Origin: an uncultured Candidatus Binatia bacterium
Lineage (GTDB): Bacteria > Desulfobacterota > Binatia > UBA9968 > CAXXLF01
Assembly (NCBI GenBank): GCA_965218425.1
Contig: OZ244621.1
Coordinates: 3,808,001-3,872,000 of the forward strand
Length of the DNA stretch: 64,000 nucleotides
Reading direction: 5' to 3'
Under the pieces are notes generated by a model. The model was not told where the DNA came from. It ran no database searches and saw only the letters and a program-made list of their open reading frames with translations. Positions 1 to 64,000 of this stretch are shown in pieces; positions within the stretch are counted from its first letter, which is position 1; each line of letters begins with the position of its first letter. The translations under genes were made by a program, and so were the position numbers.

Positions 1-635
1 ATGGAAGCCCGGTGTGCCGTGGGACCGTGGTGGCCGAGGCGGAGGGCTCCACAAGGGCACTCCTAATGGTAGAACGAACCGCCCTCAATTTCCTGCAGCG
101 TCTGTCAGGCACCGCCACCTTGACCCGCCGTTATGTGGAGGCGGTGGATGGATTCCCCTGCGAAATCATAGATACGCGCAAAACAACCCCAGGGCTTCGA
201 GCCTTGGAAAAATACGCTGTCCGGATGGGCGGCGGGACCAATCACCGTCTTGGGCTTTACGACGCGGCCCTGATCAAAGACAACCATATCGTTGCCTCGG
301 GGTCCATCTCAAAGGCCATTGAGAAGGTTCGTGGCCATGCCCCATTTATGGCACGGATCGAAGTAGAGTGTTCCGACCTCAAGCAGATTGAAGAGGCCCT
401 GGACGCATCTGCGGACGTCATCATGCTAGACAATATGGGGACCAAGGAAATGGCCGAAGCGGTAAAACTGATCAACAAAAGGGCCTGGGTGGAGGCCTCT
501 GGAGGGATCAATATGGAAGTGGTGCGGGAGGTGGCCAGCACCGGAGTGGATTTTATTTCTTTAGGTGCTTTGACCCATTCCGCTCCATCGGCGGATTTCA
601 ACATGAAGATCGATGCGGGTACGCCGAGGCCTTAG
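1..635 (+). CDS. nadC: Nicotinate-nucleotide diphosphorylase (quinolinate phosphoribosyltransferase), 5'-truncated by window edge
   Basis: Motifs ERTALNFLQRLSG, DTRKTTPGLR, NHRLGLYD, LIKDNH, IMLDNM, EASGGI. Confidence 0.95.
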   Translation, partial: GSPVCRGTVVAEAEGSTRALLMVERTALNFLQRLSGTATLTRRYVEAVDGFPCEIIDTRKTTPGLRALEKYAVRMGGGTNHRLGLYDAALIKDNHIVASGSISKAIEKVRGHAPFMARIEVECSDLKQIEEALDASADVIMLDNMGTKEMAEAVKLINKRAWVEASGGINMEVVREVASTGVDFISLGALTHSAPSADFNMKIDAGTPRP

Positions 636-641
636 CCTTTC

Positions 642-1466
642 ATGAACCACGGTAATGAAATGGCCGCTACTCATCAGCTCCTTTCCCCAGATGACATTCA
701 AAACGCCATTTCTACTGAACGCATCGGCAAAAAAATCCACTGGTTTGAGACCCTATCCTCAACCAATATTCAGGCCCACGAAATAGCACGGCAGGGGGCC
801 GCCGAGGGTGAAATCATTGTCGCCGAAGAACAAACCCAGGGGAAGGGCAGGGCAGGGAGAAGCTGGGTTTCCCCGCCCTATTTGAATCTTTACCTGTCCT
901 TGATCCTGCGACCAACCCTTCCCCCAAGCTGTACTCCTCAGATCACTTTGATGTCGGCTGTTGCCTTAGCCGAGACCCTTCAATCCTTTATAACGGCTCC
1001 CCCTGAAATTAAATGGCCCAATGATATTCTCGTGGAAGGGAAAAAGATTGCTGGTATTCTGACGGAGTCCTGCTGTGAGGCCCACGGGGTTGTCTATGTG
1101 GTGGTGGGGATTGGGGTTAACCTGAATTATTCCAGAGAGCAAATGCCCAAGGCCATACAAAACCAGGCAACCTCTTTCCTTATATTAGACCAAAAACCCA
1201 TGGATCGAATTGCCTTCACATCCCGATTGATTCAGGACCTCGATCGGTGCTATGGAATCCTGGCAGGGAAAGGGTTCGCCGATATCGCCAAGCGCTGGGA
1301 AAGCTTTTTCAGACTGCGGGGTAGGCAGGTGAGGGTGGATATGCCGGATGGGGTCGTCCAGGGCAAGGCGATGGGTATCGATACGGATGGGGCATTGATC
1401 CTGGAAGGGGAGGGGGGGCACCGCGAGAGGATCCTTGCGGGGGACGTGATCCCTGTCCAGACATAG
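642..1466 (+). CDS. birA: Biotin-[acetyl-CoA-carboxylase] ligase without N-terminal HTH
   Basis: STN, QTQGKGRAGRSW, KWPNDI, KIAGIL, GIGVNLN motifs; C-terminal SH3-like GIDTDGAL. Confidence 0.92.
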   Translation: MNHGNEMAATHQLLSPDDIQNAISTERIGKKIHWFETLSSTNIQAHEIARQGAAEGEIIVAEEQTQGKGRAGRSWVSPPYLNLYLSLILRPTLPPSCTPQITLMSAVALAETLQSFITAPPEIKWPNDILVEGKKIAGILTESCCEAHGVVYVVVGIGVNLNYSREQMPKAIQNQATSFLILDQKPMDRIAFTSRLIQDLDRCYGILAGKGFADIAKRWESFFRLRGRQVRVDMPDGVVQGKAMGIDTDGALILEGEGGHRERILAGDVIPVQT

Positions 1467-1477
1467 ACCATTGAGCC

Positions 1478-2272
1478 ATGCTGCTAGCTATTGATGTAGG
1501 TAACAGCCATATCGTTTCAGGTGTCTATGAGGGGAAGAAACTACTCACTCATTGGCGCCTCCTAACTCAAGCAGAACGAACGGCGGATGAGTACGGCGCC
1601 TTGATTTCTCACCTGTCCTCCGCTAGAGGGATTGCCTGCGGTGAGATCCATTCTATCATCCTTTCCTGCGTGGTTCCGCCCGTTCTGAGTGCCATGCAGG
1701 AGCTTGGGAATCACTTCTTCGGTGTGAGTCCTCTGGTGGTGGGACCGGGGGTCAAAACCGGTATGCCGGTTCTTTACGATACCCCACGCGATGTCGGCAC
1801 GGACCGCATCGTCAATGGCGTGGCAGCCTATGAGAAATTCCATGATGCCTGCATCGTCATTGATTTTGGCACCGCCACCACCTTCGATTATATTTCCAAA
1901 AAAGGAGAATACCTGGGGGGCGCCATCGCCCCGGGTTTGCTCATTTCCACTGAGGCCCTTTTTCAAAGGGCATCGAAACTGCCGCGGGTTGAGATCTCCA
2001 AACCCAAGGAGATTGTGGGAAAAAACACGGTCCATTCCATCCAGTCAGGTATTTTTTATGGATACGTGGCAATGGTGGACGGGATCGTGGATCGGATTCA
2101 AAAGGAAAATCGAGCTCGCGCCAGGGTGATCGCCACTGGCGGTTTAGCGCCACTCATCGCCGAAGAGTCCATCGTTATCGAAGAAGTGGATGAGTTTCTG
2201 ACACTGGAAGGTTTGAGGATCATTTACGAAAGAAACGTAGTTCAAGAGGTGAAAAAAAAGGCACAACAGTAA
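1478..2272 (+). CDS. coaX: Type III pantothenate kinase
   Basis: [39 protein letters not shown] motifs; nadC-birA-coaX synteny. Confidence 0.95.
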
Positions 2273-2284
2273 AAAGGCGGAGTT

Positions 2285-4384
2285 ATGGCTGCAATAGAAG
2301 TCGATAAATTCCGAAATGTGGGTATCCTGGGTCACGGCGGGTCAGGAAAAACATCTCTAGGGGAGGCCTTGCTCTTTAACGGTGGCGCCACCCAACGTCT
2401 TGGCAAAGTGGACGACGGATCGTCAGTGCTGGACTACGAGCCGGAGGAGACCAAACGCCATATTTCCATTTCCGCAGCGTTTCATTCTGTCAAATGGAAA
2501 AAGTGGGTTCTCAGTTTGGTGGATACGCCAGGTTATTCCACCTTCCTGCCGGACACGATGCATTGTATGCGTGGCTTTAGTGGTGCGGTATTTCTCTTGA
2601 ATCCATCGGTGGGACTACGCGTTGAGGCCGAGCGCCTATGGGCTCAGGCCAATGAGTACAACGTCCGGCGGCTCCTCTTTGTGAACAAGGTGGATCGAGA
2701 GGATACGGAGCCCACTGATCATGTAGAGGAGATACTGAACGGGCTTGAGGCTAAAGGGGTTCCCCTCCAGATCCCCATTGGGTTTGGGGAAAACTTCTCC
2801 GGGGTCGTGGACCTTCTAACCATGAAGGCTATTAATTTTGAAGGTGATAGCGGAAAGTCGGCCCAGTCGGAAATTCCAGAGGAGCTAAAGCAAACGGCCG
2901 AGGACGCGCGTATTCGTCTTATAGAAGGTGTCGCCGAGACGGACGACGCCATGCTGGAGAAATATCTGGAAGGCAAGGAGCTCACCCCGGAGGAAGTCAA
3001 ACAAGGAATACGTAAAGGAGTTCTCTCGGGCAACCTTTTGCCAATCCTCTACGGATCAGCAACGCGCCAGATTGGCATCGCGCAGCTTCTGGATGCCATG
3101 GTGGAATATCTCCCATCACCAACGGAGGAAGCGGAGGTTAAAGGGACGAATCCCGTCACAGGAGAGGAGGAGAGGCGATCCTTTGATTTCGGTGCTCCCT
3201 TTTCAGCCTTTGTTTTCAAGACGGTCATCGATCCTTTTGCCGGGCGACTGTCCATCATGCGTGTGCTGTCGGGAAAGATTACGTCAGACATGGGGGCGTA
3301 CAACGCCAACAAGCAGAGCAAGGAAAAAATCGGCCAGTTGCTCAAGCTGGAAGGGAAAAAACAGGAGCCGGTGACCCAGGCCGTGGCCGGAGAAATTGTC
3401 GCCGCAGGTAAACTTAAAGACGTCTCTTCCGGAAATACCCTTTGCGACGAAAAGGCACCTATCCAATTCCTCCCCTTGGCCCAGTTTCCGCCAGCCATCT
3501 CCTTTGCCCTGGAGCCAAAATCCAGGGCCGACGAGGATAAGGTCGCACCCGGTTTGCATCGCATTATGGAGGAAGATCCTGGGGTTCAAATGCACCGGGA
3601 CCAGCAGACGCGAGAATTCATCCTTTCCGGTATGGGTCAGATGCACATCGAGGTGATTGTTGAGAAGCTCAAGCGAAAATACGGCGCAGAGGTGGAGCTG
3701 AAGTCCCCCAAGGTGCCCTACCTGGAAACCATAAAGGCCGGTGCCAATGCCCAGGGCAGATACAAGAAACAATCTGGGGGAAGGGGACAGTTCGGTGATA
3801 CTTGGCTCAAGATCGAACCCTTGCAAAGGGGCAGGGGGTTTGAGTTCGTAAACAACATTGTCGGGGGAGCTATCCCGAAAAATTATATACCGGCAGTGGA
3901 AAAAGGGATCAAGGAGGCAATGGCCGGTGGATACGTTGCTCACTATCCCATGGTTGACGTTCGAGCCACCCTCTACGATGGCTCCTACCACGAGGTGGAT
4001 TCTTCCGATATGGCTTTTAAAATCGCGGGATCCATGGGATTTAAAAACGCTTTGGAAAAGGCCAAGCCGGTCCTTCTGGAACCGGTCATGTCCGTGGAGG
4101 TCACGGTGCCCGAGGATTGCATGGGAGATGCCATTGGGGACCTCAACAGCCGCAGGGGGCGGGTCCTTGGGGTGGAAGCCAGAGGGCACAATCAAATTAT
4201 CAAAGCCAGGGTGCCCATGTCGGAGATTCTCAGGTACGCTCCCGATTTGACCTCAATGACCAGTGGCCGTGGAGAATTTCAAATGTCGCTCTCGCACTAT
4301 GATGAGTTACCGGCCCATTTGACGGAAAAGGTGGTCAGGGAGAGCAAGGCGGCAAACCAGGGAGAAGGCAAAGAAAAAGACTGA
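2285..4384 (+). CDS. fusA: Elongation factor G paralogue (EF-G2-like)
   Basis: GHGGSGKT, DTPGY, NKVD, GMGQMH, KKQSGGRGQFG, DGSYHEVDSS, LLEP motifs; G2/G3 deviate from canonical EF-G. Confidence 0.9.
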   Translation: MAAIEVDKFRNVGILGHGGSGKTSLGEALLFNGGATQRLGKVDDGSSVLDYEPEETKRHISISAAFHSVKWKKWVLSLVDTPGYSTFLPDTMHCMRGFSGAVFLLNPSVGLRVEAERLWAQANEYNVRRLLFVNKVDREDTEPTDHVEEILNGLEAKGVPLQIPIGFGENFSGVVDLLTMKAINFEGDSGKSAQSEIPEELKQTAEDARIRLIEGVAETDDAMLEKYLEGKELTPEEVKQGIRKGVLSGNLLPILYGSATRQIGIAQLLDAMVEYLPSPTEEAEVKGTNPVTGEEERRSFDFGAPFSAFVFKTVIDPFAGRLSIMRVLSGKITSDMGAYNANKQSKEKIGQLLKLEGKKQEPVTQAVAGEIVAAGKLKDVSSGNTLCDEKAPIQFLPLAQFPPAISFALEPKSRADEDKVAPGLHRIMEEDPGVQMHRDQQTREFILSGMGQMHIEVIVEKLKRKYGAEVELKSPKVPYLETIKAGANAQGRYKKQSGGRGQFGDTWLKIEPLQRGRGFEFVNNIVGGAIPKNYIPAVEKGIKEAMAGGYVAHYPMVDVRATLYDGSYHEVDSSDMAFKIAGSMGFKNALEKAKPVLLEPVMSVEVTVPEDCMGDAIGDLNSRRGRVLGVEARGHNQIIKARVPMSEILRYAPDLTSMTSGRGEFQMSLSHYDELPAHLTEKVVRESKAANQGEGKEKD

Positions 4385-4390
4385 GGGTAA

Positions 4391-4597
4391 GTGGAAGACA
4401 GCTTTAAAAATTTCCAGGCGACACTCCTTTACTGCAACAAGTGTCGTCGTGCCATGCCGGTGCGCGAACGCCTGCTCCTCGTCCTTCCGGACGGGAACCT
4501 GTACGACTACACCTGTCAGGGCTGCGGTGATTCCGTGGGCTCGAAGAGCGACAAAATCCCTGCGAATCGAACCATCACAGATCCTTTGGTGCGGTGA
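4391..4597 (+). CDS. Small zinc-ribbon protein
   Basis: CNKC...CQGC pairs; GTG start 6 nt after EF-G stop with GAGG upstream. Confidence 0.7.
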   Translation: MEDSFKNFQATLLYCNKCRRAMPVRERLLLVLPDGNLYDYTCQGCGDSVGSKSDKIPANRTITDPLVR

Positions 4598-4921
4598 TCC
4601 CAGGGAAGCCCTCCTATTTGTTCTTGGGGAGTCCAATGACGTATTTGTTTGGCCTGTAGCGGCGCCGCGGGGGTTATCGCCACTAGATATATCCTCATAA
4701 AACGTATATAGATTAACGGATTGTAGCTTAAAATTAGAGTAAGTTATAAATTATCGGTTTATTTCTGGTCATCGCAGGTTGTATCCCATGATCAGCCGTG
4801 TGCCCACCCTGGGAACCTTATCCGGTCGGCGAAAAGGCGCGTGGAGACGGTGTTATTCCTACCGTTGATGGGGCCTATTGACAATTGGGCGTGACGGATT
4901 AAATTGATGTGGGAGCAGCCC

Positions 4922-5362
4922 ATGGTTGTTTACGATTTGATCTGCGGACAAGAGCATCAGTTTGAGGGATGGTTCCCAAGTGCCGAGGGGTTTGAGGAAC
5001 AGGTGGCAGGCCAACATCTCTCCTGTCCCGTGTGTGGCACAACGAAGGTCGTGAAGCTACCCCATGCCTGCGCCATCCACACCAAGAAAGGAGAAAAGAA
5101 GAAGCGACCTCGCCGCTCCCGGGCGCCTTCCCGTCCCCTCACTGAGACGGAGGCTAAGGAGGCCCTCCTTCGGGTGCACCACTATATACGTGAGAACTTT
5201 GAGGACGTGGGCTCCCGTTTCCCGGAGGAGGCTCGTAAGCAATTTCACGGAGAGGTTGAAAAGAAAGCCATCTACGGCACGGCCACATCGGAGGAGCGGG
5301 GGGAACTGGATGCCGACGGCGTTCCCTACGCCATTCTCCCGAAGCCGGAACTGGATAGCTAG
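4922..5362 (+). CDS. DUF1178 family protein
   Basis: YDLIC..EHQFEGWF, CPVCG, DVG.RF.EEARK, IYG.AT..E...L pattern; ATG at 4922 after GGGAG. Confidence 0.85.
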   Translation: MVVYDLICGQEHQFEGWFPSAEGFEEQVAGQHLSCPVCGTTKVVKLPHACAIHTKKGEKKKRPRRSRAPSRPLTETEAKEALLRVHHYIRENFEDVGSRFPEEARKQFHGEVEKKAIYGTATSEERGELDADGVPYAILPKPELDS

Positions 5363-5592
5363 TCATCTGCCCCATTAACTCCATCCTGGTGATTCCGCAG
5401 GGAGCCACCTTCCTCTTCTGAATTCACTAAGGCTCTTTTACGAAAATTGCTTGATTTCGTAAACTGAGAACCCCGATCCTTCCCCATTTCCCCTTAGTCG
5501 GATACGGTCAAAGAGACGTCTCGCACCACAATTAGTGACGGACGGGCTTCCTTTAATTGACAAATCACCTAAGGCTCTGATACGTCAATACC

Positions 5593-6072
5593 ATGGCCAT
5601 GGACGCACGTGAAATCCGTAACGTGATGGGGCATTTTGCCACCGGGGTAACGGTTATAACAACTAAAGACTCATCTGAAAAACCCTTTGGCCTAACGGTC
5701 AATTCCTTTACCTCTCTATCCCTGGATCCCCCACTGGTCATCGTTTGTGTGGACAAAACCGTGGATTGCTACTCCTGCTTTGATGGATCAAGAGTCTTTG
5801 CCGTCAATGTATTGGGCGAAGACCAGGAAGAACTATCGCGCCGCTTCGCCACCAAGGGAATCGAAAAGTTTAAAGGGCTCCAATGGCGCATGGGGGAACA
5901 CGGGTCGCCGCTCCTTGACGGTGTCGTCGCGACCATCGAGTGCAAGGTTCACCGCAGCTATGAAGGTGGCGACCATACCATTTTTCTCGGTGAAATATTA
6001 AACGCCACCGCCAGCGGGAATAGACCCCTGCTGTTTTTCAAAGGAAAGTACAATCGTCTACCGCCGCCCTAG
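5593..6072 (+). CDS. Flavin reductase family protein (HpaC/RutF-like)
   Basis: FATGVTVIT, TVNSFTSLSLDPPL, GGDHTIFLGE, PLLF motifs. Confidence 0.92.
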   Translation: MAMDAREIRNVMGHFATGVTVITTKDSSEKPFGLTVNSFTSLSLDPPLVIVCVDKTVDCYSCFDGSRVFAVNVLGEDQEELSRRFATKGIEKFKGLQWRMGEHGSPLLDGVVATIECKVHRSYEGGDHTIFLGEILNATASGNRPLLFFKGKYNRLPPP

Positions 6073-6306
6073 ACAGAAATCACCCTTCAGGTGCTCCATC
6101 CTCATAGTTCCGGCGCTCGAAGAGCCGGCAAAAGACCGATCATCCGACTTCTACATGCTCAGGTTCAAATGGTTTTGCCAAGCACTCGGAATGCTTGCGG
6201 TTCGTTCGAATTTCAAGTAATTAAACAGGACAATCACACGGGTGGGCATAAGAGCCGGAACCTCTAACCCTCCGTCGGAATAAACCATGCAGCGAGGAGG
6301 TCCCCC

Positions 6307-7047
6307 ATGCCGGTTTCCAGTGAAAGTTTCGTCAAAGAAATCCAGGAAATGGTGCAACAAAAACACTCAAAGGATCACCCTGTGATTGGGATGATAGAAA
6401 AAGGGGAGTTGAGTCGTGAGGCTCTGAAGGGATTCGTTGGCCAGTTCTATCTATTTTTCCCGAAGCCGTTTCCCAAGCCCATCGCGGCGATGTTGGGTCG
6501 GTGTCCCGATGATGAGGTATTGGAAAAAATGTGGATTGAGAACGTGGTGGAGGAGGGGACCGGGGAAATTTCCGGTACCGACAGCCACAAAGGGCTCTAT
6601 ATTCGCTTTGCTGGGGCGCTCGGGTTTTCCAAGGAGGAGCTGAACCGAGTGGAACCGCTACCCGAAACGTTGGCCTTCGTGGATTGGCGTGAGTTGCTGA
6701 TGTACCAGAGGTCCTGGTTGGAGCTCTATGCGAGTCAAGGCTTTTGCCTCGAGGGAACGGCAAGTCCCCGCATGTCGAAGATCGTTAAAGGACTAACCCG
6801 ACATTATGGTTTCAAGATGGATTCGGAAGATATCCGGTATTGGACCCTTCATATGGGAGTGGACGAAGAGCACATGAAGGTTGGCCCCGAAGCTGTGAGA
6901 AAGTATGCCGTCACCGACGTCCAACAGGATCAGGTTCGCGAGGCCGTGCAGAAGACCCTGGATATATTCTGGTTGGCCTTTGACGGCATCAAGCGTGCCT
7001 TCGTGGACAATGACCCGTTATATTCAAAGTGGAGAAATGGGTGCTAA
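6307..7047 (+). CDS. Heme-oxygenase-like diiron protein (TenA/PqqC/CADD superfamily)
   Basis: HP near N-terminus, ENVVEE...SH, LEG, WTLHMGVDEEH ligand pattern; RBS GAGGAGG. Confidence 0.8.
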   Translation: MPVSSESFVKEIQEMVQQKHSKDHPVIGMIEKGELSREALKGFVGQFYLFFPKPFPKPIAAMLGRCPDDEVLEKMWIENVVEEGTGEISGTDSHKGLYIRFAGALGFSKEELNRVEPLPETLAFVDWRELLMYQRSWLELYASQGFCLEGTASPRMSKIVKGLTRHYGFKMDSEDIRYWTLHMGVDEEHMKVGPEAVRKYAVTDVQQDQVREAVQKTLDIFWLAFDGIKRAFVDNDPLYSKWRNGC

Positions 7048-7066
7048 AGGGAGGAATCGGACATCC

Positions 7067-7723
7067 ATGGAAATGGTAGATCTTTCACGTGTTATCTATG
7101 ACGGTATGCCAAAGATCCCCGTTCTGCCCGATGTTCATGTGAATCAGTGTTTCAGCCTGGGAAAGGGGCACGCCCTCAATGTCACTGAGATCTCTTTACC
7201 GTGTCACGCCGGGACCCACGTGGATGCCCCCGTTCATATCATTGCCAATGGGAAGTCCATTGAAGAGATGCCGTTGGAGTCCTTCGTGGGACCTGGTGCG
7301 GTGATCCCGGTAGAAAAAAAGGGTGGGGAGGAGGTCACTGCCAGGGATTTAGAGGTCTCTGGGGTGACTGTTAACCGGGGAGATATACTGATGCTGTTTA
7401 CCGGCTGGGATACCAAGTTCGAGAGCCCGGACTACAATCTTCATCCCTATCTATCCGTGGACGCCGCTCAATGGATCGTGCAAAGAGGCGTTAAGCTATT
7501 CGGCATCGACTGTATCACGGTTGATCTTCCAACCACTCTAAGGCCAAAGGATTTTGCCTTTCCAGTGCATAAGACTCTCTTGGGCAACGAGGTACTCATC
7601 GCCGAAAATGTGAACAATCTGGGTCGGATCGTTGGGAAGAAGAGTCGGATCCTCGCCTTTCCCATCATGGTCAAGGGCAGCGACGCTGCCCACGCCCGGA
7701 TCGTTGCCGAGATCCTCGATTAG
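7067..7723 (+). CDS. Cyclase family (kynurenine formamidase-like) metal hydrolase
   Basis: HAGTHVDAPVH (HxGTHxDxPxH), GID, IAEN motifs; true start probably ATG 7067 after GGAGG. Confidence 0.9.
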   Translation: MEMVDLSRVIYDGMPKIPVLPDVHVNQCFSLGKGHALNVTEISLPCHAGTHVDAPVHIIANGKSIEEMPLESFVGPGAVIPVEKKGGEEVTARDLEVSGVTVNRGDILMLFTGWDTKFESPDYNLHPYLSVDAAQWIVQRGVKLFGIDCITVDLPTTLRPKDFAFPVHKTLLGNEVLIAENVNNLGRIVGKKSRILAFPIMVKGSDAAHARIVAEILD

Positions 7724-7745
7724 CCATTAAGCTGAGGAGAGAACT

Positions 7746-8714
7746 ATGCCATTCGACAAACCGGTTCACGGCATCATCGGAGCTTGTCTAACACCTTTTG
7801 GGGATGACGATCGAGTCAATTTTAAGGCGTTGGAACAAGAAATCGAATTTCTGGTGGCCGACTGTGATGCCATCTCCATCGCCGCGGTTGAGGCCGCGGA
7901 ATACACCATGCTCACCCGGAACCAGCGTAAAGAGTTGGTTCGCATCGGGACCGAGATGGTGGCAGGACGCGTGCCGGTGCTGGCGGGCTGCTCTTGCCCG
8001 TCCCCCTATGAGGTTATTGAACTGGCGGAATACGCCGCCACCGTGGGGGCCGACATGGCGCAGGTGTTGATGCAGCTTAGACCCTGGGGCCAGCAACCCA
8101 CCATAGCAGAGCTGGTGGAGTACTTTACCCAAGTGGCCTCCGCCAGTCCGTTGCCTATCGTTACCTACCACAATCCGGGTCCCGGGGCTGATCCACCCAT
8201 TGAGACTTTTGTGAAGCTTAGCGAGTTGACCAACATTCAGTACTTCAAGGAAAGCTCGCGCGATATTACCAAGATTACACGGCTGGTGGAGCAGATCGAA
8301 ATGGCGGGGAAGGGGCATTACTTCACAACCATGCAGCCCCTCCTTGCCACCCTCATGATGGGAGGCTCCGGGGCCACCATGCCGCCTCCAGGGACTCGTA
8401 TCGGCGCCCAGGTGGTGAAGGCCTTCCGTGAAGGAGACGTTAATCGAGCGCGGTATTGGCAACGGTGTTTCTCACTGTTCCCCGGTAAATGGGGGGCCTA
8501 TGGCTTACCTCCAGTAATGAAATCGGCCCTGAGACACTTCGGTGTCGATATCGGTGATCCGGTACGACCCTATACCCAGGTGACCCCGAGGGACCATGCG
8601 CAGATCGGTCAATTCTTTCGCCAGATCGGTTTGCTGGGGGACGGTGTGCCCCAAGAGCTTTCCATCAAAGAGGCCGTTGCGGGGTTGGAACAAGAAGACA
8701 CATTTCTACGCTAG
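7746..8714 (+). CDS. Dihydrodipicolinate synthase-family (class I aldolase) protein
   Basis: ACLTPF, GRVPVLAG, YHNP, Schiff-base Lys in FKESS. Confidence 0.85.
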   Translation: MPFDKPVHGIIGACLTPFGDDDRVNFKALEQEIEFLVADCDAISIAAVEAAEYTMLTRNQRKELVRIGTEMVAGRVPVLAGCSCPSPYEVIELAEYAATVGADMAQVLMQLRPWGQQPTIAELVEYFTQVASASPLPIVTYHNPGPGADPPIETFVKLSELTNIQYFKESSRDITKITRLVEQIEMAGKGHYFTTMQPLLATLMMGGSGATMPPPGTRIGAQVVKAFREGDVNRARYWQRCFSLFPGKWGAYGLPPVMKSALRHFGVDIGDPVRPYTQVTPRDHAQIGQFFRQIGLLGDGVPQELSIKEAVAGLEQEDTFLR

Positions 8715-8803
8715 CATACGCGCTCCTTGCCAAAGAATTCTTTTTGGTTTGGTCTCGCAGCGTAAGTCCAATGATTTCACGGTGGGGTCATATATAGGTC
8801 GGA

Positions 8804-9022
8804 GTGATGATACGACGAATATTTGATTGGCTCACGGAATACATCAAGACCTTTTCGGATACCATGCTGTTGCTCTTGCTTCGATCCACCTCATGGTTCG
8901 GTCGAGAGCTCACCCGGGAGGGAAGGGCGGAGCAGGACATGTGGCGGAAGCAACGGCTTAGGAACATCCGCGGCCTCGGTCTGATTTCACGCCGCCGGCA
9001 AGTGAGGCAACAGGGAGAATGA
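8804..9022 (+). CDS. Hypothetical small basic protein
   Basis: ORF with GGAG RBS directly upstream of the SQR-like gene; no recognised domain. Confidence 0.4.
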   Translation: MMIRRIFDWLTEYIKTFSDTMLLLLLRSTSWFGRELTREGRAEQDMWRKQRLRNIRGLGLISRRRQVRQQGE

Positions 9023-9065
9023 ACGGATACAGTCGTTTGGGAAAACTTAAGGTGGAGAACCTAAC

Positions 9066-10217
9066 GTGATCAATGGGCGGGCTCAAATCGTTATCCTGGG
9101 TGGTGGTATTGGTGGCCTTGCGGCTGCCACAAAGCTGGGTCGTTCCCTTGGGGCGAAACACGATGTGATTCTAATCGATCGGCGTGATGAGCATTTCTTT
9201 ACGCCCTCCTTCCTTTTCCTGATGTTAGGGCAACGAAAGCCGCAAGATCTAAAGAGAAAACTGAAGTTACTCGAACGGCGCAAGGTCAAGGTGATACAGG
9301 CTGAGATCCTGGGTATCGACCCGGGCCGTCAGGAGGTGGTGCTTGACAGCCAGAAGATCCCCTACGATCATCTTGTCGTAGCCCTTGGCCTGCAGACGAG
9401 GCCAGAGATGATCCCTGGTTTCAGCGAGGGGGCCAACCACGCCTGGGAGATGGATGCGGCATTGAAAGTACAACGGGCCCTGCAGCAGTTTAACGAAGGC
9501 CGTATCCTCGTGGGAGTTCCGTTGGGGCCCTATCGCTGTCCGCCAGCTCCCTATGAGACCCAGTGGTTGCTGGACACCTATTTTCGCGGCCTAGGTCGGC
9601 GCGACCGTGTGGAGATCGAGTATTTCACCCGGGAACCTGAGCCTGCGGGGGAAGCCCACGACCCCGTGGTTTGGATGGACGACCAGAGTAAGAAGAGAAA
9701 TATCAAGCAGAACTACGACTTCACCGTTCAGTCCATTGACCCCGAGAAGAAAGCCGTTGTGGGTTTGTACGGTTACAGGCTCTCATACGATTTATTGTTC
9801 ATGATTCCCCCACACAGGCCCGCCCAGGTGCTCAGGGACTGTAGCTTGGCGGACACCGAGAACGGTGTCAGGATTGACTATGAGACCCTGGCCACCAAAT
9901 GGGACAATGTTTATGCCATTGGGGACTGCGCAGAGTTGCCCGCTTCTAAGGCCGGGGGAGTGGCGCACCAGGAAGCAGACGTTGTGGCCCACAACCTGGC
10001 CGTGAAAATCACGGGTCGGGGCGATCCCACCACTCTCCGGCTCCACACCATATGACTACTGGCCTGCGGCGCAGGACGCGCCGCCGCAAATCGAACTATC
10101 TATCCGCGCGGTTGGCCTCCCTTCGGAGTGATGGAATCACGCTCCTGGGGACCTTCTCGTATGATCTATTGGGCCAAGCTCGGTTTTGAAAAATGGTGGC
10201 TCTGGCGGTACTTTTAG
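9066..10217 (+). CDS. Sulfide:quinone oxidoreductase-like FAD oxidoreductase; candidate selenoprotein (TGA 10053-10055 = Sec330)
   Basis: GGGIGG FAD motif, YDHLVVALG, YRCPPAPYE, VYAIGD, KAGGVA. Frame continues past TGA as LLACGAGRAAANRTIYPRGWPPFGVMESRSWGPSRMIYWAKLGFEKWWLWRYF to TAG 10215-10217. Confidence 0.8.
10066..10084 (+). promoter_or_regulatory. Candidate bacterial SECIS hairpin
   Basis: GCGGCGC-AGGAC-GCGCCGC: 7-bp GC stem, loop begins 17 nt after the UGA, G at second loop position. Confidence 0.6.
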
Positions 10218-10218
10218 T

Positions 10219-11256
10219 TTAACGAGCGATGGGGAGCTTCTGATCGTTCCAGTCCACCATTCCACCCCGAAGGTTCGATACCTGCTCAAATCCAAGACCC
10301 GTTAGAATTGCAACTGCCGTGGTGCTGCGCACTCCCGAGCGGCAGATGGCCACCACGTGCCGGTTCTTATGCTCCTCCAGTTCATTGGCTCTTGTCGGGA
10401 GCTCTTTGAGCGGGATCAGGAGGCTTCCGGTAATATGTCCAAGCTCACCTGTATACTCCGATGGCTCCCTGATATCCAACAGGATGGGAGGGAGGGAAGT
10501 CGCAAGCAGGGCTTGCACATCCTGGGGAGATAACTGGCGCACCCGGTTCAATTCGGCCAGAGTGGGGAAAGCGATTCGGTCATCATCAAGTGCGGTCTGA
10601 TTGGGTTGTAGAACCTCTTGAATCTTGTCCGGCAGCGGCAACCCCAGGTTAGTCATGATATTCATGTAGGCCTCTTTTGTGCGTCCCGCCACCCGGGGAT
10701 TTAACCGCTTTTCGTCCCCGATCGTGGACATGGTGTTACCGCGATAGTCATGGGCAGGGAAAACCTGAGTGTCGTCCGGAAGCTGAAAGAGCTTCTGGGT
10801 AATGCCATCAAATTGCGCGCCCGCGTCACCGCCGCCAAAGTCGCATCTCCCGGTACCTCGAATGAGGAGCGTGTCTCCTGTCAGGATTTTTCCATTCACA
10901 TAGAGACTCATGCTGTCAGGGGTGTGTCCGGGTGTATGGAGAATTTTGATGGCGAGGTCACCTACGGTGAGGGTCTCTCCGTCATCCACATGAATATCCA
11001 CATAGGGTGCAGGCGCGCGTCGGTGCATGATTACATTAGCACCGGTGAGGTCTTTCAGTTCAAAGGTCCCAGTGCGGTGGTCCGCATGGGTGTGAGTATC
11101 AATGAGATCGTCAAGCCTCAATTGGTAATATCCAAGAAGGGAAAGGTATCGGTCGGTTTTTTCTCTAACCGGGTCAACCAGGACGGCCCTATGGGCGTTC
11201 TCGCAGGCAATGAGATAGGTCTTACATTTGCCGAGGTTGAGTTCTCGAAAAATCAT
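10219..11256 (-). CDS. Persulfide dioxygenase (ETHE1/Blh-type MBL) fused to C-terminal rhodanese
   Basis: THTHADH, TPGHT, GDTLLIRGTGRCD, PAHDY, STIGDEK..NPR; rhodanese DIRE..EY..GHI, CRSGVRS. Confidence 0.9.
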   Translation of the reverse strand: MIFRELNLGKCKTYLIACENAHRAVLVDPVREKTDRYLSLLGYYQLRLDDLIDTHTHADHRTGTFELKDLTGANVIMHRRAPAPYVDIHVDDGETLTVGDLAIKILHTPGHTPDSMSLYVNGKILTGDTLLIRGTGRCDFGGGDAGAQFDGITQKLFQLPDDTQVFPAHDYRGNTMSTIGDEKRLNPRVAGRTKEAYMNIMTNLGLPLPDKIQEVLQPNQTALDDDRIAFPTLAELNRVRQLSPQDVQALLATSLPPILLDIREPSEYTGELGHITGSLLIPLKELPTRANELEEHKNRHVVAICRSGVRSTTAVAILTGLGFEQVSNLRGGMVDWNDQKLPIAR

Positions 11257-11425
11257 AAATGCATCATTCCCTCCGCTTCTAACACCAAGAATAGCTATGG
11301 GCTTTCATTGTGTCAAATCAAATTTTCTGCTCCTTATGGCGTCGGTTGCTCTAATGGGCTTTGCTGTGCATAATTCCGCTGTGAATGAAGAAACGAAAAA
11401 ATCCCCACGGGCCACAGGGCCTTCC

Positions 11426-11722
11426 ATGGAACATACCTGCAGTCACTGCCTGTATTTCCAAGCTGCAAGACCGGGACGGCGTCCGCTGAAAGGGAATTGC
11501 GGTTATCATAAAGAGTGGATTGACCGTGCTTCACTCTATACCTGCAGCGAGATGAGCGCCCTTTCGTTGAAGCGAAAAGGAATCTATCGACTAAAGACAG
11601 ATGGGAAGGGGGGCTGGGTGCATGTGCGGCGTGAGGCCAAAGTCCGATCCCGACCGTTTCTGGTTAAAGGGGAAAAACCGAAAGGGAGCGGTAGAGAGCA
11701 AGGGATAGTGGAGGAATCCTAA
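11426..11722 (+). CDS. Hypothetical Cys-rich (CxxC) small protein
   Basis: MEHTCSHCLYF...C...C; start uncertain. Confidence 0.4.
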   Translation: MEHTCSHCLYFQAARPGRRPLKGNCGYHKEWIDRASLYTCSEMSALSLKRKGIYRLKTDGKGGWVHVRREAKVRSRPFLVKGEKPKGSGREQGIVEES

Positions 11723-11776
11723 AGTTTACATAATATACCTTATCAGACGTTTTGTTATGGCCCCGATTTATTCAAT

Positions 11777-12469
11777 TTATCCTTCAGGGCTTCCTTTTAT
11801 CTTTCGTTTCAACTCTTGAATGCGTAGACCGATTTCTGCGGTTCTAACCGTCCCCGGGTAGCTGGCTAGGTATTCGCGATAGATTTTAATGGATTCGCTG
11901 AACCGGCCCATGGTCGCGGTGCAGCGGGCCTTAGACAGGAGGGATTGTTCCTTCTGTGGACCATCCAGCTTAGCTGCCTGGTCATAGGCTTGGATGGCTT
12001 CGTTGCATTGATTGGCCATTTCATGTGCGTAACCGAGATTTGCCAGAGTTAGTTGCCGTAGAAATGTGTTTTTAGACGTCCGGGTTAGCAATGTCTCCAG
12101 GAGTGGAATCGCGTTTTTCGGTTGTTTGAGGCCAATATGGCTATGGGCGCGATAGAGTATTGCCAGGTATTGGTAGTTGGGCGATCGGTATTGCTCCACA
12201 CGCTCCAGGAGATCTAAAGTTGTTTGGTATTGGCCCTCGTGAAAGGCCTCCAATGCGGTGACATAGGCTTGGGAAGCTAGACGGTTTTGTTTGGACCGGT
12301 GTAGTTGCCAACCCCAGAGGCCCAGGGACACAGCCACCACAAAGACAGCGAGCAGAATAATTTTACCCCGGTGTTCCTCGGAAAATCTGATCACCCGAGC
12401 TGTAAACGTAATAAACTGATCTGGTTGCCGGATGTCTTTACGAGTGATTCTTTTACGCGAACGCACCAT
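11777..12469 (-). CDS. Membrane-anchored TPR protein (YfgM-like)
   Basis: Basic N-terminus with PDQF, one TM helix, TPR-like helices. Confidence 0.75.
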   Translation of the reverse strand: MVRSRKRITRKDIRQPDQFITFTARVIRFSEEHRGKIILLAVFVVAVSLGLWGWQLHRSKQNRLASQAYVTALEAFHEGQYQTTLDLLERVEQYRSPNYQYLAILYRAHSHIGLKQPKNAIPLLETLLTRTSKNTFLRQLTLANLGYAHEMANQCNEAIQAYDQAAKLDGPQKEQSLLSKARCTATMGRFSESIKIYREYLASYPGTVRTAEIGLRIQELKRKIKGSPEG

Positions 12470-12535
12470 CCGTGTAGCGGCTCAATGTGGGCTTTGGGTA
12501 GGAGTCACTTGGGAACAGCAATTGATATATAGCGA

Positions 12536-13051
12536 TTAGGTCTTGTATTTGAAGTCGTCCGGCGACATCTTTTCCAAGATTTCCGCCCATTGTTCCTTAG
12601 AGACATTAGCGAAATCTGGTTCTTTGCCTTCTTCCGCCTGCTGGAGGATGCTGGATGCCTCCAGAACTGCTTTAGCCACATAAATCGGGCTTTTGGTTCT
12701 AAGAGCCAGAGCGATAGCGTCGCTGGGACGCGAATCAATGGTGAGTTCCTTGCCAGCAATGTTAAGGTTTATCATGGCATAGTATGTGTTTTCTTTCAAT
12801 TCGGTAATCTCAACGTAATCCACAAATCCGCCCAACTCCGCAAGGGTATTCTTAAGGAGATCATGAGTCATTGGGCGGGCCATTTTGATTCCTTCCAGTT
12901 CAGTTGCCATGGCCGTAGCTTCCAGAAGACCTATCCAGATTGGCAGATTCAACTTATTATCGGCGTCTTTCAGGATCACGATGGGGGTCTTTGTTACTGG
13001 GTCCAATGTGAGGCCGCCAACCGACATCTGAATGGAATCGCTCTTCTTCAT
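12536..13051 (-). CDS. Bifunctional nuclease family protein (DUF151)
   Basis: LPIWIG..EA, RPMTHDLL, IDSRPSDAIALALR. Confidence 0.92.
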   Translation of the reverse strand: MKKSDSIQMSVGGLTLDPVTKTPIVILKDADNKLNLPIWIGLLEATAMATELEGIKMARPMTHDLLKNTLAELGGFVDYVEITELKENTYYAMINLNIAGKELTIDSRPSDAIALALRTKSPIYVAKAVLEASSILQQAEEGKEPDFANVSKEQWAEILEKMSPDDFKYKT

Positions 13052-13061
13052 CCGATCCTCC

Positions 13062-14381
13062 TTACTCTAGTTCGCCCACGAGGGAATTGGCGGATGCCCC
13101 CGTTATTCGGACGTCGATGGTTTTGCCTAAAAGGCTCTTTGGGGCTTTAAAATTAACTACCTTGTTAGTCCTCGTTCGGCCCATCATTCGGTCCTTGCTG
13201 AGTTTGGACTCACCCTCGAATAAAATTTCCTCTACGCGACCGATCAGTTGCCGGTTCTTCCTTAGGGAGATACCCTTTTGCAAATCCAGTACGGTTTGAA
13301 GCCGCGACTTTTTGGTTTCCTCAGGAACATCGTCGAAATGTATCTTGGCCGCGACGGTTTGAGGTCGCGGTGAATATTTGAATGCAAAAATCTCATCATA
13401 CTCCATTTTCTCTAAGATTTCCAGTGTTGTTTCGAACTCTTGCTCGGTTTCACCTGGAAAACCTACAATGATGTCAGTGCTCAAAGCCACACCCGGGCAT
13501 CGATCCTTCAGCTGGTTAATGCGGTCTAAATATTCTTTGCAACTGTATCCTCTACGCATTCTTTGCAGCACTGTATCAGAGCCGGATTGGACTGGCAAAT
13601 GTAGGTGTTCGCAAAGCTTTCCAAGCATCGCGTACGCGTTAATCAATTGGGGCGAGAGATCCTGAGGGTGGGATGTGGTGAAGCGAATCCGGTCCAATCC
13701 GTCGATTTCATTGATCTTGTGTAAAAGCTCCGCAAAGGTCAACTCTCCTTGACGGGTCTTGCCATAGGAATTCACATTCTGCCCCAGAAGCATGATCTCC
13801 CGGACTCCCTGACCAGCGGTCAATTCCCGCACCTCATTGATAATGTTGTGGCTAGGCCTGCTGATCTCTCTCCCGCGCACATGGGGAACGATGCAGAAAC
13901 TACAGACCTTGTTACATCCCTGCATGATAGTCACGTAGGCCTTGGGCCCCTGCACCTCGGGTCTCCCCTGCAGATCCTCAAGATAGGCGAGGTCGCGGTA
14001 GAAGGCCACTTCCACCGGCCGGCTGCCCAGGTTTTGAACCTCACGAACCATTTGGCCGAGCTTATGAATGTTGTGAGTTCCAAAAACCAAGTCCAGATGG
14101 GGAACACGCCGTAATAGGGCTTCTCCCTCTCGCTGTGCAACGCACCCGCCAACACCAATAACGAGCCCCTGGTGTTGTTTCTTCAACTCACGCCAACGCC
14201 CTAGGGCGCTGTAAACCTTTTGTTCCGCCTTGTCCCTTACGCTGCAGGTGTTTAGGATGATCAGATCCGCTTCTTCAGGTTCCATCGTGGGAGTGTATCC
14301 GTGCTGCTTCATCACCTGTAGGATACGGGCCGAGTCGTACTCGTTCATTTGGCAGCCGTAGGTCTTAGTGTAAATTTTCAT
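13062..14381 (-). CDS. miaB: tRNA-2-methylthio-N6-isopentenyladenosine synthase
   Basis: TYGCQMN, NTCSVR, GCVAQ, GCNKVCSFC, RFTTSHP, HLPVQSGS, C-terminal TRAM domain. Confidence 0.96.
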   Translation of the reverse strand: MKIYTKTYGCQMNEYDSARILQVMKQHGYTPTMEPEEADLIILNTCSVRDKAEQKVYSALGRWRELKKQHQGLVIGVGGCVAQREGEALLRRVPHLDLVFGTHNIHKLGQMVREVQNLGSRPVEVAFYRDLAYLEDLQGRPEVQGPKAYVTIMQGCNKVCSFCIVPHVRGREISRPSHNIINEVRELTAGQGVREIMLLGQNVNSYGKTRQGELTFAELLHKINEIDGLDRIRFTTSHPQDLSPQLINAYAMLGKLCEHLHLPVQSGSDTVLQRMRRGYSCKEYLDRINQLKDRCPGVALSTDIIVGFPGETEQEFETTLEILEKMEYDEIFAFKYSPRPQTVAAKIHFDDVPEETKKSRLQTVLDLQKGISLRKNRQLIGRVEEILFEGESKLSKDRMMGRTRTNKVVNFKAPKSLLGKTIDVRITGASANSLVGELE

Positions 14382-14515
14382 GTGCCATTCAAACCAGTTA
14401 GAATAAGAGATCAGGGAATTTAAAAATTAACATATGAATCACGTTGAAACAAATAGGGCGATTCGCCGGTAGTGTCCCGGTTCGAAAAATCGGTACTGGT
14501 AAAGTTTGAATCCAT

Positions 14516-14695
14516 ATGACATCCTTAAGGGTGGCAAAGAAAGCCAAGAAAAACCCCACCGATCCGAATCTTTTGGCTAGGGCTGTGGTGGAAGCCACTA
14601 TAGGAGAACCCTTAAGCGGCAAGAAGTCAATTAAAAATTTGAATTTCGGTCTATCGTGGTTGCTTAAAGTTGGGGCTGTGCTACGAGGCGCCTAG
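14516..14695 (+). CDS. Short Lys-rich ORF or gene remnant
   Basis: KKAKKNPTDPNLLARAVVEATIGEPL resembles small mobile-element-associated hypotheticals (from memory). Confidence 0.3.
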   Translation: MTSLRVAKKAKKNPTDPNLLARAVVEATIGEPLSGKKSIKNLNFGLSWLLKVGAVLRGA

Positions 14696-14732
14696 CGACT
14701 GGTTTGTGCAGGATATCGAACCGTGATCTTCC

Positions 14733-15544
14733 TTGCCCTCGCGGGGGGTAAATTTCAGTTTGAAGAGGAGTCTGCTGTTGGAAGTCATCAAGCCAGCTTC
14801 AAATCTTACGACCAACCGGAAGGTGTTTTCACTGATTACGGAGCGTCAGGTTTTGGGAACCAGGATACTGGAGATCGGTGCGGGACGTGGCTATATGGCC
14901 CAGGAATTGGGGCAGCATATCAATGGACTCGGGGGGGTCCCCGGGGAAGTTCTTACCGCGTGCGATCTTCTGCCGGATCAATTTAAATACGGTGAGGTTC
15001 CATGCGATTATTTCGACTTCGTCAATGCCTTGCCCTATGAGGATAACAGTTACGATACGGTCTTTGCCATCGAACTCATTGAGCATCTGGAGAGCCCGGT
15101 GGAATTCATAAAGGAAGCCTACCGCGTGCTTCGGTCCGGGGGACGATTTATATTTAGTACGCCGAATGTTTTGAATATCAATTCCAGATTGTCCTATCTC
15201 GCCTGTGGCTTTTTTATTCTCTTCGGCCCGGTCTCACCGGATAAAGCCGATTCTGGGAATCCTACGGGACATATTATCCGCTAAGTTATTACTATCTTGA
15301 TGTGCACATGCGGCGGGCAGGATTTTCTCGATTGGAATTCCATTCGGATAGGATGAGACGATCCGCGATGCTGGGGTATTTTTGTTTTGCACCGCTAATC
15401 ATGCTTTCGTCGCTATTCAAAAACAAAAGGGCCAAGCAGAAACACCCGGAGGTGTTTGAACACAGCAAGGAGCAAATTAAGTTGATGAACGGTTTTAAGG
15501 TGCTCTGTTCCAGAAGCTGCATTTTAGTGGGACAGAAGCCCTAG
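14733..15544 (+). pseudogene. Class I SAM methyltransferase, frameshifted near 15279
   Basis: LEIGAGRG, ELIEHLESP, STPN motifs; GHII continues as (P)LSYYYLDVHMRRAGF in another frame, consistent with one missing base. Confidence 0.75.
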
Positions 15545-15702
15545 TGGTTGGAATGGCCCCGGACATTACGTCCTCCCCTATTGATTCATAGAGACCGGCC
15601 GATCTTCCAAATCCGCATCCATTCTAAGCCCATTGGATCTATTCGGAAATCCAATGGCACGTGGGGCTTGCCGGATTGGGTAGGGGGGGTGCTCGTTTAT
15701 GT

Positions 15703-15922
15703 TAAGAACCCATCTCAGAATTAAAAATAGTGTATCCTAGGGTTCATGTTAAATCTAAGTGACCAACATTGGGCCATGATCCGGGAACACTTCCCAGTTG
15801 CCGCAGTACTATCCGAACTATAAAACGGTCCATCGTCGTTTTCAGCAATGGTGTCGAAGCGAAGTATTGCGGGAAGTTCTCACCGAGCTTGCCAATGCAC
15901 TTCGAGAGGAAGGCGCCATTGA
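15703..15922 (+). mobile_element. IS5-family remnant (left end plus internally deleted transposase N-terminus)
   Basis: TAAGAACCCATCTCAGAA end-like sequence; ATG 15746 MLNLSDQHWAMIREHFP then LPQYYPNYKTVHRRFQQW. Confidence 0.7.
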
Positions 15923-16017
15923 CGGTTTGTCTGATAATTGCGGGTTGCGAAAAAAGCTTCCATTCTATAACCATAGGTGTTCAGTCCTGATGGGACTGGG
16001 AATTTTGGGGTCCAAGA

Positions 16018-16734
16018 GTGGCTGGCAATGGCGCAAAAAACGCCTCAGGGATTATCCTGAGTCGTCGTGGGGGGGACGGCGGAGTCGAAGTGTATATGAC
16101 CCGTAACCCTTCGGGTCGGTCCTCAATGGAGAACTACGCATTCCCCGTGAGTCCGGTGCAAAAGGAGGACACCCATAAAACAATGCTAAATCTTTGTTCT
16201 GGGTTAACTCCTAAGGAGGCCCGTGATGCCCTTGGAAGCGATCTAACCCCAGGGCTTTCCCTTGCCCACTGGGTGGCAGGCATCCGAGGTGTCTTCGAGC
16301 GGATGGGGATTCTATTGTGCAGCGCTGGGGGAGACACGCGCCCGGCAAGTTTGGGAATGGGCTTCAAAGACGAACTCACAAAAAAGCGGCGGCTGCTGTT
16401 AAAGGGGACAATGAGTTTTCAATCCCTTTTGGAATCCGAAGGACTTCTTTGCGACACCAGGCGCTTCAGTTGCTTTTCCCGTTGGCTCACGGCGGAAAAC
16501 TCTCGAGGGAACTATGACGTCCGTTATTTTGTAACCTCTCTGCCAGCGGATCAGAAACCCATCTTGAGATCACGGAATCGTTCTACCGGCATTTGGATAA
16601 CCCCGGAGCGTGGGATGGATCTTTTCCAGCGAGGGTCCCTTCTCGTGACATTTGCGACCTTTGCCTCGGTTCGTAGTTTGGCAGATTATGATTCTTGGGA
16701 TAGTCTTTCGTCCGAATACAAGCTTCAAGCCTAA
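16018..16734 (+). CDS. NUDIX-like (Nudt19-type) protein with degenerate Nudix box
   Basis: ASGIIL, VEVYMTR, FP....ED, SRWLT, YDVRYFV layout; no REx2EE. Confidence 0.65.
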   Translation: MAGNGAKNASGIILSRRGGDGGVEVYMTRNPSGRSSMENYAFPVSPVQKEDTHKTMLNLCSGLTPKEARDALGSDLTPGLSLAHWVAGIRGVFERMGILLCSAGGDTRPASLGMGFKDELTKKRRLLLKGTMSFQSLLESEGLLCDTRRFSCFSRWLTAENSRGNYDVRYFVTSLPADQKPILRSRNRSTGIWITPERGMDLFQRGSLLVTFATFASVRSLADYDSWDSLSSEYKLQA

Positions 16735-16889
16735 TTCCCGCTAAAGAGAATATGAGTGCTTTCCCGACTGGTTCCGCTGATTTTCTCCGAGTGTTTTACC
16801 CCCTTCCGAGCACGGCTTCCCGCGCGTAGAAAAGGCCCCCGATTTATCATGCGGGGCGAATCAGTCACTCTATGCTCCTCAAGAAACCT

Positions 16890-17708
16890 TTAAGGAACTC
16901 CTGGTGGTTTGTTGTTCTTGTCGTAGTAGCCGCTCGAAAACTCTGGTTTGCGTTTTTCAGAAAATGCGGCAGATCCCTCGTCATAATCCTTGCTCTGACG
17001 CAGGTGGGCGTAGTACTCCCTGTGCAGCTTGAATCCTTCCTCCCACCCTTGGATCTCGTACAATAGCTTGTAAATATACTCTTTCGTGTGGGCGGCGATC
17101 AGCCTTCCGTTCCGATTGATGGTGGAGCAAAGCTCCAAGCAGTCGTTCATGAGTTTGTCCGGCTCGCAGATTTTCTGCACGAGCCCAAGTCGGAAGGCTG
17201 TCTCGGCATCCACCATTTGACCCGTAAGGCCAAACCAAAAGGCCCAACCGGAGGGCAAGGTGCTTACGTAGGAGGGCCAAGCGGCCATGTGGGACCAACG
17301 AACCTCAGAACAACCGAATTTCGCCGCCGGAACGCAATACCGAATATCGCAGTTGAGGGCCAGGCCGAAGCCGCCGCCGACGGCAAAACCATTGATCGCC
17401 GCGATGATGGGTTTGTTGAGCTCAAGTTCACGTAGATTCGGATAAGGTCTCGGGCCAAAACGAGGTCCCTTGATCTCACCACGGGCGGCGGCCAGATTCT
17501 CCTTCAGGTCGCCCCCCGCACACCAGGAATCACCTGAGCCGGTGAGGATAATGGTCCAAACATCATCGTCGGCCTTTGCCTCTTGCCAGGCGTTCTCCAA
17601 TCCCCAGTACACGTCACGATTGATAGCGTTTTTTTTCTCCGGGCGGTTGAGTTGAATAACGGCTGTATGAGGTTCGTGCTTTTCATATTGGACAACGGAT
17701 TCTGCCAT
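16890..17708 (-). CDS. Enoyl-CoA hydratase/isomerase family protein
   Basis: LNRPEKKNA, CAGGDL, KPIIAAINGFAVGGG, AFSEKRKPEF. Confidence 0.9.
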   Translation of the reverse strand: MAESVVQYEKHEPHTAVIQLNRPEKKNAINRDVYWGLENAWQEAKADDDVWTIILTGSGDSWCAGGDLKENLAAARGEIKGPRFGPRPYPNLRELELNKPIIAAINGFAVGGGFGLALNCDIRYCVPAAKFGCSEVRWSHMAAWPSYVSTLPSGWAFWFGLTGQMVDAETAFRLGLVQKICEPDKLMNDCLELCSTINRNGRLIAAHTKEYIYKLLYEIQGWEEGFKLHREYYAHLRQSKDYDEGSAAFSEKRKPEFSSGYYDKNNKPPGVP

Positions 17709-17895
17709 TTCAGTTCCTTTCATTTTCAAGTTTTTCCTTCAGTCATGGATTGTAGATCGGACGAAGATGACTCACGTGAAATCGCAAAGGGCGCCAAAGG
17801 CGAAGAAAAAGGGAGGTCATTCTCTTCGGGTGCTTGGTGTAGCGGCGCGGTAAACTTCGTCGAAGTCCTTTGGTGAGCATTTTATCGTCGAGAAT

Positions 17896-19104
17896 CTAAA
17901 TCAGCACACCCTCTGCTTCCAATTCCTTGATCTGTTCATCGCTGAGACCCAAGAGTTCGCTCGCCACTTCATGGGTGTGCTCGCCCATGAGGGGAGCCGG
18001 ACCCCTCACCTTCCCCGGTGTCCTTGATAAACGCAAAGGGAGGCCTTCCGTAACCATCTCTCCGCCCTCAGGCTCATCGAGCTTTACCAGAAAGCCACGT
18101 GCCGCGTACTGTGCGTCCCGTTTGAACTGGTCTTCCACGTCCTGTACCACGCATGCGCAGACACCAACTCCTTGAAGCTTCTCCATGACCTCGTAGGGGT
18201 CCAGTTGGCTGGTCCAGCTCTGGACCCACTGGTCCAGTTCTTCCCTGTGCCGGAGACGGTCCAATCGAGTAGTGAATTGTCCTTTGAGATCCAGTCCCGA
18301 TTCCACCAGTAGCCGGGAAAAACGTTCCCATTCGTTTTGGTTGTAAACGGCGATGACGCACCATCGGTCGTCGCCCTTGCAAGGGTATGCCCCGTAGGGT
18401 GCGGCCACCAGACTCCGGTTTCCCTCCGGCTGCGGATCTCGACCGTTGACTGAGTATTCTAGATACCTTGGACCAAGCAGGGATGCCCCGATTTCCAGTT
18501 GAGCGTTGTCGATCCACTGGCCATTGCCGGATTTTTTTCGGCGCAACAGAGCGAGTACCACGGCGAATGCCCCCGTCACTCCTCCCATGAAGTCGGGATG
18601 CTGTGTTCTCGGCTCGGCTGTGGCGGTGGTAGCTCCCGGTCTATTCCAAAGGTAGGTGCTTCCCATGATGTTTCCCACATTAGGACCCCAGGTGAGATCC
18701 GCTGCGTGTGGGCCTGTGCTGCCAAGGCCTTTAACTCGTACAAGAATGCACGATGGATTCAGTTCCTTCAGCTTAGGGTAGTCGAGTCCCCACCTTTCCA
18801 AAACCCCTAGGCCGTAGTTTTCAATCAACACGTCGGAGACTTTGACCAGCTCTTTCACGAGCCCTGTCCCCTTCTCCGTCTTCATGTTGACAGTAAATGA
18901 CTTCTTTCCCCTATGGAGCTTGGCAAAGTCGGGTTTTTTATTCCATTTTTTCGGATCCTCACCCCTGTGTCCATCACTCCGGGTCCGAGTCTCGACCCGG
19001 ATGACCTCAGCCCCGAATTCACCCAGCACCCGTCCACAGGTTGGACCGGCCGCCCCAGTGGTTAGCTCCAATACCCGAATTCCTTCCAGAGGAAGCTCTT
19101 TCAT
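17896..19104 (-). CDS. Family III CoA-transferase (CaiB/BaiF), subunit with catalytic Asp
   Basis: LEGIRVLEL, GAEVIRVE, DVLIENY, HPDF, APLMGEHT. Confidence 0.9.
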   Translation of the reverse strand: MKELPLEGIRVLELTTGAAGPTCGRVLGEFGAEVIRVETRTRSDGHRGEDPKKWNKKPDFAKLHRGKKSFTVNMKTEKGTGLVKELVKVSDVLIENYGLGVLERWGLDYPKLKELNPSCILVRVKGLGSTGPHAADLTWGPNVGNIMGSTYLWNRPGATTATAEPRTQHPDFMGGVTGAFAVVLALLRRKKSGNGQWIDNAQLEIGASLLGPRYLEYSVNGRDPQPEGNRSLVAAPYGAYPCKGDDRWCVIAVYNQNEWERFSRLLVESGLDLKGQFTTRLDRLRHREELDQWVQSWTSQLDPYEVMEKLQGVGVCACVVQDVEDQFKRDAQYAARGFLVKLDEPEGGEMVTEGLPLRLSRTPGKVRGPAPLMGEHTHEVASELLGLSDEQIKELEAEGVLI

Positions 19105-19135
19105 GGTGAACTCTCCCGCATTCGAAGTGAACCCA

Positions 19136-20344
19136 TTAGATTGCACCCGCAGCCCTTAGTGCTACTAAGTCTTGCTTGGAAAACCCCAGTTCTCCGCAAT
19201 AGATTTCCTCATTGTGCTCACCGATCAAAGGTGCGGTCCTGGTTACTTCACCTGGGGTTTCGCTGAACCTGGGCACCGGGCCAAAGTGTAAATATTTGCC
19301 GACCAATGGATGTTCCATCTCGACGAAAAGTTCCCGGGCCTTTGTGTGGGCACTTTCCATGAACTCACGCGCGGTGTTGATGGGGGTAACGCTAATTCGG
19401 CGTTTTTGCCCTTCTTCGTAAAGCTCCTCTTTAGTGTGGCGCTGGCAGAATTCCGTGATCAACTTCATGACCATCTCGGGATGTTCCCGACGGTAGGCCA
19501 TTTTTTCGAATTCGGGTCCCGCGATGGCCTCAGGGCGCCCCATCCAGTCCACCAACCGTTGCCATTGTTCCACGGGGATAATGAAAATCCGCACATAGCC
19601 GTTTTTCGTTGGGTAGGGGTCGTACAGGTCCGTTTCCTCCCCTCTCCTCGATAGTCGGCTAGCCTTCGCTCCCGTGTACGCGTAATTGGGGATAAAGTAT
19701 CCAGCGATGTGGGCGGCACATTCATGCATGGAGACATCAATTTCTTGTCCCTCACCGCTCTTCTCTCGATCGTACAGCGCAATGGCGATGCCCAGGGCCC
19801 CGTAAGTAGAAGCCATGCCATAGGCAATCTCCCCCGGCCCCTGCAGAGGGGGCTCCCCCGGCTCTCCCGTTAGGACCATGAGATTACTGAGGGCGAGACC
19901 GGCAATGTCAGTGGCCTTGTAGTCCCGCCAGGGTCCGGTCTGTCCGAAGGGCGTGATGGATGTAAAGATCATTCGGGGATTCACGGAACTTAACCCACGG
20001 TAGCCCAGACCCAACTCGTCCAGTCGCCCGGGACGATGGGTATTCACTACCACATCGGCGGAACGCGCAAGTTCTACAAGGATGGATTGCCCGTCGCGGG
20101 ATTCCAGATTCAGGGTAATGCCACGTTTATTTGTGTTGTAGTGCAAGAAATAAAGGCTCTTTTCCGGATGCGGCAGGTCATCTTTGAACGGCGGCATTCC
20201 ACGTGCTTCGTCCCCGCCTAGCGGCTCCACCTTCATCACGTCAGCCCCCATGTCGGCCAGAAGCTTTACGCAATGAAAACCAAGGGGGCCGGACATATCC
20301 AGAACGCGGCAACCCGATAGTAATGAGATTTGATTAGCATTCAT
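19136..20344 (-). CDS. Family III CoA-transferase subunit, apparently lacking catalytic Asp
   Basis: LADMGADVMKVEP, NTNKRGITLNL, SITPFGQTGP, APLIGEHN; IAYG at the expected Asp site. Confidence 0.88.
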   Translation of the reverse strand: MNANQISLLSGCRVLDMSGPLGFHCVKLLADMGADVMKVEPLGGDEARGMPPFKDDLPHPEKSLYFLHYNTNKRGITLNLESRDGQSILVELARSADVVVNTHRPGRLDELGLGYRGLSSVNPRMIFTSITPFGQTGPWRDYKATDIAGLALSNLMVLTGEPGEPPLQGPGEIAYGMASTYGALGIAIALYDREKSGEGQEIDVSMHECAAHIAGYFIPNYAYTGAKASRLSRRGEETDLYDPYPTKNGYVRIFIIPVEQWQRLVDWMGRPEAIAGPEFEKMAYRREHPEMVMKLITEFCQRHTKEELYEEGQKRRISVTPINTAREFMESAHTKARELFVEMEHPLVGKYLHFGPVPRFSETPGEVTRTAPLIGEHNEEIYCGELGFSKQDLVALRAAGAI

Positions 20345-20469
20345 GGTGACGGTTTTGCTCCATCCATGGGATGACATAGCCTAGTTACTCGTATCACAGC
20401 ACCATGTCAAGCATGGGAATGCAGGCTCAAGCTACGGTCAAGCACATCAAACGAATTTATCGAAGAAAT

Positions 20470-20495
20470 AAAAAAGCCCCACCTAAGGCGGGGCT
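20470..20495 (-). terminator. Rho-independent terminator after tRNA-Gly
   Basis: Minus strand AGCCCCGCC-TTA-GGTGGGGCT followed by a T-run. Confidence 0.8.
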
Positions 20496-20501
20496 ATGGA
20501 G

Positions 20502-20578
20502 TGGAGCGGGTGATGGGGGTCGAACCCACGACCTTATGCTTGGCAAGCATACGCTCTAGCCAACTGAGCTACACCCGC
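20502..20578 (-). tRNA. tRNA-Gly(GCC)
   Basis: GCGGGTGTAGCTCAG...CTTGCCAAG...GGTTCGAC...CACCCGCTCCA; follows pgsA. Confidence 0.96.
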
Positions 20579-20614
20579 ATCTAAAAAAATTCCTACACGA
20601 AAGGGGGGTTGTTG

Positions 20615-21199
20615 TCAATTTACCTGCGCTCTATGCCCACCGTTTCTCTGCTGCATCAAGCGGATAAATTTAACGTGGTAGTTGACGGCGGACCACAAGG
20701 CCACGGCAGTGGCCACCACAAGAAAATACATGCCCACAACGTAGAAATCCACGCCGAAGTAAGGATAATGGAGGATCAAGGCAAAAACCGCGGTGGCCTG
20801 GAGTACAAGTTTATATTTACCCAAGGTCTCAGCCTCCATCACAATCCCTTCCGTCAAGGCAATCCCTCGAAGGATCGTAACCGCTGTTTCCCGGGCCACC
20901 ACCACCACCACCAGCCACGCCGGCACGATGGCATTATCGGGTCGGTCCATAGCCGCCAGCATGATCAAAGTCGCCACAATCATCAACTTGTCGGCCAACG
21001 GGTCGAGGACCTTTCCCAGGTTGGAAACCATTTTATTACGTCGGGCCAGATACCCGTCGAGATAATCCGTTGCGGCAGCCACCAGGAAAAGCAGAGCCGC
21101 AATGGCGCTGGCCAGGCGGTTCGTGTACGTCAAGATGTAGACCAGCAGGGGGATGATGGCGATCCGAAACAGGCTCAAAAGGTTGGGTAGAGTCCACAT
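20615..21199 (-). CDS. pgsA: CDP-diacylglycerol--glycerol-3-phosphate 3-phosphatidyltransferase
   Basis: PNLLSLFR, TDYLDGYLAR, GKVLDPLADK, GKYK. Confidence 0.95.
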   Translation of the reverse strand: MWTLPNLLSLFRIAIIPLLVYILTYTNRLASAIAALLFLVAAATDYLDGYLARRNKMVSNLGKVLDPLADKLMIVATLIMLAAMDRPDNAIVPAWLVVVVVARETAVTILRGIALTEGIVMEAETLGKYKLVLQATAVFALILHYPYFGVDFYVVGMYFLVVATAVALWSAVNYHVKFIRLMQQRNGGHRAQVN

Positions 21200-21249
21200 G
21201 GAGTTGAGAGTTGCTGTGTAGTTATCAGGGATCCAAGCTGTCCTGTCAT

Positions 21250-21820
21250 AAACGGACCCTTTCTACGACAAAAATCATAATACTTTACAACACGGCGTAC
21301 GTATTGTTTCGTTTCTGAATAGGGGGAATGTTCCGGTAGCGTTCCACGGCTCGGCTCCCTGCATTGTAAGCCGCCAACCCCAACCTAAGGTTCCCTTGAA
21401 AACGGTCCAGGAGCAACCGCAGGTGACGGACACCGGCCTAGGTGTTCTGGCCTAGGTCTTGAATGTTGTCCGCCCGATGCTGATGTGCCGTTGCCGGCAT
21501 GAGCCGCATTAGGCCCCGCGCCCCTTTTTTTGAAACCGCCCCGGGATCGAAATCGGACTCCACCTTCATTACTGCCCATACCAAATTTGGATCCACACCG
21601 TATCGGTTCGAAGCGGACCTCACAAGCTCATCGAAACTTAGGGTTTGCCCTGGCACACGACTATGTTGACTGCGGTTCCTAATAATCACACGGCAACCCG
21701 AATGGCTAAGGGCATTGATAAAGGTCAAGACGTACGAGAATCACGATGAACATAGATACCGGCCACCACCCATTGTACCAAAAATAAAGCAAAAGTGAAC
21801 AGCAGCACAATTATTCTCAT
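21250..21820 (-). pseudogene. Lytic transglycosylase (SLT) pseudogene
   Basis: AVMKVESDFDP.AVSKKGARGLM, in-frame TAG 21438-21440, then LAAYNAG and a frameshift before ETKQYV; ends approximate. Confidence 0.8.
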
Positions 21821-21973
21821 GCTGGAAATTTCTCTCCTTGATTCATCAGAGCACCCTCTTGGTCCTTTCCGTCAAATTCCTTGAATTTCAGTAGGTGTCG
21901 AGGGGCCAAGGGGCTGATTTTTCCTGAGAAGGCTTCAGAATAAGCTCAGCAGGGGTAAACACGACAGCCGCAA

Positions 21974-23063
21974 TGCATAAGGCCAGAAACATCTTGCACA
22001 TTCTGGGTGGTTGAGCTGGGATGCAGATCCGGGATTTCTCTTACCGCATCTGGGGCTTTTCCAGACTCGCTGACTATGCCATACGCTGGGAGACTAGGGT
22101 TAGTAATAAGGCAAAGCACAAGGCTCGGGTGCTCAGTTTGTGGGCCAAGCATGGGGTTGGAAGCAACTGAAGAGGCCTTTGGAGTGAAAAGGCGGACCCT
22201 GTATTACTGGAGAGGGCAGCTGATGAAAGGGGGCGGGAAGCTGGAGGCATTAAACGAGGATAGCAAGGCTCCCCATAGGCGTAGGAGTCGTAGTTGGCCT
22301 CAGTTGGTGCTTGGACAGATTGGCCGCATAAGGACGGAGCACCCCAATCTAAGCAAAGAGAAGATCTATCTATCGCTCAAGCCGTGGTGTGAGAGGCAGG
22401 ATCTGAGGTGTCCAAAGCCCAGGAGCATTGGTCGGATCATAGCTGGGGCTGTGGACAAGATGAGAACGGTTTCCATGAAGATAAGGTCTAACGGTCGTAG
22501 AGTAACCAACAAGCCGAAGCGGGCAAGAGACCCCCAGGGTTTTAGAGCGAGCGGTCCTGGTGAGTGCGGGGCCTTCGATAGGGTGGAGTTGTTCCTTGAT
22601 GGGCTAATGAGGTATGGGATCACCTTCACTGATGTCTACTCCCGGTTCTGTTTTGCCTGGGCGAGCCACAGCCATGGCTCTGAGGCAGCCAGGGAAGTCT
22701 ACAGGGTGCTCAGCGAGGTGTTTCCCTATCCGCTTCAATATGTGCTCACAGACAATGGCTCTGAGTTCATGAAGCACTTCGATGGGGAACTGAGGAGGCT
22801 GGACAAGGTCCACTGGCATACTTAATCCCAAGAGCCCAAAAATGAATGTCCATGTGGAGAGGTTTAACCGTACCCTTCAAGAAGAGTTTCTCGATTATCA
22901 TGAGGATCTGCTCGTGAAGCCGGCAGCCTTTAACCGCGAGTTGATCCCGTGGCTGTTGTGGTATAACGGCGAGCGGCCTCACTGGGGACTCAACCTTAAG
23001 TCGCCGGTGCAGTTTTTAATGGAGCAAAGACCCCAAGAGTGCAATATGTGGTGGCCCAATACA
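21974..23063 (+). mobile_element. Decayed IS481-family element with frameshifted transposase
   Basis: HTH N-terminus, TDNGSEF, frameshift ~22824 (HWHT/YPKSPKMN), VERFNRTLQEEF, YNGERPH; degenerate terminal IRs TGCATAAGGCCAG... and ...GGCCCAATACA. Confidence 0.8.
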
Positions 23064-23270
23064 TTCGGTTGACATTTTTGCTCGTTATCGGATATTGTCC
23101 ATCCCGAAGCAAACCTAGTCGGGAGACGTTTCGCCAGCGGTAGCCGCGGGGTTTGCCAGATGTCAACATAGGTTTGGGTGGCTCAATGGCTCCTTGTAAT
23201 GGCAAATTAAGAATGCGCAGTGCAGCCACGAGTACCCATTAACTAAATGAAAACACTCAGGAGGTGATCC

Positions 23271-24389
23271 ATGACAACGGAACGCTATCAACCATGGTCT
23301 CTGACTCCCTTTGAGAAATGGATTAAAGAAGAAGGGCTCCGTGTTTATTCTCAACAGGTGGTGCAGAATATCCACGCAGTGGAACTTGGACCGTGGGAAC
23401 GCACCGGAACGAACGCCGCAATCCTCGATTTAACCCCGGAACCTTGGGAGGGCACTCTCGTTAATACCCAGGGTACGACCCGTTACCTGTGCGAGATACC
23501 CCCAGAAGGTTCCTTCAAGGCCGAAAAGCACATGTATGAGGAGATCTTCTACGTGATGAAGGGGCGGGGCGCCACCACCATTTGGAACCAGGGTGAGCCA
23601 AAGCAAACCTTTGAATGGCAGGAAGGCAGCGTCTTTTCCATCCCCCTCAACACGTGGCATGAAATTTTCAATGGCCAAGGCGACGAAACGGTAAAACTCT
23701 ACGCTGCCACCAACGCGCCAACGACTTTCAATCTTTTTGCTAGTCCCGAACTGGTATTCAACTGCCCCATGGTTTTCCATGATCGGTATAATCCCACCGA
23801 TGAGAAGTATTTCAGTGGACGGGTCAGTAAGCTCCGGGACCGTTTCGCGGAAACCAATTTCATAGCAGATGTTCACGCCGTCTCCTTGGACCGTTGGGTG
23901 GACAGAGGCCCAGGCGCAAACATGATGTTCTCTATGTCAGGCGGCCACTTTATCTGCCACGTTTCAGAATTCCCCGTGGGGAGCTACAAAAAGGGTCATA
24001 CCGGCGAGTTCACGAGGGGACGTGGCGGTCTCCTCTCCAGCGTCGCCTATCTCTTTCTGTCCGGGGAGGGATACGACCTCCAGTGGCCCGCCGGCACCAA
24101 ACCTGGCCCAGATGTTGAATGGGAGCGCTTGGACTTCGGTACTGGTACACTGATGTCTCCGGGGACGGGTTACCATCAACACTTCAATGTGGGTTCAGAA
24201 CCGGCCCGCTATCTCGTACTTCGCTACGGCAACCCGCGGTATAGCGGATCCGCAGGCGCCAGGTACAGGGAGACCGGTGGCGTACAGATCGAGTTCGAGG
24301 ATGAGGACCCACGGATCCGTCAACTATTTTTCAAAGAGTTGGACAAGCGTGACGTCAAAGCCGACATGCCTGAGCTTTCGGCCGCATAG
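23271..24389 (+). CDS. Double-cupin protein
   Basis: HMYEEIFYVMKGRG.T, FEWQEGS.FSIPLNTWH, YKKGH, YHQHFN. Confidence 0.8.
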   Translation: MTTERYQPWSLTPFEKWIKEEGLRVYSQQVVQNIHAVELGPWERTGTNAAILDLTPEPWEGTLVNTQGTTRYLCEIPPEGSFKAEKHMYEEIFYVMKGRGATTIWNQGEPKQTFEWQEGSVFSIPLNTWHEIFNGQGDETVKLYAATNAPTTFNLFASPELVFNCPMVFHDRYNPTDEKYFSGRVSKLRDRFAETNFIADVHAVSLDRWVDRGPGANMMFSMSGGHFICHVSEFPVGSYKKGHTGEFTRGRGGLLSSVAYLFLSGEGYDLQWPAGTKPGPDVEWERLDFGTGTLMSPGTGYHQHFNVGSEPARYLVLRYGNPRYSGSAGARYRETGGVQIEFEDEDPRIRQLFFKELDKRDVKADMPELSAA

Positions 24390-24590
24390 AAATCCCATGC
24401 GGGTCTAAAACCGCCCTTGGAGTGAGGGAGCCTCTAACCCAAATGGTTCCCTCGAGCAGCTTCAGCCATTTCTCCCGAGATCAGGTCTAGAATTGCAATC
24501 CCATCGGGATCAGTTTGAATCCGGGCCACTGTCCCTACCCGTGGAGGAGGTGGATATAAAGCTATGCTTGGAAGTGAATTTATAGAGTAT

Positions 24591-24682
24591 TGGCGGAGAG
24601 GGAGGGATTCGAACCCCCGTTACCCGCAAGGGTAAACCTGATTTCGAGTCAGGCGCCTTCAACCGGGCTCGGCCACCTCTCC
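24591..24682 (-). tRNA. tRNA-Ser(CGA)
   Basis: GGAGAGGTGGCCGAG...GACTCGAAATC, long variable arm, GGTTCGAATCC...CTCCGCCA. Confidence 0.95.
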
Positions 24683-24702
24683 GCAACTGTCCTGTAATTA
24701 AG

Positions 24703-25197
24703 CTAAGCAGAAACTTGCTTCTTCTGCCGAAGTGAGAAAAAGAAACCGCTCAGTATCCTTGCACACCGTTCCTTTAAGATACCGCTCTTTACATGTACAG
24801 AATGATTTAACCGGGGATCGTCACAGAGACGATAGAGAGACTCCACGGCTCCACCTTTGGGGTCGTGACAACCAAAGACAAGGCGAGGAATACGAGCCTG
24901 TAGGATCGCCCCCGTGCACATGACGCAGGGTTCAAGGGTTACGTAGAAAACGCAATTGTCGAGCCTCCAGCTACCGAGACTTGTGGCAGCCTCCCGAAGA
25001 GCCAGGATCTCTGCATGACCGGTGGGTTCCTGCAATTCCTCACGACGATTGTATCCCGTTCCGATTACCTTTCCCTCATGAACCACCAATGCCCCCACCG
25101 GGACCTCATCTCTAACCAGCCCCTTGGCAGCTTCCTCCAAGGCAAGCTCCATAAAACGCTGATCATCACCCTTTTTGTTTGTGCCAAGCTTGTTCAT
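24703..25197 (-). CDS. tadA: tRNA adenosine(34) deaminase
   Basis: EVPVGA, HAE, TLEPCVMC, DPKGGA, FF...R. Confidence 0.93.
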   Translation of the reverse strand: MNKLGTNKKGDDQRFMELALEEAAKGLVRDEVPVGALVVHEGKVIGTGYNRREELQEPTGHAEILALREAATSLGSWRLDNCVFYVTLEPCVMCTGAILQARIPRLVFGCHDPKGGAVESLYRLCDDPRLNHSVHVKSGILKERCARILSGFFFSLRQKKQVSA

Positions 25198-25293
25198 GGG
25201 TTTTGTTCACAATAGCACAAAATTCATGGGAAACCGAAATTTACCGCATGCGGCTCGGTTCTCTTCGACAATGATGGAGGCCAAGGTTCAGCC

Positions 25294-26172
25294 TCAACCC
25301 AACTTTTGGCCACTCAAAAATTTCACAACGACACTATCGTGTTCTTCCGGACGTTCCCATTGAGGCCAGTGCGCGGCATCAGCCATACAATAATACTGTG
25401 CACCCGGGATTAGGGAATGCACGTATTCCCCCACATCGGGACCGGCTCCCGGATTTTTTTCAGTCCAAAGAACGAGGGTCTGCGCCTTGATATTTTTGAG
25501 ATCTTTTTCAGGAATCAAGAAATTATCGGAATCCCCGTCCCCAAAAGAATTGCTAGAGACGTCGGTTAAGGCTCGACGTGTGTCGGGGTCGCTATAGATA
25601 TTGTGGCGTACTTCCACCAACTCGTCGCTAACCCTGTCCGGGGAGGCCATAAGCCATTCAAGCCTCTTGCGAATGGTTTCCCTCGTGGGGTTATTGATGG
25701 CAGCCAACGAACGTTCCCGTAACAACTGCCGTCCCTGTGCGGGGTGCTCGTCAACGACGCCAGGCTTGAAGCGCACACCCGCCGGCGTGTTCAAGATGAG
25801 CCGGTGCAATCGATCCGGATAATTCAGCGCGAACCAAAGGGCAGCCCAGCCCCCCAGTGACTCACCTTCAATATTGGCTTTTTCAATACCCAGAGAATCC
25901 ATCAGGTCGAGAACTTGACGAGCATAAGTAGGCACGGCTCGGCCTTTATAAGGAGGTTTAGAAGAGAATCCGTGCCAGACGAGATCAATCGCCATTGCAT
26001 GAAATCTTTGCCCCAAACGGACAATGTTGCGGCTGTAAGCCTCCGCATGGCCCCCGACGCCGTGAATCAAAATCAAGGGCTCACCGTGGCCTGCCTCAAT
26101 CACTCGCGTCTTGAATTCGTTACCGTAATAACTGACCCGACTGCCCATGAGATCTACCCATATGGTTGACAT
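25294..26172 (-). CDS. Alpha/beta hydrolase, meta-cleavage-product hydrolase-like
   Basis: HGVGG, GESLGG nucleophile elbow, AAHWPQWE. Confidence 0.85.
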   Translation of the reverse strand: MSTIWVDLMGSRVSYYGNEFKTRVIEAGHGEPLILIHGVGGHAEAYSRNIVRLGQRFHAMAIDLVWHGFSSKPPYKGRAVPTYARQVLDLMDSLGIEKANIEGESLGGWAALWFALNYPDRLHRLILNTPAGVRFKPGVVDEHPAQGRQLLRERSLAAINNPTRETIRKRLEWLMASPDRVSDELVEVRHNIYSDPDTRRALTDVSSNSFGDGDSDNFLIPEKDLKNIKAQTLVLWTEKNPGAGPDVGEYVHSLIPGAQYYCMADAAHWPQWERPEEHDSVVVKFLSGQKLG

Positions 26173-26349
26173 AGTGCCCACCTCCTCCTTAAGTCCTGGT
26201 TGCCGGTGAGCATAGTTTTATACCGGTTGGGAAGTCAACCCATGCGGACAGCTCTAAAGGATTGGATGGAAGCCTCACAATCTCTTCTTCCTGGCCATTT
26301 CATAAAACAAACATCCAGCGGGTTCCTCTCGGAAGGTCTTCAATGGTAG

Positions 26350-26377
26350 TTGACACATTGTCCCAACAATGCTACTC
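26350..26377 (+). promoter_or_regulatory. Possible sigma70 promoter with palindrome in the spacer
   Basis: TTGACA at 26350, CATTGT-CCCA-ACAATG inverted repeat, TG-extended -10-like element. Confidence 0.3.
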
Positions 26378-26417
26378 GCTTTGCAAGGATTGAACCGGGG
26401 AAAACTTGAAATAATCT

Positions 26418-27086
26418 ATGATTAACCCTCACCGTTCTCCCTTAACCAACATGATGCGAGGCCTGAGCCTCTCCTGCTTAATGGTACTTACTTTTCAGTT
26501 GGTCGGCTGCGGTTCAGAACCGGCTGTCTACGATCGAGACACATCTTCCTTCCGTTTTAATTGGAGAAAAGAAAAAGACCTAACCGTGCAACGCCGGGAG
26601 AAGTTCAAACTCGAATCCGAGCGTAACTTGCGTCTCCTGGAAGTGAAGTTGCAAGACACGGTGATCCTGGGAGCCTTACGCGTTGCAAACAATCGATACC
26701 GTGGTGTTTCCAATGAACAGATTCAAGCCCTGGACAAAACCTGGATCACAGCCGGCGACGACATTGTGGCAAAGATGACCGATTTCCAATGCAATGAAGC
26801 CTTGAGGATTTTTCAAGCCGGTTATGGGGCGTTCAAAGAAATTTTCGTTACCGGGATTAACGGACTGAATATCTGCGTGACCAATAAGACCAGCGACTAT
26901 TATCAGGCGGACGAAGAGTGGTGGACACGAACCATCAAGCAAGGAAAGTCCTGGCGACGGCCGAATTTGGAGTTCGATGAGAGCGCCGGAGTCTTTGCGG
27001 TGCCTATTTATGTCCCCGTTCGCGATCCGGCCAACGGAAATCTGCTTGGGGCCGCCAAAGCCGTGGTACTTGAATCAAAGCCCTGA
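26418..27086 (+). CDS. Lipoprotein with stand-alone PDC/Cache-like sensor domain
   Basis: Lipobox LVGC; EIFVT...GLN....KTSDYYQADEEWW, FDESA, VPVRD. Confidence 0.7.
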   Translation: MINPHRSPLTNMMRGLSLSCLMVLTFQLVGCGSEPAVYDRDTSSFRFNWRKEKDLTVQRREKFKLESERNLRLLEVKLQDTVILGALRVANNRYRGVSNEQIQALDKTWITAGDDIVAKMTDFQCNEALRIFQAGYGAFKEIFVTGINGLNICVTNKTSDYYQADEEWWTRTIKQGKSWRRPNLEFDESAGVFAVPIYVPVRDPANGNLLGAAKAVVLESKP

Positions 27087-27123
27087 TTTCAAATAGGAAT
27101 TGAATCGACAACACGGAACCCGA

Positions 27124-27495
27124 TTAATTGGCATCACGGGATAATTCGATGCGATTCCCACTTGGGTCAACCACATAGACGGAGTATCCAGGACCCTTCC
27201 CGTGGGGTCGTATTCCGTCCGTCTTGACACCTTTAGCCTCCAACCCCTTAATCAGTGCCTCCGGATCATCCGGTCCCTCGATATCAAATGTGTGGTGCGG
27301 GACGCCTGGAGCTTGCTTTTGCGAGGCATCAAACAGCCCAAGGCCCGCCCCGCCCAACCGTAAACGAGCAACGTCAACTCCTGAGACGGTGTGCTTCGTG
27401 CGTAACTCGGCACCGAGAACCCCCTGGTAGAAGTTGATCATCTCGTCCAAATTCTCTGCGTGAAAATTCCACGACCGCAGGCTGAGTACTTTCAT
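27124..27495 (-). CDS. VOC (glyoxalase-like) protein
   Basis: FYQGVLG, HHTF, DPSGNRIEL. Confidence 0.85.
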   Translation of the reverse strand: MKVLSLRSWNFHAENLDEMINFYQGVLGAELRTKHTVSGVDVARLRLGGAGLGLFDASQKQAPGVPHHTFDIEGPDDPEALIKGLEAKGVKTDGIRPHGKGPGYSVYVVDPSGNRIELSRDAN

Positions 27496-27760
27496 AATTT
27501 GACCCTCCTTGTAAATTTCTCGCCTTCCCCGACCGTCTTTACCAAAACCACGGTTAGCCCTGCAAGGCTGGATTCCCCCTCAGTACCGCCGCAAACAAGT
27601 CAGGCAGCGTCCCCCTCCACAAGCGATAATAATGCGATTGGCCAAAAATAGTACTCGGATCTCGGCTTATCGGGAGGTTACGGCTTGACACCCCTTTTGC
27701 TCTAAAATTCCCCCTGGCCGCAACCATTGAAAAACATCTAAAAGCCTCTTAGCACCTCAG

Positions 27761-28624
27761 CTAAAAAGGCCTACACCCTGTAACGATCCAAGCCGCAGCT
27801 TGCATGTGGACTCCTTGAGGAGTCTGATAGGGGGCCACAGCATCCGACAGAGCATACGTCAGAGCACCACGCTTCTCGGGCTGTCTTGCTTGTCTAATGG
27901 CGGCTGCCGCAGGCCCCATCTGAAACAAGAAGTCCACCGCCGCGTCAAGGTCATCACTTACACCAATAGGGACGTCCTTGACCGCCTCTTCAAACGAGAT
28001 GTCATGGAACCCCACTTTGGACAGAATACGCTCCAAACGATCGGAATCAGCAAAGGCAAATGGTCCCTGTTGATCAGGAACGAATTGCGGAACGTCGATA
28101 TGCTTGGCCACAGCCTCCGTTGGCACAAGCGCCCATAAGTTCTTTTGAAACTCCTGCCAGGCGACAAACGCAAAACGCCCGCCGGGGCATAAGGTCCTGA
28201 ACAGGTTCTCAAAGGCCTTCGGAGGATCTGCGAAAAACATGATCCCAAAGCGCGAGTAAAGAAGATCCATTGATTGGGGTTCGAATGCGTAGGTTTGTGC
28301 GTCGGCGTTGATGAAACGGGCTTGAGCCAAACCAAACCTTTTCCCTGAGTCTCTTGCACTGGCCAGCATGTTAGAGGAAAGATCAATTCCTGTAACTTTG
28401 CCGGTTGCCCCAACTCGGCGCGCAAGCTCCAAGGTGGTGTCTCCACAACCACAGCCTACGTCCAGTACCCGCTCACCTGGCAGGACCGAGGCTCGATCCA
28501 CGGCAAGAACCCCAAAGGGACGAGCAAGGCTATTAATGGGCTCCTGGTAATTGATCCATTTCTGCCCAGTGGTTTCATTCCAAAATTGAATCTGCGCAGC
28601 GTTCGGGCCCTTGGCTTCCAGCAT
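27761..28624 (-). CDS. Class I SAM-dependent methyltransferase
   Basis: VLDVGCGCG, ADAQ, SRFGIMFFADP; ATG 28624 after GGAGG. Confidence 0.88.
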   Translation of the reverse strand: MLEAKGPNAAQIQFWNETTGQKWINYQEPINSLARPFGVLAVDRASVLPGERVLDVGCGCGDTTLELARRVGATGKVTGIDLSSNMLASARDSGKRFGLAQARFINADAQTYAFEPQSMDLLYSRFGIMFFADPPKAFENLFRTLCPGGRFAFVAWQEFQKNLWALVPTEAVAKHIDVPQFVPDQQGPFAFADSDRLERILSKVGFHDISFEEAVKDVPIGVSDDLDAAVDFLFQMGPAAAAIRQARQPEKRGALTYALSDAVAPYQTPQGVHMQAAAWIVTGCRPF

Positions 28625-28844
28625 CGGATGGATATTCCTCCCATATCTTGCCTGAAGACTATGGCTAAACAAACATGACGGTTTATTTTTAGCTACTCTC
28701 CACTGAGTGATGGGCTGGCAGCACAATCAGCCTTGATGGAGGAGTTACCGGGACAAAACCATCGCGGGGCTAGAGTAAGATCGCCAGCTTTGTGCCAACA
28801 CTGAATCGAAGTTTCGGGGAATCATTCAAAAAGCGATTCTTACT

Positions 28845-29603
28845 TCATGCTCCGGCCAGCCGTGGCCGGCCAGCCGTCACCCCACCGTCTACCACGAACG
28901 TCCCACCGGTAATCTGTTTCGCACTAGCGGAAGAGAGATAATAGACCAGGTCGGCCACCTCTCGGGGGAGACCCACTCTTCCCAGGGGAATTTGACTGGC
29001 AACTCTTTTCAGACTCTTCGAAGGCACCATGGGCGTATCGACGGCCCCCGGGCAGATACAGTTCACTCGGACTCCAGAGGAAGCAAACTCAAGGGCAAGG
29101 ACCTTGGTAAGCATCACCAGGGCAGCCTTCGATACGCAATAAGCTGACCCTCCCGCATAACCCACAAGGCCGCCCGTGGAGGCGATATTGACAACGCACC
29201 CTTTGACCTTTCTCAGATAAGGCAGGGCCATTTGGGTGGAAAGAAATGCTCCACGCGCATTGACTGACATAACCTCATCCCATTCCGCAGTGGAGAGATT
29301 TTCCATGGGCCCGATCTTCTGAATACCGGCATTGTTACAAAGAACGTCCAACCGGCCCAATCGTCCCGGTCCCAACTCCAGCACACGCCGCACCGCTTCT
29401 TCCTTGCTCACGTCCGCCGGCACAAATTGGACTCGACACGCATATTTCTTTTTAATTTCCGCTGCCGCTTTCCCGCCCCTGCGCAGATTGCGGCCACAAA
29501 AAGCTAAATCATAGCCCTCCCGGGCGAAGCGATGAAGCACCGCCAACCCAATTCCTGAGGTACCACCGGTTACGAGAACGACGGGTCGCTTATTCCTCGC
29601 CAA
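28845..29603 (-). CDS. Short-chain dehydrogenase/reductase
   Basis: TGGTSGIG, NNAG, YCVSK, VNCICPG. Confidence 0.92.
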   Translation of the reverse strand: MARNKRPVVLVTGGTSGIGLAVLHRFAREGYDLAFCGRNLRRGGKAAAEIKKKYACRVQFVPADVSKEEAVRRVLELGPGRLGRLDVLCNNAGIQKIGPMENLSTAEWDEVMSVNARGAFLSTQMALPYLRKVKGCVVNIASTGGLVGYAGGSAYCVSKAALVMLTKVLALEFASSGVRVNCICPGAVDTPMVPSKSLKRVASQIPLGRVGLPREVADLVYYLSSASAKQITGGTFVVDGGVTAGRPRLAGA

Positions 29604-29618
29604 GTTGACCCACTATCC

Positions 29619-30719
29619 TTACTGGACTGCCAGGGCGTAGATGATGGGAAAATTGAGGGGTACTTTTTGCCAGTGATCGCCCCGGTCCCCGCTATAAAAG
29701 ATCTCCCCCTCGTTTAACTTGATAAACCGGGCGCCCTCTCCGCCGGTGCCGATAAAGACTTCGTCCGATCCGTCTGGATCGAAATCGATGCATTCCACCA
29801 TGCTCATGAAAGGGTCGGGCAACCCATCTCCTATGCGCTCCCAGCTACTGCCTCCATCAGAACTCCTCATCAATGCGCCGTTGGCCTTGTTGGATCGCTT
29901 CAACCAGACCGGAGGTGGCTCTTCCGCCACGCCCACGTAGAGGGTCTGAGAGTCCCGGGGATGGACTCGAACCGGCACCGAGTAGGTCCTGGTAAAATCC
30001 TTGGTAATGCACTGCCATGACTTTCCCCCATCGCTGGAGCGATAGAGGGGTCTGCCCTTCGGAAAAGGGGTAGGATCGGGAAAATTCTCTCCACCGCCGG
30101 TGGCAGCATAGATTTGATTTTCAATTTCAGGGTCATAAACCACCGTGTGGACATCCATATCAATGGGATCGCGCACATCCGACCACGAGGCTCCACCATC
30201 TTCACTGATGAGCAGGCCACCCACCTGAGCCGCCACACAGATTCGCTTGGAATTATTCGCATCAACGGTGATGCAGCGCAGGTGGGGCTCAATCATGGGA
30301 ACAGGATAGGTCCACTTTCGATCTTCCGCCAACTTTCTAACCCCTGTCATCTCGCGCCAGTTTTGCCCCCCGTCCTCACTTTTCCAAAGTCCCGGTGGCT
30401 CCGTGCCTGCGTATAGAACATTGGAGTCTGTTGGATCCAACGTCAAGGCACGCACTTTATCCGACAGAACCCCGTCCCCCAACTTATGCCAGCTCGCGCC
30501 ACCGTCGTCGCTGCGACAGAGCCCGCCACCACGAATTCCTACGTAGACGGTCTGTCGGTTCCGGGGATCGATAACCACGGCATTGATCTCCGCCCCGTCG
30601 AGACTTTTTGTTTCGACCCGCCAATTACGATTTGAACGAACAACCTTGAATACACCGTCAATCGTTCCAACAAAAAGAGCTCTCACGGCTGCCCTCCCCT
30701 TTTGGGAAACGAATTTCAC
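29619..30719 (-). CDS. BNR/Asp-box repeat beta-propeller protein
   Basis: Repeated SxDGGxxW Asp-boxes; no signal peptide. Confidence 0.85.
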   Translation of the reverse strand: MKFVSQKGRAAVRALFVGTIDGVFKVVRSNRNWRVETKSLDGAEINAVVIDPRNRQTVYVGIRGGGLCRSDDGGASWHKLGDGVLSDKVRALTLDPTDSNVLYAGTEPPGLWKSEDGGQNWREMTGVRKLAEDRKWTYPVPMIEPHLRCITVDANNSKRICVAAQVGGLLISEDGGASWSDVRDPIDMDVHTVVYDPEIENQIYAATGGGENFPDPTPFPKGRPLYRSSDGGKSWQCITKDFTRTYSVPVRVHPRDSQTLYVGVAEEPPPVWLKRSNKANGALMRSSDGGSSWERIGDGLPDPFMSMVECIDFDPDGSDEVFIGTGGEGARFIKLNEGEIFYSGDRGDHWQKVPLNFPIIYALAVQ

Positions 30720-30859
30720 CGCTCCCCATCTCGCGATCCCCTGTTCCTGACCGCTCTGTCTTTGTCTTCCCTGCCTACCGTCCGCCCGAAGTCTAATGCT
30801 TAGTGGTTTTCTCGGTGATTAGCACTGAGCATGTAAGACCGGGAACTTCTCCGACCCTT

Positions 30860-30927
30860 TGCGCCCTGCGCTTCGCTTTCTGCCCGCGACATTCAATCTT
30901 CGATCCTCAATAATCGATCCGCACCCC
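30860..30927. repeat. Degenerate 7-nt periodic repeats
   Basis: TGCGCCC TGCGCTT ... TCAATCT TCGATCC TCAATAA TCGATCC. Confidence 0.4.
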
Positions 30928-30937
30928 CTTGTCCCTA

Positions 30938-31651
30938 TTACTTTCCTGCCGCGATGGCCCTGTCACCGATCAGATCATAGATATAGCGAAACGCTTCAAT
31001 GCTTTCTCCTACCGCAGCGAGGGCCAACTCCTCCTCTACTTTACTCCTTGCATACTCGACGATAATGCGGATGGTTTCCTCGGCGTGACCGCCTTCATCC
31101 GGATCAGCGGCATCCGCAGCCTCCCAATGGGTGAGCCATTCTCTTCCCAGCCCCAAGGGCTCCCAGTTGTGCCGGGAGTTCAAGGGCTTCTGGCCGTACT
31201 TGGCCGCCAGCTCCCCGTGGTTCGTAAGCTCAAGTGCTCCCACCGCTGAAAATCCTTCCAACCAGGGTTTTGTGCGACTGATATTATCCCAATAGTGAAC
31301 CGCCAGTTTCATAGGGACACTGGGCACATAATTCAATACTTCATCCCGGGAGAGGCCCAACCCCTGTCCGAACTTTACCATGCTCCCATAGTGGGTATCA
31401 TCGATGGTTGGGTCATGCACTTCCTCAACATAAATATTACCGATGATGTAGCGGCGCACCTCGAGGTGAGGGCAGTTAGCGATAACGTTACTAAACCAAC
31501 GGGGAAAATTTGCCGCAAAATAAGTGTGCTCCACGGCGAAGATTTTTGCCCCCTCGCGATTCAGGTGGTGGTTGACAAACTCCATCATTCGAGGAGACTT
31601 CTTCCACCAGGAATCGGCCACCGCATCTAAGATATCTTCCCTTTTTAACAT
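30938..31651 (-). CDS. Second HO-like diiron protein (TenA/PqqC/CADD superfamily)
   Basis: NIYVEE...TH, ALE, D....H pattern. Confidence 0.75.
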   Translation of the reverse strand: MLKREDILDAVADSWWKKSPRMMEFVNHHLNREGAKIFAVEHTYFAANFPRWFSNVIANCPHLEVRRYIIGNIYVEEVHDPTIDDTHYGSMVKFGQGLGLSRDEVLNYVPSVPMKLAVHYWDNISRTKPWLEGFSAVGALELTNHGELAAKYGQKPLNSRHNWEPLGLGREWLTHWEAADAADPDEGGHAEETIRIIVEYARSKVEEELALAAVGESIEAFRYIYDLIGDRAIAAGK

Positions 31652-31680
31652 AAATTCTTTCCCTTACCCTGCTAGTTCCT

Positions 31681-32754
31681 TCAAGCATTCTTCAGGTAGA
31701 GTCTCTTGGCGTTTCCACCTAACACAGCTTCCTTGTCTTGCTGGGTGAGATCCTCACGGGCAAGCAATTCATCGATTTCATGGCGACACTTCTTGGCGTC
31801 GAAGACTTCATGAGGAAAATCGCTGCCGAATAGAAAACCTTCCCTACCGGCATTCTGCACGGCAAAGCCAAGGCCGCCGTCGTCCACATCGAAGCCAACG
31901 AAGATCCTTCCCTCGCGCATCCGTTTCCTGAAATAGTCGCTGGCCTTTTCCCCACGTTTCGGGCCTCCCAGAACCTCACCGTTCAAATCCACCTGCATAT
32001 GACCCTCATGATGAGAACGATCGAGCCGATCCAGGAAGAAGGGCACCCAGGTGGAGCCTCCCTCAAGAAACCCAACACGCAGTTTGGGAAACCGATCGAA
32101 GATCCCATGGGAGAGCATCGCGGCAGCCTGGATCATAATACCCACAGGATGCCCGATGGCATGAACCGGATAGTAAGTGCTGAAAGTATCCATACCCAGG
32201 TGGTGCAGCGCCCCCACATGCACCGCCAAGGAGCAATTGAGCTTCTCCGCCTCCTCGTATATGGGCCAGTACAGCTTGGCCCCAAGATGGTTCTGCAAAC
32301 CCTCTCCATTTGAGGGCAGCATAGCCCCGATCATTCCCAGTTCCTTGACGGCCCGACGCAGTTCCTCCACGGCAACGTCCACATCCTGGATGGGTATCAG
32401 GGCCATTCCCTTCAGCTTTGGGCTGTGGTTGAGAAACGTGTCGTAGAGCCAGTTGTTGTAGGCTCGGCATGCTGCAATGGCCCATTCCATTGAGACGAGC
32501 CGGCCCATGGCCAAACCCCATGTGGGATAGAGAACCGTCCAATCAATTTCCGTCCGCTCTAAAAACTCCAGCCACTCCGTTGGACCAGGATTACCAAACT
32601 CCTTTTGTCCAAAGGTTGGCTTCAGATAGTGAAAATGAAGATGATCGAGTACCGGAAAGACCTGCGAGGCCCGGCAACCTTTGGGCATGTACTTGACCAG
32701 CTCCTCGCTGCGCGCCCCCTCGTTCACGTGACCGTCAGCGTCGATTACTTGCAT
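31681..32754 (-). CDS. Amidohydrolase 2 family protein (decarboxylase/hydratase-like)
   Basis: IDADGH, AYNNW, VH, FLEGG, FGSDFPH. Confidence 0.88.
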   Translation of the reverse strand: MQVIDADGHVNEGARSEELVKYMPKGCRASQVFPVLDHLHFHYLKPTFGQKEFGNPGPTEWLEFLERTEIDWTVLYPTWGLAMGRLVSMEWAIAACRAYNNWLYDTFLNHSPKLKGMALIPIQDVDVAVEELRRAVKELGMIGAMLPSNGEGLQNHLGAKLYWPIYEEAEKLNCSLAVHVGALHHLGMDTFSTYYPVHAIGHPVGIMIQAAAMLSHGIFDRFPKLRVGFLEGGSTWVPFFLDRLDRSHHEGHMQVDLNGEVLGGPKRGEKASDYFRKRMREGRIFVGFDVDDGGLGFAVQNAGREGFLFGSDFPHEVFDAKKCRHEIDELLAREDLTQQDKEAVLGGNAKRLYLKNA

Positions 32755-32833
32755 GTGACATCCTCCCTATTTCAAGGATTTGAAGCTTTGCAGGAATGCC
32801 CGAGCACCTACCCCGCGCAGCCCCAGTGTCATT

Positions 32834-34303
32834 CTAACGTCTCCAGGACTTCAGTCCATCCAAATGGGCCCACTTTTTTAGCACTTCATCCTTATACTCA
32901 GGACTTATGGCCGTCGCCTTGGGAAAATCTTTCATCCAGCTGTAGGGTCGGCAGGCATCCATGACAATGCAGGAACTCACCCATTCGCTTCGCTTTCTGA
33001 GTTGCGGGGAAATCCTTGGATTGAGCGAACTTGCCGCCACATCGACAATTTCAGAGGCCGTCCTGGGATCCCAGCGCGAAGAGACTGCCCATAGCACCTC
33101 GTCCATGTTGGTGATGTCGATGTCGTCGTCCACCACGATGACCATGCGCACATCCCTGCCCCCGTCCCGCGTGGCGATAACCCCATATCCCACCTGCTTG
33201 GCATGGCCGGGGTATTTCTGCCGGATGGCAACCACAACCACAAACCTTCCTTGGTGAGGGAACCAAACACCCTGGATTTCCGGCAGACCGCAGCGTTCCA
33301 AGGCGGTCCAGATATTGGCCGATCGGATGTACATGTAGATCTGGCTATTTAAATAGGTCTTGAGCGGAGGATCGCCAGTCAGGATGGGATCCTTGCGGTG
33401 GTGCATGGCTTCCACCCGTACCACTGGGGCAGGGTGAACGTCAGAGGCGTAATATCCAGGCCATTCCCCAAAGGGCCCTTCGTCCTTTGCCTGGCGCTCC
33501 GGCGGGGGCACGTAACCCTCCAGCACAATCTCGGATGAGACTGGTATGGGCAGTCCCGTGACCGGACCCTTGTGCACGGAAACCGCCACCCCCAAAAGCC
33601 CTCCAAGAAATTCATACTCGCTTTCCTTCCAAGGGATACCCACCGCACTGGCAAGGATCATAGACGGAGGGAGCCCGCAAACAATCGCCACAGGGCAATC
33701 CTCTCCCCTGGCCCAGTACTTTTTGGCAATGAGATCTCCATGCTTGCCAGGGACAATGAACAAGCCCACATGCTTTTCATCGTGGACCTGAATCCGATAG
33801 GTCCCAACGTTCACATAGCCTGTATCCGGGTCCCGACAAATGACGGAATCAAAGGTTCCAATGTATCGTCCCCCATCATCCTCATGCCACTGGGGAACGG
33901 GAAACTTCAGAAGATTCACGTTCGCACCCCGGGCTGTGTTCTCCAACCAGGGAGTCATTGAAACCTCACGCGGGGGGAGCGGTTTGAAACTACCCAGTCG
34001 CCCCTTGACGGCCCTCACCATCTCTATTGGCGCGGTTTCCGGAGGCATGCCCAGGGCCAGGGCCTCTCTTGCTGGGGTCATCAGAACGTTGCTGAGGACC
34101 CGGTAGCCCCGGGGATAGTCGGGGATCTCATCGAAGAGAAGAGCAGGAGGCTCCGGCACTCCAGCATAGATTTCTGTTAGCGCCCCGATCTCCTTGTTCC
34201 AATGGGCACCTTGGATTTCTTGGAGCCCACGCGTCTTGCTGACCCGGTCCAGGAAGGCCCTAAGGTCCAACCCGCATTGAGCCTGCTCTACATCTTTCTT
34301 CAT
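32834..34303 (-). CDS. UbiD family prFMN-dependent (de)carboxylase
   Basis: DGGRYIGT, NVGTYR, EGPFGEW.GYY, VVDDDID, WA..R.DP. Confidence 0.92.
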   Translation of the reverse strand: MKKDVEQAQCGLDLRAFLDRVSKTRGLQEIQGAHWNKEIGALTEIYAGVPEPPALLFDEIPDYPRGYRVLSNVLMTPAREALALGMPPETAPIEMVRAVKGRLGSFKPLPPREVSMTPWLENTARGANVNLLKFPVPQWHEDDGGRYIGTFDSVICRDPDTGYVNVGTYRIQVHDEKHVGLFIVPGKHGDLIAKKYWARGEDCPVAIVCGLPPSMILASAVGIPWKESEYEFLGGLLGVAVSVHKGPVTGLPIPVSSEIVLEGYVPPPERQAKDEGPFGEWPGYYASDVHPAPVVRVEAMHHRKDPILTGDPPLKTYLNSQIYMYIRSANIWTALERCGLPEIQGVWFPHQGRFVVVVAIRQKYPGHAKQVGYGVIATRDGGRDVRMVIVVDDDIDITNMDEVLWAVSSRWDPRTASEIVDVAASSLNPRISPQLRKRSEWVSSCIVMDACRPYSWMKDFPKATAISPEYKDEVLKKWAHLDGLKSWRR

Positions 34304-34318
34304 AACCCCATTCCTTTG

Positions 34319-35320
34319 CTACCTAAAATCAGGGTGATGCTGAAGCTGTACAAACTCGGAGGCTACCTCCTCCCACCAGGGCCAGTAGAACATAACTATC
34401 CATCGACACCCTGCGCCAGACTTCGTATTGAAGTGCTGGTGCTCTACTCCCCCGGGCTTAACTGGAAACAGGATTAGATCGTCAGTTTGCCAGTCGTATC
34501 TCGTGCCGTCACAAACGGTGTAACCCTCTCCTTCAGTTACATATATGATCAACCCTCCCTGATGCTTGTGCTTGCCCGTGTGGAGACGGATATCCTGAGC
34601 AAACACGGTCCAGTCCTGAAGAGCGTTACGCTCGAATTCGGGATTGAGATAGTAGCAAACCTTTCCCATACGGTTTTGTTCCCAGCTCATATCCGAGCCA
34701 CGAACCAACAGGTTTCCCTTCTCGTATCTTCCGCGGATCTGCATCCAACGCTGAAAATCACGATCGTATTGGGTGCTCAAAGTAGCGGGAGTATCCTCTC
34801 GCTCTGCCGCCACTGGCACTCGCAACCCGTTGCCCGGCGCCAGATCTTTTTCGGACATCCGACCAGAGGCCTGGAGCTCCTCAAATCCCGAACCCTTATC
34901 CACTCCCAAGGAATGCGCCGTATTGATCTCACAGGCCAGCAAGATTGCGTTGCCTCCCTTTTCCGCATTCAAGTGCTGGTATTCTACTCCGTCTCTCAAG
35001 ATGGGAAGTGTTAGAAGATCGCCAGCCCCCCAGTCGTATAGCTCGCCGTTTACTTTGGTTCTAAGCTTCCCCTCCAGCATGTAAAACAACACGCCTCCCT
35101 GGCATCTCTGCAGACCGCTCTTCCAACCTGGATTCACCTGCTGGGCATAGAGCACATAAGCATTCCAAGCACTGTCGAAGCAAGGATGCATAAACCACTT
35201 CATCTTGCCATGCTGGTTGTCTTCCCACGGAACATCCTTGCCTTTAATCACAATCGGCTGTTGTTGCGCCACAAGTCGTTGCTTGTCCCTGAGCTTGAGC
35301 AGCTCATCAAAATGACTCAT
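34319..35320 (-). CDS. Double-cupin protein (fusion of two mono-cupins)
   Basis: Internal repeat: KGKDVPWEDN.GKM and RGSDMSWEQN.GKV; GKHKHQGG, EHQHFN. Confidence 0.78.
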   Translation of the reverse strand: MSHFDELLKLRDKQRLVAQQQPIVIKGKDVPWEDNQHGKMKWFMHPCFDSAWNAYVLYAQQVNPGWKSGLQRCQGGVLFYMLEGKLRTKVNGELYDWGAGDLLTLPILRDGVEYQHLNAEKGGNAILLACEINTAHSLGVDKGSGFEELQASGRMSEKDLAPGNGLRVPVAAEREDTPATLSTQYDRDFQRWMQIRGRYEKGNLLVRGSDMSWEQNRMGKVCYYLNPEFERNALQDWTVFAQDIRLHTGKHKHQGGLIIYVTEGEGYTVCDGTRYDWQTDDLILFPVKPGGVEHQHFNTKSGAGCRWIVMFYWPWWEEVASEFVQLQHHPDFR

Positions 35321-35344
35321 TCAATCATGCCTCCATCTGGTTGG

Positions 35345-37462
35345 TTAACAACCCTCGCCGGCCCGGGGGAAATACTTTACCCTTTCCAATCGTTGACACT
35401 TCTGGCAGAACCATCCGGCCAGCTCGAATAATCCGTTGGCGGTCAGATTCAAACAATAGGGGGCAACGGTGGACCACGGGATCAAGAAATAGCCGTCCTT
35501 GGCTAGAGGGGCCCCGCAGCCACTGCATTGACCAGGATCCCCCTCGAACAGGTTACGTTCAATGTCGTCAACAGGTCCCACAAACACCGATTGCGATGAC
35601 TGAATATCTGCCACGGATCGCCGGCCGCGATCCTTCACTCGTTGTTGGCCCATACGTTCCCTGGTCTGTCTGGTTCCGTCCACGTCCAGTTCGCCCGCGG
35701 CATCACAAATGACACCGTAAAGCTCCTTTGCCCACCCAGCAGACACTAGTCCTTCTTTCACATCTCCCGCCACTGCTAGGGAGTCCCGATCCAGGGGATC
35801 CCCCCAACCCCCTCCTCCAGCCCCGGTACAATGAAACAAATCGTTCTCGTCGAGCCAATTCCGACCGAAAGGCTGTATTTTTTCCCTATCTCCTCCCAGG
35901 GTATCCAGGTCTTGCGGCAGGATGCCCTGCTGGAACAGTTTCGCAGCGTTAGACTCCCTCACGATGATCATCTCATTGCACGCACCGGGGTATCCACCCG
36001 CTAAACCCACCGTGCTTGGACAGGCAACACCGTGGGAATGCAGGATCAGGTTCGGAATGGAGGAGACCCCATGGGGTTTGAAGGCCACGTCGATGCCGGC
36101 CCCCCCTCGGAACTTTCCCGCGCCGGCCGAGTCCCGTGCCTGGCGACGGTAAAGGTAAAGGATTGGGTAACGAAGCTCGTTAGTCTCGATGTTGGGTATT
36201 GCGACCTCCGGCTCGCTCCCACTGCCCGTGTTGATGCCATCCTGGGTTCCCCTGGCTCCCCCACCCATCCCCAGTGAACAATCGGTAAAGACCCCTGCAA
36301 ACCTCTGACCGTACTGGTCCGCCCCGGAAAAATCCAGCAGGGGCATATGACCCCTGAGACCCGTGGTGGACCACCGATCCATGCGGCCCTGGCTCAGCAT
36401 CTGACTCACACAGCTGGTCACAGCCTGAAAGACGGCGTAGGTTCCCGATGTGGTCCCCTTGCAAACACCCGCAGGCCAAGAACAATTAACGAAGGTTCCG
36501 GAGTCGGCTTGAACCCGGCAGACCCGAAAGACACCCCCCGGGCAGGGGGATATGGCAAATCCAAAGATGGCCATCACAGCCCTTACAACGTAGCCTTCCA
36601 GGGCGGGCTGCGTCACGTTGATGACCCCCGGTGCCTGTTCCGAGGATCCCGAGAAGTCAAAGTTCAAAACATCACCCTCCTTGATGAGGGTCATCCGGCA
36701 AACATAGATCTGAAGTCTTTCACGATCGAAATAATCCAGATAGGCCACATCGGACCAGGCGCCGTCAGGTATTTCCGTCAAAATCGCCCGCAACTTATTC
36801 TCGGTGGTATCAATGATGCGCTGCATGGCCTCTCTCACGGTGTCCAGACCATAGCGCTCAATGGTCTCAGAGAATCTTCGTTGCATGATGGTGTTGGCCG
36901 AGATCTTGGCCCTGAGATCGATGGCATTCTGTGCGGGTGTCCGAGACCGCCTCAAGTAGTCCTGCTCGATGTCTTTGCGCACAACCCCACCCTCCACGAT
37001 CTTCACCGGTGGCAGCGGGGGCGCTTCTTCCCAAATGGATTGGGCACCCAGGGAGACTTGGCCTGGAGTGGGTCCGCCTGCGTCGGCAATATGAATCCCT
37101 GCACCCGTCCAACCCACCCCTTGGTCCTTCCAGTAGACCGGCCCCACCACCACAGTACAGGTTTGATGAGGCGTGCAAATATACGGGTCATTGGAAAGAA
37201 AGAGATCACCCCGGGAAAGTCCCGGATTTTCTGAATAGTTCTGGTGAATGTATTTGGAGGCGTACATGCATCCCAAGGCATGGGACACGATGGTGGGTCC
37301 TACGATCACCGCCTCACCGGTTTCGTTAAGGAGGGCAACGTTACAGTCATTGGACAATGCCACGGTGGGCGAGCCCGACACATTGCGCAGAGCGATGGCA
37401 CCCTCCCTAACAATGGTCATGAATCGATGTCTTAGAATCTCAAAGGTGACAGGGTCTAGCAT
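35345..37462 (-). CDS. Hydantoinase B/oxoprolinase family protein with C-terminal 2xCxxC domain
   Basis: LDPVTFEIL, NDPY, PH, H.AD.GG, DSAGAGKFRGG, GGGGWGDPLDR; CSGC...CQKC tail. Confidence 0.9.
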   Translation of the reverse strand: MLDPVTFEILRHRFMTIVREGAIALRNVSGSPTVALSNDCNVALLNETGEAVIVGPTIVSHALGCMYASKYIHQNYSENPGLSRGDLFLSNDPYICTPHQTCTVVVGPVYWKDQGVGWTGAGIHIADAGGPTPGQVSLGAQSIWEEAPPLPPVKIVEGGVVRKDIEQDYLRRSRTPAQNAIDLRAKISANTIMQRRFSETIERYGLDTVREAMQRIIDTTENKLRAILTEIPDGAWSDVAYLDYFDRERLQIYVCRMTLIKEGDVLNFDFSGSSEQAPGVINVTQPALEGYVVRAVMAIFGFAISPCPGGVFRVCRVQADSGTFVNCSWPAGVCKGTTSGTYAVFQAVTSCVSQMLSQGRMDRWSTTGLRGHMPLLDFSGADQYGQRFAGVFTDCSLGMGGGARGTQDGINTGSGSEPEVAIPNIETNELRYPILYLYRRQARDSAGAGKFRGGAGIDVAFKPHGVSSIPNLILHSHGVACPSTVGLAGGYPGACNEMIIVRESNAAKLFQQGILPQDLDTLGGDREKIQPFGRNWLDENDLFHCTGAGGGGWGDPLDRDSLAVAGDVKEGLVSAGWAKELYGVICDAAGELDVDGTRQTRERMGQQRVKDRGRRSVADIQSSQSVFVGPVDDIERNLFEGDPGQCSGCGAPLAKDGYFLIPWSTVAPYCLNLTANGLFELAGWFCQKCQRLERVKYFPRAGEGC

Positions 37463-37507
37463 GTTAGTTCCTAATCAAAAAAATCTGATCATTTAGACGG
37501 CCACGGT

Positions 37508-39589
37508 TCACTCGGTATTCAAGATGACGTTTAAGTATTCGTCCATTTCTACCTTCTGGCCGGGATGAACCACAATGGTTGTGTTCGACGCCTCGATAAT
37601 GGCGGGTCCGGAAAATGTATGCCCCGGGGACAGCTCCTTGATTTCGTATACAGGGGTTTCCTCGAAGGAATCGGTGAAATAGACCTTGCGCGTTGCCCGT
37701 GAAATCGGTCGCGGAGAGCTTGGGTCTAAGGTTGCCTTAAGCATGGCCATCTTTGCAGCCTGGGCTACGGAGACCACGTGAAAGGTAAGGATTTCCGTGC
37801 CAGACTCCCGTATGGCGCTCCCGGCACCGAAGGTCTCCTCATAGAGTTTCACAAAATGCTCCACCATGCCCTCTCCTAGGTCCCCAACCTCCTCCCTCAT
37901 AACGGGCACCCTGACTTCGTGCACCTGATAGCGAAAGCGCATATCCACGAACCAAAGGTAGGAAGCGCTCTCCTCGGCAAAGCCTGACCTGGTCCAATCC
38001 AGTCGACTGGTTTTCTCTAGTTCCTCCAGGGCTGAACGAATTTTTTTGTCGTCAAAGGGTTCACGCATGGGTTGCGCGCGGGAATAGTGACGCCTAAGAT
38101 CCGAGGCCGCAATCCCGAAGGCCGACAGAACCGAGGCGTACAGGGGAACCACCACCTTCTTGACCCCGATCTCCCTGGCATAAGCACCCACATGGGTGGG
38201 ACCAGCCCCCCCATAGGCGAACAAGTCAAAATTACGCGGGTCGTAACCCCTTTCAACGGTGAGGGTCCGCACCAGGTCCGCCATGCGAGTATCCACAATA
38301 TCCAAGATTCCCTTTGCCGCCTCAACCGGGTCCATCCCCAGAGGATCTGCGATCCTTTTTTGCATAGCCGCCAGGGCACCCTCTTTATCCAGCAAATTCC
38401 GCCCACCAAAAAAACTACCGGGATTGATTCGCCCCAGGACAACATCGGCATCCGTGACTGTGGGTTCTACACCGCCCCGGCGGTAACATACGGGTCCTGG
38501 AGTCGATCCCGCACTTTCGGGCCCCACCCGCAGTTCTGATGTGGCGGTATCCACATAGGCAATGCTTCCCCCACCGGCCCCGACGGAGGTCACCTCAACC
38601 GTGGGCACCCTAATCCTGTGTCGCTCGATCACAGCTTCATTGGCAAACCTCGGTTCGGAGTCAATGACCAGCCCAACGTCAAAACTCGTCCCTCCCATAT
38701 CGGTACAGATGACGTTTGGAGCATCGGTGAGAGTCCCCAACTTTGCACATCCCATGACTCCACCCACAGGACCAGCAGCCAAGGCCCTTACCGGCTGTAG
38801 TTCCACCTCTTCCCGCCAACCCAGCCCCCCGTGGGATTGCATGGCTAGGATCCTCCCCTGCAGCCCTCTCTCTTTTAGCCGGTTCTCTAGAGTTTCTAGA
38901 TCATGCCGAGACCCTGGGGCTAGAAAGGCGTTTAAAAGGGTCGTGTTAGCCCTCTCATATTCCCCGAGGGTCGGCGAAATCTCAGAAGAAAGGCAAACGA
39001 GCATTTTGGGGGCCTGCTCACTAATGATATCCCTCACCTCTTGCTCATGCTTGGGATTGAGAAAAGACCATAGAAACACCACGGCCACCGCTTCCACACC
39101 GTTCCTTTCAAGTTCCTTTACGCCCTTCGCCACTTCGTCACGGCTAAGCGGAACCACCACCTCCCCCTTGCAGTCCATACGCTCTGATACGCCTCGGATC
39201 ATTTCACGTCCAGCCAGGGGCTCCGGTTTATTCCATACGGATAGATCGTAGCGCTGATCCTCCCTCAGCCCCTCTGTCCGGGCCATGACCCTGCCGATAC
39301 GCATGACGTCCTCATGCCCCCTCGAAATGAGGACACCCACCGGGGCACCCTTTCGCGCCACCACACGATTGGTCATGCTGGTGGTACCCAGGGCAAAGAC
39401 CTGCGCCCCTCCGAGTAACTCCTCTACGGTTTTTGCAATAGAGCCGGAAAGGTTCTGCAAAGCGACCAGGATGCCCTGGCTCAAGTCTTCAGGCGTGGTA
39501 AAGGCCTTATCGATACTCACACGACCGGCATCATCGATGGCCACGCAGTCCGTGAAGGTCCCTCCAACATCAATGCCGATCACATACAT
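37508..39589 (-). CDS. Hydantoinase A/oxoprolinase family ATP-binding subunit
   Basis: GIDVGGTFTD, EYER, DMGGTSFD, GAGGGS, SAGSTPGPVCY, YGGAG. Confidence 0.93.
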   Translation of the reverse strand: MYVIGIDVGGTFTDCVAIDDAGRVSIDKAFTTPEDLSQGILVALQNLSGSIAKTVEELLGGAQVFALGTTSMTNRVVARKGAPVGVLISRGHEDVMRIGRVMARTEGLREDQRYDLSVWNKPEPLAGREMIRGVSERMDCKGEVVVPLSRDEVAKGVKELERNGVEAVAVVFLWSFLNPKHEQEVRDIISEQAPKMLVCLSSEISPTLGEYERANTTLLNAFLAPGSRHDLETLENRLKERGLQGRILAMQSHGGLGWREEVELQPVRALAAGPVGGVMGCAKLGTLTDAPNVICTDMGGTSFDVGLVIDSEPRFANEAVIERHRIRVPTVEVTSVGAGGGSIAYVDTATSELRVGPESAGSTPGPVCYRRGGVEPTVTDADVVLGRINPGSFFGGRNLLDKEGALAAMQKRIADPLGMDPVEAAKGILDIVDTRMADLVRTLTVERGYDPRNFDLFAYGGAGPTHVGAYAREIGVKKVVVPLYASVLSAFGIAASDLRRHYSRAQPMREPFDDKKIRSALEELEKTSRLDWTRSGFAEESASYLWFVDMRFRYQVHEVRVPVMREEVGDLGEGMVEHFVKLYEETFGAGSAIRESGTEILTFHVVSVAQAAKMAMLKATLDPSSPRPISRATRKVYFTDSFEETPVYEIKELSPGHTFSGPAIIEASNTTIVVHPGQKVEMDEYLNVILNTE

Positions 39590-39601
39590 GGTGTCAGCAA
39601 C

Positions 39602-40249
39602 TCACCCCCATAGTCTAACAATGTCATCCTTTCCATAGACATCCGGCCCCAGCAACTCCAGGGCGGCCTGATGCTGTTTGGGATCCGTGCCTGCAACACA
39701 CTCTTGAACCACCACCAGGTAGTAGTCCAGCGTAGTCGCCACACGTGCCGTGGTAAGAACCCCGGAGTGGCTGGCGACTCCCACCAGGACGATGGTCTTG
39801 ATCCCGCGCAACTTCAACATCTTTTCCAGCACCGTTCCTTGAAAGCAGCTAAAAGAAAATTTGTCAAAGACGAGCTCTCCCGCTTGTGGGGTGAGTTCAG
39901 CCACCACTTCATGACCCCACGTGCCATGAACCACGTTGGGCTCCCCTCCCCTCTGCCCTCGTCGGAGCAAGTGGTGCAAATGGACCGGCGACTCGTCTGT
40001 GCCGCCCGGGAAATGACTGGCGCGAGAGTATGCAATCATCATTCCGGCGCGACGCGCGGAATTCAATACCTCCGCCGTCTGGCCGACCGCTTCACGAACC
40101 GACGCCTTGGCGTCCCCAATTTTGTCAAATAGCTTTCCCGAGGGGGCACAGAAGTCGTTTTGCATGTCGTGGATCAGGAGGGCGGCGTGGCGGGGAAGCA
40201 CGAGTTCTCCCAAAGTCTCAAAAATTTCTTTTCCCCCTACATGCTTCAT
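39602..40249 (-). CDS. Isochorismatase-family hydrolase
   Basis: HDMQNDF, GTWG, DK..FS.F.GT, GVASHSGV. Confidence 0.85.
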   Translation of the reverse strand: MKHVGGKEIFETLGELVLPRHAALLIHDMQNDFCAPSGKLFDKIGDAKASVREAVGQTAEVLNSARRAGMMIAYSRASHFPGGTDESPVHLHHLLRRGQRGGEPNVVHGTWGHEVVAELTPQAGELVFDKFSFSCFQGTVLEKMLKLRGIKTIVLVGVASHSGVLTTARVATTLDYYLVVVQECVAGTDPKQHQAALELLGPDVYGKDDIVRLWG

Positions 40250-40270
40250 AATTCACCACTGATCTGCCAA

Positions 40271-41974
40271 CTATTTCTCCATGCCCACCATAAATCTCCG
40301 GGCAAATACCCGCGTGGCGATGGCAATGGCCACAAAGGCAAAGATCAACATGACTGCCAGGGCGGATACAAGCGGGAAACTCCCGTCCACCCATGATTTG
40401 AGCAAATAGATGGACAGGATCAACGAGTCCGGGGACCAGAGGACCGCCGCCTGGGAAGCGACTTTGGCGGAGAGCACAAAGACATACAAGCCACCCGCCA
40501 GCAGCGACGGGAGTATGAGGGGGATTACAATTCTTTTCATTACCGAAAGAAAACCAGAACCGCTCACCGTAGCAGCCTCTTCGAGTTCCTTGTGGAGCTG
40601 TCTTAACCCCGCATGGGAGAAGCGGGTGGCGATGGGTAAAAAGCTCACCAGGTAAATCAGCACCAGAATCCAGATGGTCCCATATATGGGATTGGGGAAA
40701 GCGAGAAAGACCACCAAAAAGCTCAGGCCCAATGCGATTCCTGGAATGGCATAGGGGATGAAGGAAACAGTGTCCAGAACCCTGCTCCCCCTGCTATTCC
40801 TACGGACGGTCAGCCATGAGATAACAGTGGCAAGCAGAACGCACCCTACACTAACAGTGATCCCCAAAACTAGAGTGTTTTTTATGGCAAGTAAGAATTC
40901 GGGGTCGGCCAGGACACTGCGATAGTTTTCAAATGTGACACTCGACAATGCCCTAAATGACGGCACCTGATAGTACGGCAACAGGGATACCCAAGAAAGC
41001 ATCAGCAAAGGTATCCCGATGGTTACAACAATATAAAAAACAATGAACCCGCCTGCCAAGGGCCGCCATTTTCCCAGGGGAATGACCCTCGGTCGAAAAC
41101 CCTTTCCTGTAATCGTAGCGAACTGTTCCGCGTCGGACATGAGCCTCTGGTAAATAACCAGACCAATGACCCCGATAACGATCAATACAACGCTCATGGC
41201 AAATGCATGCCCATAGGCAGGAGGTTGAACCTCGCGCGCGGCAATATAGATATTGGTGGCAAAGACCTGGACACCCGAGGACAATCCCATAATAAATGGA
41301 ACCTCGAAGGCCTCCATACCGCGGACAAATTGGAGCAACCCCACCCCAGCAAGGGCGGGCATCATCAATCTAAGCGTGATTCCCCTCACCGTCTGTAATC
41401 TGCCGGCTCCGCACACGGTGGATGCCTCTTCTAAAGAAGGATCCATGGAGCGAAGACTGGCCCCCAGCATCAAGAAGGTCAGCGGTGTCATGGAAAGCCC
41501 CTGGACCCAAAACATGGAGACGATTGTGTACGCATCAAACGGTTTTCCCAGTCCCATCCATTCGGTGATGTTATTGAGAATTCCGTTGTTCGGCTCCAAA
41601 ACGAAAACCCAACCGATGGCCTTCAACATACTCGGGAGGATTAAGGGAACGAACATCAGCCCATAAGTCTGATTGCGAAAGGGCGCATCGGTTCGTTCCA
41701 CCAGGAAGGCGATGATGCCGCCAAAAAAGAAGGCCACCATCATGGACCCGACGGCCAGAAACAGACTGTCAAAGAGCATGGTGAGTGAGCTTGGATCCGC
41801 CAACGACTCGCGGAAATTCTCAAGGGTGAGGTTGTCCAGCCGCCAGTCAGAGACCGTGGCCATATCCACGGGCTTGAAACTACTCCACAGCAAAAATGCA
41901 ATAGGGATAAGTGACAAGGAGGCAACCAAGACGACTATGGATCCAAGGAAAACACTATCCGTCTTGATCTTCAT
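40271..41974 (-). CDS. FbpB-like duplicated ABC transporter permease
   Basis: Many TM segments with two EAA loops (LEEASTVCGA, LEEAATVSGS). Confidence 0.9.
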   Translation of the reverse strand: MKIKTDSVFLGSIVVLVASLSLIPIAFLLWSSFKPVDMATVSDWRLDNLTLENFRESLADPSSLTMLFDSLFLAVGSMMVAFFFGGIIAFLVERTDAPFRNQTYGLMFVPLILPSMLKAIGWVFVLEPNNGILNNITEWMGLGKPFDAYTIVSMFWVQGLSMTPLTFLMLGASLRSMDPSLEEASTVCGAGRLQTVRGITLRLMMPALAGVGLLQFVRGMEAFEVPFIMGLSSGVQVFATNIYIAAREVQPPAYGHAFAMSVVLIVIGVIGLVIYQRLMSDAEQFATITGKGFRPRVIPLGKWRPLAGGFIVFYIVVTIGIPLLMLSWVSLLPYYQVPSFRALSSVTFENYRSVLADPEFLLAIKNTLVLGITVSVGCVLLATVISWLTVRRNSRGSRVLDTVSFIPYAIPGIALGLSFLVVFLAFPNPIYGTIWILVLIYLVSFLPIATRFSHAGLRQLHKELEEAATVSGSGFLSVMKRIVIPLILPSLLAGGLYVFVLSAKVASQAAVLWSPDSLILSIYLLKSWVDGSFPLVSALAVMLIFAFVAIAIATRVFARRFMVGMEK

Positions 41975-42133
41975 TGTTATAGAACCATTGAAAGCACTGG
42001 GAATGGTTACGGATGATACAGGTTGGAGAAACTAAAGGGGATCACCCAGGATCTCATAATACCACCAACAACCATGGGCAACCCCCCTTAGCCGGTCAGT
42101 TCGGCCACCGGTCAGGTAAAGACAGCGACTCGT

Positions 42134-43228
42134 TTATTTTTCTTTCTTCTTGCCCCTTCGAACCCCAAGGGTGGTGGACCACCAGTTTGTGGCCTTCTTT
42201 TGATTCGCCCGGGTCTGGTACGCAATGGGAAGGACCTCAACCTCGACTCCGAGCTCAGATAGTTTCTTACCCGCAATGGACTTCGCCCGGGCCTCTAGAT
42301 CTATGGGTGGGACGGCATGCGCATCGCTGTAATTGAGCAGACCCTCTTCCGACAGAAGATATTCAATCAGCAGCTTCGATGCATTCGGATGGGCCACCAA
42401 TCTAGGTTGCGCAATGCATCGTGTGGACCCGACGATTTTATCCACCTTAACAAATTTCAATGGAGCCCCCTTTGCCTGAAACTGCAATCCCTCATTAAGT
42501 GGGTTCAAGAGCAGGACGGCGTAGGACCCGCCCACCAGCAGCTCGTTTGGCCCTTTGAAGCCGCGGCCCACTCTGGGCTTACTCTTGCTGATCACTTCGC
42601 CCCAGTAGTCAAAAGCCTTCTCCCAATTCAAGCTCCCATCCTTATCTCTCCATTGGTAAGCAAACATGAGTGGAGCATTGGCTCCAGAAGAGGAGATCAA
42701 GGTCTTTCCCTTGCCCCAAGTTGGGTTTTTTAAATCCTCCCAAGATTTTGGTGCCTTGTCCGGCGGTAACAGGTCGGGGTTATAGGTGGGCAGAAATAGC
42801 TGCACCGTGATGTTTCTCCAATAACTATGGTTGGGCTGATAAGGCCAATTGTTCGCCTTTTCCGGCCAATCGTAAGCGGCTAAGGCATTGGCGGCCTTCA
42901 AGCGAGGTAGTTGTCTGAGGCTGGTGATGACAACGTCCGCTGACCGCTTGTCCACCTTGGATTCTTCAATCAGCTTGTTGGCTAAGGGAGTACTGAAGGA
43001 GCTCCAAACCTTAACCTTTATCGAAGGGTATCGTTTTTTGAACCCGGCAAGGACTTTGTCCTTGTTACGCATAGCAGTGACCCAAAATACCACTTCGCCC
43101 TCTTTTTTCGCAGCCTCAATGGTTTCCTGATCGGCCCCCTTTACAATAGCCGGCGCCAAAAATAGCGTCAGTGCCGTAACAACAGAAACGGTTCGGATCA
43201 ACACTTTCATCAGATTCCTCCTATTCAT
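42134..43228 (-). CDS. Periplasmic solute-binding protein (FbpA/AfuA-like)
   Basis: Signal peptide, AAKKEGEV, YNPDL, PKSWEDL, HPNASKL. Confidence 0.85.
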   Translation of the reverse strand: MNRRNLMKVLIRTVSVVTALTLFLAPAIVKGADQETIEAAKKEGEVVFWVTAMRNKDKVLAGFKKRYPSIKVKVWSSFSTPLANKLIEESKVDKRSADVVITSLRQLPRLKAANALAAYDWPEKANNWPYQPNHSYWRNITVQLFLPTYNPDLLPPDKAPKSWEDLKNPTWGKGKTLISSSGANAPLMFAYQWRDKDGSLNWEKAFDYWGEVISKSKPRVGRGFKGPNELLVGGSYAVLLLNPLNEGLQFQAKGAPLKFVKVDKIVGSTRCIAQPRLVAHPNASKLLIEYLLSEEGLLNYSDAHAVPPIDLEARAKSIAGKKLSELGVEVEVLPIAYQTRANQKKATNWWSTTLGVRRGKKKEK

Positions 43229-43400
43229 TAATGTTAGATACTGATCAATCCGGCAACTCCCCCCCCCCCACCTCACGTACACATGCCCCAGTCAATTAGT
43301 ACAAGTTCCAACAAGTGTCAAGCGGCGTACGGATTCTCACCTGACGCCTTCTGACCGCGTAACCAAATTCCGGATGACAACCGGGGCCGAGGCGGGAGAA

Positions 43401-44660
43401 CTAAGCCCTTCCTTCGGCTATGAGCTGTTCGCAGTAATCCTTCCAAGTTGTGGATGTGGGTACCACTGCGGAGTACACCACCATATGCGGGAAGCGGTTC
43501 AACTCGGGGTCTCTGATCACATGGGCCGGATCGCGGCCCTCCTGCACATCCTGAATGGCCTTTAACAGCACCTTCCTCTGTGCCACGATGCCCCGATCCG
43601 AGGACACAAGGTGTTCCAGGGTCCTGTCCTGTATGGCCCCCATCCCCTCAGTCACGCAGAGATCATGGATTTGAAAGTTGTAGCCGATGCCGCTGTAGCA
43701 TTCGGATTTCATGGTCTCCCGGTCCTGCTGGTAGCGATTCTCCCGATTACGAATAGGCTTAAAATCAGCCGTCATGTCCGCCCGCCCCCTGCGCATCAGC
43801 TCCTTATCCAGCGGTTTCTCCCGATTAAAGGTAAACGTATACTTCCAATGGTGGGTATCGTCGATGGGAACATGCCAGTTGCACGAGTATCCACCCCATC
43901 CCTGTTGGCCTCCAGGAAAGGTGGCGAGGCTGGGCAGGACAAAGTTCTGGTACCGTAGATCATGCTTGTCGGGTCCGACTTTTTTCACTTTACAGGTACG
44001 GACCCCGAAATCCACCAGCTCCAACTCCACCGTTTCCAAGGTGGGAGACAACCCTCTGGAGCAAAGTTCTGTGAACTGATCCGCGCTGCTTCGGGACCCC
44101 CGGTCGGTGTAGTGCAGGAAGGAGACGTGAATCGGATCGAAGTTTCCCTCGTTCCCTTGAAGGTAATTGCAGCTATGGTAGAGCTTGATGGCAAAGACTT
44201 GTTGTTCAGGCACCGTAAGAAACTCATAATTGGGGAGCAGCGGAGGCTCCCCCGGTCCAAGGTAAGCAAAGATGACTCCGGACCGTTCAGTACATGGGTA
44301 AGCTCGTTGACGGATCTCCTCCCGATGCTTCCCCCCCTCCGGCTCCCCGGGTTGGTCGAGACAACGGCCTTTGATATCGTAAAGCCAACCATGGTAGATG
44401 CACCGTAGTCCCCCGTCCTCTACGCGGCCATAACTTAAATCCGCCCCCCGGTGTGAACAATGAACATCCAACAGGCCAGGTCGTCCTTGTTGGTCCCGGA
44501 ACATGACCAGGTCCTCGCCCAGCAATCTGACCGGCAACGGAGCCCCACCGGCCGGCAAATCCTCCGACAGCGCCGCCGGCTGCCAATAGCGCCTCATCAT
44601 GTCCCCACAGGGGGTCCCAGGACCAGTTTTTACCAGAAGGTCATTTTCTTCCTTTGTCAT
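43401..44660 (-). CDS. Rieske non-heme iron oxygenase alpha subunit (phthalate 4,5-dioxygenase-like)
   Basis: GPGTPCG.MRRYW, CSH...CIYHGW, D..H....H, DLCV. Confidence 0.92.
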   Translation of the reverse strand: MTKEENDLLVKTGPGTPCGDMMRRYWQPAALSEDLPAGGAPLPVRLLGEDLVMFRDQQGRPGLLDVHCSHRGADLSYGRVEDGGLRCIYHGWLYDIKGRCLDQPGEPEGGKHREEIRQRAYPCTERSGVIFAYLGPGEPPLLPNYEFLTVPEQQVFAIKLYHSCNYLQGNEGNFDPIHVSFLHYTDRGSRSSADQFTELCSRGLSPTLETVELELVDFGVRTCKVKKVGPDKHDLRYQNFVLPSLATFPGGQQGWGGYSCNWHVPIDDTHHWKYTFTFNREKPLDKELMRRGRADMTADFKPIRNRENRYQQDRETMKSECYSGIGYNFQIHDLCVTEGMGAIQDRTLEHLVSSDRGIVAQRKVLLKAIQDVQEGRDPAHVIRDPELNRFPHMVVYSAVVPTSTTWKDYCEQLIAEGRA

Positions 44661-44724
44661 TTACGGTGCCTCCTCGAATGGGTTGCTATTGAGTCGACTG
44701 CGATTCCAAGGGCCCTGGTCACAA

Positions 44725-45850
44725 TTACGACTTCCCCGCTTCCTTCAATAGCTTCTTGACGAAATTCGTGACGTCGGCTTTCCTCCTCAACCACTCATGC
44801 TGCTCCATATTGATGTACTTGACACCTTTTTCCCGTCGACTCGTAACTGGCAGATAGTCTTTGGAAATATCCACTCGACGGGAATTGGGCGCGTCGGCCG
44901 GATGAAAGGACCTCTGGAGGGCAAGCTGACCCTTTGGGGACAAGAACCAATTAATAAATACCTTTGCCGCATTGGGATGGGGATGTCCGTTGATGAGCGA
45001 CAAGGCCCCGTATCCTTTGGCGCTCATATCGATCCCCTCCTTCCAACGGACTATCATCTGATCCACGGGCAATCTCTGCGCCTTGGCGGCGGTGATGCGT
45101 TGACAAAACAAGCAGATGGAGTATTTACCCACGCTCAACCAATCCACCGGTTGGTGCCGATTTCTCGAAACCGTGATGTCCATCCCGCCGAAGAGCCGTC
45201 GCAAATATGTCGGACCCAGTTGCGGATTGAAGTAAAGAAACCGGATCTGGGACCTCCCGGCCTGGGGATCAAAAGCCACCATCTTGCCTTTCCATTTCGG
45301 ATCGAGAAAATCCCGGTAGGATTTGAAACCGGCGGGGTCAACCAGTTTCGTATTGTAACTGGCGGACCCGCCGCGCGGGTTGGAGGTATGCAAGAAAACG
45401 TACTGGCCGTCATGGTCCACATACTCGTGCTTACCTTCAAACCATTTCGAGGTATCCCTTACCGCCGGTAGGATTAGTGCGGGGGGAATTGGATCCAAGA
45501 TCTTTGCCGCATGCATCTCCGGATAGGGAGGGAAGGCTCCGCTGATCATCACGTCGGCCAAATATTTGCCGGCCCGTCGCTCTGCCATGATCCGGGGGAA
45601 CAAAACACTTCCTTTTCCCGTTACGCTGACAACTTTGATTTCAGGGTACTCTCTTGTGAACTCCTTTAGGAAAGCGTCGTAGGAAATAAAGACGGTGACT
45701 TGGCCTTCCTTTTTAGCCGCCTCGACTGTTTTCTCCCATATGGACTGCCATTTCTGCTGTGCGCTAGCGGTTCGAACCCATCCTGAAATAAATGGCTCCC
45801 ATGAAAAACAGTGCCCCCACAAAAAAAATACGCAAAACAATTTCTCTCAT
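44725..45850 (-). CDS. Periplasmic solute-binding protein; apparent 1-nt frameshift in the signal peptide
   Basis: AAKKEGQV, ERRAGKY.AD, LDPKWKGK, PHPNAAKVFINW; ATG 45850 with RBS is out of frame with the body. Confidence 0.75.
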
Positions 45851-45866
45851 ATCGGCTCTCCTTCCG

Positions 45867-47330
45867 TTAACTTGGGAAAATCAGCGACTTGATGACCACC
45901 GGCACCGCGCCGGAGGAGGGAATAAAGCTGCCGATATCCACGAAGTCGAATTCGCTGAGTTGAATGCCGTCGATGGAGATAACGGGATTGGCCACCCCCA
46001 CCTCCTCCTTCATATGGATTCCCAGTAGTCCCCCGATGTCGCCGTCTGATACCAATACGATGGGGTTCCCTCCTGCCAGTATTTGTTTCAAACCATCGAC
46101 GATCCCCCGGCACAGGGCATTGAGACGATGGTAGGTGGCGGACCCGCTCCATTGCACCATGATGGCAACGGGTTTTTCCGTTTGATTCAAGTCAAAGCGG
46201 CGCAGGGCGTCATCTATGGCTGACCCAACTGACTTGGAATCAATGTCCTCTATTAAGGGCAACTCGGGTCGAATCACAGGCATGTTACGAACGGGCAACG
46301 CTTCAAGGGTAGAGATGTAAATCGTGCTGCCGCTCACCTGGACCGTGTACTGGGAAGCGCCGATGACGGTGGCACGGATTCCGGCCACCGGTTCCAGCAC
46401 CTCCGCACCCCCATTTGGCAAACGCGCGCGTATTTCCGTGGCAAGGAGCTGTCCCAGGTCGCCAAAGGTCTGGCTCTGACGGTCGTATATGAATTCAGAG
46501 ACGCCGCCGGAAAACACGATTCCATGGACCTCTCCGTCGTAAACCAAGGGTGGTGTGCGAAGGAGCTCCTGTGTGGAGAGCGGCAATGGCTTTAGCCGAA
46601 TCACAGGCAGAAGTTGCTCCGCCATATGGCCCGCCAAAGCCTTCATCTGTTCCGTCGCAAGGCGCTCGCCCATGGCTAGCTTCAAGCCAAGCCGCTCAGC
46701 CATGCGGTGACCGGCCTCCTCAAGTCCGATGAGGCACTGATCCTCGTCCACTACCACTAGGCGGGCGCCGACGTTTAGGGCAGCCGTTTCCAAGACCTTG
46801 CCACCCTGACAAACGGCAAATTTAACCGTGCCGCCACCCATGTCCACGTTCAATATCGTTCGTTGCCCCTGTGCGGAGAGAGCCACGGCTCCTGAACCAT
46901 GAGCCGCCATGATGGCTTCCAGGCTATCTCCAGCACTCACGGCGACGAAACGGCCCGTTTCCTTCGCAAAGAGTTCTGCAATGGCACGCGAGTTTTCACG
47001 CTCCAGCGCGACACCCGTCAGGATCAGCGCCCCCGTGTCGATGTCCTCACGGCTGAGGCCGGCCAAATCATATTGAAATGAAATGAATTCTCCCAGGGCC
47101 TCCCCATCAATGGTAGTACCGGTGCGGTAAGGGGTGAGAAGGATGTTGGACTCGTAGTGAAGGCGTCGTCCCACCGTCACGTAACGGCTCTCCACCCGCT
47201 CTAGTTCGAGACGGGAAAAGATCAGATGACTGGTGGAGGAGCCAATATCCACGCCGACGCTGGTGAGCTCGATGTGATCCTCTTCCGCTAACTGACGGCC
47301 GGGTGCGGTGAATCGAAGGGCTTCAGCCAT
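45867..47330 (-). CDS. eutA: EutA-like reactivating-factor ATPase (ASKHA fold)
   Basis: SVGVDIGSSTSHLIFS, GALILTG, FVAVSAG..LE..MAAHGSGA, DMGGGT, FSGGVSE, IRATVIGA, DFVDIG, VPVVIKSLIF. Confidence 0.85.
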   Translation of the reverse strand: MAEALRFTAPGRQLAEEDHIELTSVGVDIGSSTSHLIFSRLELERVESRYVTVGRRLHYESNILLTPYRTGTTIDGEALGEFISFQYDLAGLSREDIDTGALILTGVALERENSRAIAELFAKETGRFVAVSAGDSLEAIMAAHGSGAVALSAQGQRTILNVDMGGGTVKFAVCQGGKVLETAALNVGARLVVVDEDQCLIGLEEAGHRMAERLGLKLAMGERLATEQMKALAGHMAEQLLPVIRLKPLPLSTQELLRTPPLVYDGEVHGIVFSGGVSEFIYDRQSQTFGDLGQLLATEIRARLPNGGAEVLEPVAGIRATVIGASQYTVQVSGSTIYISTLEALPVRNMPVIRPELPLIEDIDSKSVGSAIDDALRRFDLNQTEKPVAIMVQWSGSATYHRLNALCRGIVDGLKQILAGGNPIVLVSDGDIGGLLGIHMKEEVGVANPVISIDGIQLSEFDFVDIGSFIPSSGAVPVVIKSLIFPS

Positions 47331-47344
47331 AGCGTGAAATACAG

Positions 47345-48559
47345 CTACGAGCCGCGCGGCGCGTAGAGGGACTCCGACATACGAAATTCAACGCCTACCT
47401 TTGCCAGCTCCCGTTGAAAGGTCTTGCGCACGTGGGGGTCTTCGATATCGTAGCCAATGGTGAGCCCGCCGTCCCGAATGTCGGCGTTGGGACTGATGGT
47501 AACTTTTGGGTCTTTTTCTTTTCCACCACGGCGGCCACGCTGTTCCCCGAAGATATTGGGACCCAACAGGGCCAGGAAGCGAAGCGGCTCCGTCCCCACC
47601 CCGTAATGGGCGTGAAAGAACCCCGCACCCAGAGGCGACGAACACACCATCCCGCCGGGAACATAGTCCTGGCGCAAGACTTGATCGCCCTTATTATCCT
47701 TCCAGGGATTGATTCCCAGTTCGTTGGGCCAGGTAAAGGTATATCCTTTGCCCCCTAGGCAGAGCAGGACTGCCGCGGTGGCTCCCGAACCTTCGCCTCG
47801 GTGGGCCATGGCGTAACGCCCCTGGGCATGCTCCCCCACAAAGACATGCAAAGCCTGATTTCCGGCCATGTGCGGCTCGATGCGGCGATAGCCGGGGCTG
47901 CGCTGGTTGTCCAGTGGGAGCTCGCACAGGGCGATATCCGGTATAATGTTGCTCTGCACCACCGCCCGACCCGTGATGGGGTGAGGCACCACTTCGAGAT
48001 TGGGCTTGAAGAAAGCTTCGGCTTCATCATAGCGATCGGTGAAATTGAAGTCGCTCTCAAAGACGAACCGCAGGTTATTGAACTGGTTGATGAGTGTGGG
48101 GGCACTGGTAACTGCGATCAGCAATGCGGGGCTTGAGGTAGCGTTCACCAAACGGTGAGAGGTATTCACCGGGATGGAAAATAGGCTGCCCGGCTGCCAC
48201 TCAAAGGCTTGCCTCTTGGCAGCTCCCTCACGCCAAACCTCTGTACTGCCCCTGCCCTCCACCACATAAAACAGCTCCTCATAGATGTGGTGTTCGGGAT
48301 TTAAGGCTCCTGCCGGAGGTACCTCCACCACATACATGCCCCGGCCGGTGGTGCCGAGGAGATAGATGTAGGAGCCCCGACCACCCATGCGTTTCCAGGG
48401 TCCTAGGGTCAGATCCCTGACATCGCGGATTCCAATGGAATTCCGGTAAACCGGAATCCCCTCTTCCTCCATAAAACGCTCATAGGGAGAAGACACCCGC
48501 TCATAGCGCAGACTACCAGCTACTTCCTGCTCGCCTTGTGGTTCATGGAATCCAGCCAT
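47345..48559 (-). CDS. Double-cupin protein, paralogue of 23271
   Basis: PYERFMEEEG, HHIYEELFYVVEGRGST, FEWQPGSLFSIP, FHAHY, IGYDIEDP. Confidence 0.8.
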   Translation of the reverse strand: MAGFHEPQGEQEVAGSLRYERVSSPYERFMEEEGIPVYRNSIGIRDVRDLTLGPWKRMGGRGSYIYLLGTTGRGMYVVEVPPAGALNPEHHIYEELFYVVEGRGSTEVWREGAAKRQAFEWQPGSLFSIPVNTSHRLVNATSSPALLIAVTSAPTLINQFNNLRFVFESDFNFTDRYDEAEAFFKPNLEVVPHPITGRAVVQSNIIPDIALCELPLDNQRSPGYRRIEPHMAGNQALHVFVGEHAQGRYAMAHRGEGSGATAAVLLCLGGKGYTFTWPNELGINPWKDNKGDQVLRQDYVPGGMVCSSPLGAGFFHAHYGVGTEPLRFLALLGPNIFGEQRGRRGGKEKDPKVTISPNADIRDGGLTIGYDIEDPHVRKTFQRELAKVGVEFRMSESLYAPRGS

Positions 48560-48825
48560 TTTTCTCTCCTCTCAGATGTTTCGGGCCTCTGTTGGCCGTT
48601 GGGACTTCCCAATATTCACGGATTCGAGACGTTTTCTCACTTAGCCGACCCCTATCACCGTGAAAAAAAGGTGTCAACTCGGAAGCTTGTGTTGAATGCC
48701 TAGGGAGACATTCTGACCTGAATTAAACTTATCTTCGCCTGAACTGTTGAGATTAACCTTAGCCCTATGTCATAAAGTGTGGCTGGAGTTCAAGTCAATG
48801 AACTACTTTCGGAGGAACACTCGAC

Positions 48826-49332
48826 ATGGCATCTGAGCCACAGGACGCAGCCATATCCATAACGGTCAACGTCAACGGCACACGCCATCAATCCGACGTG
48901 GAGCCGAGGCTGCTGCTTGTTCACTATCTTCGGGATGGGCTGGGGCTAACAGGAACCCACGTGGGGTGCGATACGAGCCAGTGCGGTGCCTGTACGGTCC
49001 ACTTGAACGGGCGTGCAGTGAAGTCCTGTACCCTTCTCGCCGTTCAGGCCAACGGGGCGGAGGTGGCCACCATTGAAGGTCTTGGAGGCGAAGGGACACT
49101 GCATCCGGTGCAGGAAGGATTTCACGAAAAACACGGGTTGCAGTGCGGTTATTGCACACCGGGCATCATCATGACCGCAGTGGACTTGCTAAAAAGCAAT
49201 TCGAACCCAACGGAAGACGAGATTAAACACGCCCTTGAAGGTAACCTCTGTCGCTGCACAGGTTACGTCAACATTATTGAGGCAATTAAATGGGCGGCGG
49301 CACGGATGAGAGGCGATCATGTTTCCAGCTAG
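48826..49332 (+). CDS. CoxS/CutS-like [2Fe-2S] subunit
   Basis: GCDTSQCGACT, QCGYCTPG, GNLCRCTGY. Confidence 0.93.
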   Translation: MASEPQDAAISITVNVNGTRHQSDVEPRLLLVHYLRDGLGLTGTHVGCDTSQCGACTVHLNGRAVKSCTLLAVQANGAEVATIEGLGGEGTLHPVQEGFHEKHGLQCGYCTPGIIMTAVDLLKSNSNPTEDEIKHALEGNLCRCTGYVNIIEAIKWAAARMRGDHVSS

Positions 49333-50197
49333 CTTCGGATACGTCGCACCCCATTCTCTCGAGGATGCCCTCCAGCTACTAACCCGGTACGGAGGGGATG
49401 CCAAGTTACTTGCGGGGGGACATAGCCTTATCCCAGCCATGAAGCTCAGGTTGGCGGCCCCCCGTGCCCTGATCGATCTTGGCCAGGTACCAGGTCTCAG
49501 GGGGATACGGGAGGATGGAGGTAACCTGGTGATTGGCGCACTGACTGTGCATGCAGACGTTGCCTCGTCCGAGGCCGTACGTCGGCTTCTGCCTGGCTTG
49601 GCCACCGCGGCCGCGAGTATCGGGGACTGGCAGGTGAGAAATCGGGGAACCATCGGCGGCAGTGTCGCCCATGCCGATCCAGCGGCGGACTTTCCCGTTA
49701 TCCTAACCGCGCTAAACGCATCGTTCGTTCTAGTCTCGCCATCCGGCAGACGAAACGTTTCCGTCGATGACTTCTTCGTCGATTATTACACCACTGCCCT
49801 GGCTTCGAACGAAGTCCTCACGGAGATTATCGTCCCATTACCCCTTTCCGGTACCGGCACCGCCTACGCGAAGCTGGAGCACCCTGCATCAAGGTACGTC
49901 GTCGTGAGCGCGGGGGCACTGATCACCCGGCGCCCCGCCGGGCAATGCGAGTCAGCAAGAATAGTCATTGGCGGGTTGGGAAGCGGCCCGATACGCGCAC
50001 AGGCTACGGAGATGGCCCTTCAGGGAATGACCCTCACAAAGGAAGTTATCGCTGCAGCGGCATCCAAGGCCGCTGACGGCACGAATCCAGATGGAGACAT
50101 CTATGCAAGCGCGCACTACAAGCGACAAACGGCCACGGTTTACGCCCGGCGTGCCATGGAGGAAGCCGCGGAAGGCATGGGAGATACAGACAAATAA
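49319..50197 (+). CDS. CoxM/CutM-like FAD subunit
   Basis: AGGHSLIP.MKLRLA, QVRNRGTIGG, HADPAAD. Confidence 0.93.
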   Translation: MFPASFGYVAPHSLEDALQLLTRYGGDAKLLAGGHSLIPAMKLRLAAPRALIDLGQVPGLRGIREDGGNLVIGALTVHADVASSEAVRRLLPGLATAAASIGDWQVRNRGTIGGSVAHADPAADFPVILTALNASFVLVSPSGRRNVSVDDFFVDYYTTALASNEVLTEIIVPLPLSGTGTAYAKLEHPASRYVVVSAGALITRRPAGQCESARIVIGGLGSGPIRAQATEMALQGMTLTKEVIAAAASKAADGTNPDGDIYASAHYKRQTATVYARRAMEEAAEGMGDTDK

Positions 50198-50302
50198 AAA
50201 TGAAGAATCTCGTTCGCGCTCGTGCTCGTATTGATCACGGACACGAAGCACAAATACAAAGACATGGAATCTACTCAAAAAGATTCTAATAGAGGCATCG
50301 TA

Positions 50303-52633
50303 ATGGCAGTAGAACACACGAGCAGCGGGCTCATCGGTCAATCCATTCGCCGGGTCGAGGATGCAGCGCTGCTAACCGGCAAAGGGTGTTTTGTGGACGA
50401 CATCCAGTTACCCGCAACCCTTCACATGGCATTCTTGCGTAGCCCATACCCCCATGCAAAGGTAATTTCCATCGATACGACTGCGGCACGAGCCTTATCA
50501 GGGGTCGAAGCCGTCATAACCGCAGATGACCTTCCCGGGGAGATGACTATGCCGGTACCCCCCATGGTTCGTGGCATGAAGACTCCGCCCCATCCGGTGC
50601 TGGCTCGAGGAACGGTTCACGCCGCGGGTGCTCCCGTGGCAGCCGTAGTTGCTCAAACCCGCGCTATCGCTGAAGACGCTGTGAGTGCCATCGATGTGGA
50701 ATACGAATCCATGCCTTCAGTGGTGGATGCCGTAAAAGCTCTGGAACCGAACGCACCGTTGGCACGGGAGGAAGTGGACACTAACGTCTGTTACACAGCA
50801 TCGAGAAAAGGTGGAGATGTGGATAAGGCATTCGCCGAGGCCGACCATATTTGCCGCATGCATATTGCCAGCCCTCGCCTGGTTGCCATGGCCATGGAGA
50901 CAAGGGGCGCTCTGGCTAGTCCGGATCCCATGGGGCAAGGGCTCACTGTCTGGCTTTCAACCCAGAGCCCGCACCGCGCACGCGCGGATCTGGCCGTGGC
51001 CGTAGGCTATCCCGAGCACAGGATACGGCTTATTGCGCCCGACATTGGCGGAGGGTTCGGCAGCAAAGGGCCGATTTACCGCGAGTACGTGCTGGCCTGT
51101 CACCTGGCGCTAAATTTAGGTCGGCCCGTCAAGTGGATCGCCACTCGGAGCGAGGATTTTCTTACGGTGATTCAGGGTCGCGACCAAGACCTGACATCCG
51201 AGCTAGCCCTCAAGCGGGACGGCACCATGCTTGGATTGAAGGTCCGTGTGGTCGCCAACCTGGGCGCTTATTTGCAATCGAATACGGCAGGCCCGCCCCA
51301 GCGCATGATGGCCATGGCACCCGGTTGCTATCAGATCCCCAACGTCGACGTAGAGGTAGTGTCGGTTTTTACCAATACCGTCTCCACGGGACCCTATCGT
51401 GGCGCTGGACGACCCGAATCGGTGCAAAACATCGAGCGATTAATCGACAAGGCGGCAAGGGAGCTGGGATTGGACCGGCTGGAGATCCGGCGCAAGAACT
51501 TTATTCGACCGGATCAGTTCCCCTACCGCACCGGTGTGAACGTTGAATACGACTCCGGTGACTATGAAAAGTCCCTTTCGGAGGCCCTGCGGATCTCAGA
51601 CTACGAGAACCTGTCGCGTTATCGTGACGAAGCCCGATCCCGGGGGGAACTGGTTGGCGTCGGTATCTCAACGTTTGTTGAACCCAGCGGCGGTGCCGGT
51701 TTTGAAAGCGGTACGGTACGCGTGGAGCGTACCGGGGAGATCACGGTCCTCACCGGTTCCAGCGCCCACGGCCAGGGACATGAGACAGCCTTTGCACAGG
51801 TGACGGCTGAAAGGATGCGCGTTTCCATGGACCACGTGGCCATTCGACATGGAGATACGATTGCCATCCAACAGGGGGTTGGTACCTTCGGGAGCCGGAG
51901 CGCCGTCATGGGTGGCGGGGCCATGGCCATTGCATGTGACCGTGTCATTGAAAAAGCCAAGCGCATCGCAGCCCATTTAATGGAAGCCGCACCCGAGGAC
52001 GTGGTTCAAGTGGATGGCGGATTCGCGGTGGCGGGAGTCCCCAATCGGACCGCCACTTGGAAGCAGGTGGCGGGCTCTGCGTATGGAAGAGTCCCGCCGG
52101 GGATGGAACCGGGGCTTCAGGAAATGGCCTTCTATAATCCGAGACGCGACGCTTGGGGTTTTGGTGCCCATGTGGTACTGGTAAAAATAGATCGGGAGAC
52201 AGGAAAGCCGACCATTGAGAAGCTGGTGTTGGTGGACGACTGCGGCGTCATCATCAACCCTATGATCGTGGAAGGACAGGTCCACGGCGGCGTAGCACAG
52301 GGATTGGGCGAGGCCGTCTGCGAACAAATGCTCTTTGGCGAAAACGGTGAGGCACTCACCGGGTCGCTGATAGGTTACGCCGTGCCCCGTGCCAGCGACA
52401 TGCCGCCACTCGTACTCGGCGAGACCGTGACACCGAACCCCTTTCATCCATTCGGTGTAAAAGGCGTGGGCGAGGCGGGCTGCAATGGGGCCCCGGCTGC
52501 AGTGGCCAATGCGGTGCTGGATGCACTGGTTCCCCTTGGCATCGAAGACCTTAGCATGCCGTACACAGCTCCCAAACTTTGGGAAGCCATCCGACAGGCG
52601 GAAGCAGGCACGAATCCTTCAACTCGTGAATAA
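50303..52633 (+). CDS. Xanthine dehydrogenase family Mo-binding subunit (CoxL-like, not form I)
   Basis: RVED..LLTG, GGGFGSK, PYRGAGRPE, HGQGHET, GQVHGGVAQG, KGVGEAG; ATG 50303 after GAGG. Confidence 0.92.
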   Translation: MAVEHTSSGLIGQSIRRVEDAALLTGKGCFVDDIQLPATLHMAFLRSPYPHAKVISIDTTAARALSGVEAVITADDLPGEMTMPVPPMVRGMKTPPHPVLARGTVHAAGAPVAAVVAQTRAIAEDAVSAIDVEYESMPSVVDAVKALEPNAPLAREEVDTNVCYTASRKGGDVDKAFAEADHICRMHIASPRLVAMAMETRGALASPDPMGQGLTVWLSTQSPHRARADLAVAVGYPEHRIRLIAPDIGGGFGSKGPIYREYVLACHLALNLGRPVKWIATRSEDFLTVIQGRDQDLTSELALKRDGTMLGLKVRVVANLGAYLQSNTAGPPQRMMAMAPGCYQIPNVDVEVVSVFTNTVSTGPYRGAGRPESVQNIERLIDKAARELGLDRLEIRRKNFIRPDQFPYRTGVNVEYDSGDYEKSLSEALRISDYENLSRYRDEARSRGELVGVGISTFVEPSGGAGFESGTVRVERTGEITVLTGSSAHGQGHETAFAQVTAERMRVSMDHVAIRHGDTIAIQQGVGTFGSRSAVMGGGAMAIACDRVIEKAKRIAAHLMEAAPEDVVQVDGGFAVAGVPNRTATWKQVAGSAYGRVPPGMEPGLQEMAFYNPRRDAWGFGAHVVLVKIDRETGKPTIEKLVLVDDCGVIINPMIVEGQVHGGVAQGLGEAVCEQMLFGENGEALTGSLIGYAVPRASDMPPLVLGETVTPNPFHPFGVKGVGEAGCNGAPAAVANAVLDALVPLGIEDLSMPYTAPKLWEAIRQAEAGTNPSTRE

Positions 52634-52880
52634 ACACCGGTACAGGTTCCTGCTGATCTGACGACCCCCGTGCGCCTGTAATGGAAACACTCTGGTCCGC
52701 CCGAAGCGACGCGAACCCCTGCCCTACAGATCCATAATCGTCTCTGGGACCTTGGCTGAACCTTTCAGACGGTCTGTTTAACATCGATAGTCCCGATTAA
52801 CCAAGGTACACGCCAACTATGCTGCCTATCTCCAGAGGTAGGCATATCCCTATACTGCCAAGGGGATTTCGGTGAACCTA

Positions 52881-53970
52881 TTGATCCTCGTATAATATAA
52901 TGACATCAGAAAAGGCTGGACTGTTTCCAGAAGGCGGTAACGAGACGAGGCCTGCGGCGCATTCGGCAAAGGGCCCGACGAGCATGGTGGCTGAGTTGAG
53001 CGAAGTCCTTGGCACAGAAGTTGGGCAGTTCATGATGCTTCCAGTATCCCCAGAGGTATTCGACGGGATTCAGTTCCGGTGCATAGGCCGGCAACCGTTC
53101 CAGCACCAACGCGCCTTCGGTAGCGGCAACAAAGTCCCGAACCAACCGGCTCTGGTGGCTGGGCAGTCCGTCCCACACTACCAGCAGCGGCCCGGAAACA
53201 TGACGCATCAAGTGCTTCAGGAATTCGATGATCTGGGGGCTCTTGATGGCTCCCGGATACACTCGAAAGTACAAGCGCCACCAGGTGACTCCGGCGATGG
53301 CCGACAGACTCTTCCAGTTGAAGTGATATTGCAGCACTGGCGTCTGTCCTCGGGGCGACCACGTACGATACCGATTCGGCCGCTCGCTCAGCCCGCTTTC
53401 GTCCACGAACACTATGGTTCGCCCCTCGTTTCGGGCTTTTTTTTAATCTCCGGCCAGCGCTTCTTCTTCCACTGCCGGATCGCCTCTTCATCTCGTTCCA
53501 AGGCACGTCCCGTCGGCCGCTGGCAACTCCACCCCAACTGCCGCAATATCCGCCAAACATGGCCCGGATGGTATGTGACTCCGCAGGCTTCCCCAATCAA
53601 GTGGGCCACTCGCCTTGCGGTCCACAGGCTCGTGTCGTACCCCAGCGCTTCGGGTCCCCGTTTCAAACCGCCCTCGATCTTCTTCAGATCCGCCGGGCTC
53701 AGTCGCGGCTTGCGTCCGGCACGCCCCGCCTGCTTGAGCCCGGCTCTGCCGCTCTCGGCCAACTGCCGCGCCCATCGATTCACCGACTGGCGGTGCACTC
53801 CCACCCAACGCGCCACCTCCGCCTCCGACAGCCCTCGCTTCAACAGCCTCCCCGCCTCCATCCGCCGTCGCTCCAATGCTTCAAAGTCCCGTCGCACTCC
53901 AAGTGGGTTTCCCATACCACCACTATACATTAAGTTCTTATCCAATGTTACTATATTATGCGGTTCTCAA
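52881..53970 (-). mobile_element. IS630-family element, copy 1 (1090 bp)
   Basis: Imperfect terminal IRs (TTGATCCTCGTATAATATAATGACAT / ATGTTACTATATTATGCGGTTCTCAA), TA duplication at 52879-80 and 53971-72. Confidence 0.93.
52906..53915 (-). CDS. IS630 transposase, ORF A + ORF B joined by probable -1 frameshift at an A8 run (~53440)
   Basis: HTH (WT..RV, YH...VWRIL), slippery AAAAAAAAG, then DDE: FVDESG, WDG, LPAYAPELNPVE. Confidence 0.88.
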
Positions 53971-54016
53971 TAGTCAGGCTATGCTCCCCAGACTCTTACA
54001 ATTCTGAGCAAATAGT

Positions 54017-54093
54017 TGGCGCGCCCGAAGGGACTCGAACCCCCAGCCTACAGATCCGTAGTCTGCCGCTCTGTCCAATTGAGCTACGGGCGC
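54017..54093 (-). tRNA. tRNA-Arg(ACG)
   Basis: GCGCCCGTAGCTCAATTGGACAGAGC...GACTACGGATC...GGTTCGAGTCC...GGGCGCGCCA. Confidence 0.96.
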
Positions 54094-54458
54094 GCAAGTC
54101 ACGGTCAGAATAAATGGTGGGGTAACGGTTTAAATCCAACGCCCAAGTTAGCACAGTGGATCGCCCTTTTCCAGAAAAGCAGGGTAATGGACCCTCGCGA
54201 TTTAGCGTTCATGAAAACCCAAGGAATCATACAAATTCAAAAACCGATGTCGATAGGGCAACCGAAGAGTAAGTCCTGAAGAGCGCGGGCACAGGAGCGT
54301 AGAGGATGCGTTCAGGCCCAAGCGGCGCAGATATCCGCCCTTGGAGCGGACGGGGTGGTGGCCCTCAAGGTAAAGGCCCATTGACCGAGATCGAAAGGGC
54401 TCGGCCCGAAGATTGGAGTTGGGTCACTTGTCTAGAAATATTCTTCGCCAGCCCTAAA

Positions 54459-55610
54459 TTAGCCGGCCGCCAGTTGCTCCATGAACCAGTCCGCAATATC
54501 CGTCCTGCGGTCAAAGCGCTTTTCGCCGTGACCCACGCCGTTCAACATGCGCCGTTTCGAGTTCACGGCCTTTTGGTAGAGCCGAAGGGCCCCGCGCGGG
54601 TCCATGATCCGGTCGTCCTTGCTGTAGCCAATCAGCATGGGACATTCGATTTGATCAACCCGACCATCTAGAGTGAAGGCGCTTATTTTCTCCCGCGCCT
54701 CACTTAAATCCTTAGCACCCATCAGCCAACGCAGGCGCTCCTGAATGGGCGGGTAATAGTCAAAAATATCCTCGCGCAGGCTAAAGGCAGCGCTCCAGAC
54801 CGCCACTGCTTTGATCCGTTTTTCTGCCGTTGCGCATCGCGGCGCCGAGTAGCCTCCCATGCTCGAGCCGTGGATTCCGATGCGGTTACTGTCCACGTCG
54901 GGACGGGTCTCAAGATAATCGATGACGGCCTTGGCTACCCTCTCCGAATCAGGCGGAGCGTAGAGCCTGTTCAAACGCAAAGCACCCCCGTGTCCTGGAC
55001 CGTCAACGTCGAGAAAGGCCAGACCTCTCCTCACATATTGAGCTGCTCCAGCTCCACCGTCGTTTCCCCTATGCAGTATGCCGTCCGCCCCGCCGTAGTT
55101 GTAGACCACCGGATGGCGTGCGCCGGGCTTTCCGCGCACAGGATAAAAGAGTCCCTCGAGCTTATGCCTTTCATAGGGAACCTCGACCCGCTCGAAAGGC
55201 GGCGGGATCATCTCCCAGGCCTTGTCAAACATCTGCCTTAAGCTGTTATAAACGGGGATCATGCGGGGCTCCGACTCCGGCATAAAAAGAACAGCCCGGC
55301 GGTAAAAGTCCGCTGCGCGCCGGTAAAACTCATGGGCCGTGATCCGTCGACCCGCGGCTTCGAACGCCACGGCCATTTCCTCATTCTTCTCAGCGACCCT
55401 CAACCATTCCTCGTACCAGCTTTCCGGGTGGCAGGGTTTCAAGCGGCCGGCAACTTCTGAAATGTCAGGGTCGGGATGATGGGCAGAGAGCTCCATACGA
55501 ATTTCTAATTGCCCACCTCCTGGAAGCCCGGCATGAGAAATTAGGCCCTTGGTCAACTTCTCTTCCTGAGGAATCGTTTCATCATTTCCTAGCCTGTAGT
55601 CTGCTGTCAT
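54459..55610 (-). CDS. Alpha/beta hydrolase (2,6-dihydroxypseudooxynicotine hydrolase/FrsA-like)
   Basis: PPFERVEVPYE, DGPGHG, GSSMGGY.APR, D and GH catalytic residues. Confidence 0.85.
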   Translation of the reverse strand: MTADYRLGNDETIPQEEKLTKGLISHAGLPGGGQLEIRMELSAHHPDPDISEVAGRLKPCHPESWYEEWLRVAEKNEEMAVAFEAAGRRITAHEFYRRAADFYRRAVLFMPESEPRMIPVYNSLRQMFDKAWEMIPPPFERVEVPYERHKLEGLFYPVRGKPGARHPVVYNYGGADGILHRGNDGGAGAAQYVRRGLAFLDVDGPGHGGALRLNRLYAPPDSERVAKAVIDYLETRPDVDSNRIGIHGSSMGGYSAPRCATAEKRIKAVAVWSAAFSLREDIFDYYPPIQERLRWLMGAKDLSEAREKISAFTLDGRVDQIECPMLIGYSKDDRIMDPRGALRLYQKAVNSKRRMLNGVGHGEKRFDRRTDIADWFMEQLAAG

Positions 55611-55708
55611 GTTCACTCCCTCACACGCCCGGTTTCTTGGCCATCTCAATTAGAACAGATTCAACTACCGGAGGGAACCTCCGCCAGAGTGGTACAAAAT
55701 CTATTTAG

Positions 55709-55921
55709 GTTAAGGCACATTCCGATGCCGACGCAGTGTTGCTTCAGGGAAGATGGCCCTCGGCGGCGGCAAAACCGCTTGAAGGAGATATTGGAAGACC
55801 GGTTGTGACGACGGTTACCGCGTCCCTCTGGCGGTTACTCCGGATGCTGGCGATTAAAGAACCCATTTATGGCTATGGCCGGTTGCTACGGCAGGAAGAT
55901 TACGGGGCGGTGCTAGCCTAA
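55709..55921 (+). pseudogene. C-terminal remnant of maleate isomerase/arylmalonate decarboxylase-family gene
   Basis: DADAVLL...LEGDIGRPVVT...SLW..LRML.I.EPI.GYGRLL; in-frame stop just upstream. Confidence 0.6.
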
Positions 55922-56017
55922 CGATCTGCAAGTCACGAATTTTCACCAAGTTGACCGGCCGGAGAGACATGATATAAAACAGAACTCGCTCACCGGCATT
56001 TCCACCAGAGCACCCGT

Positions 56018-56872
56018 TCAATTAAAAACAATAGTTTTATTTCCGTAGGGCAGGACGCACCGTTCCAAGTGGAGACGAACAGCCTTCGCCAAGACCACAC
56101 GCTCCAGGTCCCGCCCCTTTCGAACAAACTCCGCCATTGTGTCATGATGGTTCACTCGACTCACGTCCTGCTCGATGATAGGTCCTTCATCGACCGTCGC
56201 CGTCACATAGTGGCTCGTCGCCCCCACAAGTTTGACACCATGATGGCACGCTTGGCCGTAGGGGTTGGCACCGGCAAATGCAGGAAGGAACGAGGGGTGT
56301 ATATTTATAATTCGATTCGGATAATACGAAACAAACTCCTTTGAGAGAACTTGCATATAGCGAGCCAGAATAATCAGGTCTACGTGCAGTGACTCTAACA
56401 ATTCCAGCTCTTTTTGCTCTTGTGCACGCTTGTTCCCAGGAGTTACAGGAAATACATGGTATGGAATTCCATGAGTGGTTGCAACGGATTGCAACCACTC
56501 GTGATTGCTCACGATCGCGACGAATTCCGCCGGGAGCTCGCCCGATCCCTTCCGATACATAAGATCCATGAGGCAATGGTCCAGCTTGGAAACAAAAATC
56601 GCGACTCGTGGCCGCTCATCAGAAAACCGCAATTCCCATTCCATCCCTACATCATTAGCCAAAGGTTGAAAGGCTTGTTTCAATTCCTTATCGGACAGAT
56701 CTAAAGATCCCGGATCCCACTCAACCCTGTAGAAAAATTGACCGGTTTCGGAGTCAATATGCCGGTCCGCATGAAGAATATTTCCATTATGACGAAAGAT
56801 AAATTCCGAAATTCTATAGATAAGCCCCTTTTGATCGCGGCAGGTCATGAGGAGAGTTACGGTTCTATCCAT
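56018..56872 (-). CDS. purU: Formyltetrahydrofolate deformylase
   Basis: ACT N-terminus CRDQKGL, VSKLDHCL, LARYMQVLS, INIHPSFLPAF.GA.PY, GVKLVGATSHYVT, GPIIEQ. Confidence 0.95.
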   Translation of the reverse strand: MDRTVTLLMTCRDQKGLIYRISEFIFRHNGNILHADRHIDSETGQFFYRVEWDPGSLDLSDKELKQAFQPLANDVGMEWELRFSDERPRVAIFVSKLDHCLMDLMYRKGSGELPAEFVAIVSNHEWLQSVATTHGIPYHVFPVTPGNKRAQEQKELELLESLHVDLIILARYMQVLSKEFVSYYPNRIINIHPSFLPAFAGANPYGQACHHGVKLVGATSHYVTATVDEGPIIEQDVSRVNHHDTMAEFVRKGRDLERVVLAKAVRLHLERCVLPYGNKTIVFN

Positions 56873-57106
56873 TAGCCACCTCGGTGTTGTGATTCCAGAG
56901 TTTTTATATCACAGTCCGAATATAATTTGCATATTGGCTGACTGAGGACGAGAGAAAACCGGCGCTGGGCGCGGTCCGGAGCTATCCGGTCTCAGATGGG
57001 AACCATGAAAAACAGGGAATTTACAGGGTATATTGAAGCTATGCCATAGTTGACCTTGCTCAGCGGTTATGTAAGAAACGGTGACTGAGATAGGAGCGTC
57101 GAACGC

Positions 57107-58102
57107 ATGACTAAGATAAGTTATTTTCAAAGATTTTCCCAAAGGGAGAATCACGTCACGAACAACACATTACTGGTCATGAGGCATTTCTACCAAGCAT
57201 CGCCCCAGAAGATCAGCGTAGTCTTGTCAGATCTTGCTAATGATGATTTATCTGTAGGTCTTGAATTTGGACAGCAAGTCAGACTGTCCGATGGCGTTCC
57301 TGACGCCCTGATATCACAAGCTCCTCTGGATATCTATATTGAAACTAAACGCGGAGGACAACTCGATCAAGAACAAATAAAGCGGCACATCGGATCAATG
57401 GCTAAGAATTCCGCCATTCGGTCACAGACAATTTTGTTAGGGTTGACCAGAACGTCGATTGAGAAGAAGGTTCGCGATGAGCTCATAGGGGAAGCCAAAA
57501 TAAAGAATATTATATTCGTACCAATCACTTTTGCTGATATCGTTTGATCACTTCGACCTGTCTGTGAAAATCATGAAATCGCGCTGCGTGAGGTTCTATC
57601 TGACTATGAAGACTATCTGAAGGTCGAAAATCTCCTTCAAATTGATGAAGTAATGAGCGTCTTTCCCTGGGGGACATCGATGAACGAGAATCTTGAATAT
57701 CGACTCTATTTTGAACCACCTGAACGATCATCGAAAGCGGAATCGAAATTTATCGGCTTGTATAGTGAAAAGCGCATTGGGCATTTGGCATCAATCAAGA
57801 CCATCGTGACAGGTATTGAGGGTCCTGATAGCTTTGTAGTGACAGACACTGAGAAGGGAAAGCTATCGAACGAAGAAAAAAAACGGATCAAGGGCGGACT
57901 GTGTTTATTATCCTGGCCTTGCTCAAGAGGAGCATCGCTACTACCTTTTTGACGAAATGCGCGAAACAAACTTTGTCAAGTCGTCAAAACACGGTTGCTG
58001 AATCGCCGGGATTTAGATCTGTCCCACTGGTTAGACTATGAGAAGAAGAAGGAGTACTCGGCGCAAGAAGCGGCAGAGGGCCTAAGGAATCAGGAATTTT
58101 GA
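57107..58102 (+). pseudogene. AT-rich hypothetical gene with PD-(D/E)XK-like N-terminus; nonsense TGA and frameshifts
   Basis: EN..T, VPDA...IETK; in-frame TGA 57545-47; further frame changes ~57890-57995. Confidence 0.6.
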
Positions 58103-58525
58103 ATAGCGCTCTAACATTGTTTGGTTCATCTCGGCACCTCCTCTCGGACACACTCAACCGGACAGCTGGCGTGCTGCCTAAACTGGGCACGTCAAGTGCT
58201 AGCGGCGGGCTAGAATCGTGTCCTGAAGGCGCTACGTGCTCAAGGTTTCGAAGGGGATGGGGCAGCAAAGAGCGAGTCATCTAAATCTTTTGCCGGGCAA
58301 AGCGGATCGAACCTTCATCGAGGCACCTCGGGTGCGTCGGGTGTGACAATTAAACGCCGAAGGGCGTCCGCATCGTTTTTCCGCTCCGCTCAAATGCCTG
58401 GGTGCTACAAACTGTTGTGTATCCGGCAGTTAGCCCGAGCTGCCGACGACGCATCACACACAATATGCATACGTGGGCGCCGATGCTGACGTGCCTGTCA
58501 CCCGCTCCCTGTACTCATGCAGGGG

Positions 58526-58975
58526 TCACGTCCGTTCGCCCCGAATCGGCTCCGGCGCTTCCACGCGAACGGTCACGATATCCATGTCGTAGTATTGCTG
58601 GTGGCGGACCGAGGATGCATGGTGCCGAAGCAAACGAAGTGAAATTTCCCGCTCGAGCGGTGCTCCGGCTTTCTGCTCACCGAGTAGCACGATCCGGTCC
58701 TGAATGTTTCCCTCGCCGACCGCGGCGACAAACTCGAGAACCGCCCCGCCACCCTCCTTGTGCGCGACTAGAAGCAGTCGCCCTTGTTCACGCTGTGCTT
58801 CACCCTCATCCTGACGGAAAAGCGTCAGCAAAGTCTCTTCAGCGGCGGCTTCAAGGCGGTCCGTCATCGCCTTGTCCCAACCGCTACGGGACGCGAACGC
58901 GCCGAGAAACTCCCTGATCTTCGGCAGGGCCGAGGGATCCAGCTCCGCCTCGACCCGACTGCGGCGCGGTTCCGA
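58526..58975 (-). pseudogene. 5'-truncated C-terminal gene fragment, possibly the tail of an NCS2-type permease
   Basis: Open frame EPRRSRVEAELDPSALPKIREFL...EREISLRLLRHHASSVRHQQY; family call from memory. Confidence 0.45.
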
Positions 58976-60240
58976 ACACGCTGCTCGTAGCTCACCGCTT
59001 TATCAGTCACGGCAACCGCGACTGGCCGTCGACTCTGGAAGAACATGACGTCTCGTTCGGCGTTCGGGGACGGCTGCTGGCCGGTATCGGCTAGGACGGG
59101 CATCTGCGAACCTACCGTTACGAGGGCGTACTGCCCGGCAATACCTTCGTGAGCGAGGGGGAGATCCAGCAGGCCATCGACGAAGGCCGTCACGATCTCG
59201 AGAATCCGCTGTCGACGGCGCCCGAACACTTGGCGGCTGTTCGCGAGACCGGACTGCGGCTGGACCGACACCAGGGCGTCGAGCACAAAACGGGTCGGTT
59301 CTCGCTGGACGGCGCGGCGTTCGCACTGGCCGGCGGCGACCTGCGGTGGGCGGCGGGCGCCGAGATCGATTACGAAGAGCAGCACGATGACAGCGGCTAC
59401 GGACACGCCTTCGTCTTCGGCGACACTCACGACGCGGCCGATGTGTTGGGCTCCGGGGGAATAACATTCGAGGGTGACCGCCGGCGCTTGTCGGCTTTGG
59501 GCGAAATGATGCTGCCGCCGCTTCCCGGTTGGACAGTCACGCTCGCAGGACGCCATGACAGTTACGACGATGTCAGGAGGGCGTTCTCGCACCAGGTTTC
59601 GAGCGCGTACCGGGTGAACCGGATGCTCACGGTGCGGGGATCCTGGGACAGGGGTTCGCGGCCTCCCTCGCTGGCCGCTATGCACGCATCGTCAACCATC
59701 TTCTATCCATATGTCTGCGACACCAGGACGTTCACCGGCGCGTTGGCGGATTGCGATCGTGCCCAGGTGGAGATGGTGAGCGGCGGCAACCCCAAGCTGG
59801 AACCGGACGGGTCGGAGGCCTTCAGCGCGGGCGCGAAGGCGAGCCTCGGTTTCCTGACCGTGAGCGCCGACTGGTTCCGGATCGAGATATCCGAGGCGCC
59901 GGCGTTGCTTCCCACACAAACACTCGTCGACATGGAGGCGAAGGGCCAGGCACTACGGTCCACCGCGACGGCGAGAATGGTCCGATCACGCGGATCGTGA
60001 ATCCTGTGGTCAATACCGGCGAAGAGACCGCTTCCGGGGTCGATATACGGGCGCACGCCCGATGGAACGCTGCACTGGCGGGACCCGCTGGGCCTGAAGG
60101 GGATGAAGCTGATCGGGGGCGTGCTCAACATCGCGGATCGCGGACCCTCCGTCGATTCCTCGGATCCGAGCGAAGCGGACACGAGGCTCGATTCCGTCCG
60201 CGGCCGGACGTTCTTTCTGAGGGGCGGGATGTCGTGGTGA
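58970..60240 (+). pseudogene. TonB-dependent receptor barrel fragment
   Basis: AGRHDSYDDV, RGSW, GGNPKLEP, DWFRIE, VN, C-terminal GRTFFLRGGMSW; in-frame TAG ~59092, frameshifts, no plug domain. Confidence 0.75.
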
Positions 60241-60686
60241 GGCTGGTTCGAGATATCAGCCGTCCCGAGCGACTGATGACCACTTTATAATTCATCGCCG
60301 GAAATCATGGACTCGTCGAAGTCTATGGCGCGAATGACGTTCGAACCGCAGGACATCAGGTAGTTCAGCAACGACATTACAATCCCGTAAACTGGCTATC
60401 TCATGTCCCCATGAAGTATCAAATCTGGGGACAAGAATGACTCTGATCGGCGTGCGCAGATTAAGATAATTCGGAGAGTTATGAGAGGCTATATCTCGAT
60501 CATGAGCGAATGTCGGTCTCGGGTAATGCGAGCCCCCGCAACCAAATTAAAACGCTGCAAAGTCAAGAGCTTAGCGGCATTTTTGATTCTGGGCAACCTC
60601 TTCCAGAACACGTTCCGGAATGCCCTCGGAATTTTTCCGAAGGTAATTTCCAGCAACTCAAGATATCTCCTGACCCTCAAACGGGA

Positions 60687-61424
60687 CTAGAACGCATAGC
60701 GCAGGGAGAGCCGAAGCCCGTGGCTCGTCAGCTTCGCCCGCGTCACGGCGAGATCGAGCGTTGCGTTCTCGCCCAGCGATGTCGCCACCACCGCCGTCAG
60801 CATCCAGGCGAGATTGACCCGGCTTGCGCCCGGAACGATGGTCGTTGTCCTCGGAAACGTCATGCGCGTTTCATCAATCTCGGTACGGGCGGCGACGATG
60901 CCGGCCCCAATGAACGGACTGAAGGGGCCGAGCCTCGGCAGTCCCAGTCCGGGGAGGTCCACGTAAGCGGCCAGCATGCCGGACAGGGATGACAGATCCG
61001 CGGCGACCGATTGCCAGCGTGTGGGCTCTAAAAAATTGGCGCTGCCATCGAAGGTGAAACGCGGGCGGTATTCGACAAGAGCCTCGATCCGCGCGGCGGG
61101 CGTGGCGGCATGGCCGAGCCCGAATTCGAGACCCGTTACCGTTCCGAAATCGCCGAGTGAACGGAGTGGCGCGCCGTCGCCGCCCCTGCCGCAGCCGTAC
61201 AGCGCCGCCGGAGCAACGCTCGAACAGCTCCTGTCCATGAATCGCGTTTCGGCCGGACGGTCGAGGCCGATCCCGGCCCGCAGGTAAAAATCGTCAGCCG
61301 CTCCGGCCCCGGAGGCCATCGATGCTCCAGCCACGATCAAGGCCGCCACCCGGCGGTGCCATTTCGCCCGCCGCGCCGCTGTACGCGTCGGCCTGATGTC
61401 GAGAGAGAATGTCTTGCTTTTCAT
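60687..61424 (-). CDS. Outer-membrane beta-barrel protein (OmpA-TM/Ail-like), possibly internally deleted
   Basis: Signal peptide, FYLRAGIG, PFIGAG, terminal LRYAF. Confidence 0.65.
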   Translation of the reverse strand: MKSKTFSLDIRPTRTAARRAKWHRRVAALIVAGASMASGAGAADDFYLRAGIGLDRPAETRFMDRSCSSVAPAALYGCGRGGDGAPLRSLGDFGTVTGLEFGLGHAATPAARIEALVEYRPRFTFDGSANFLEPTRWQSVAADLSSLSGMLAAYVDLPGLGLPRLGPFSPFIGAGIVAARTEIDETRMTFPRTTTIVPGASRVNLAWMLTAVVATSLGENATLDLAVTRAKLTSHGLRLSLRYAF

Positions 61425-61921
61425 GATCGACCGGGATTGCCCATGTCTAACGCTTCAGGATAACCGAACGACTATCGTAACCCGAGCGGCAGCCAATCCG
61501 CGCGCCCGCCATTCCGTTTGCAAATAGTCCTTTGGTTTCAGTGCATCTTCTCATGGCCTGTTCGATGTGTGCTGATTTAAACGTCAATTTACATTCAATT
61601 AGTGATCGCCGCCCACTTCCGGACCGACCGCTGGCGGTTCGCGTTTGTAAACTGCTACTTCCCCAAGCGAAGCGGAAAAGACCGGGACAACAGCCGGGTC
61701 GGCTTCGGCCGCTGCCGCTACTGGATCACCTGCAGCAGTGCATCGATGTATTCGACATCGCGGCGGGCCAGAGGCATTGAGTACGACCGGGAAAAGATTG
61801 CAAAGTTTCGTCCCATTGAACCGAGTCTCTTGTTGGCTTTTGGAGCCATGCGTCGGAAGATGGTTACAAATTACGAGCAAAAACTGACGTATCGCTTTTT
61901 TCTCAATGATTTCATCACTTA

Positions 61922-63011
61922 TTGATCCTCGTATAATATAATGACATCAGAAAAGGCTGGACTGTTTCCAGAAGGCGGTAACGAGACGAGGCCTGCGGCG
62001 CATTCGGCAAAGGGCGCGACGAGCATGGTGGCTGAGTTGAGCGAAGTCCTTGGCACAGAAGTTGGGCAGTTCATGATGCTTCCAGTATCCCCAGAGGTAT
62101 TCGACGGGATTCAGTTCCGGTGCATAGGCCGGCAACCGTTCCAGCACCAACGCGCCTTCGGTAGCGGCAACAAAGTCCCGAACCAACCGGCTCTGGTGGC
62201 TGGGCAGTCCGTCCCACACTACCAGCAGCGGCCCGGAAACATGACGCATCAAGTGCTTCAGGAATTCGATGATCTGGGGGCTCTTGATGGCTCCCGGATA
62301 CACTCGAAAGTACAAGCGCCACCAGGTGACTCCGGCGATGGCCGACAGACTCTTCCAGTTGAAGTGATATTGCAGCACTGGCGTCTGTCCTCGGGGCGAC
62401 CACGTACGATACCGATTCGGCCGCTCGCTCAGCCCGCTTTCGTCCACGAACACTATGGTTCGCCCCTCGTTTCGGGCTTTTTTTTAATCTCCGGCCAGCG
62501 CTTCTTCTTCCACTGCCGGATCGCCTCTTCATCTCGTTCCAAGGCACGTCCCGTCGGCCGCTGGCAACTCCACCCCAACTGCCGCAATATCCGCCAAACA
62601 TAGCCCGGATGGTATGTGACTCCGCAGGCTTCCCCAATCAAGTGGGCCACTCGCCTTGCGGTCCACAGGCTCGTGTCGTACCCCAGCGCTTCGGGTCCCC
62701 GTTTCAAACCGCCCTCGATCTTCTTCAGATCCGCCGGGCTCAGTCGCGGCTTGCGTCCGGCACGCCCCGCCTGCTTGAGCCCGGCTCTGCCGCTCTCGGC
62801 CAACTGCCGCGCCCATCGATTCACCGACTGGCGGTGCACTCCCACCCAACGCGCCACCTCCGCCTCCGACAGCCCTCGCTTCAACAGCCTCCCCGCCTCC
62901 ATCCACCGTCGCTCCAATGCTTCAAAGTCCCGTCGCACTCCAAGTGGGTTTCCCATACCACCACTATACATTAAGTTCTTATCCAATGTTACTATATTAT
63001 GCGGTTCTCAA
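61922..63011 (-). mobile_element. IS630-family element, copy 2 (1090 bp)
   Basis: Near-identical to copy 1; TA duplication at 61920-21 and 63012-13. Confidence 0.93.
61947..62956 (-). CDS. IS630 transposase (two ORFs, probable -1 frameshift)
   Basis: As copy 1, with R>W and H>Y changes in ORF A. Confidence 0.86.
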
Positions 63012-63029
63012 TAGATCACTTAGAAGGAA

Positions 63030-63120
63030 TGGCGGAGAGAGAGGGATTCGAACCCTCGGTACCCTTTACGGGTACACACGCTTAGCAGGCGTGCGCCTTC
63101 AACCACTCGGCCATCTCTCC
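63030..63120 (-). tRNA. tRNA-Ser(GCT)
   Basis: GGAGAGATGGCCGAGTGG...GCCTGCTAAGCG, long variable arm, GGTTCGAATCC...CTCCGCCA. Confidence 0.95.
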
Positions 63121-63399
63121 GTCCGAGAAAGGTTGATTAATTCAAACTACCACAGTGGTGGCTTGTTTTCTACATATGATTCTGGGTCAAAAAGAACCGA
63201 TGGGGTGATCTGATAGCTATGAATTCCTCCGATATCTCTCAACCGCCGGATTGACTCCCACTTTTTTCCCTCGATCCCAAAGGTAAAAGCCTTTTCCGTT
63301 TTTCACTCCATTGAATCCGGCGGAAACCAGCTTTGAAAGCAGGTGGGATGCCTTGCAATTGGGGCCTAGCTCGCGCTCAAGCACACCTGCCACGGCCAG

Positions 63400-63939
63400 T
63401 TACGGGCGGGTGATAAATCGGGAAAACATTCCCATGAGCGCAGGGGTTGCCAAGCCTACGAAGATGGGGACCAGTAAACTAACCGCCATTCGGCAAAGGG
63501 CAAATTCGATTCGCATGAAAGGAATTTCAAACATCAGCGTACGGTATAACGGGATCACCGCCCAGGACGTCATGAAAGCGGCCAGGGGTCCGACACTGGC
63601 CCCCTTGTTCTGGAGGGCTGCCAGTAGCGGAAAATGCACATAGGGTCCTCCTGGAGTAAAGATCCCTGCAGCGGTGCCCACGAGAATACCGCGAAATCCT
63701 GAGCCCGCCCCCATCCACTGGTGCACCAGCGCCGGAGAGATGAGCACCTGAATCATGCCGCCCATAAGGAGCCCCAACACCATCCGAAACCAAACAAACT
63801 TGAACATGCCCACGGAAGTCACGAGACCTGTCTGAACCAGGTCCCATCCCTGGGAGAAGTAGACAACCAGGAACATAGTTACCACGACTCCCCCCAATGC
63901 TATGAGGGAATAATCCATTTTCTTTCTCCTTGATGCCAC
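63400..63939 (-). CDS. Predicted permease (DUF318/ArsP-like)
   Basis: Hydrophobic; WMGAGSGFRGI, TPGGPY..FP, AF.TSW. Confidence 0.75.
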   Translation of the reverse strand: MASRRKKMDYSLIALGGVVVTMFLVVYFSQGWDLVQTGLVTSVGMFKFVWFRMVLGLLMGGMIQVLISPALVHQWMGAGSGFRGILVGTAAGIFTPGGPYVHFPLLAALQNKGASVGPLAAFMTSWAVIPLYRTLMFEIPFMRIEFALCRMAVSLLVPIFVGLATPALMGMFSRFITRP

Positions 63940-64000
63940 GGTCGTTGCCTATTGAAGCCTTTCCTGTTGATCGCCGGATCCGATCATCCACCATGGAATC

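Follow-up and report, generated by a model that had tools for sequence, protein, structure and literature searches.

A separate branch of predicted selenocysteine-containing sulfide:quinone oxidoreductase-like flavoproteins in one order of Candidatus Binatia

Results and discussion

Gene organization of the locus

Analysis of a 64,000-nt window of contig OZ244621.1, from an uncultured Candidatus Binatia bacterium, revealed at positions 9066..10217 of the forward strand a flavoprotein gene of the SQR/FCSD family (SQR, sulfide:quinone oxidoreductase) with an in-frame UGA that apparently encodes selenocysteine (Sec). The frame opens with a GTG codon at 9066, runs to the residues LHTI and the TGA at 10053..10055, and continues through 53 sense codons, ending in WAKLGFEKWWLWRYF and a TAG at 10215-10217; read-through would yield a protein of 383 aa with a predicted Sec330 in the motif H-T-I-U. 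The TAG lies one base from the stop of the convergent gene (10219-10221). Both the extension behind the TGA and this one-base distance had been described in the original prediction, made from the letters of this stretch, and the coordinates bear them out. The codon at 10053, singled out there as worth checking, was compared with assembled contigs covering the stretch: those from three of four runs, representing three studies, show no differences, one of the runs being possibly the source sample and the fourth run having no coverage of the codon.

The putative Sec-SQR gene is the last of a run of same-strand genes separated by gaps of 19-92 nt. The run starts with a gene for a heme-oxygenase-like diiron protein (6307..7047, +; CADD/PqqC/BesC-like, with Glu/His motifs present), which is linked to the Sec-SQR gene in 70/73 informative loci and was found in 52/61 relatives and, at E 1e-30, in 0/200 genomes of the wider phylum. 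It is followed by a metal amidohydrolase of the cyclase/kynurenine-formamidase family (7067..7723, +, start codon inferred; motif HAGTHVD), linked in 81/82 informative loci, and by a class I aldolase-like gene of the DHDPS/NAL family (7746..8714, +), in which the YFKES motif is kept and the substrate motif altered, and which lies upstream in all 105 informative loci. Between the latter and the Sec-SQR gene is a small ORF of 71 aa with an amphipathic N-terminus (about 8807..9022, +), present upstream in 69/72 informative loci. A flavin reductase gene (HpaC-like; 5593-6072, +) was considered as a further member of the operon and rejected, being adjacent in only 4/63 informative loci.

On the other side, the reverse strand carries a persulfide dioxygenase (PDO)-like MBL protein fused to rhodanese (10219..11256, −; motifs HTHADH and CRSGVRS), convergent here and adjoining in only 18/102 informative loci, of which 12 have it on the same strand and 6 in convergent orientation. 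Beyond it is a small ORF with four cysteines in the arrangement CxxC-x16-C-x14-C (11366..11722, +, start codon inferred); all four are invariant in 29 aligned rows. The four-Cys ORF occurs in 36/61 genomes, all of them carriers of the Sec-SQR gene, and in 45/112 informative loci. It has no match in Pfam, its AF2 model, with a pLDDT of 52, is of too low a quality for structure comparison, and its Atlas matches are hypothetical clusters only; the cysteine spacing resembles that of HiPIP, a likeness that Pfam does not support. The 71-aa ORF is found in 54/61 genomes, the same 54 that have an SQR orthologue, whole or in part; its product matched nothing in Pfam or NCBIfam (best Atlas score an uninformative 0.75), and 19/68 of its homologues contain a strongly hydrophobic segment. 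This linkage makes it a candidate membrane or accessory partner, co-occurrence of the small ORFs with the Sec-SQR gene denoting linkage and not binding. Both small ORFs are easily missed, because one is shorter than 80 aa and the other lies inside a longer spurious frame.

Conservation of the in-frame UGA and of the reading frame behind it

The comparison covered 61 genomes, namely, the present one and 60 others of the same order, of which one has an N-terminal piece of the gene only and seven have no orthologue. A single TGA is present in 53/53 orthologue matches that cover the site (at least 68% identity), and its position was confirmed by direct reading in 30/30 of these genome loci. The pattern HT[IL]-TGA-LL was found in 130/130 loci from genome and metagenome scans, a set that is not deduplicated, and the TGA together with the 53-codon tail is present in 80/80 metagenome loci. 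In a set of 80 loci, the search pattern caught 74, of which 62 are unique; all 62 carry the TGA and 61 the complete tail, the remaining one running into the end of its locus. The six loci missed by the pattern also carry TGA; in one of them, L116, the frame changes close to this codon. These loci are kin, so the counts are not independent of one another. The tail itself evolves as coding sequence under purifying selection (codons 11-53: pN 0.11 versus pS 0.75 in 57 pairwise comparisons) and is better conserved than the part upstream, with amino acid identities of 83% in the tail and 75% in the 150 codons preceding the UGA.

This pattern bears directly on the possibility that the UGA is a genuine stop and the product a truncated protein of 329 aa or the remnant of a nonsense mutation. 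Such a reading could draw on the databases, where 118 of the best 120 homologues are annotated as ending exactly at the UGA, immediately before the Sec residue, and on the fact that TGA is a normal stop codon in this family, serving as the final stop in 21/62 loci. However, the codon at the site is invariably TGA and never TAA or TAG (62/62 unique loci; 80/80 metagenome loci), the length of the tail is kept and its conservation exceeds that of the upstream part, and truncation would, judging from the structural model, remove a catalytic residue along with the entire C-terminal domain. We accordingly regard a real stop as highly improbable. Still more improbable is that the UGA is read as Trp or Gly (codes 4 or 25) or as Cys by read-through, or that it is a sequencing error: the column holds Cys in homologues, TGA ends genes in this genome, for example the small ORF, the contigs of three studies are identical, and a tRNA-Sec with a TCA anticodon is present. 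A stop or an artefact, taken jointly, is very improbable, and decoding of the UGA as Sec is, from these comparisons, nearly certain.

The two full-length proteins among the best 120 homologues have Cys (P0010) and Asn (P0020) at the Sec site. P0010 is 68% identical to the present protein and represents a naturally occurring Cys variant within the clade; its hairpin-encoding segment GAGRAA is changed to EPGKAA, as expected when a SECIS element is no longer needed. P0020 reads HDLN, has an altered CPPALYE motif and is possibly an inactive or re-purposed paralogue. One clade thus offers natural Sec, Cys and Asn forms. The gene is present in 53/61 relatives of this uncultured group, yet nearly all of the best 120 database homologues lack the catalytic residue and the terminal helix.

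The orthologues are confined to a narrow range: they occur in 43/50 genomes of the same order and in 0/251 other genomes of the class, among which only two distant matches (35-37% identity, no stop) were recovered. The closest titled match is 'uncultured Candidatus Binatia' (90% identity). A broad distribution over several phyla is not borne out by these data; some loci titled with other phyla are among the 12/74 that duplicate loci of this order. Two further proteins, P0122 (59% identity, ending in HTL) and P0135 (46%, ending in HTI), may extend the range. The Binatota have been described as aerobic methylotrophs and alkane degraders (PMC8262859); neither 'sqr' nor 'seleno' appears in the main text of that report.

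A bSECIS-type hairpin and the selenocysteine machinery

Downstream of the UGA, at 10066..10084 (+), lies the hairpin GCGGCGC-AGGAC-GCGCCGC, with a 7-bp stem that includes a conserved core of 6 bp. Its position, its distance of 17 nt from the UGA and the G at loop position 2 are as originally described, and the proposed fit to the bacterial SECIS model holds as well: the consensus allows loops of 3-9 nt, stems of 4-16 bp, a G in the first two loop positions, a spacing of 16-37 nt and a minimum free energy of at most −7.5 (PMC13188914), and the present hairpin, compared with these published limits, has a loop of 5 nt beginning with AG, a stem of 7 bp, a spacing of 17 nt and a fold energy of −16.6 kcal/mol. 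As a single sequence, its signal is modest (z −1.71, with 14/200 shuffles as good; z +0.40 for 78 nt), and we rejected the fold energy as proof of a SECIS element. It is conservation across relatives that takes the signal far beyond chance. Three third codon positions in the stem (Gly, Arg and Ala codons) are C or T in 59/59 full-length loci, as pairing requires, whereas the 78 control columns stay at or below 0.90, with none at 0.97 or more, and the adjoining unpaired third positions vary (0.15-0.61). The same synonymous constraint is repeated in 80/80 metagenome loci. Compensatory double changes were found in 0/6 stem pairs across 40 loci; 99.2% of cells are paired and five pairs vary one-sidedly.

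To gauge how often such a configuration arises, a crude filter combining read-through and a hairpin was applied to the genome: of 1403 ATG-started, TGA-ended ORFs of at least 150 aa, 278 continue for 50 codons, 11 have a hairpin and 5 have both. The four other passing frames (G000:C1:1174247+, 4425719+, 2850723+ and 2286647−) are probably chance frames.

The genome (4.46 Mb in one contig, 97% complete) encodes the complete decoding apparatus: selA, selB and selD score above cut-off and, together with a tRNA-Sec with anticodon TCA, lie within about 11 kb, so the search for selA, selB, selC and selD proposed along with the original prediction found all four. The selD gene has an in-frame TGA of its own. 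Across the order, selA is present in 58/61 relatives and in 52/53 genomes with the TGA gene. The exception, G047 (96% complete, 210 contigs), carries the TGA gene and no selA, selB or selD was found in it, a point that might speak for a real stop; given that the sel genes lie within 11 kb in the present genome, a single missing contig would explain their absence. In another genome, G005 (100% complete by markers, 240 contigs), selA, selB, selD, the SQR gene, the small ORF and the aldolase gene were not found, and the diiron gene lies close to the end of a contig.

None of the findings that had been set down beforehand as contradicting a Sec codon was obtained: the sel genes are present, the column is Cys in homologues, the contigs read TGA, and the relatives have both TGA and hairpin.

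Active site and fold

The affiliation with SQR/FCSD-type flavoproteins, as originally proposed, was supported by matches to the Pyr_redox_2 and FCSD_central domains and by structure comparison. An AF2 model with Cys in place of Sec has a pLDDT of 95.6, places residue 330 in a strand (327-335) and ends in a helix (365-382). Foldseek ranked human, Aquifex and Acidithiobacillus SQRs first (TM 0.84-0.88), followed by FCSD (0.83-0.84) and NDH-2 (0.77). The protein combines an FAD Rossmann fold with the two catalytic positions, both features of SQR/FCSD flavoproteins, and contains a single GxGxxG motif and hence no second nucleotide-binding motif. Of the features that would set an SQR apart from FCSD, the terminal helix with its KxxFEKWW motif and the residues I329 and L331 are present, but the hydrophobic moment is moderate (maximum 0.39) and the TM values of FCSD are close. 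The best NCBIfam match is a type III SQR model, below cut-off.

The first catalytic residue, Cys158, is encoded by TGT at 9537..9539 (+) within YRCPPAPYE, the CPxxPYE motif named in the original prediction; it is Cys in 58/58 orthologues and invariant in an alignment of 88 rows. In an alignment with human SQOR, U330 falls on the Cys of 'YTSCPL' and C158 on that of 'VKCAG'. Of 145 library proteins, 108 have Cys at the position of U330, 16 terminate ahead of it, and 21 have other letters or gaps. The conserved TGA thus coincides with the C-terminal Cys of SQRs, as expected if the UGA encodes Sec330 at the second catalytic position, and the alignment, along with the fold match, suggests that C158 and U330 are paired beside the FAD. 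The original prediction had further proposed a U-x3-C motif. It is literally present here, but the residue at U+4 in 58 orthologues is Cys in only 20, Phe in 19, Tyr in 16 and Leu, Val or Met in 3, and a redox role for this motif was therefore rejected.

In SQRs, the quinone channel is lined by apolar residues on both sides of the C-terminal Cys and by a Phe of the C-terminal helix (PMC9666304); mapped by motif, I329, L331 and F374 fit these positions. The helix matters to different degrees in the enzymes described in the same source: SqrC of C. maquilingensis without its terminal helices is soluble and inactive, and SqrF of T. roseopersicina without the helix keeps 55-83% of its activity (PMC9666304). 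Since SQR works through sulfur-sulfur chemistry, a natural Cys/Sec active site would allow a direct test of what selenium adds.

Relationship to previously predicted Sec-SQRs

The original prediction implied that SQR would be new as a selenoprotein family. This does not hold: published predictions (NF049943; deep-Sep, 2025) already include a Sec-SQR, with its Sec at the identical HxxU position. It is listed with the motif HxxU, citing deep-Sep (PMC13188914), and DGHAV-U is given as a prediction for two Desulfosediminicola proteins (PMC12013277, Table S2). Of the over-cut-off NF049943 matches in 301 genomes of the phylum, 20 were taken and 7 have TGA, in 7/7 cases in the same column as U330; the site was thus already known as a prediction. 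Both the NF049943 proteins and the present one are predicted Sec-SQRs of the same fold family, with one Sec in an HxxU motif (DGHAV-U and DGHAT-U versus LHTI-U) and a hairpin behind the UGA. The differences are nevertheless considerable: the present protein scores 245.4 bits against a cut-off of 525 and is 28-36% identical to NF049943 members, its tail has 53 residues compared with 79-98 in NF049943, the hairpin sequences are unrelated, and Sec is near-fixed in the present clade as opposed to 7/20 over-cut-off matches. Because NF049943 does not catch the present protein, its function is likely to be misread. In each of two genomes, G332 and G359 (L052/L077 and L054/L076), NF049943 is represented twice, by one copy with Cys and one with Sec.

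Phylogenetic analysis points in the same direction. A single clade uniting the present proteins with the NF049943 Sec members was rejected (p-AU 7.8e-43; 35-row IQ-TREE analysis with the site masked), and on this value and the bit score we rejected membership in NF049943. In a FastTree phylogeny of 110 rows, for which 64 library rows were dropped for length or rank and 10 of 23 Sec-clade rows kept, the present clade forms its own branch with 99% support and P0010 nested inside; it sits on a long stem and has its own motifs, HAWE and HTIU. Sec was probably gained at the SQR site separately from NF049943. Separate gains are the simpler reading of the tree; an old Sec with many losses is less likely but conceivable, given that truncated Sec forms are under-sampled. 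In the protein libraries that supply the Cys background, Sec forms are cut short, and this tilts the comparison towards separate gains. Judged by these comparisons, the gene is a genuine selenoprotein gene, a separate branch of an already predicted kind: what sets it apart is the branch itself, its near-fixation in one order, its habitual annotation in truncated form and the conserved operon, whereas the Sec-SQR as such was a prediction of 2025. No title or abstract describing the branch or its operon turned up in the literature searched, which lay outside subscription journals and bioRxiv supplements.

Truncation at this site recurs elsewhere in the family. Among 18 short library rows, 6 end exactly before the Cys. 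Three lineages (P0167/P0296, P0194/P0295/P0298 and P0252/P0297) consist of proteins whose last residue is the one preceding the catalytic Cys, and close relatives of each are truncated at that point too. These lineages may conceal further Sec-SQRs; a truncated protein of the NF049943 type is exemplified by P0188.

Among characterized enzymes, human SQOR and type I SQRs (PDB 6oi5, 3hyv, 3sz0) and FCSD (1fcd, 5n1t) are the best sequence and fold matches, human SQOR having both catalytic Cys positions aligned with C158 and U330, but their identity to the present protein is only 20-25%, and 22-25% in the case of solved SQRs. The HAWE segment contains no Cys; it occupies the position where type I SQRs carry a third Cys. 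FCSD has a cytochrome gene partner, whereas the annotated conserved neighbours here include no gene recognised as a cytochrome gene; the N-terminus of the present protein begins directly with the FAD motif. Type III SQRs (SqrC of Caldivirga maquilingensis; MFUM_v2_0219 of Methylacidiphilum fumariolicum), for which quinone-linked sulfide oxidation has been reported, share the two-residue active site and, going by their published description, the C-terminal helix with a conserved Phe (PMC9666304, PMC10205796), but have Cys where the present protein has Sec. Moreover, the operon that holds the type III gene of M. fumariolicum SolV also encodes TusA and DsrE2 carriers; a search of the present genome, by contrast, recovered no DsrE carrier.

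Proposed function

In the mechanism that we propose, the downstream hairpin, SelB and tRNA-Sec would decode the UGA as Sec, giving a 383-aa FAD-dependent enzyme of the SQR type. Sec330 would take the place of the C-terminal catalytic Cys in this enzyme and form a pair with Cys158. By analogy with SQR biochemistry, sulfide would attack the Cys158/Sec330 bridge, and electrons would pass through FAD to a membrane quinone near Ile329/Leu331 and helix 365-382. The sulfane sulfur would then be handed to a thiol or carrier or, in some lineages, to the adjacent PDO-rhodanese. These steps are modelled on the SQR-PDO-rhodanese route (PMC9163753) and on type III activity (PMC10205796). The likeness to the heterotrophic pathway lies in the SQR-like gene adjoining a PDO-rhodanese fusion; the resemblance is limited in that the fusion adjoins in a minority of loci and the conserved operon genes lie outside that pathway (PMC9163753). 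From genomic context, the diiron oxidase, the amidohydrolase and the aldolase might break down a sulfur-containing organic compound and release sulfide, and the 71-aa product might serve as an accessory or membrane-anchoring subunit. Comparison with relatives and homologues establishes the position and conservation of the predicted Sec, the constraint on the hairpin, the machinery and the fold; that the enzyme has sulfide:quinone activity is, by analogy, a reasonable expectation held with some reserve, and that the operon is the source of the sulfide we put forward only tentatively.

The main rival retains the selenoprotein and assigns it a job other than the oxidation of free sulfide, since the genes that are always linked to it are not known sulfur genes. 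The substrate could be an intermediate of the operon pathway, either an organic thiol, a persulfide, a thioacid or a selenide, or the enzyme could act as a reductase, with the four-Cys protein or the diiron enzyme as a possible electron acceptor. The linkage is tightest to the aldolase-like, cyclase and diiron genes (105/105, 81/82 and 70/73), compared with 18/102 for PDO, the clade has a long stem and motifs of its own, and human SQOR is reported to oxidise hydrogen selenide as well (10.1101/2023.04.13.535674). Against such a role, the two-residue active site, the apolar residues around U330 and the KxxFEKWW helix are SQR-like (PMC9666304), no other SQR/FCSD-type gene was found in the genome, and PDO-rhodanese adjoins in both orientations. 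On balance, a non-sulfide role is a serious but less likely alternative, and oxidation of sulfide by the predicted Sec-SQR is the reading we prefer.

The constancy of the operon suggests a pathway that is as yet undescribed. In its most far-reaching form, which we offer as speculation that is unlikely to hold in full, a near-core pathway of one Ca. Binatia order would employ an independently evolved Sec-SQR, joined to one or two small proteins in a membrane complex of a new kind, to dispose of sulfur (or selenium) from an organosulfur compound by way of a new diiron oxidase/amidohydrolase/aldolase route. Recruitment of Sec to the SQR site would then have happened on two occasions at the least, and possibly on five, counting the three further lineages that end exactly before the Cys.

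Some variation and additional genes surround this core. In 10/51 loci (L091:632-1729 and nine others), an Amidohydro_2 gene lies directly upstream of the diiron gene. Elsewhere in the window are an ORF fragment (15798-16106, +) that we take to resemble a transposase remnant and, at 16890-20377 on the reverse strand, what appear to be three consecutive genes, one for an enoyl-CoA hydratase and two for CoA-transferases of family III.
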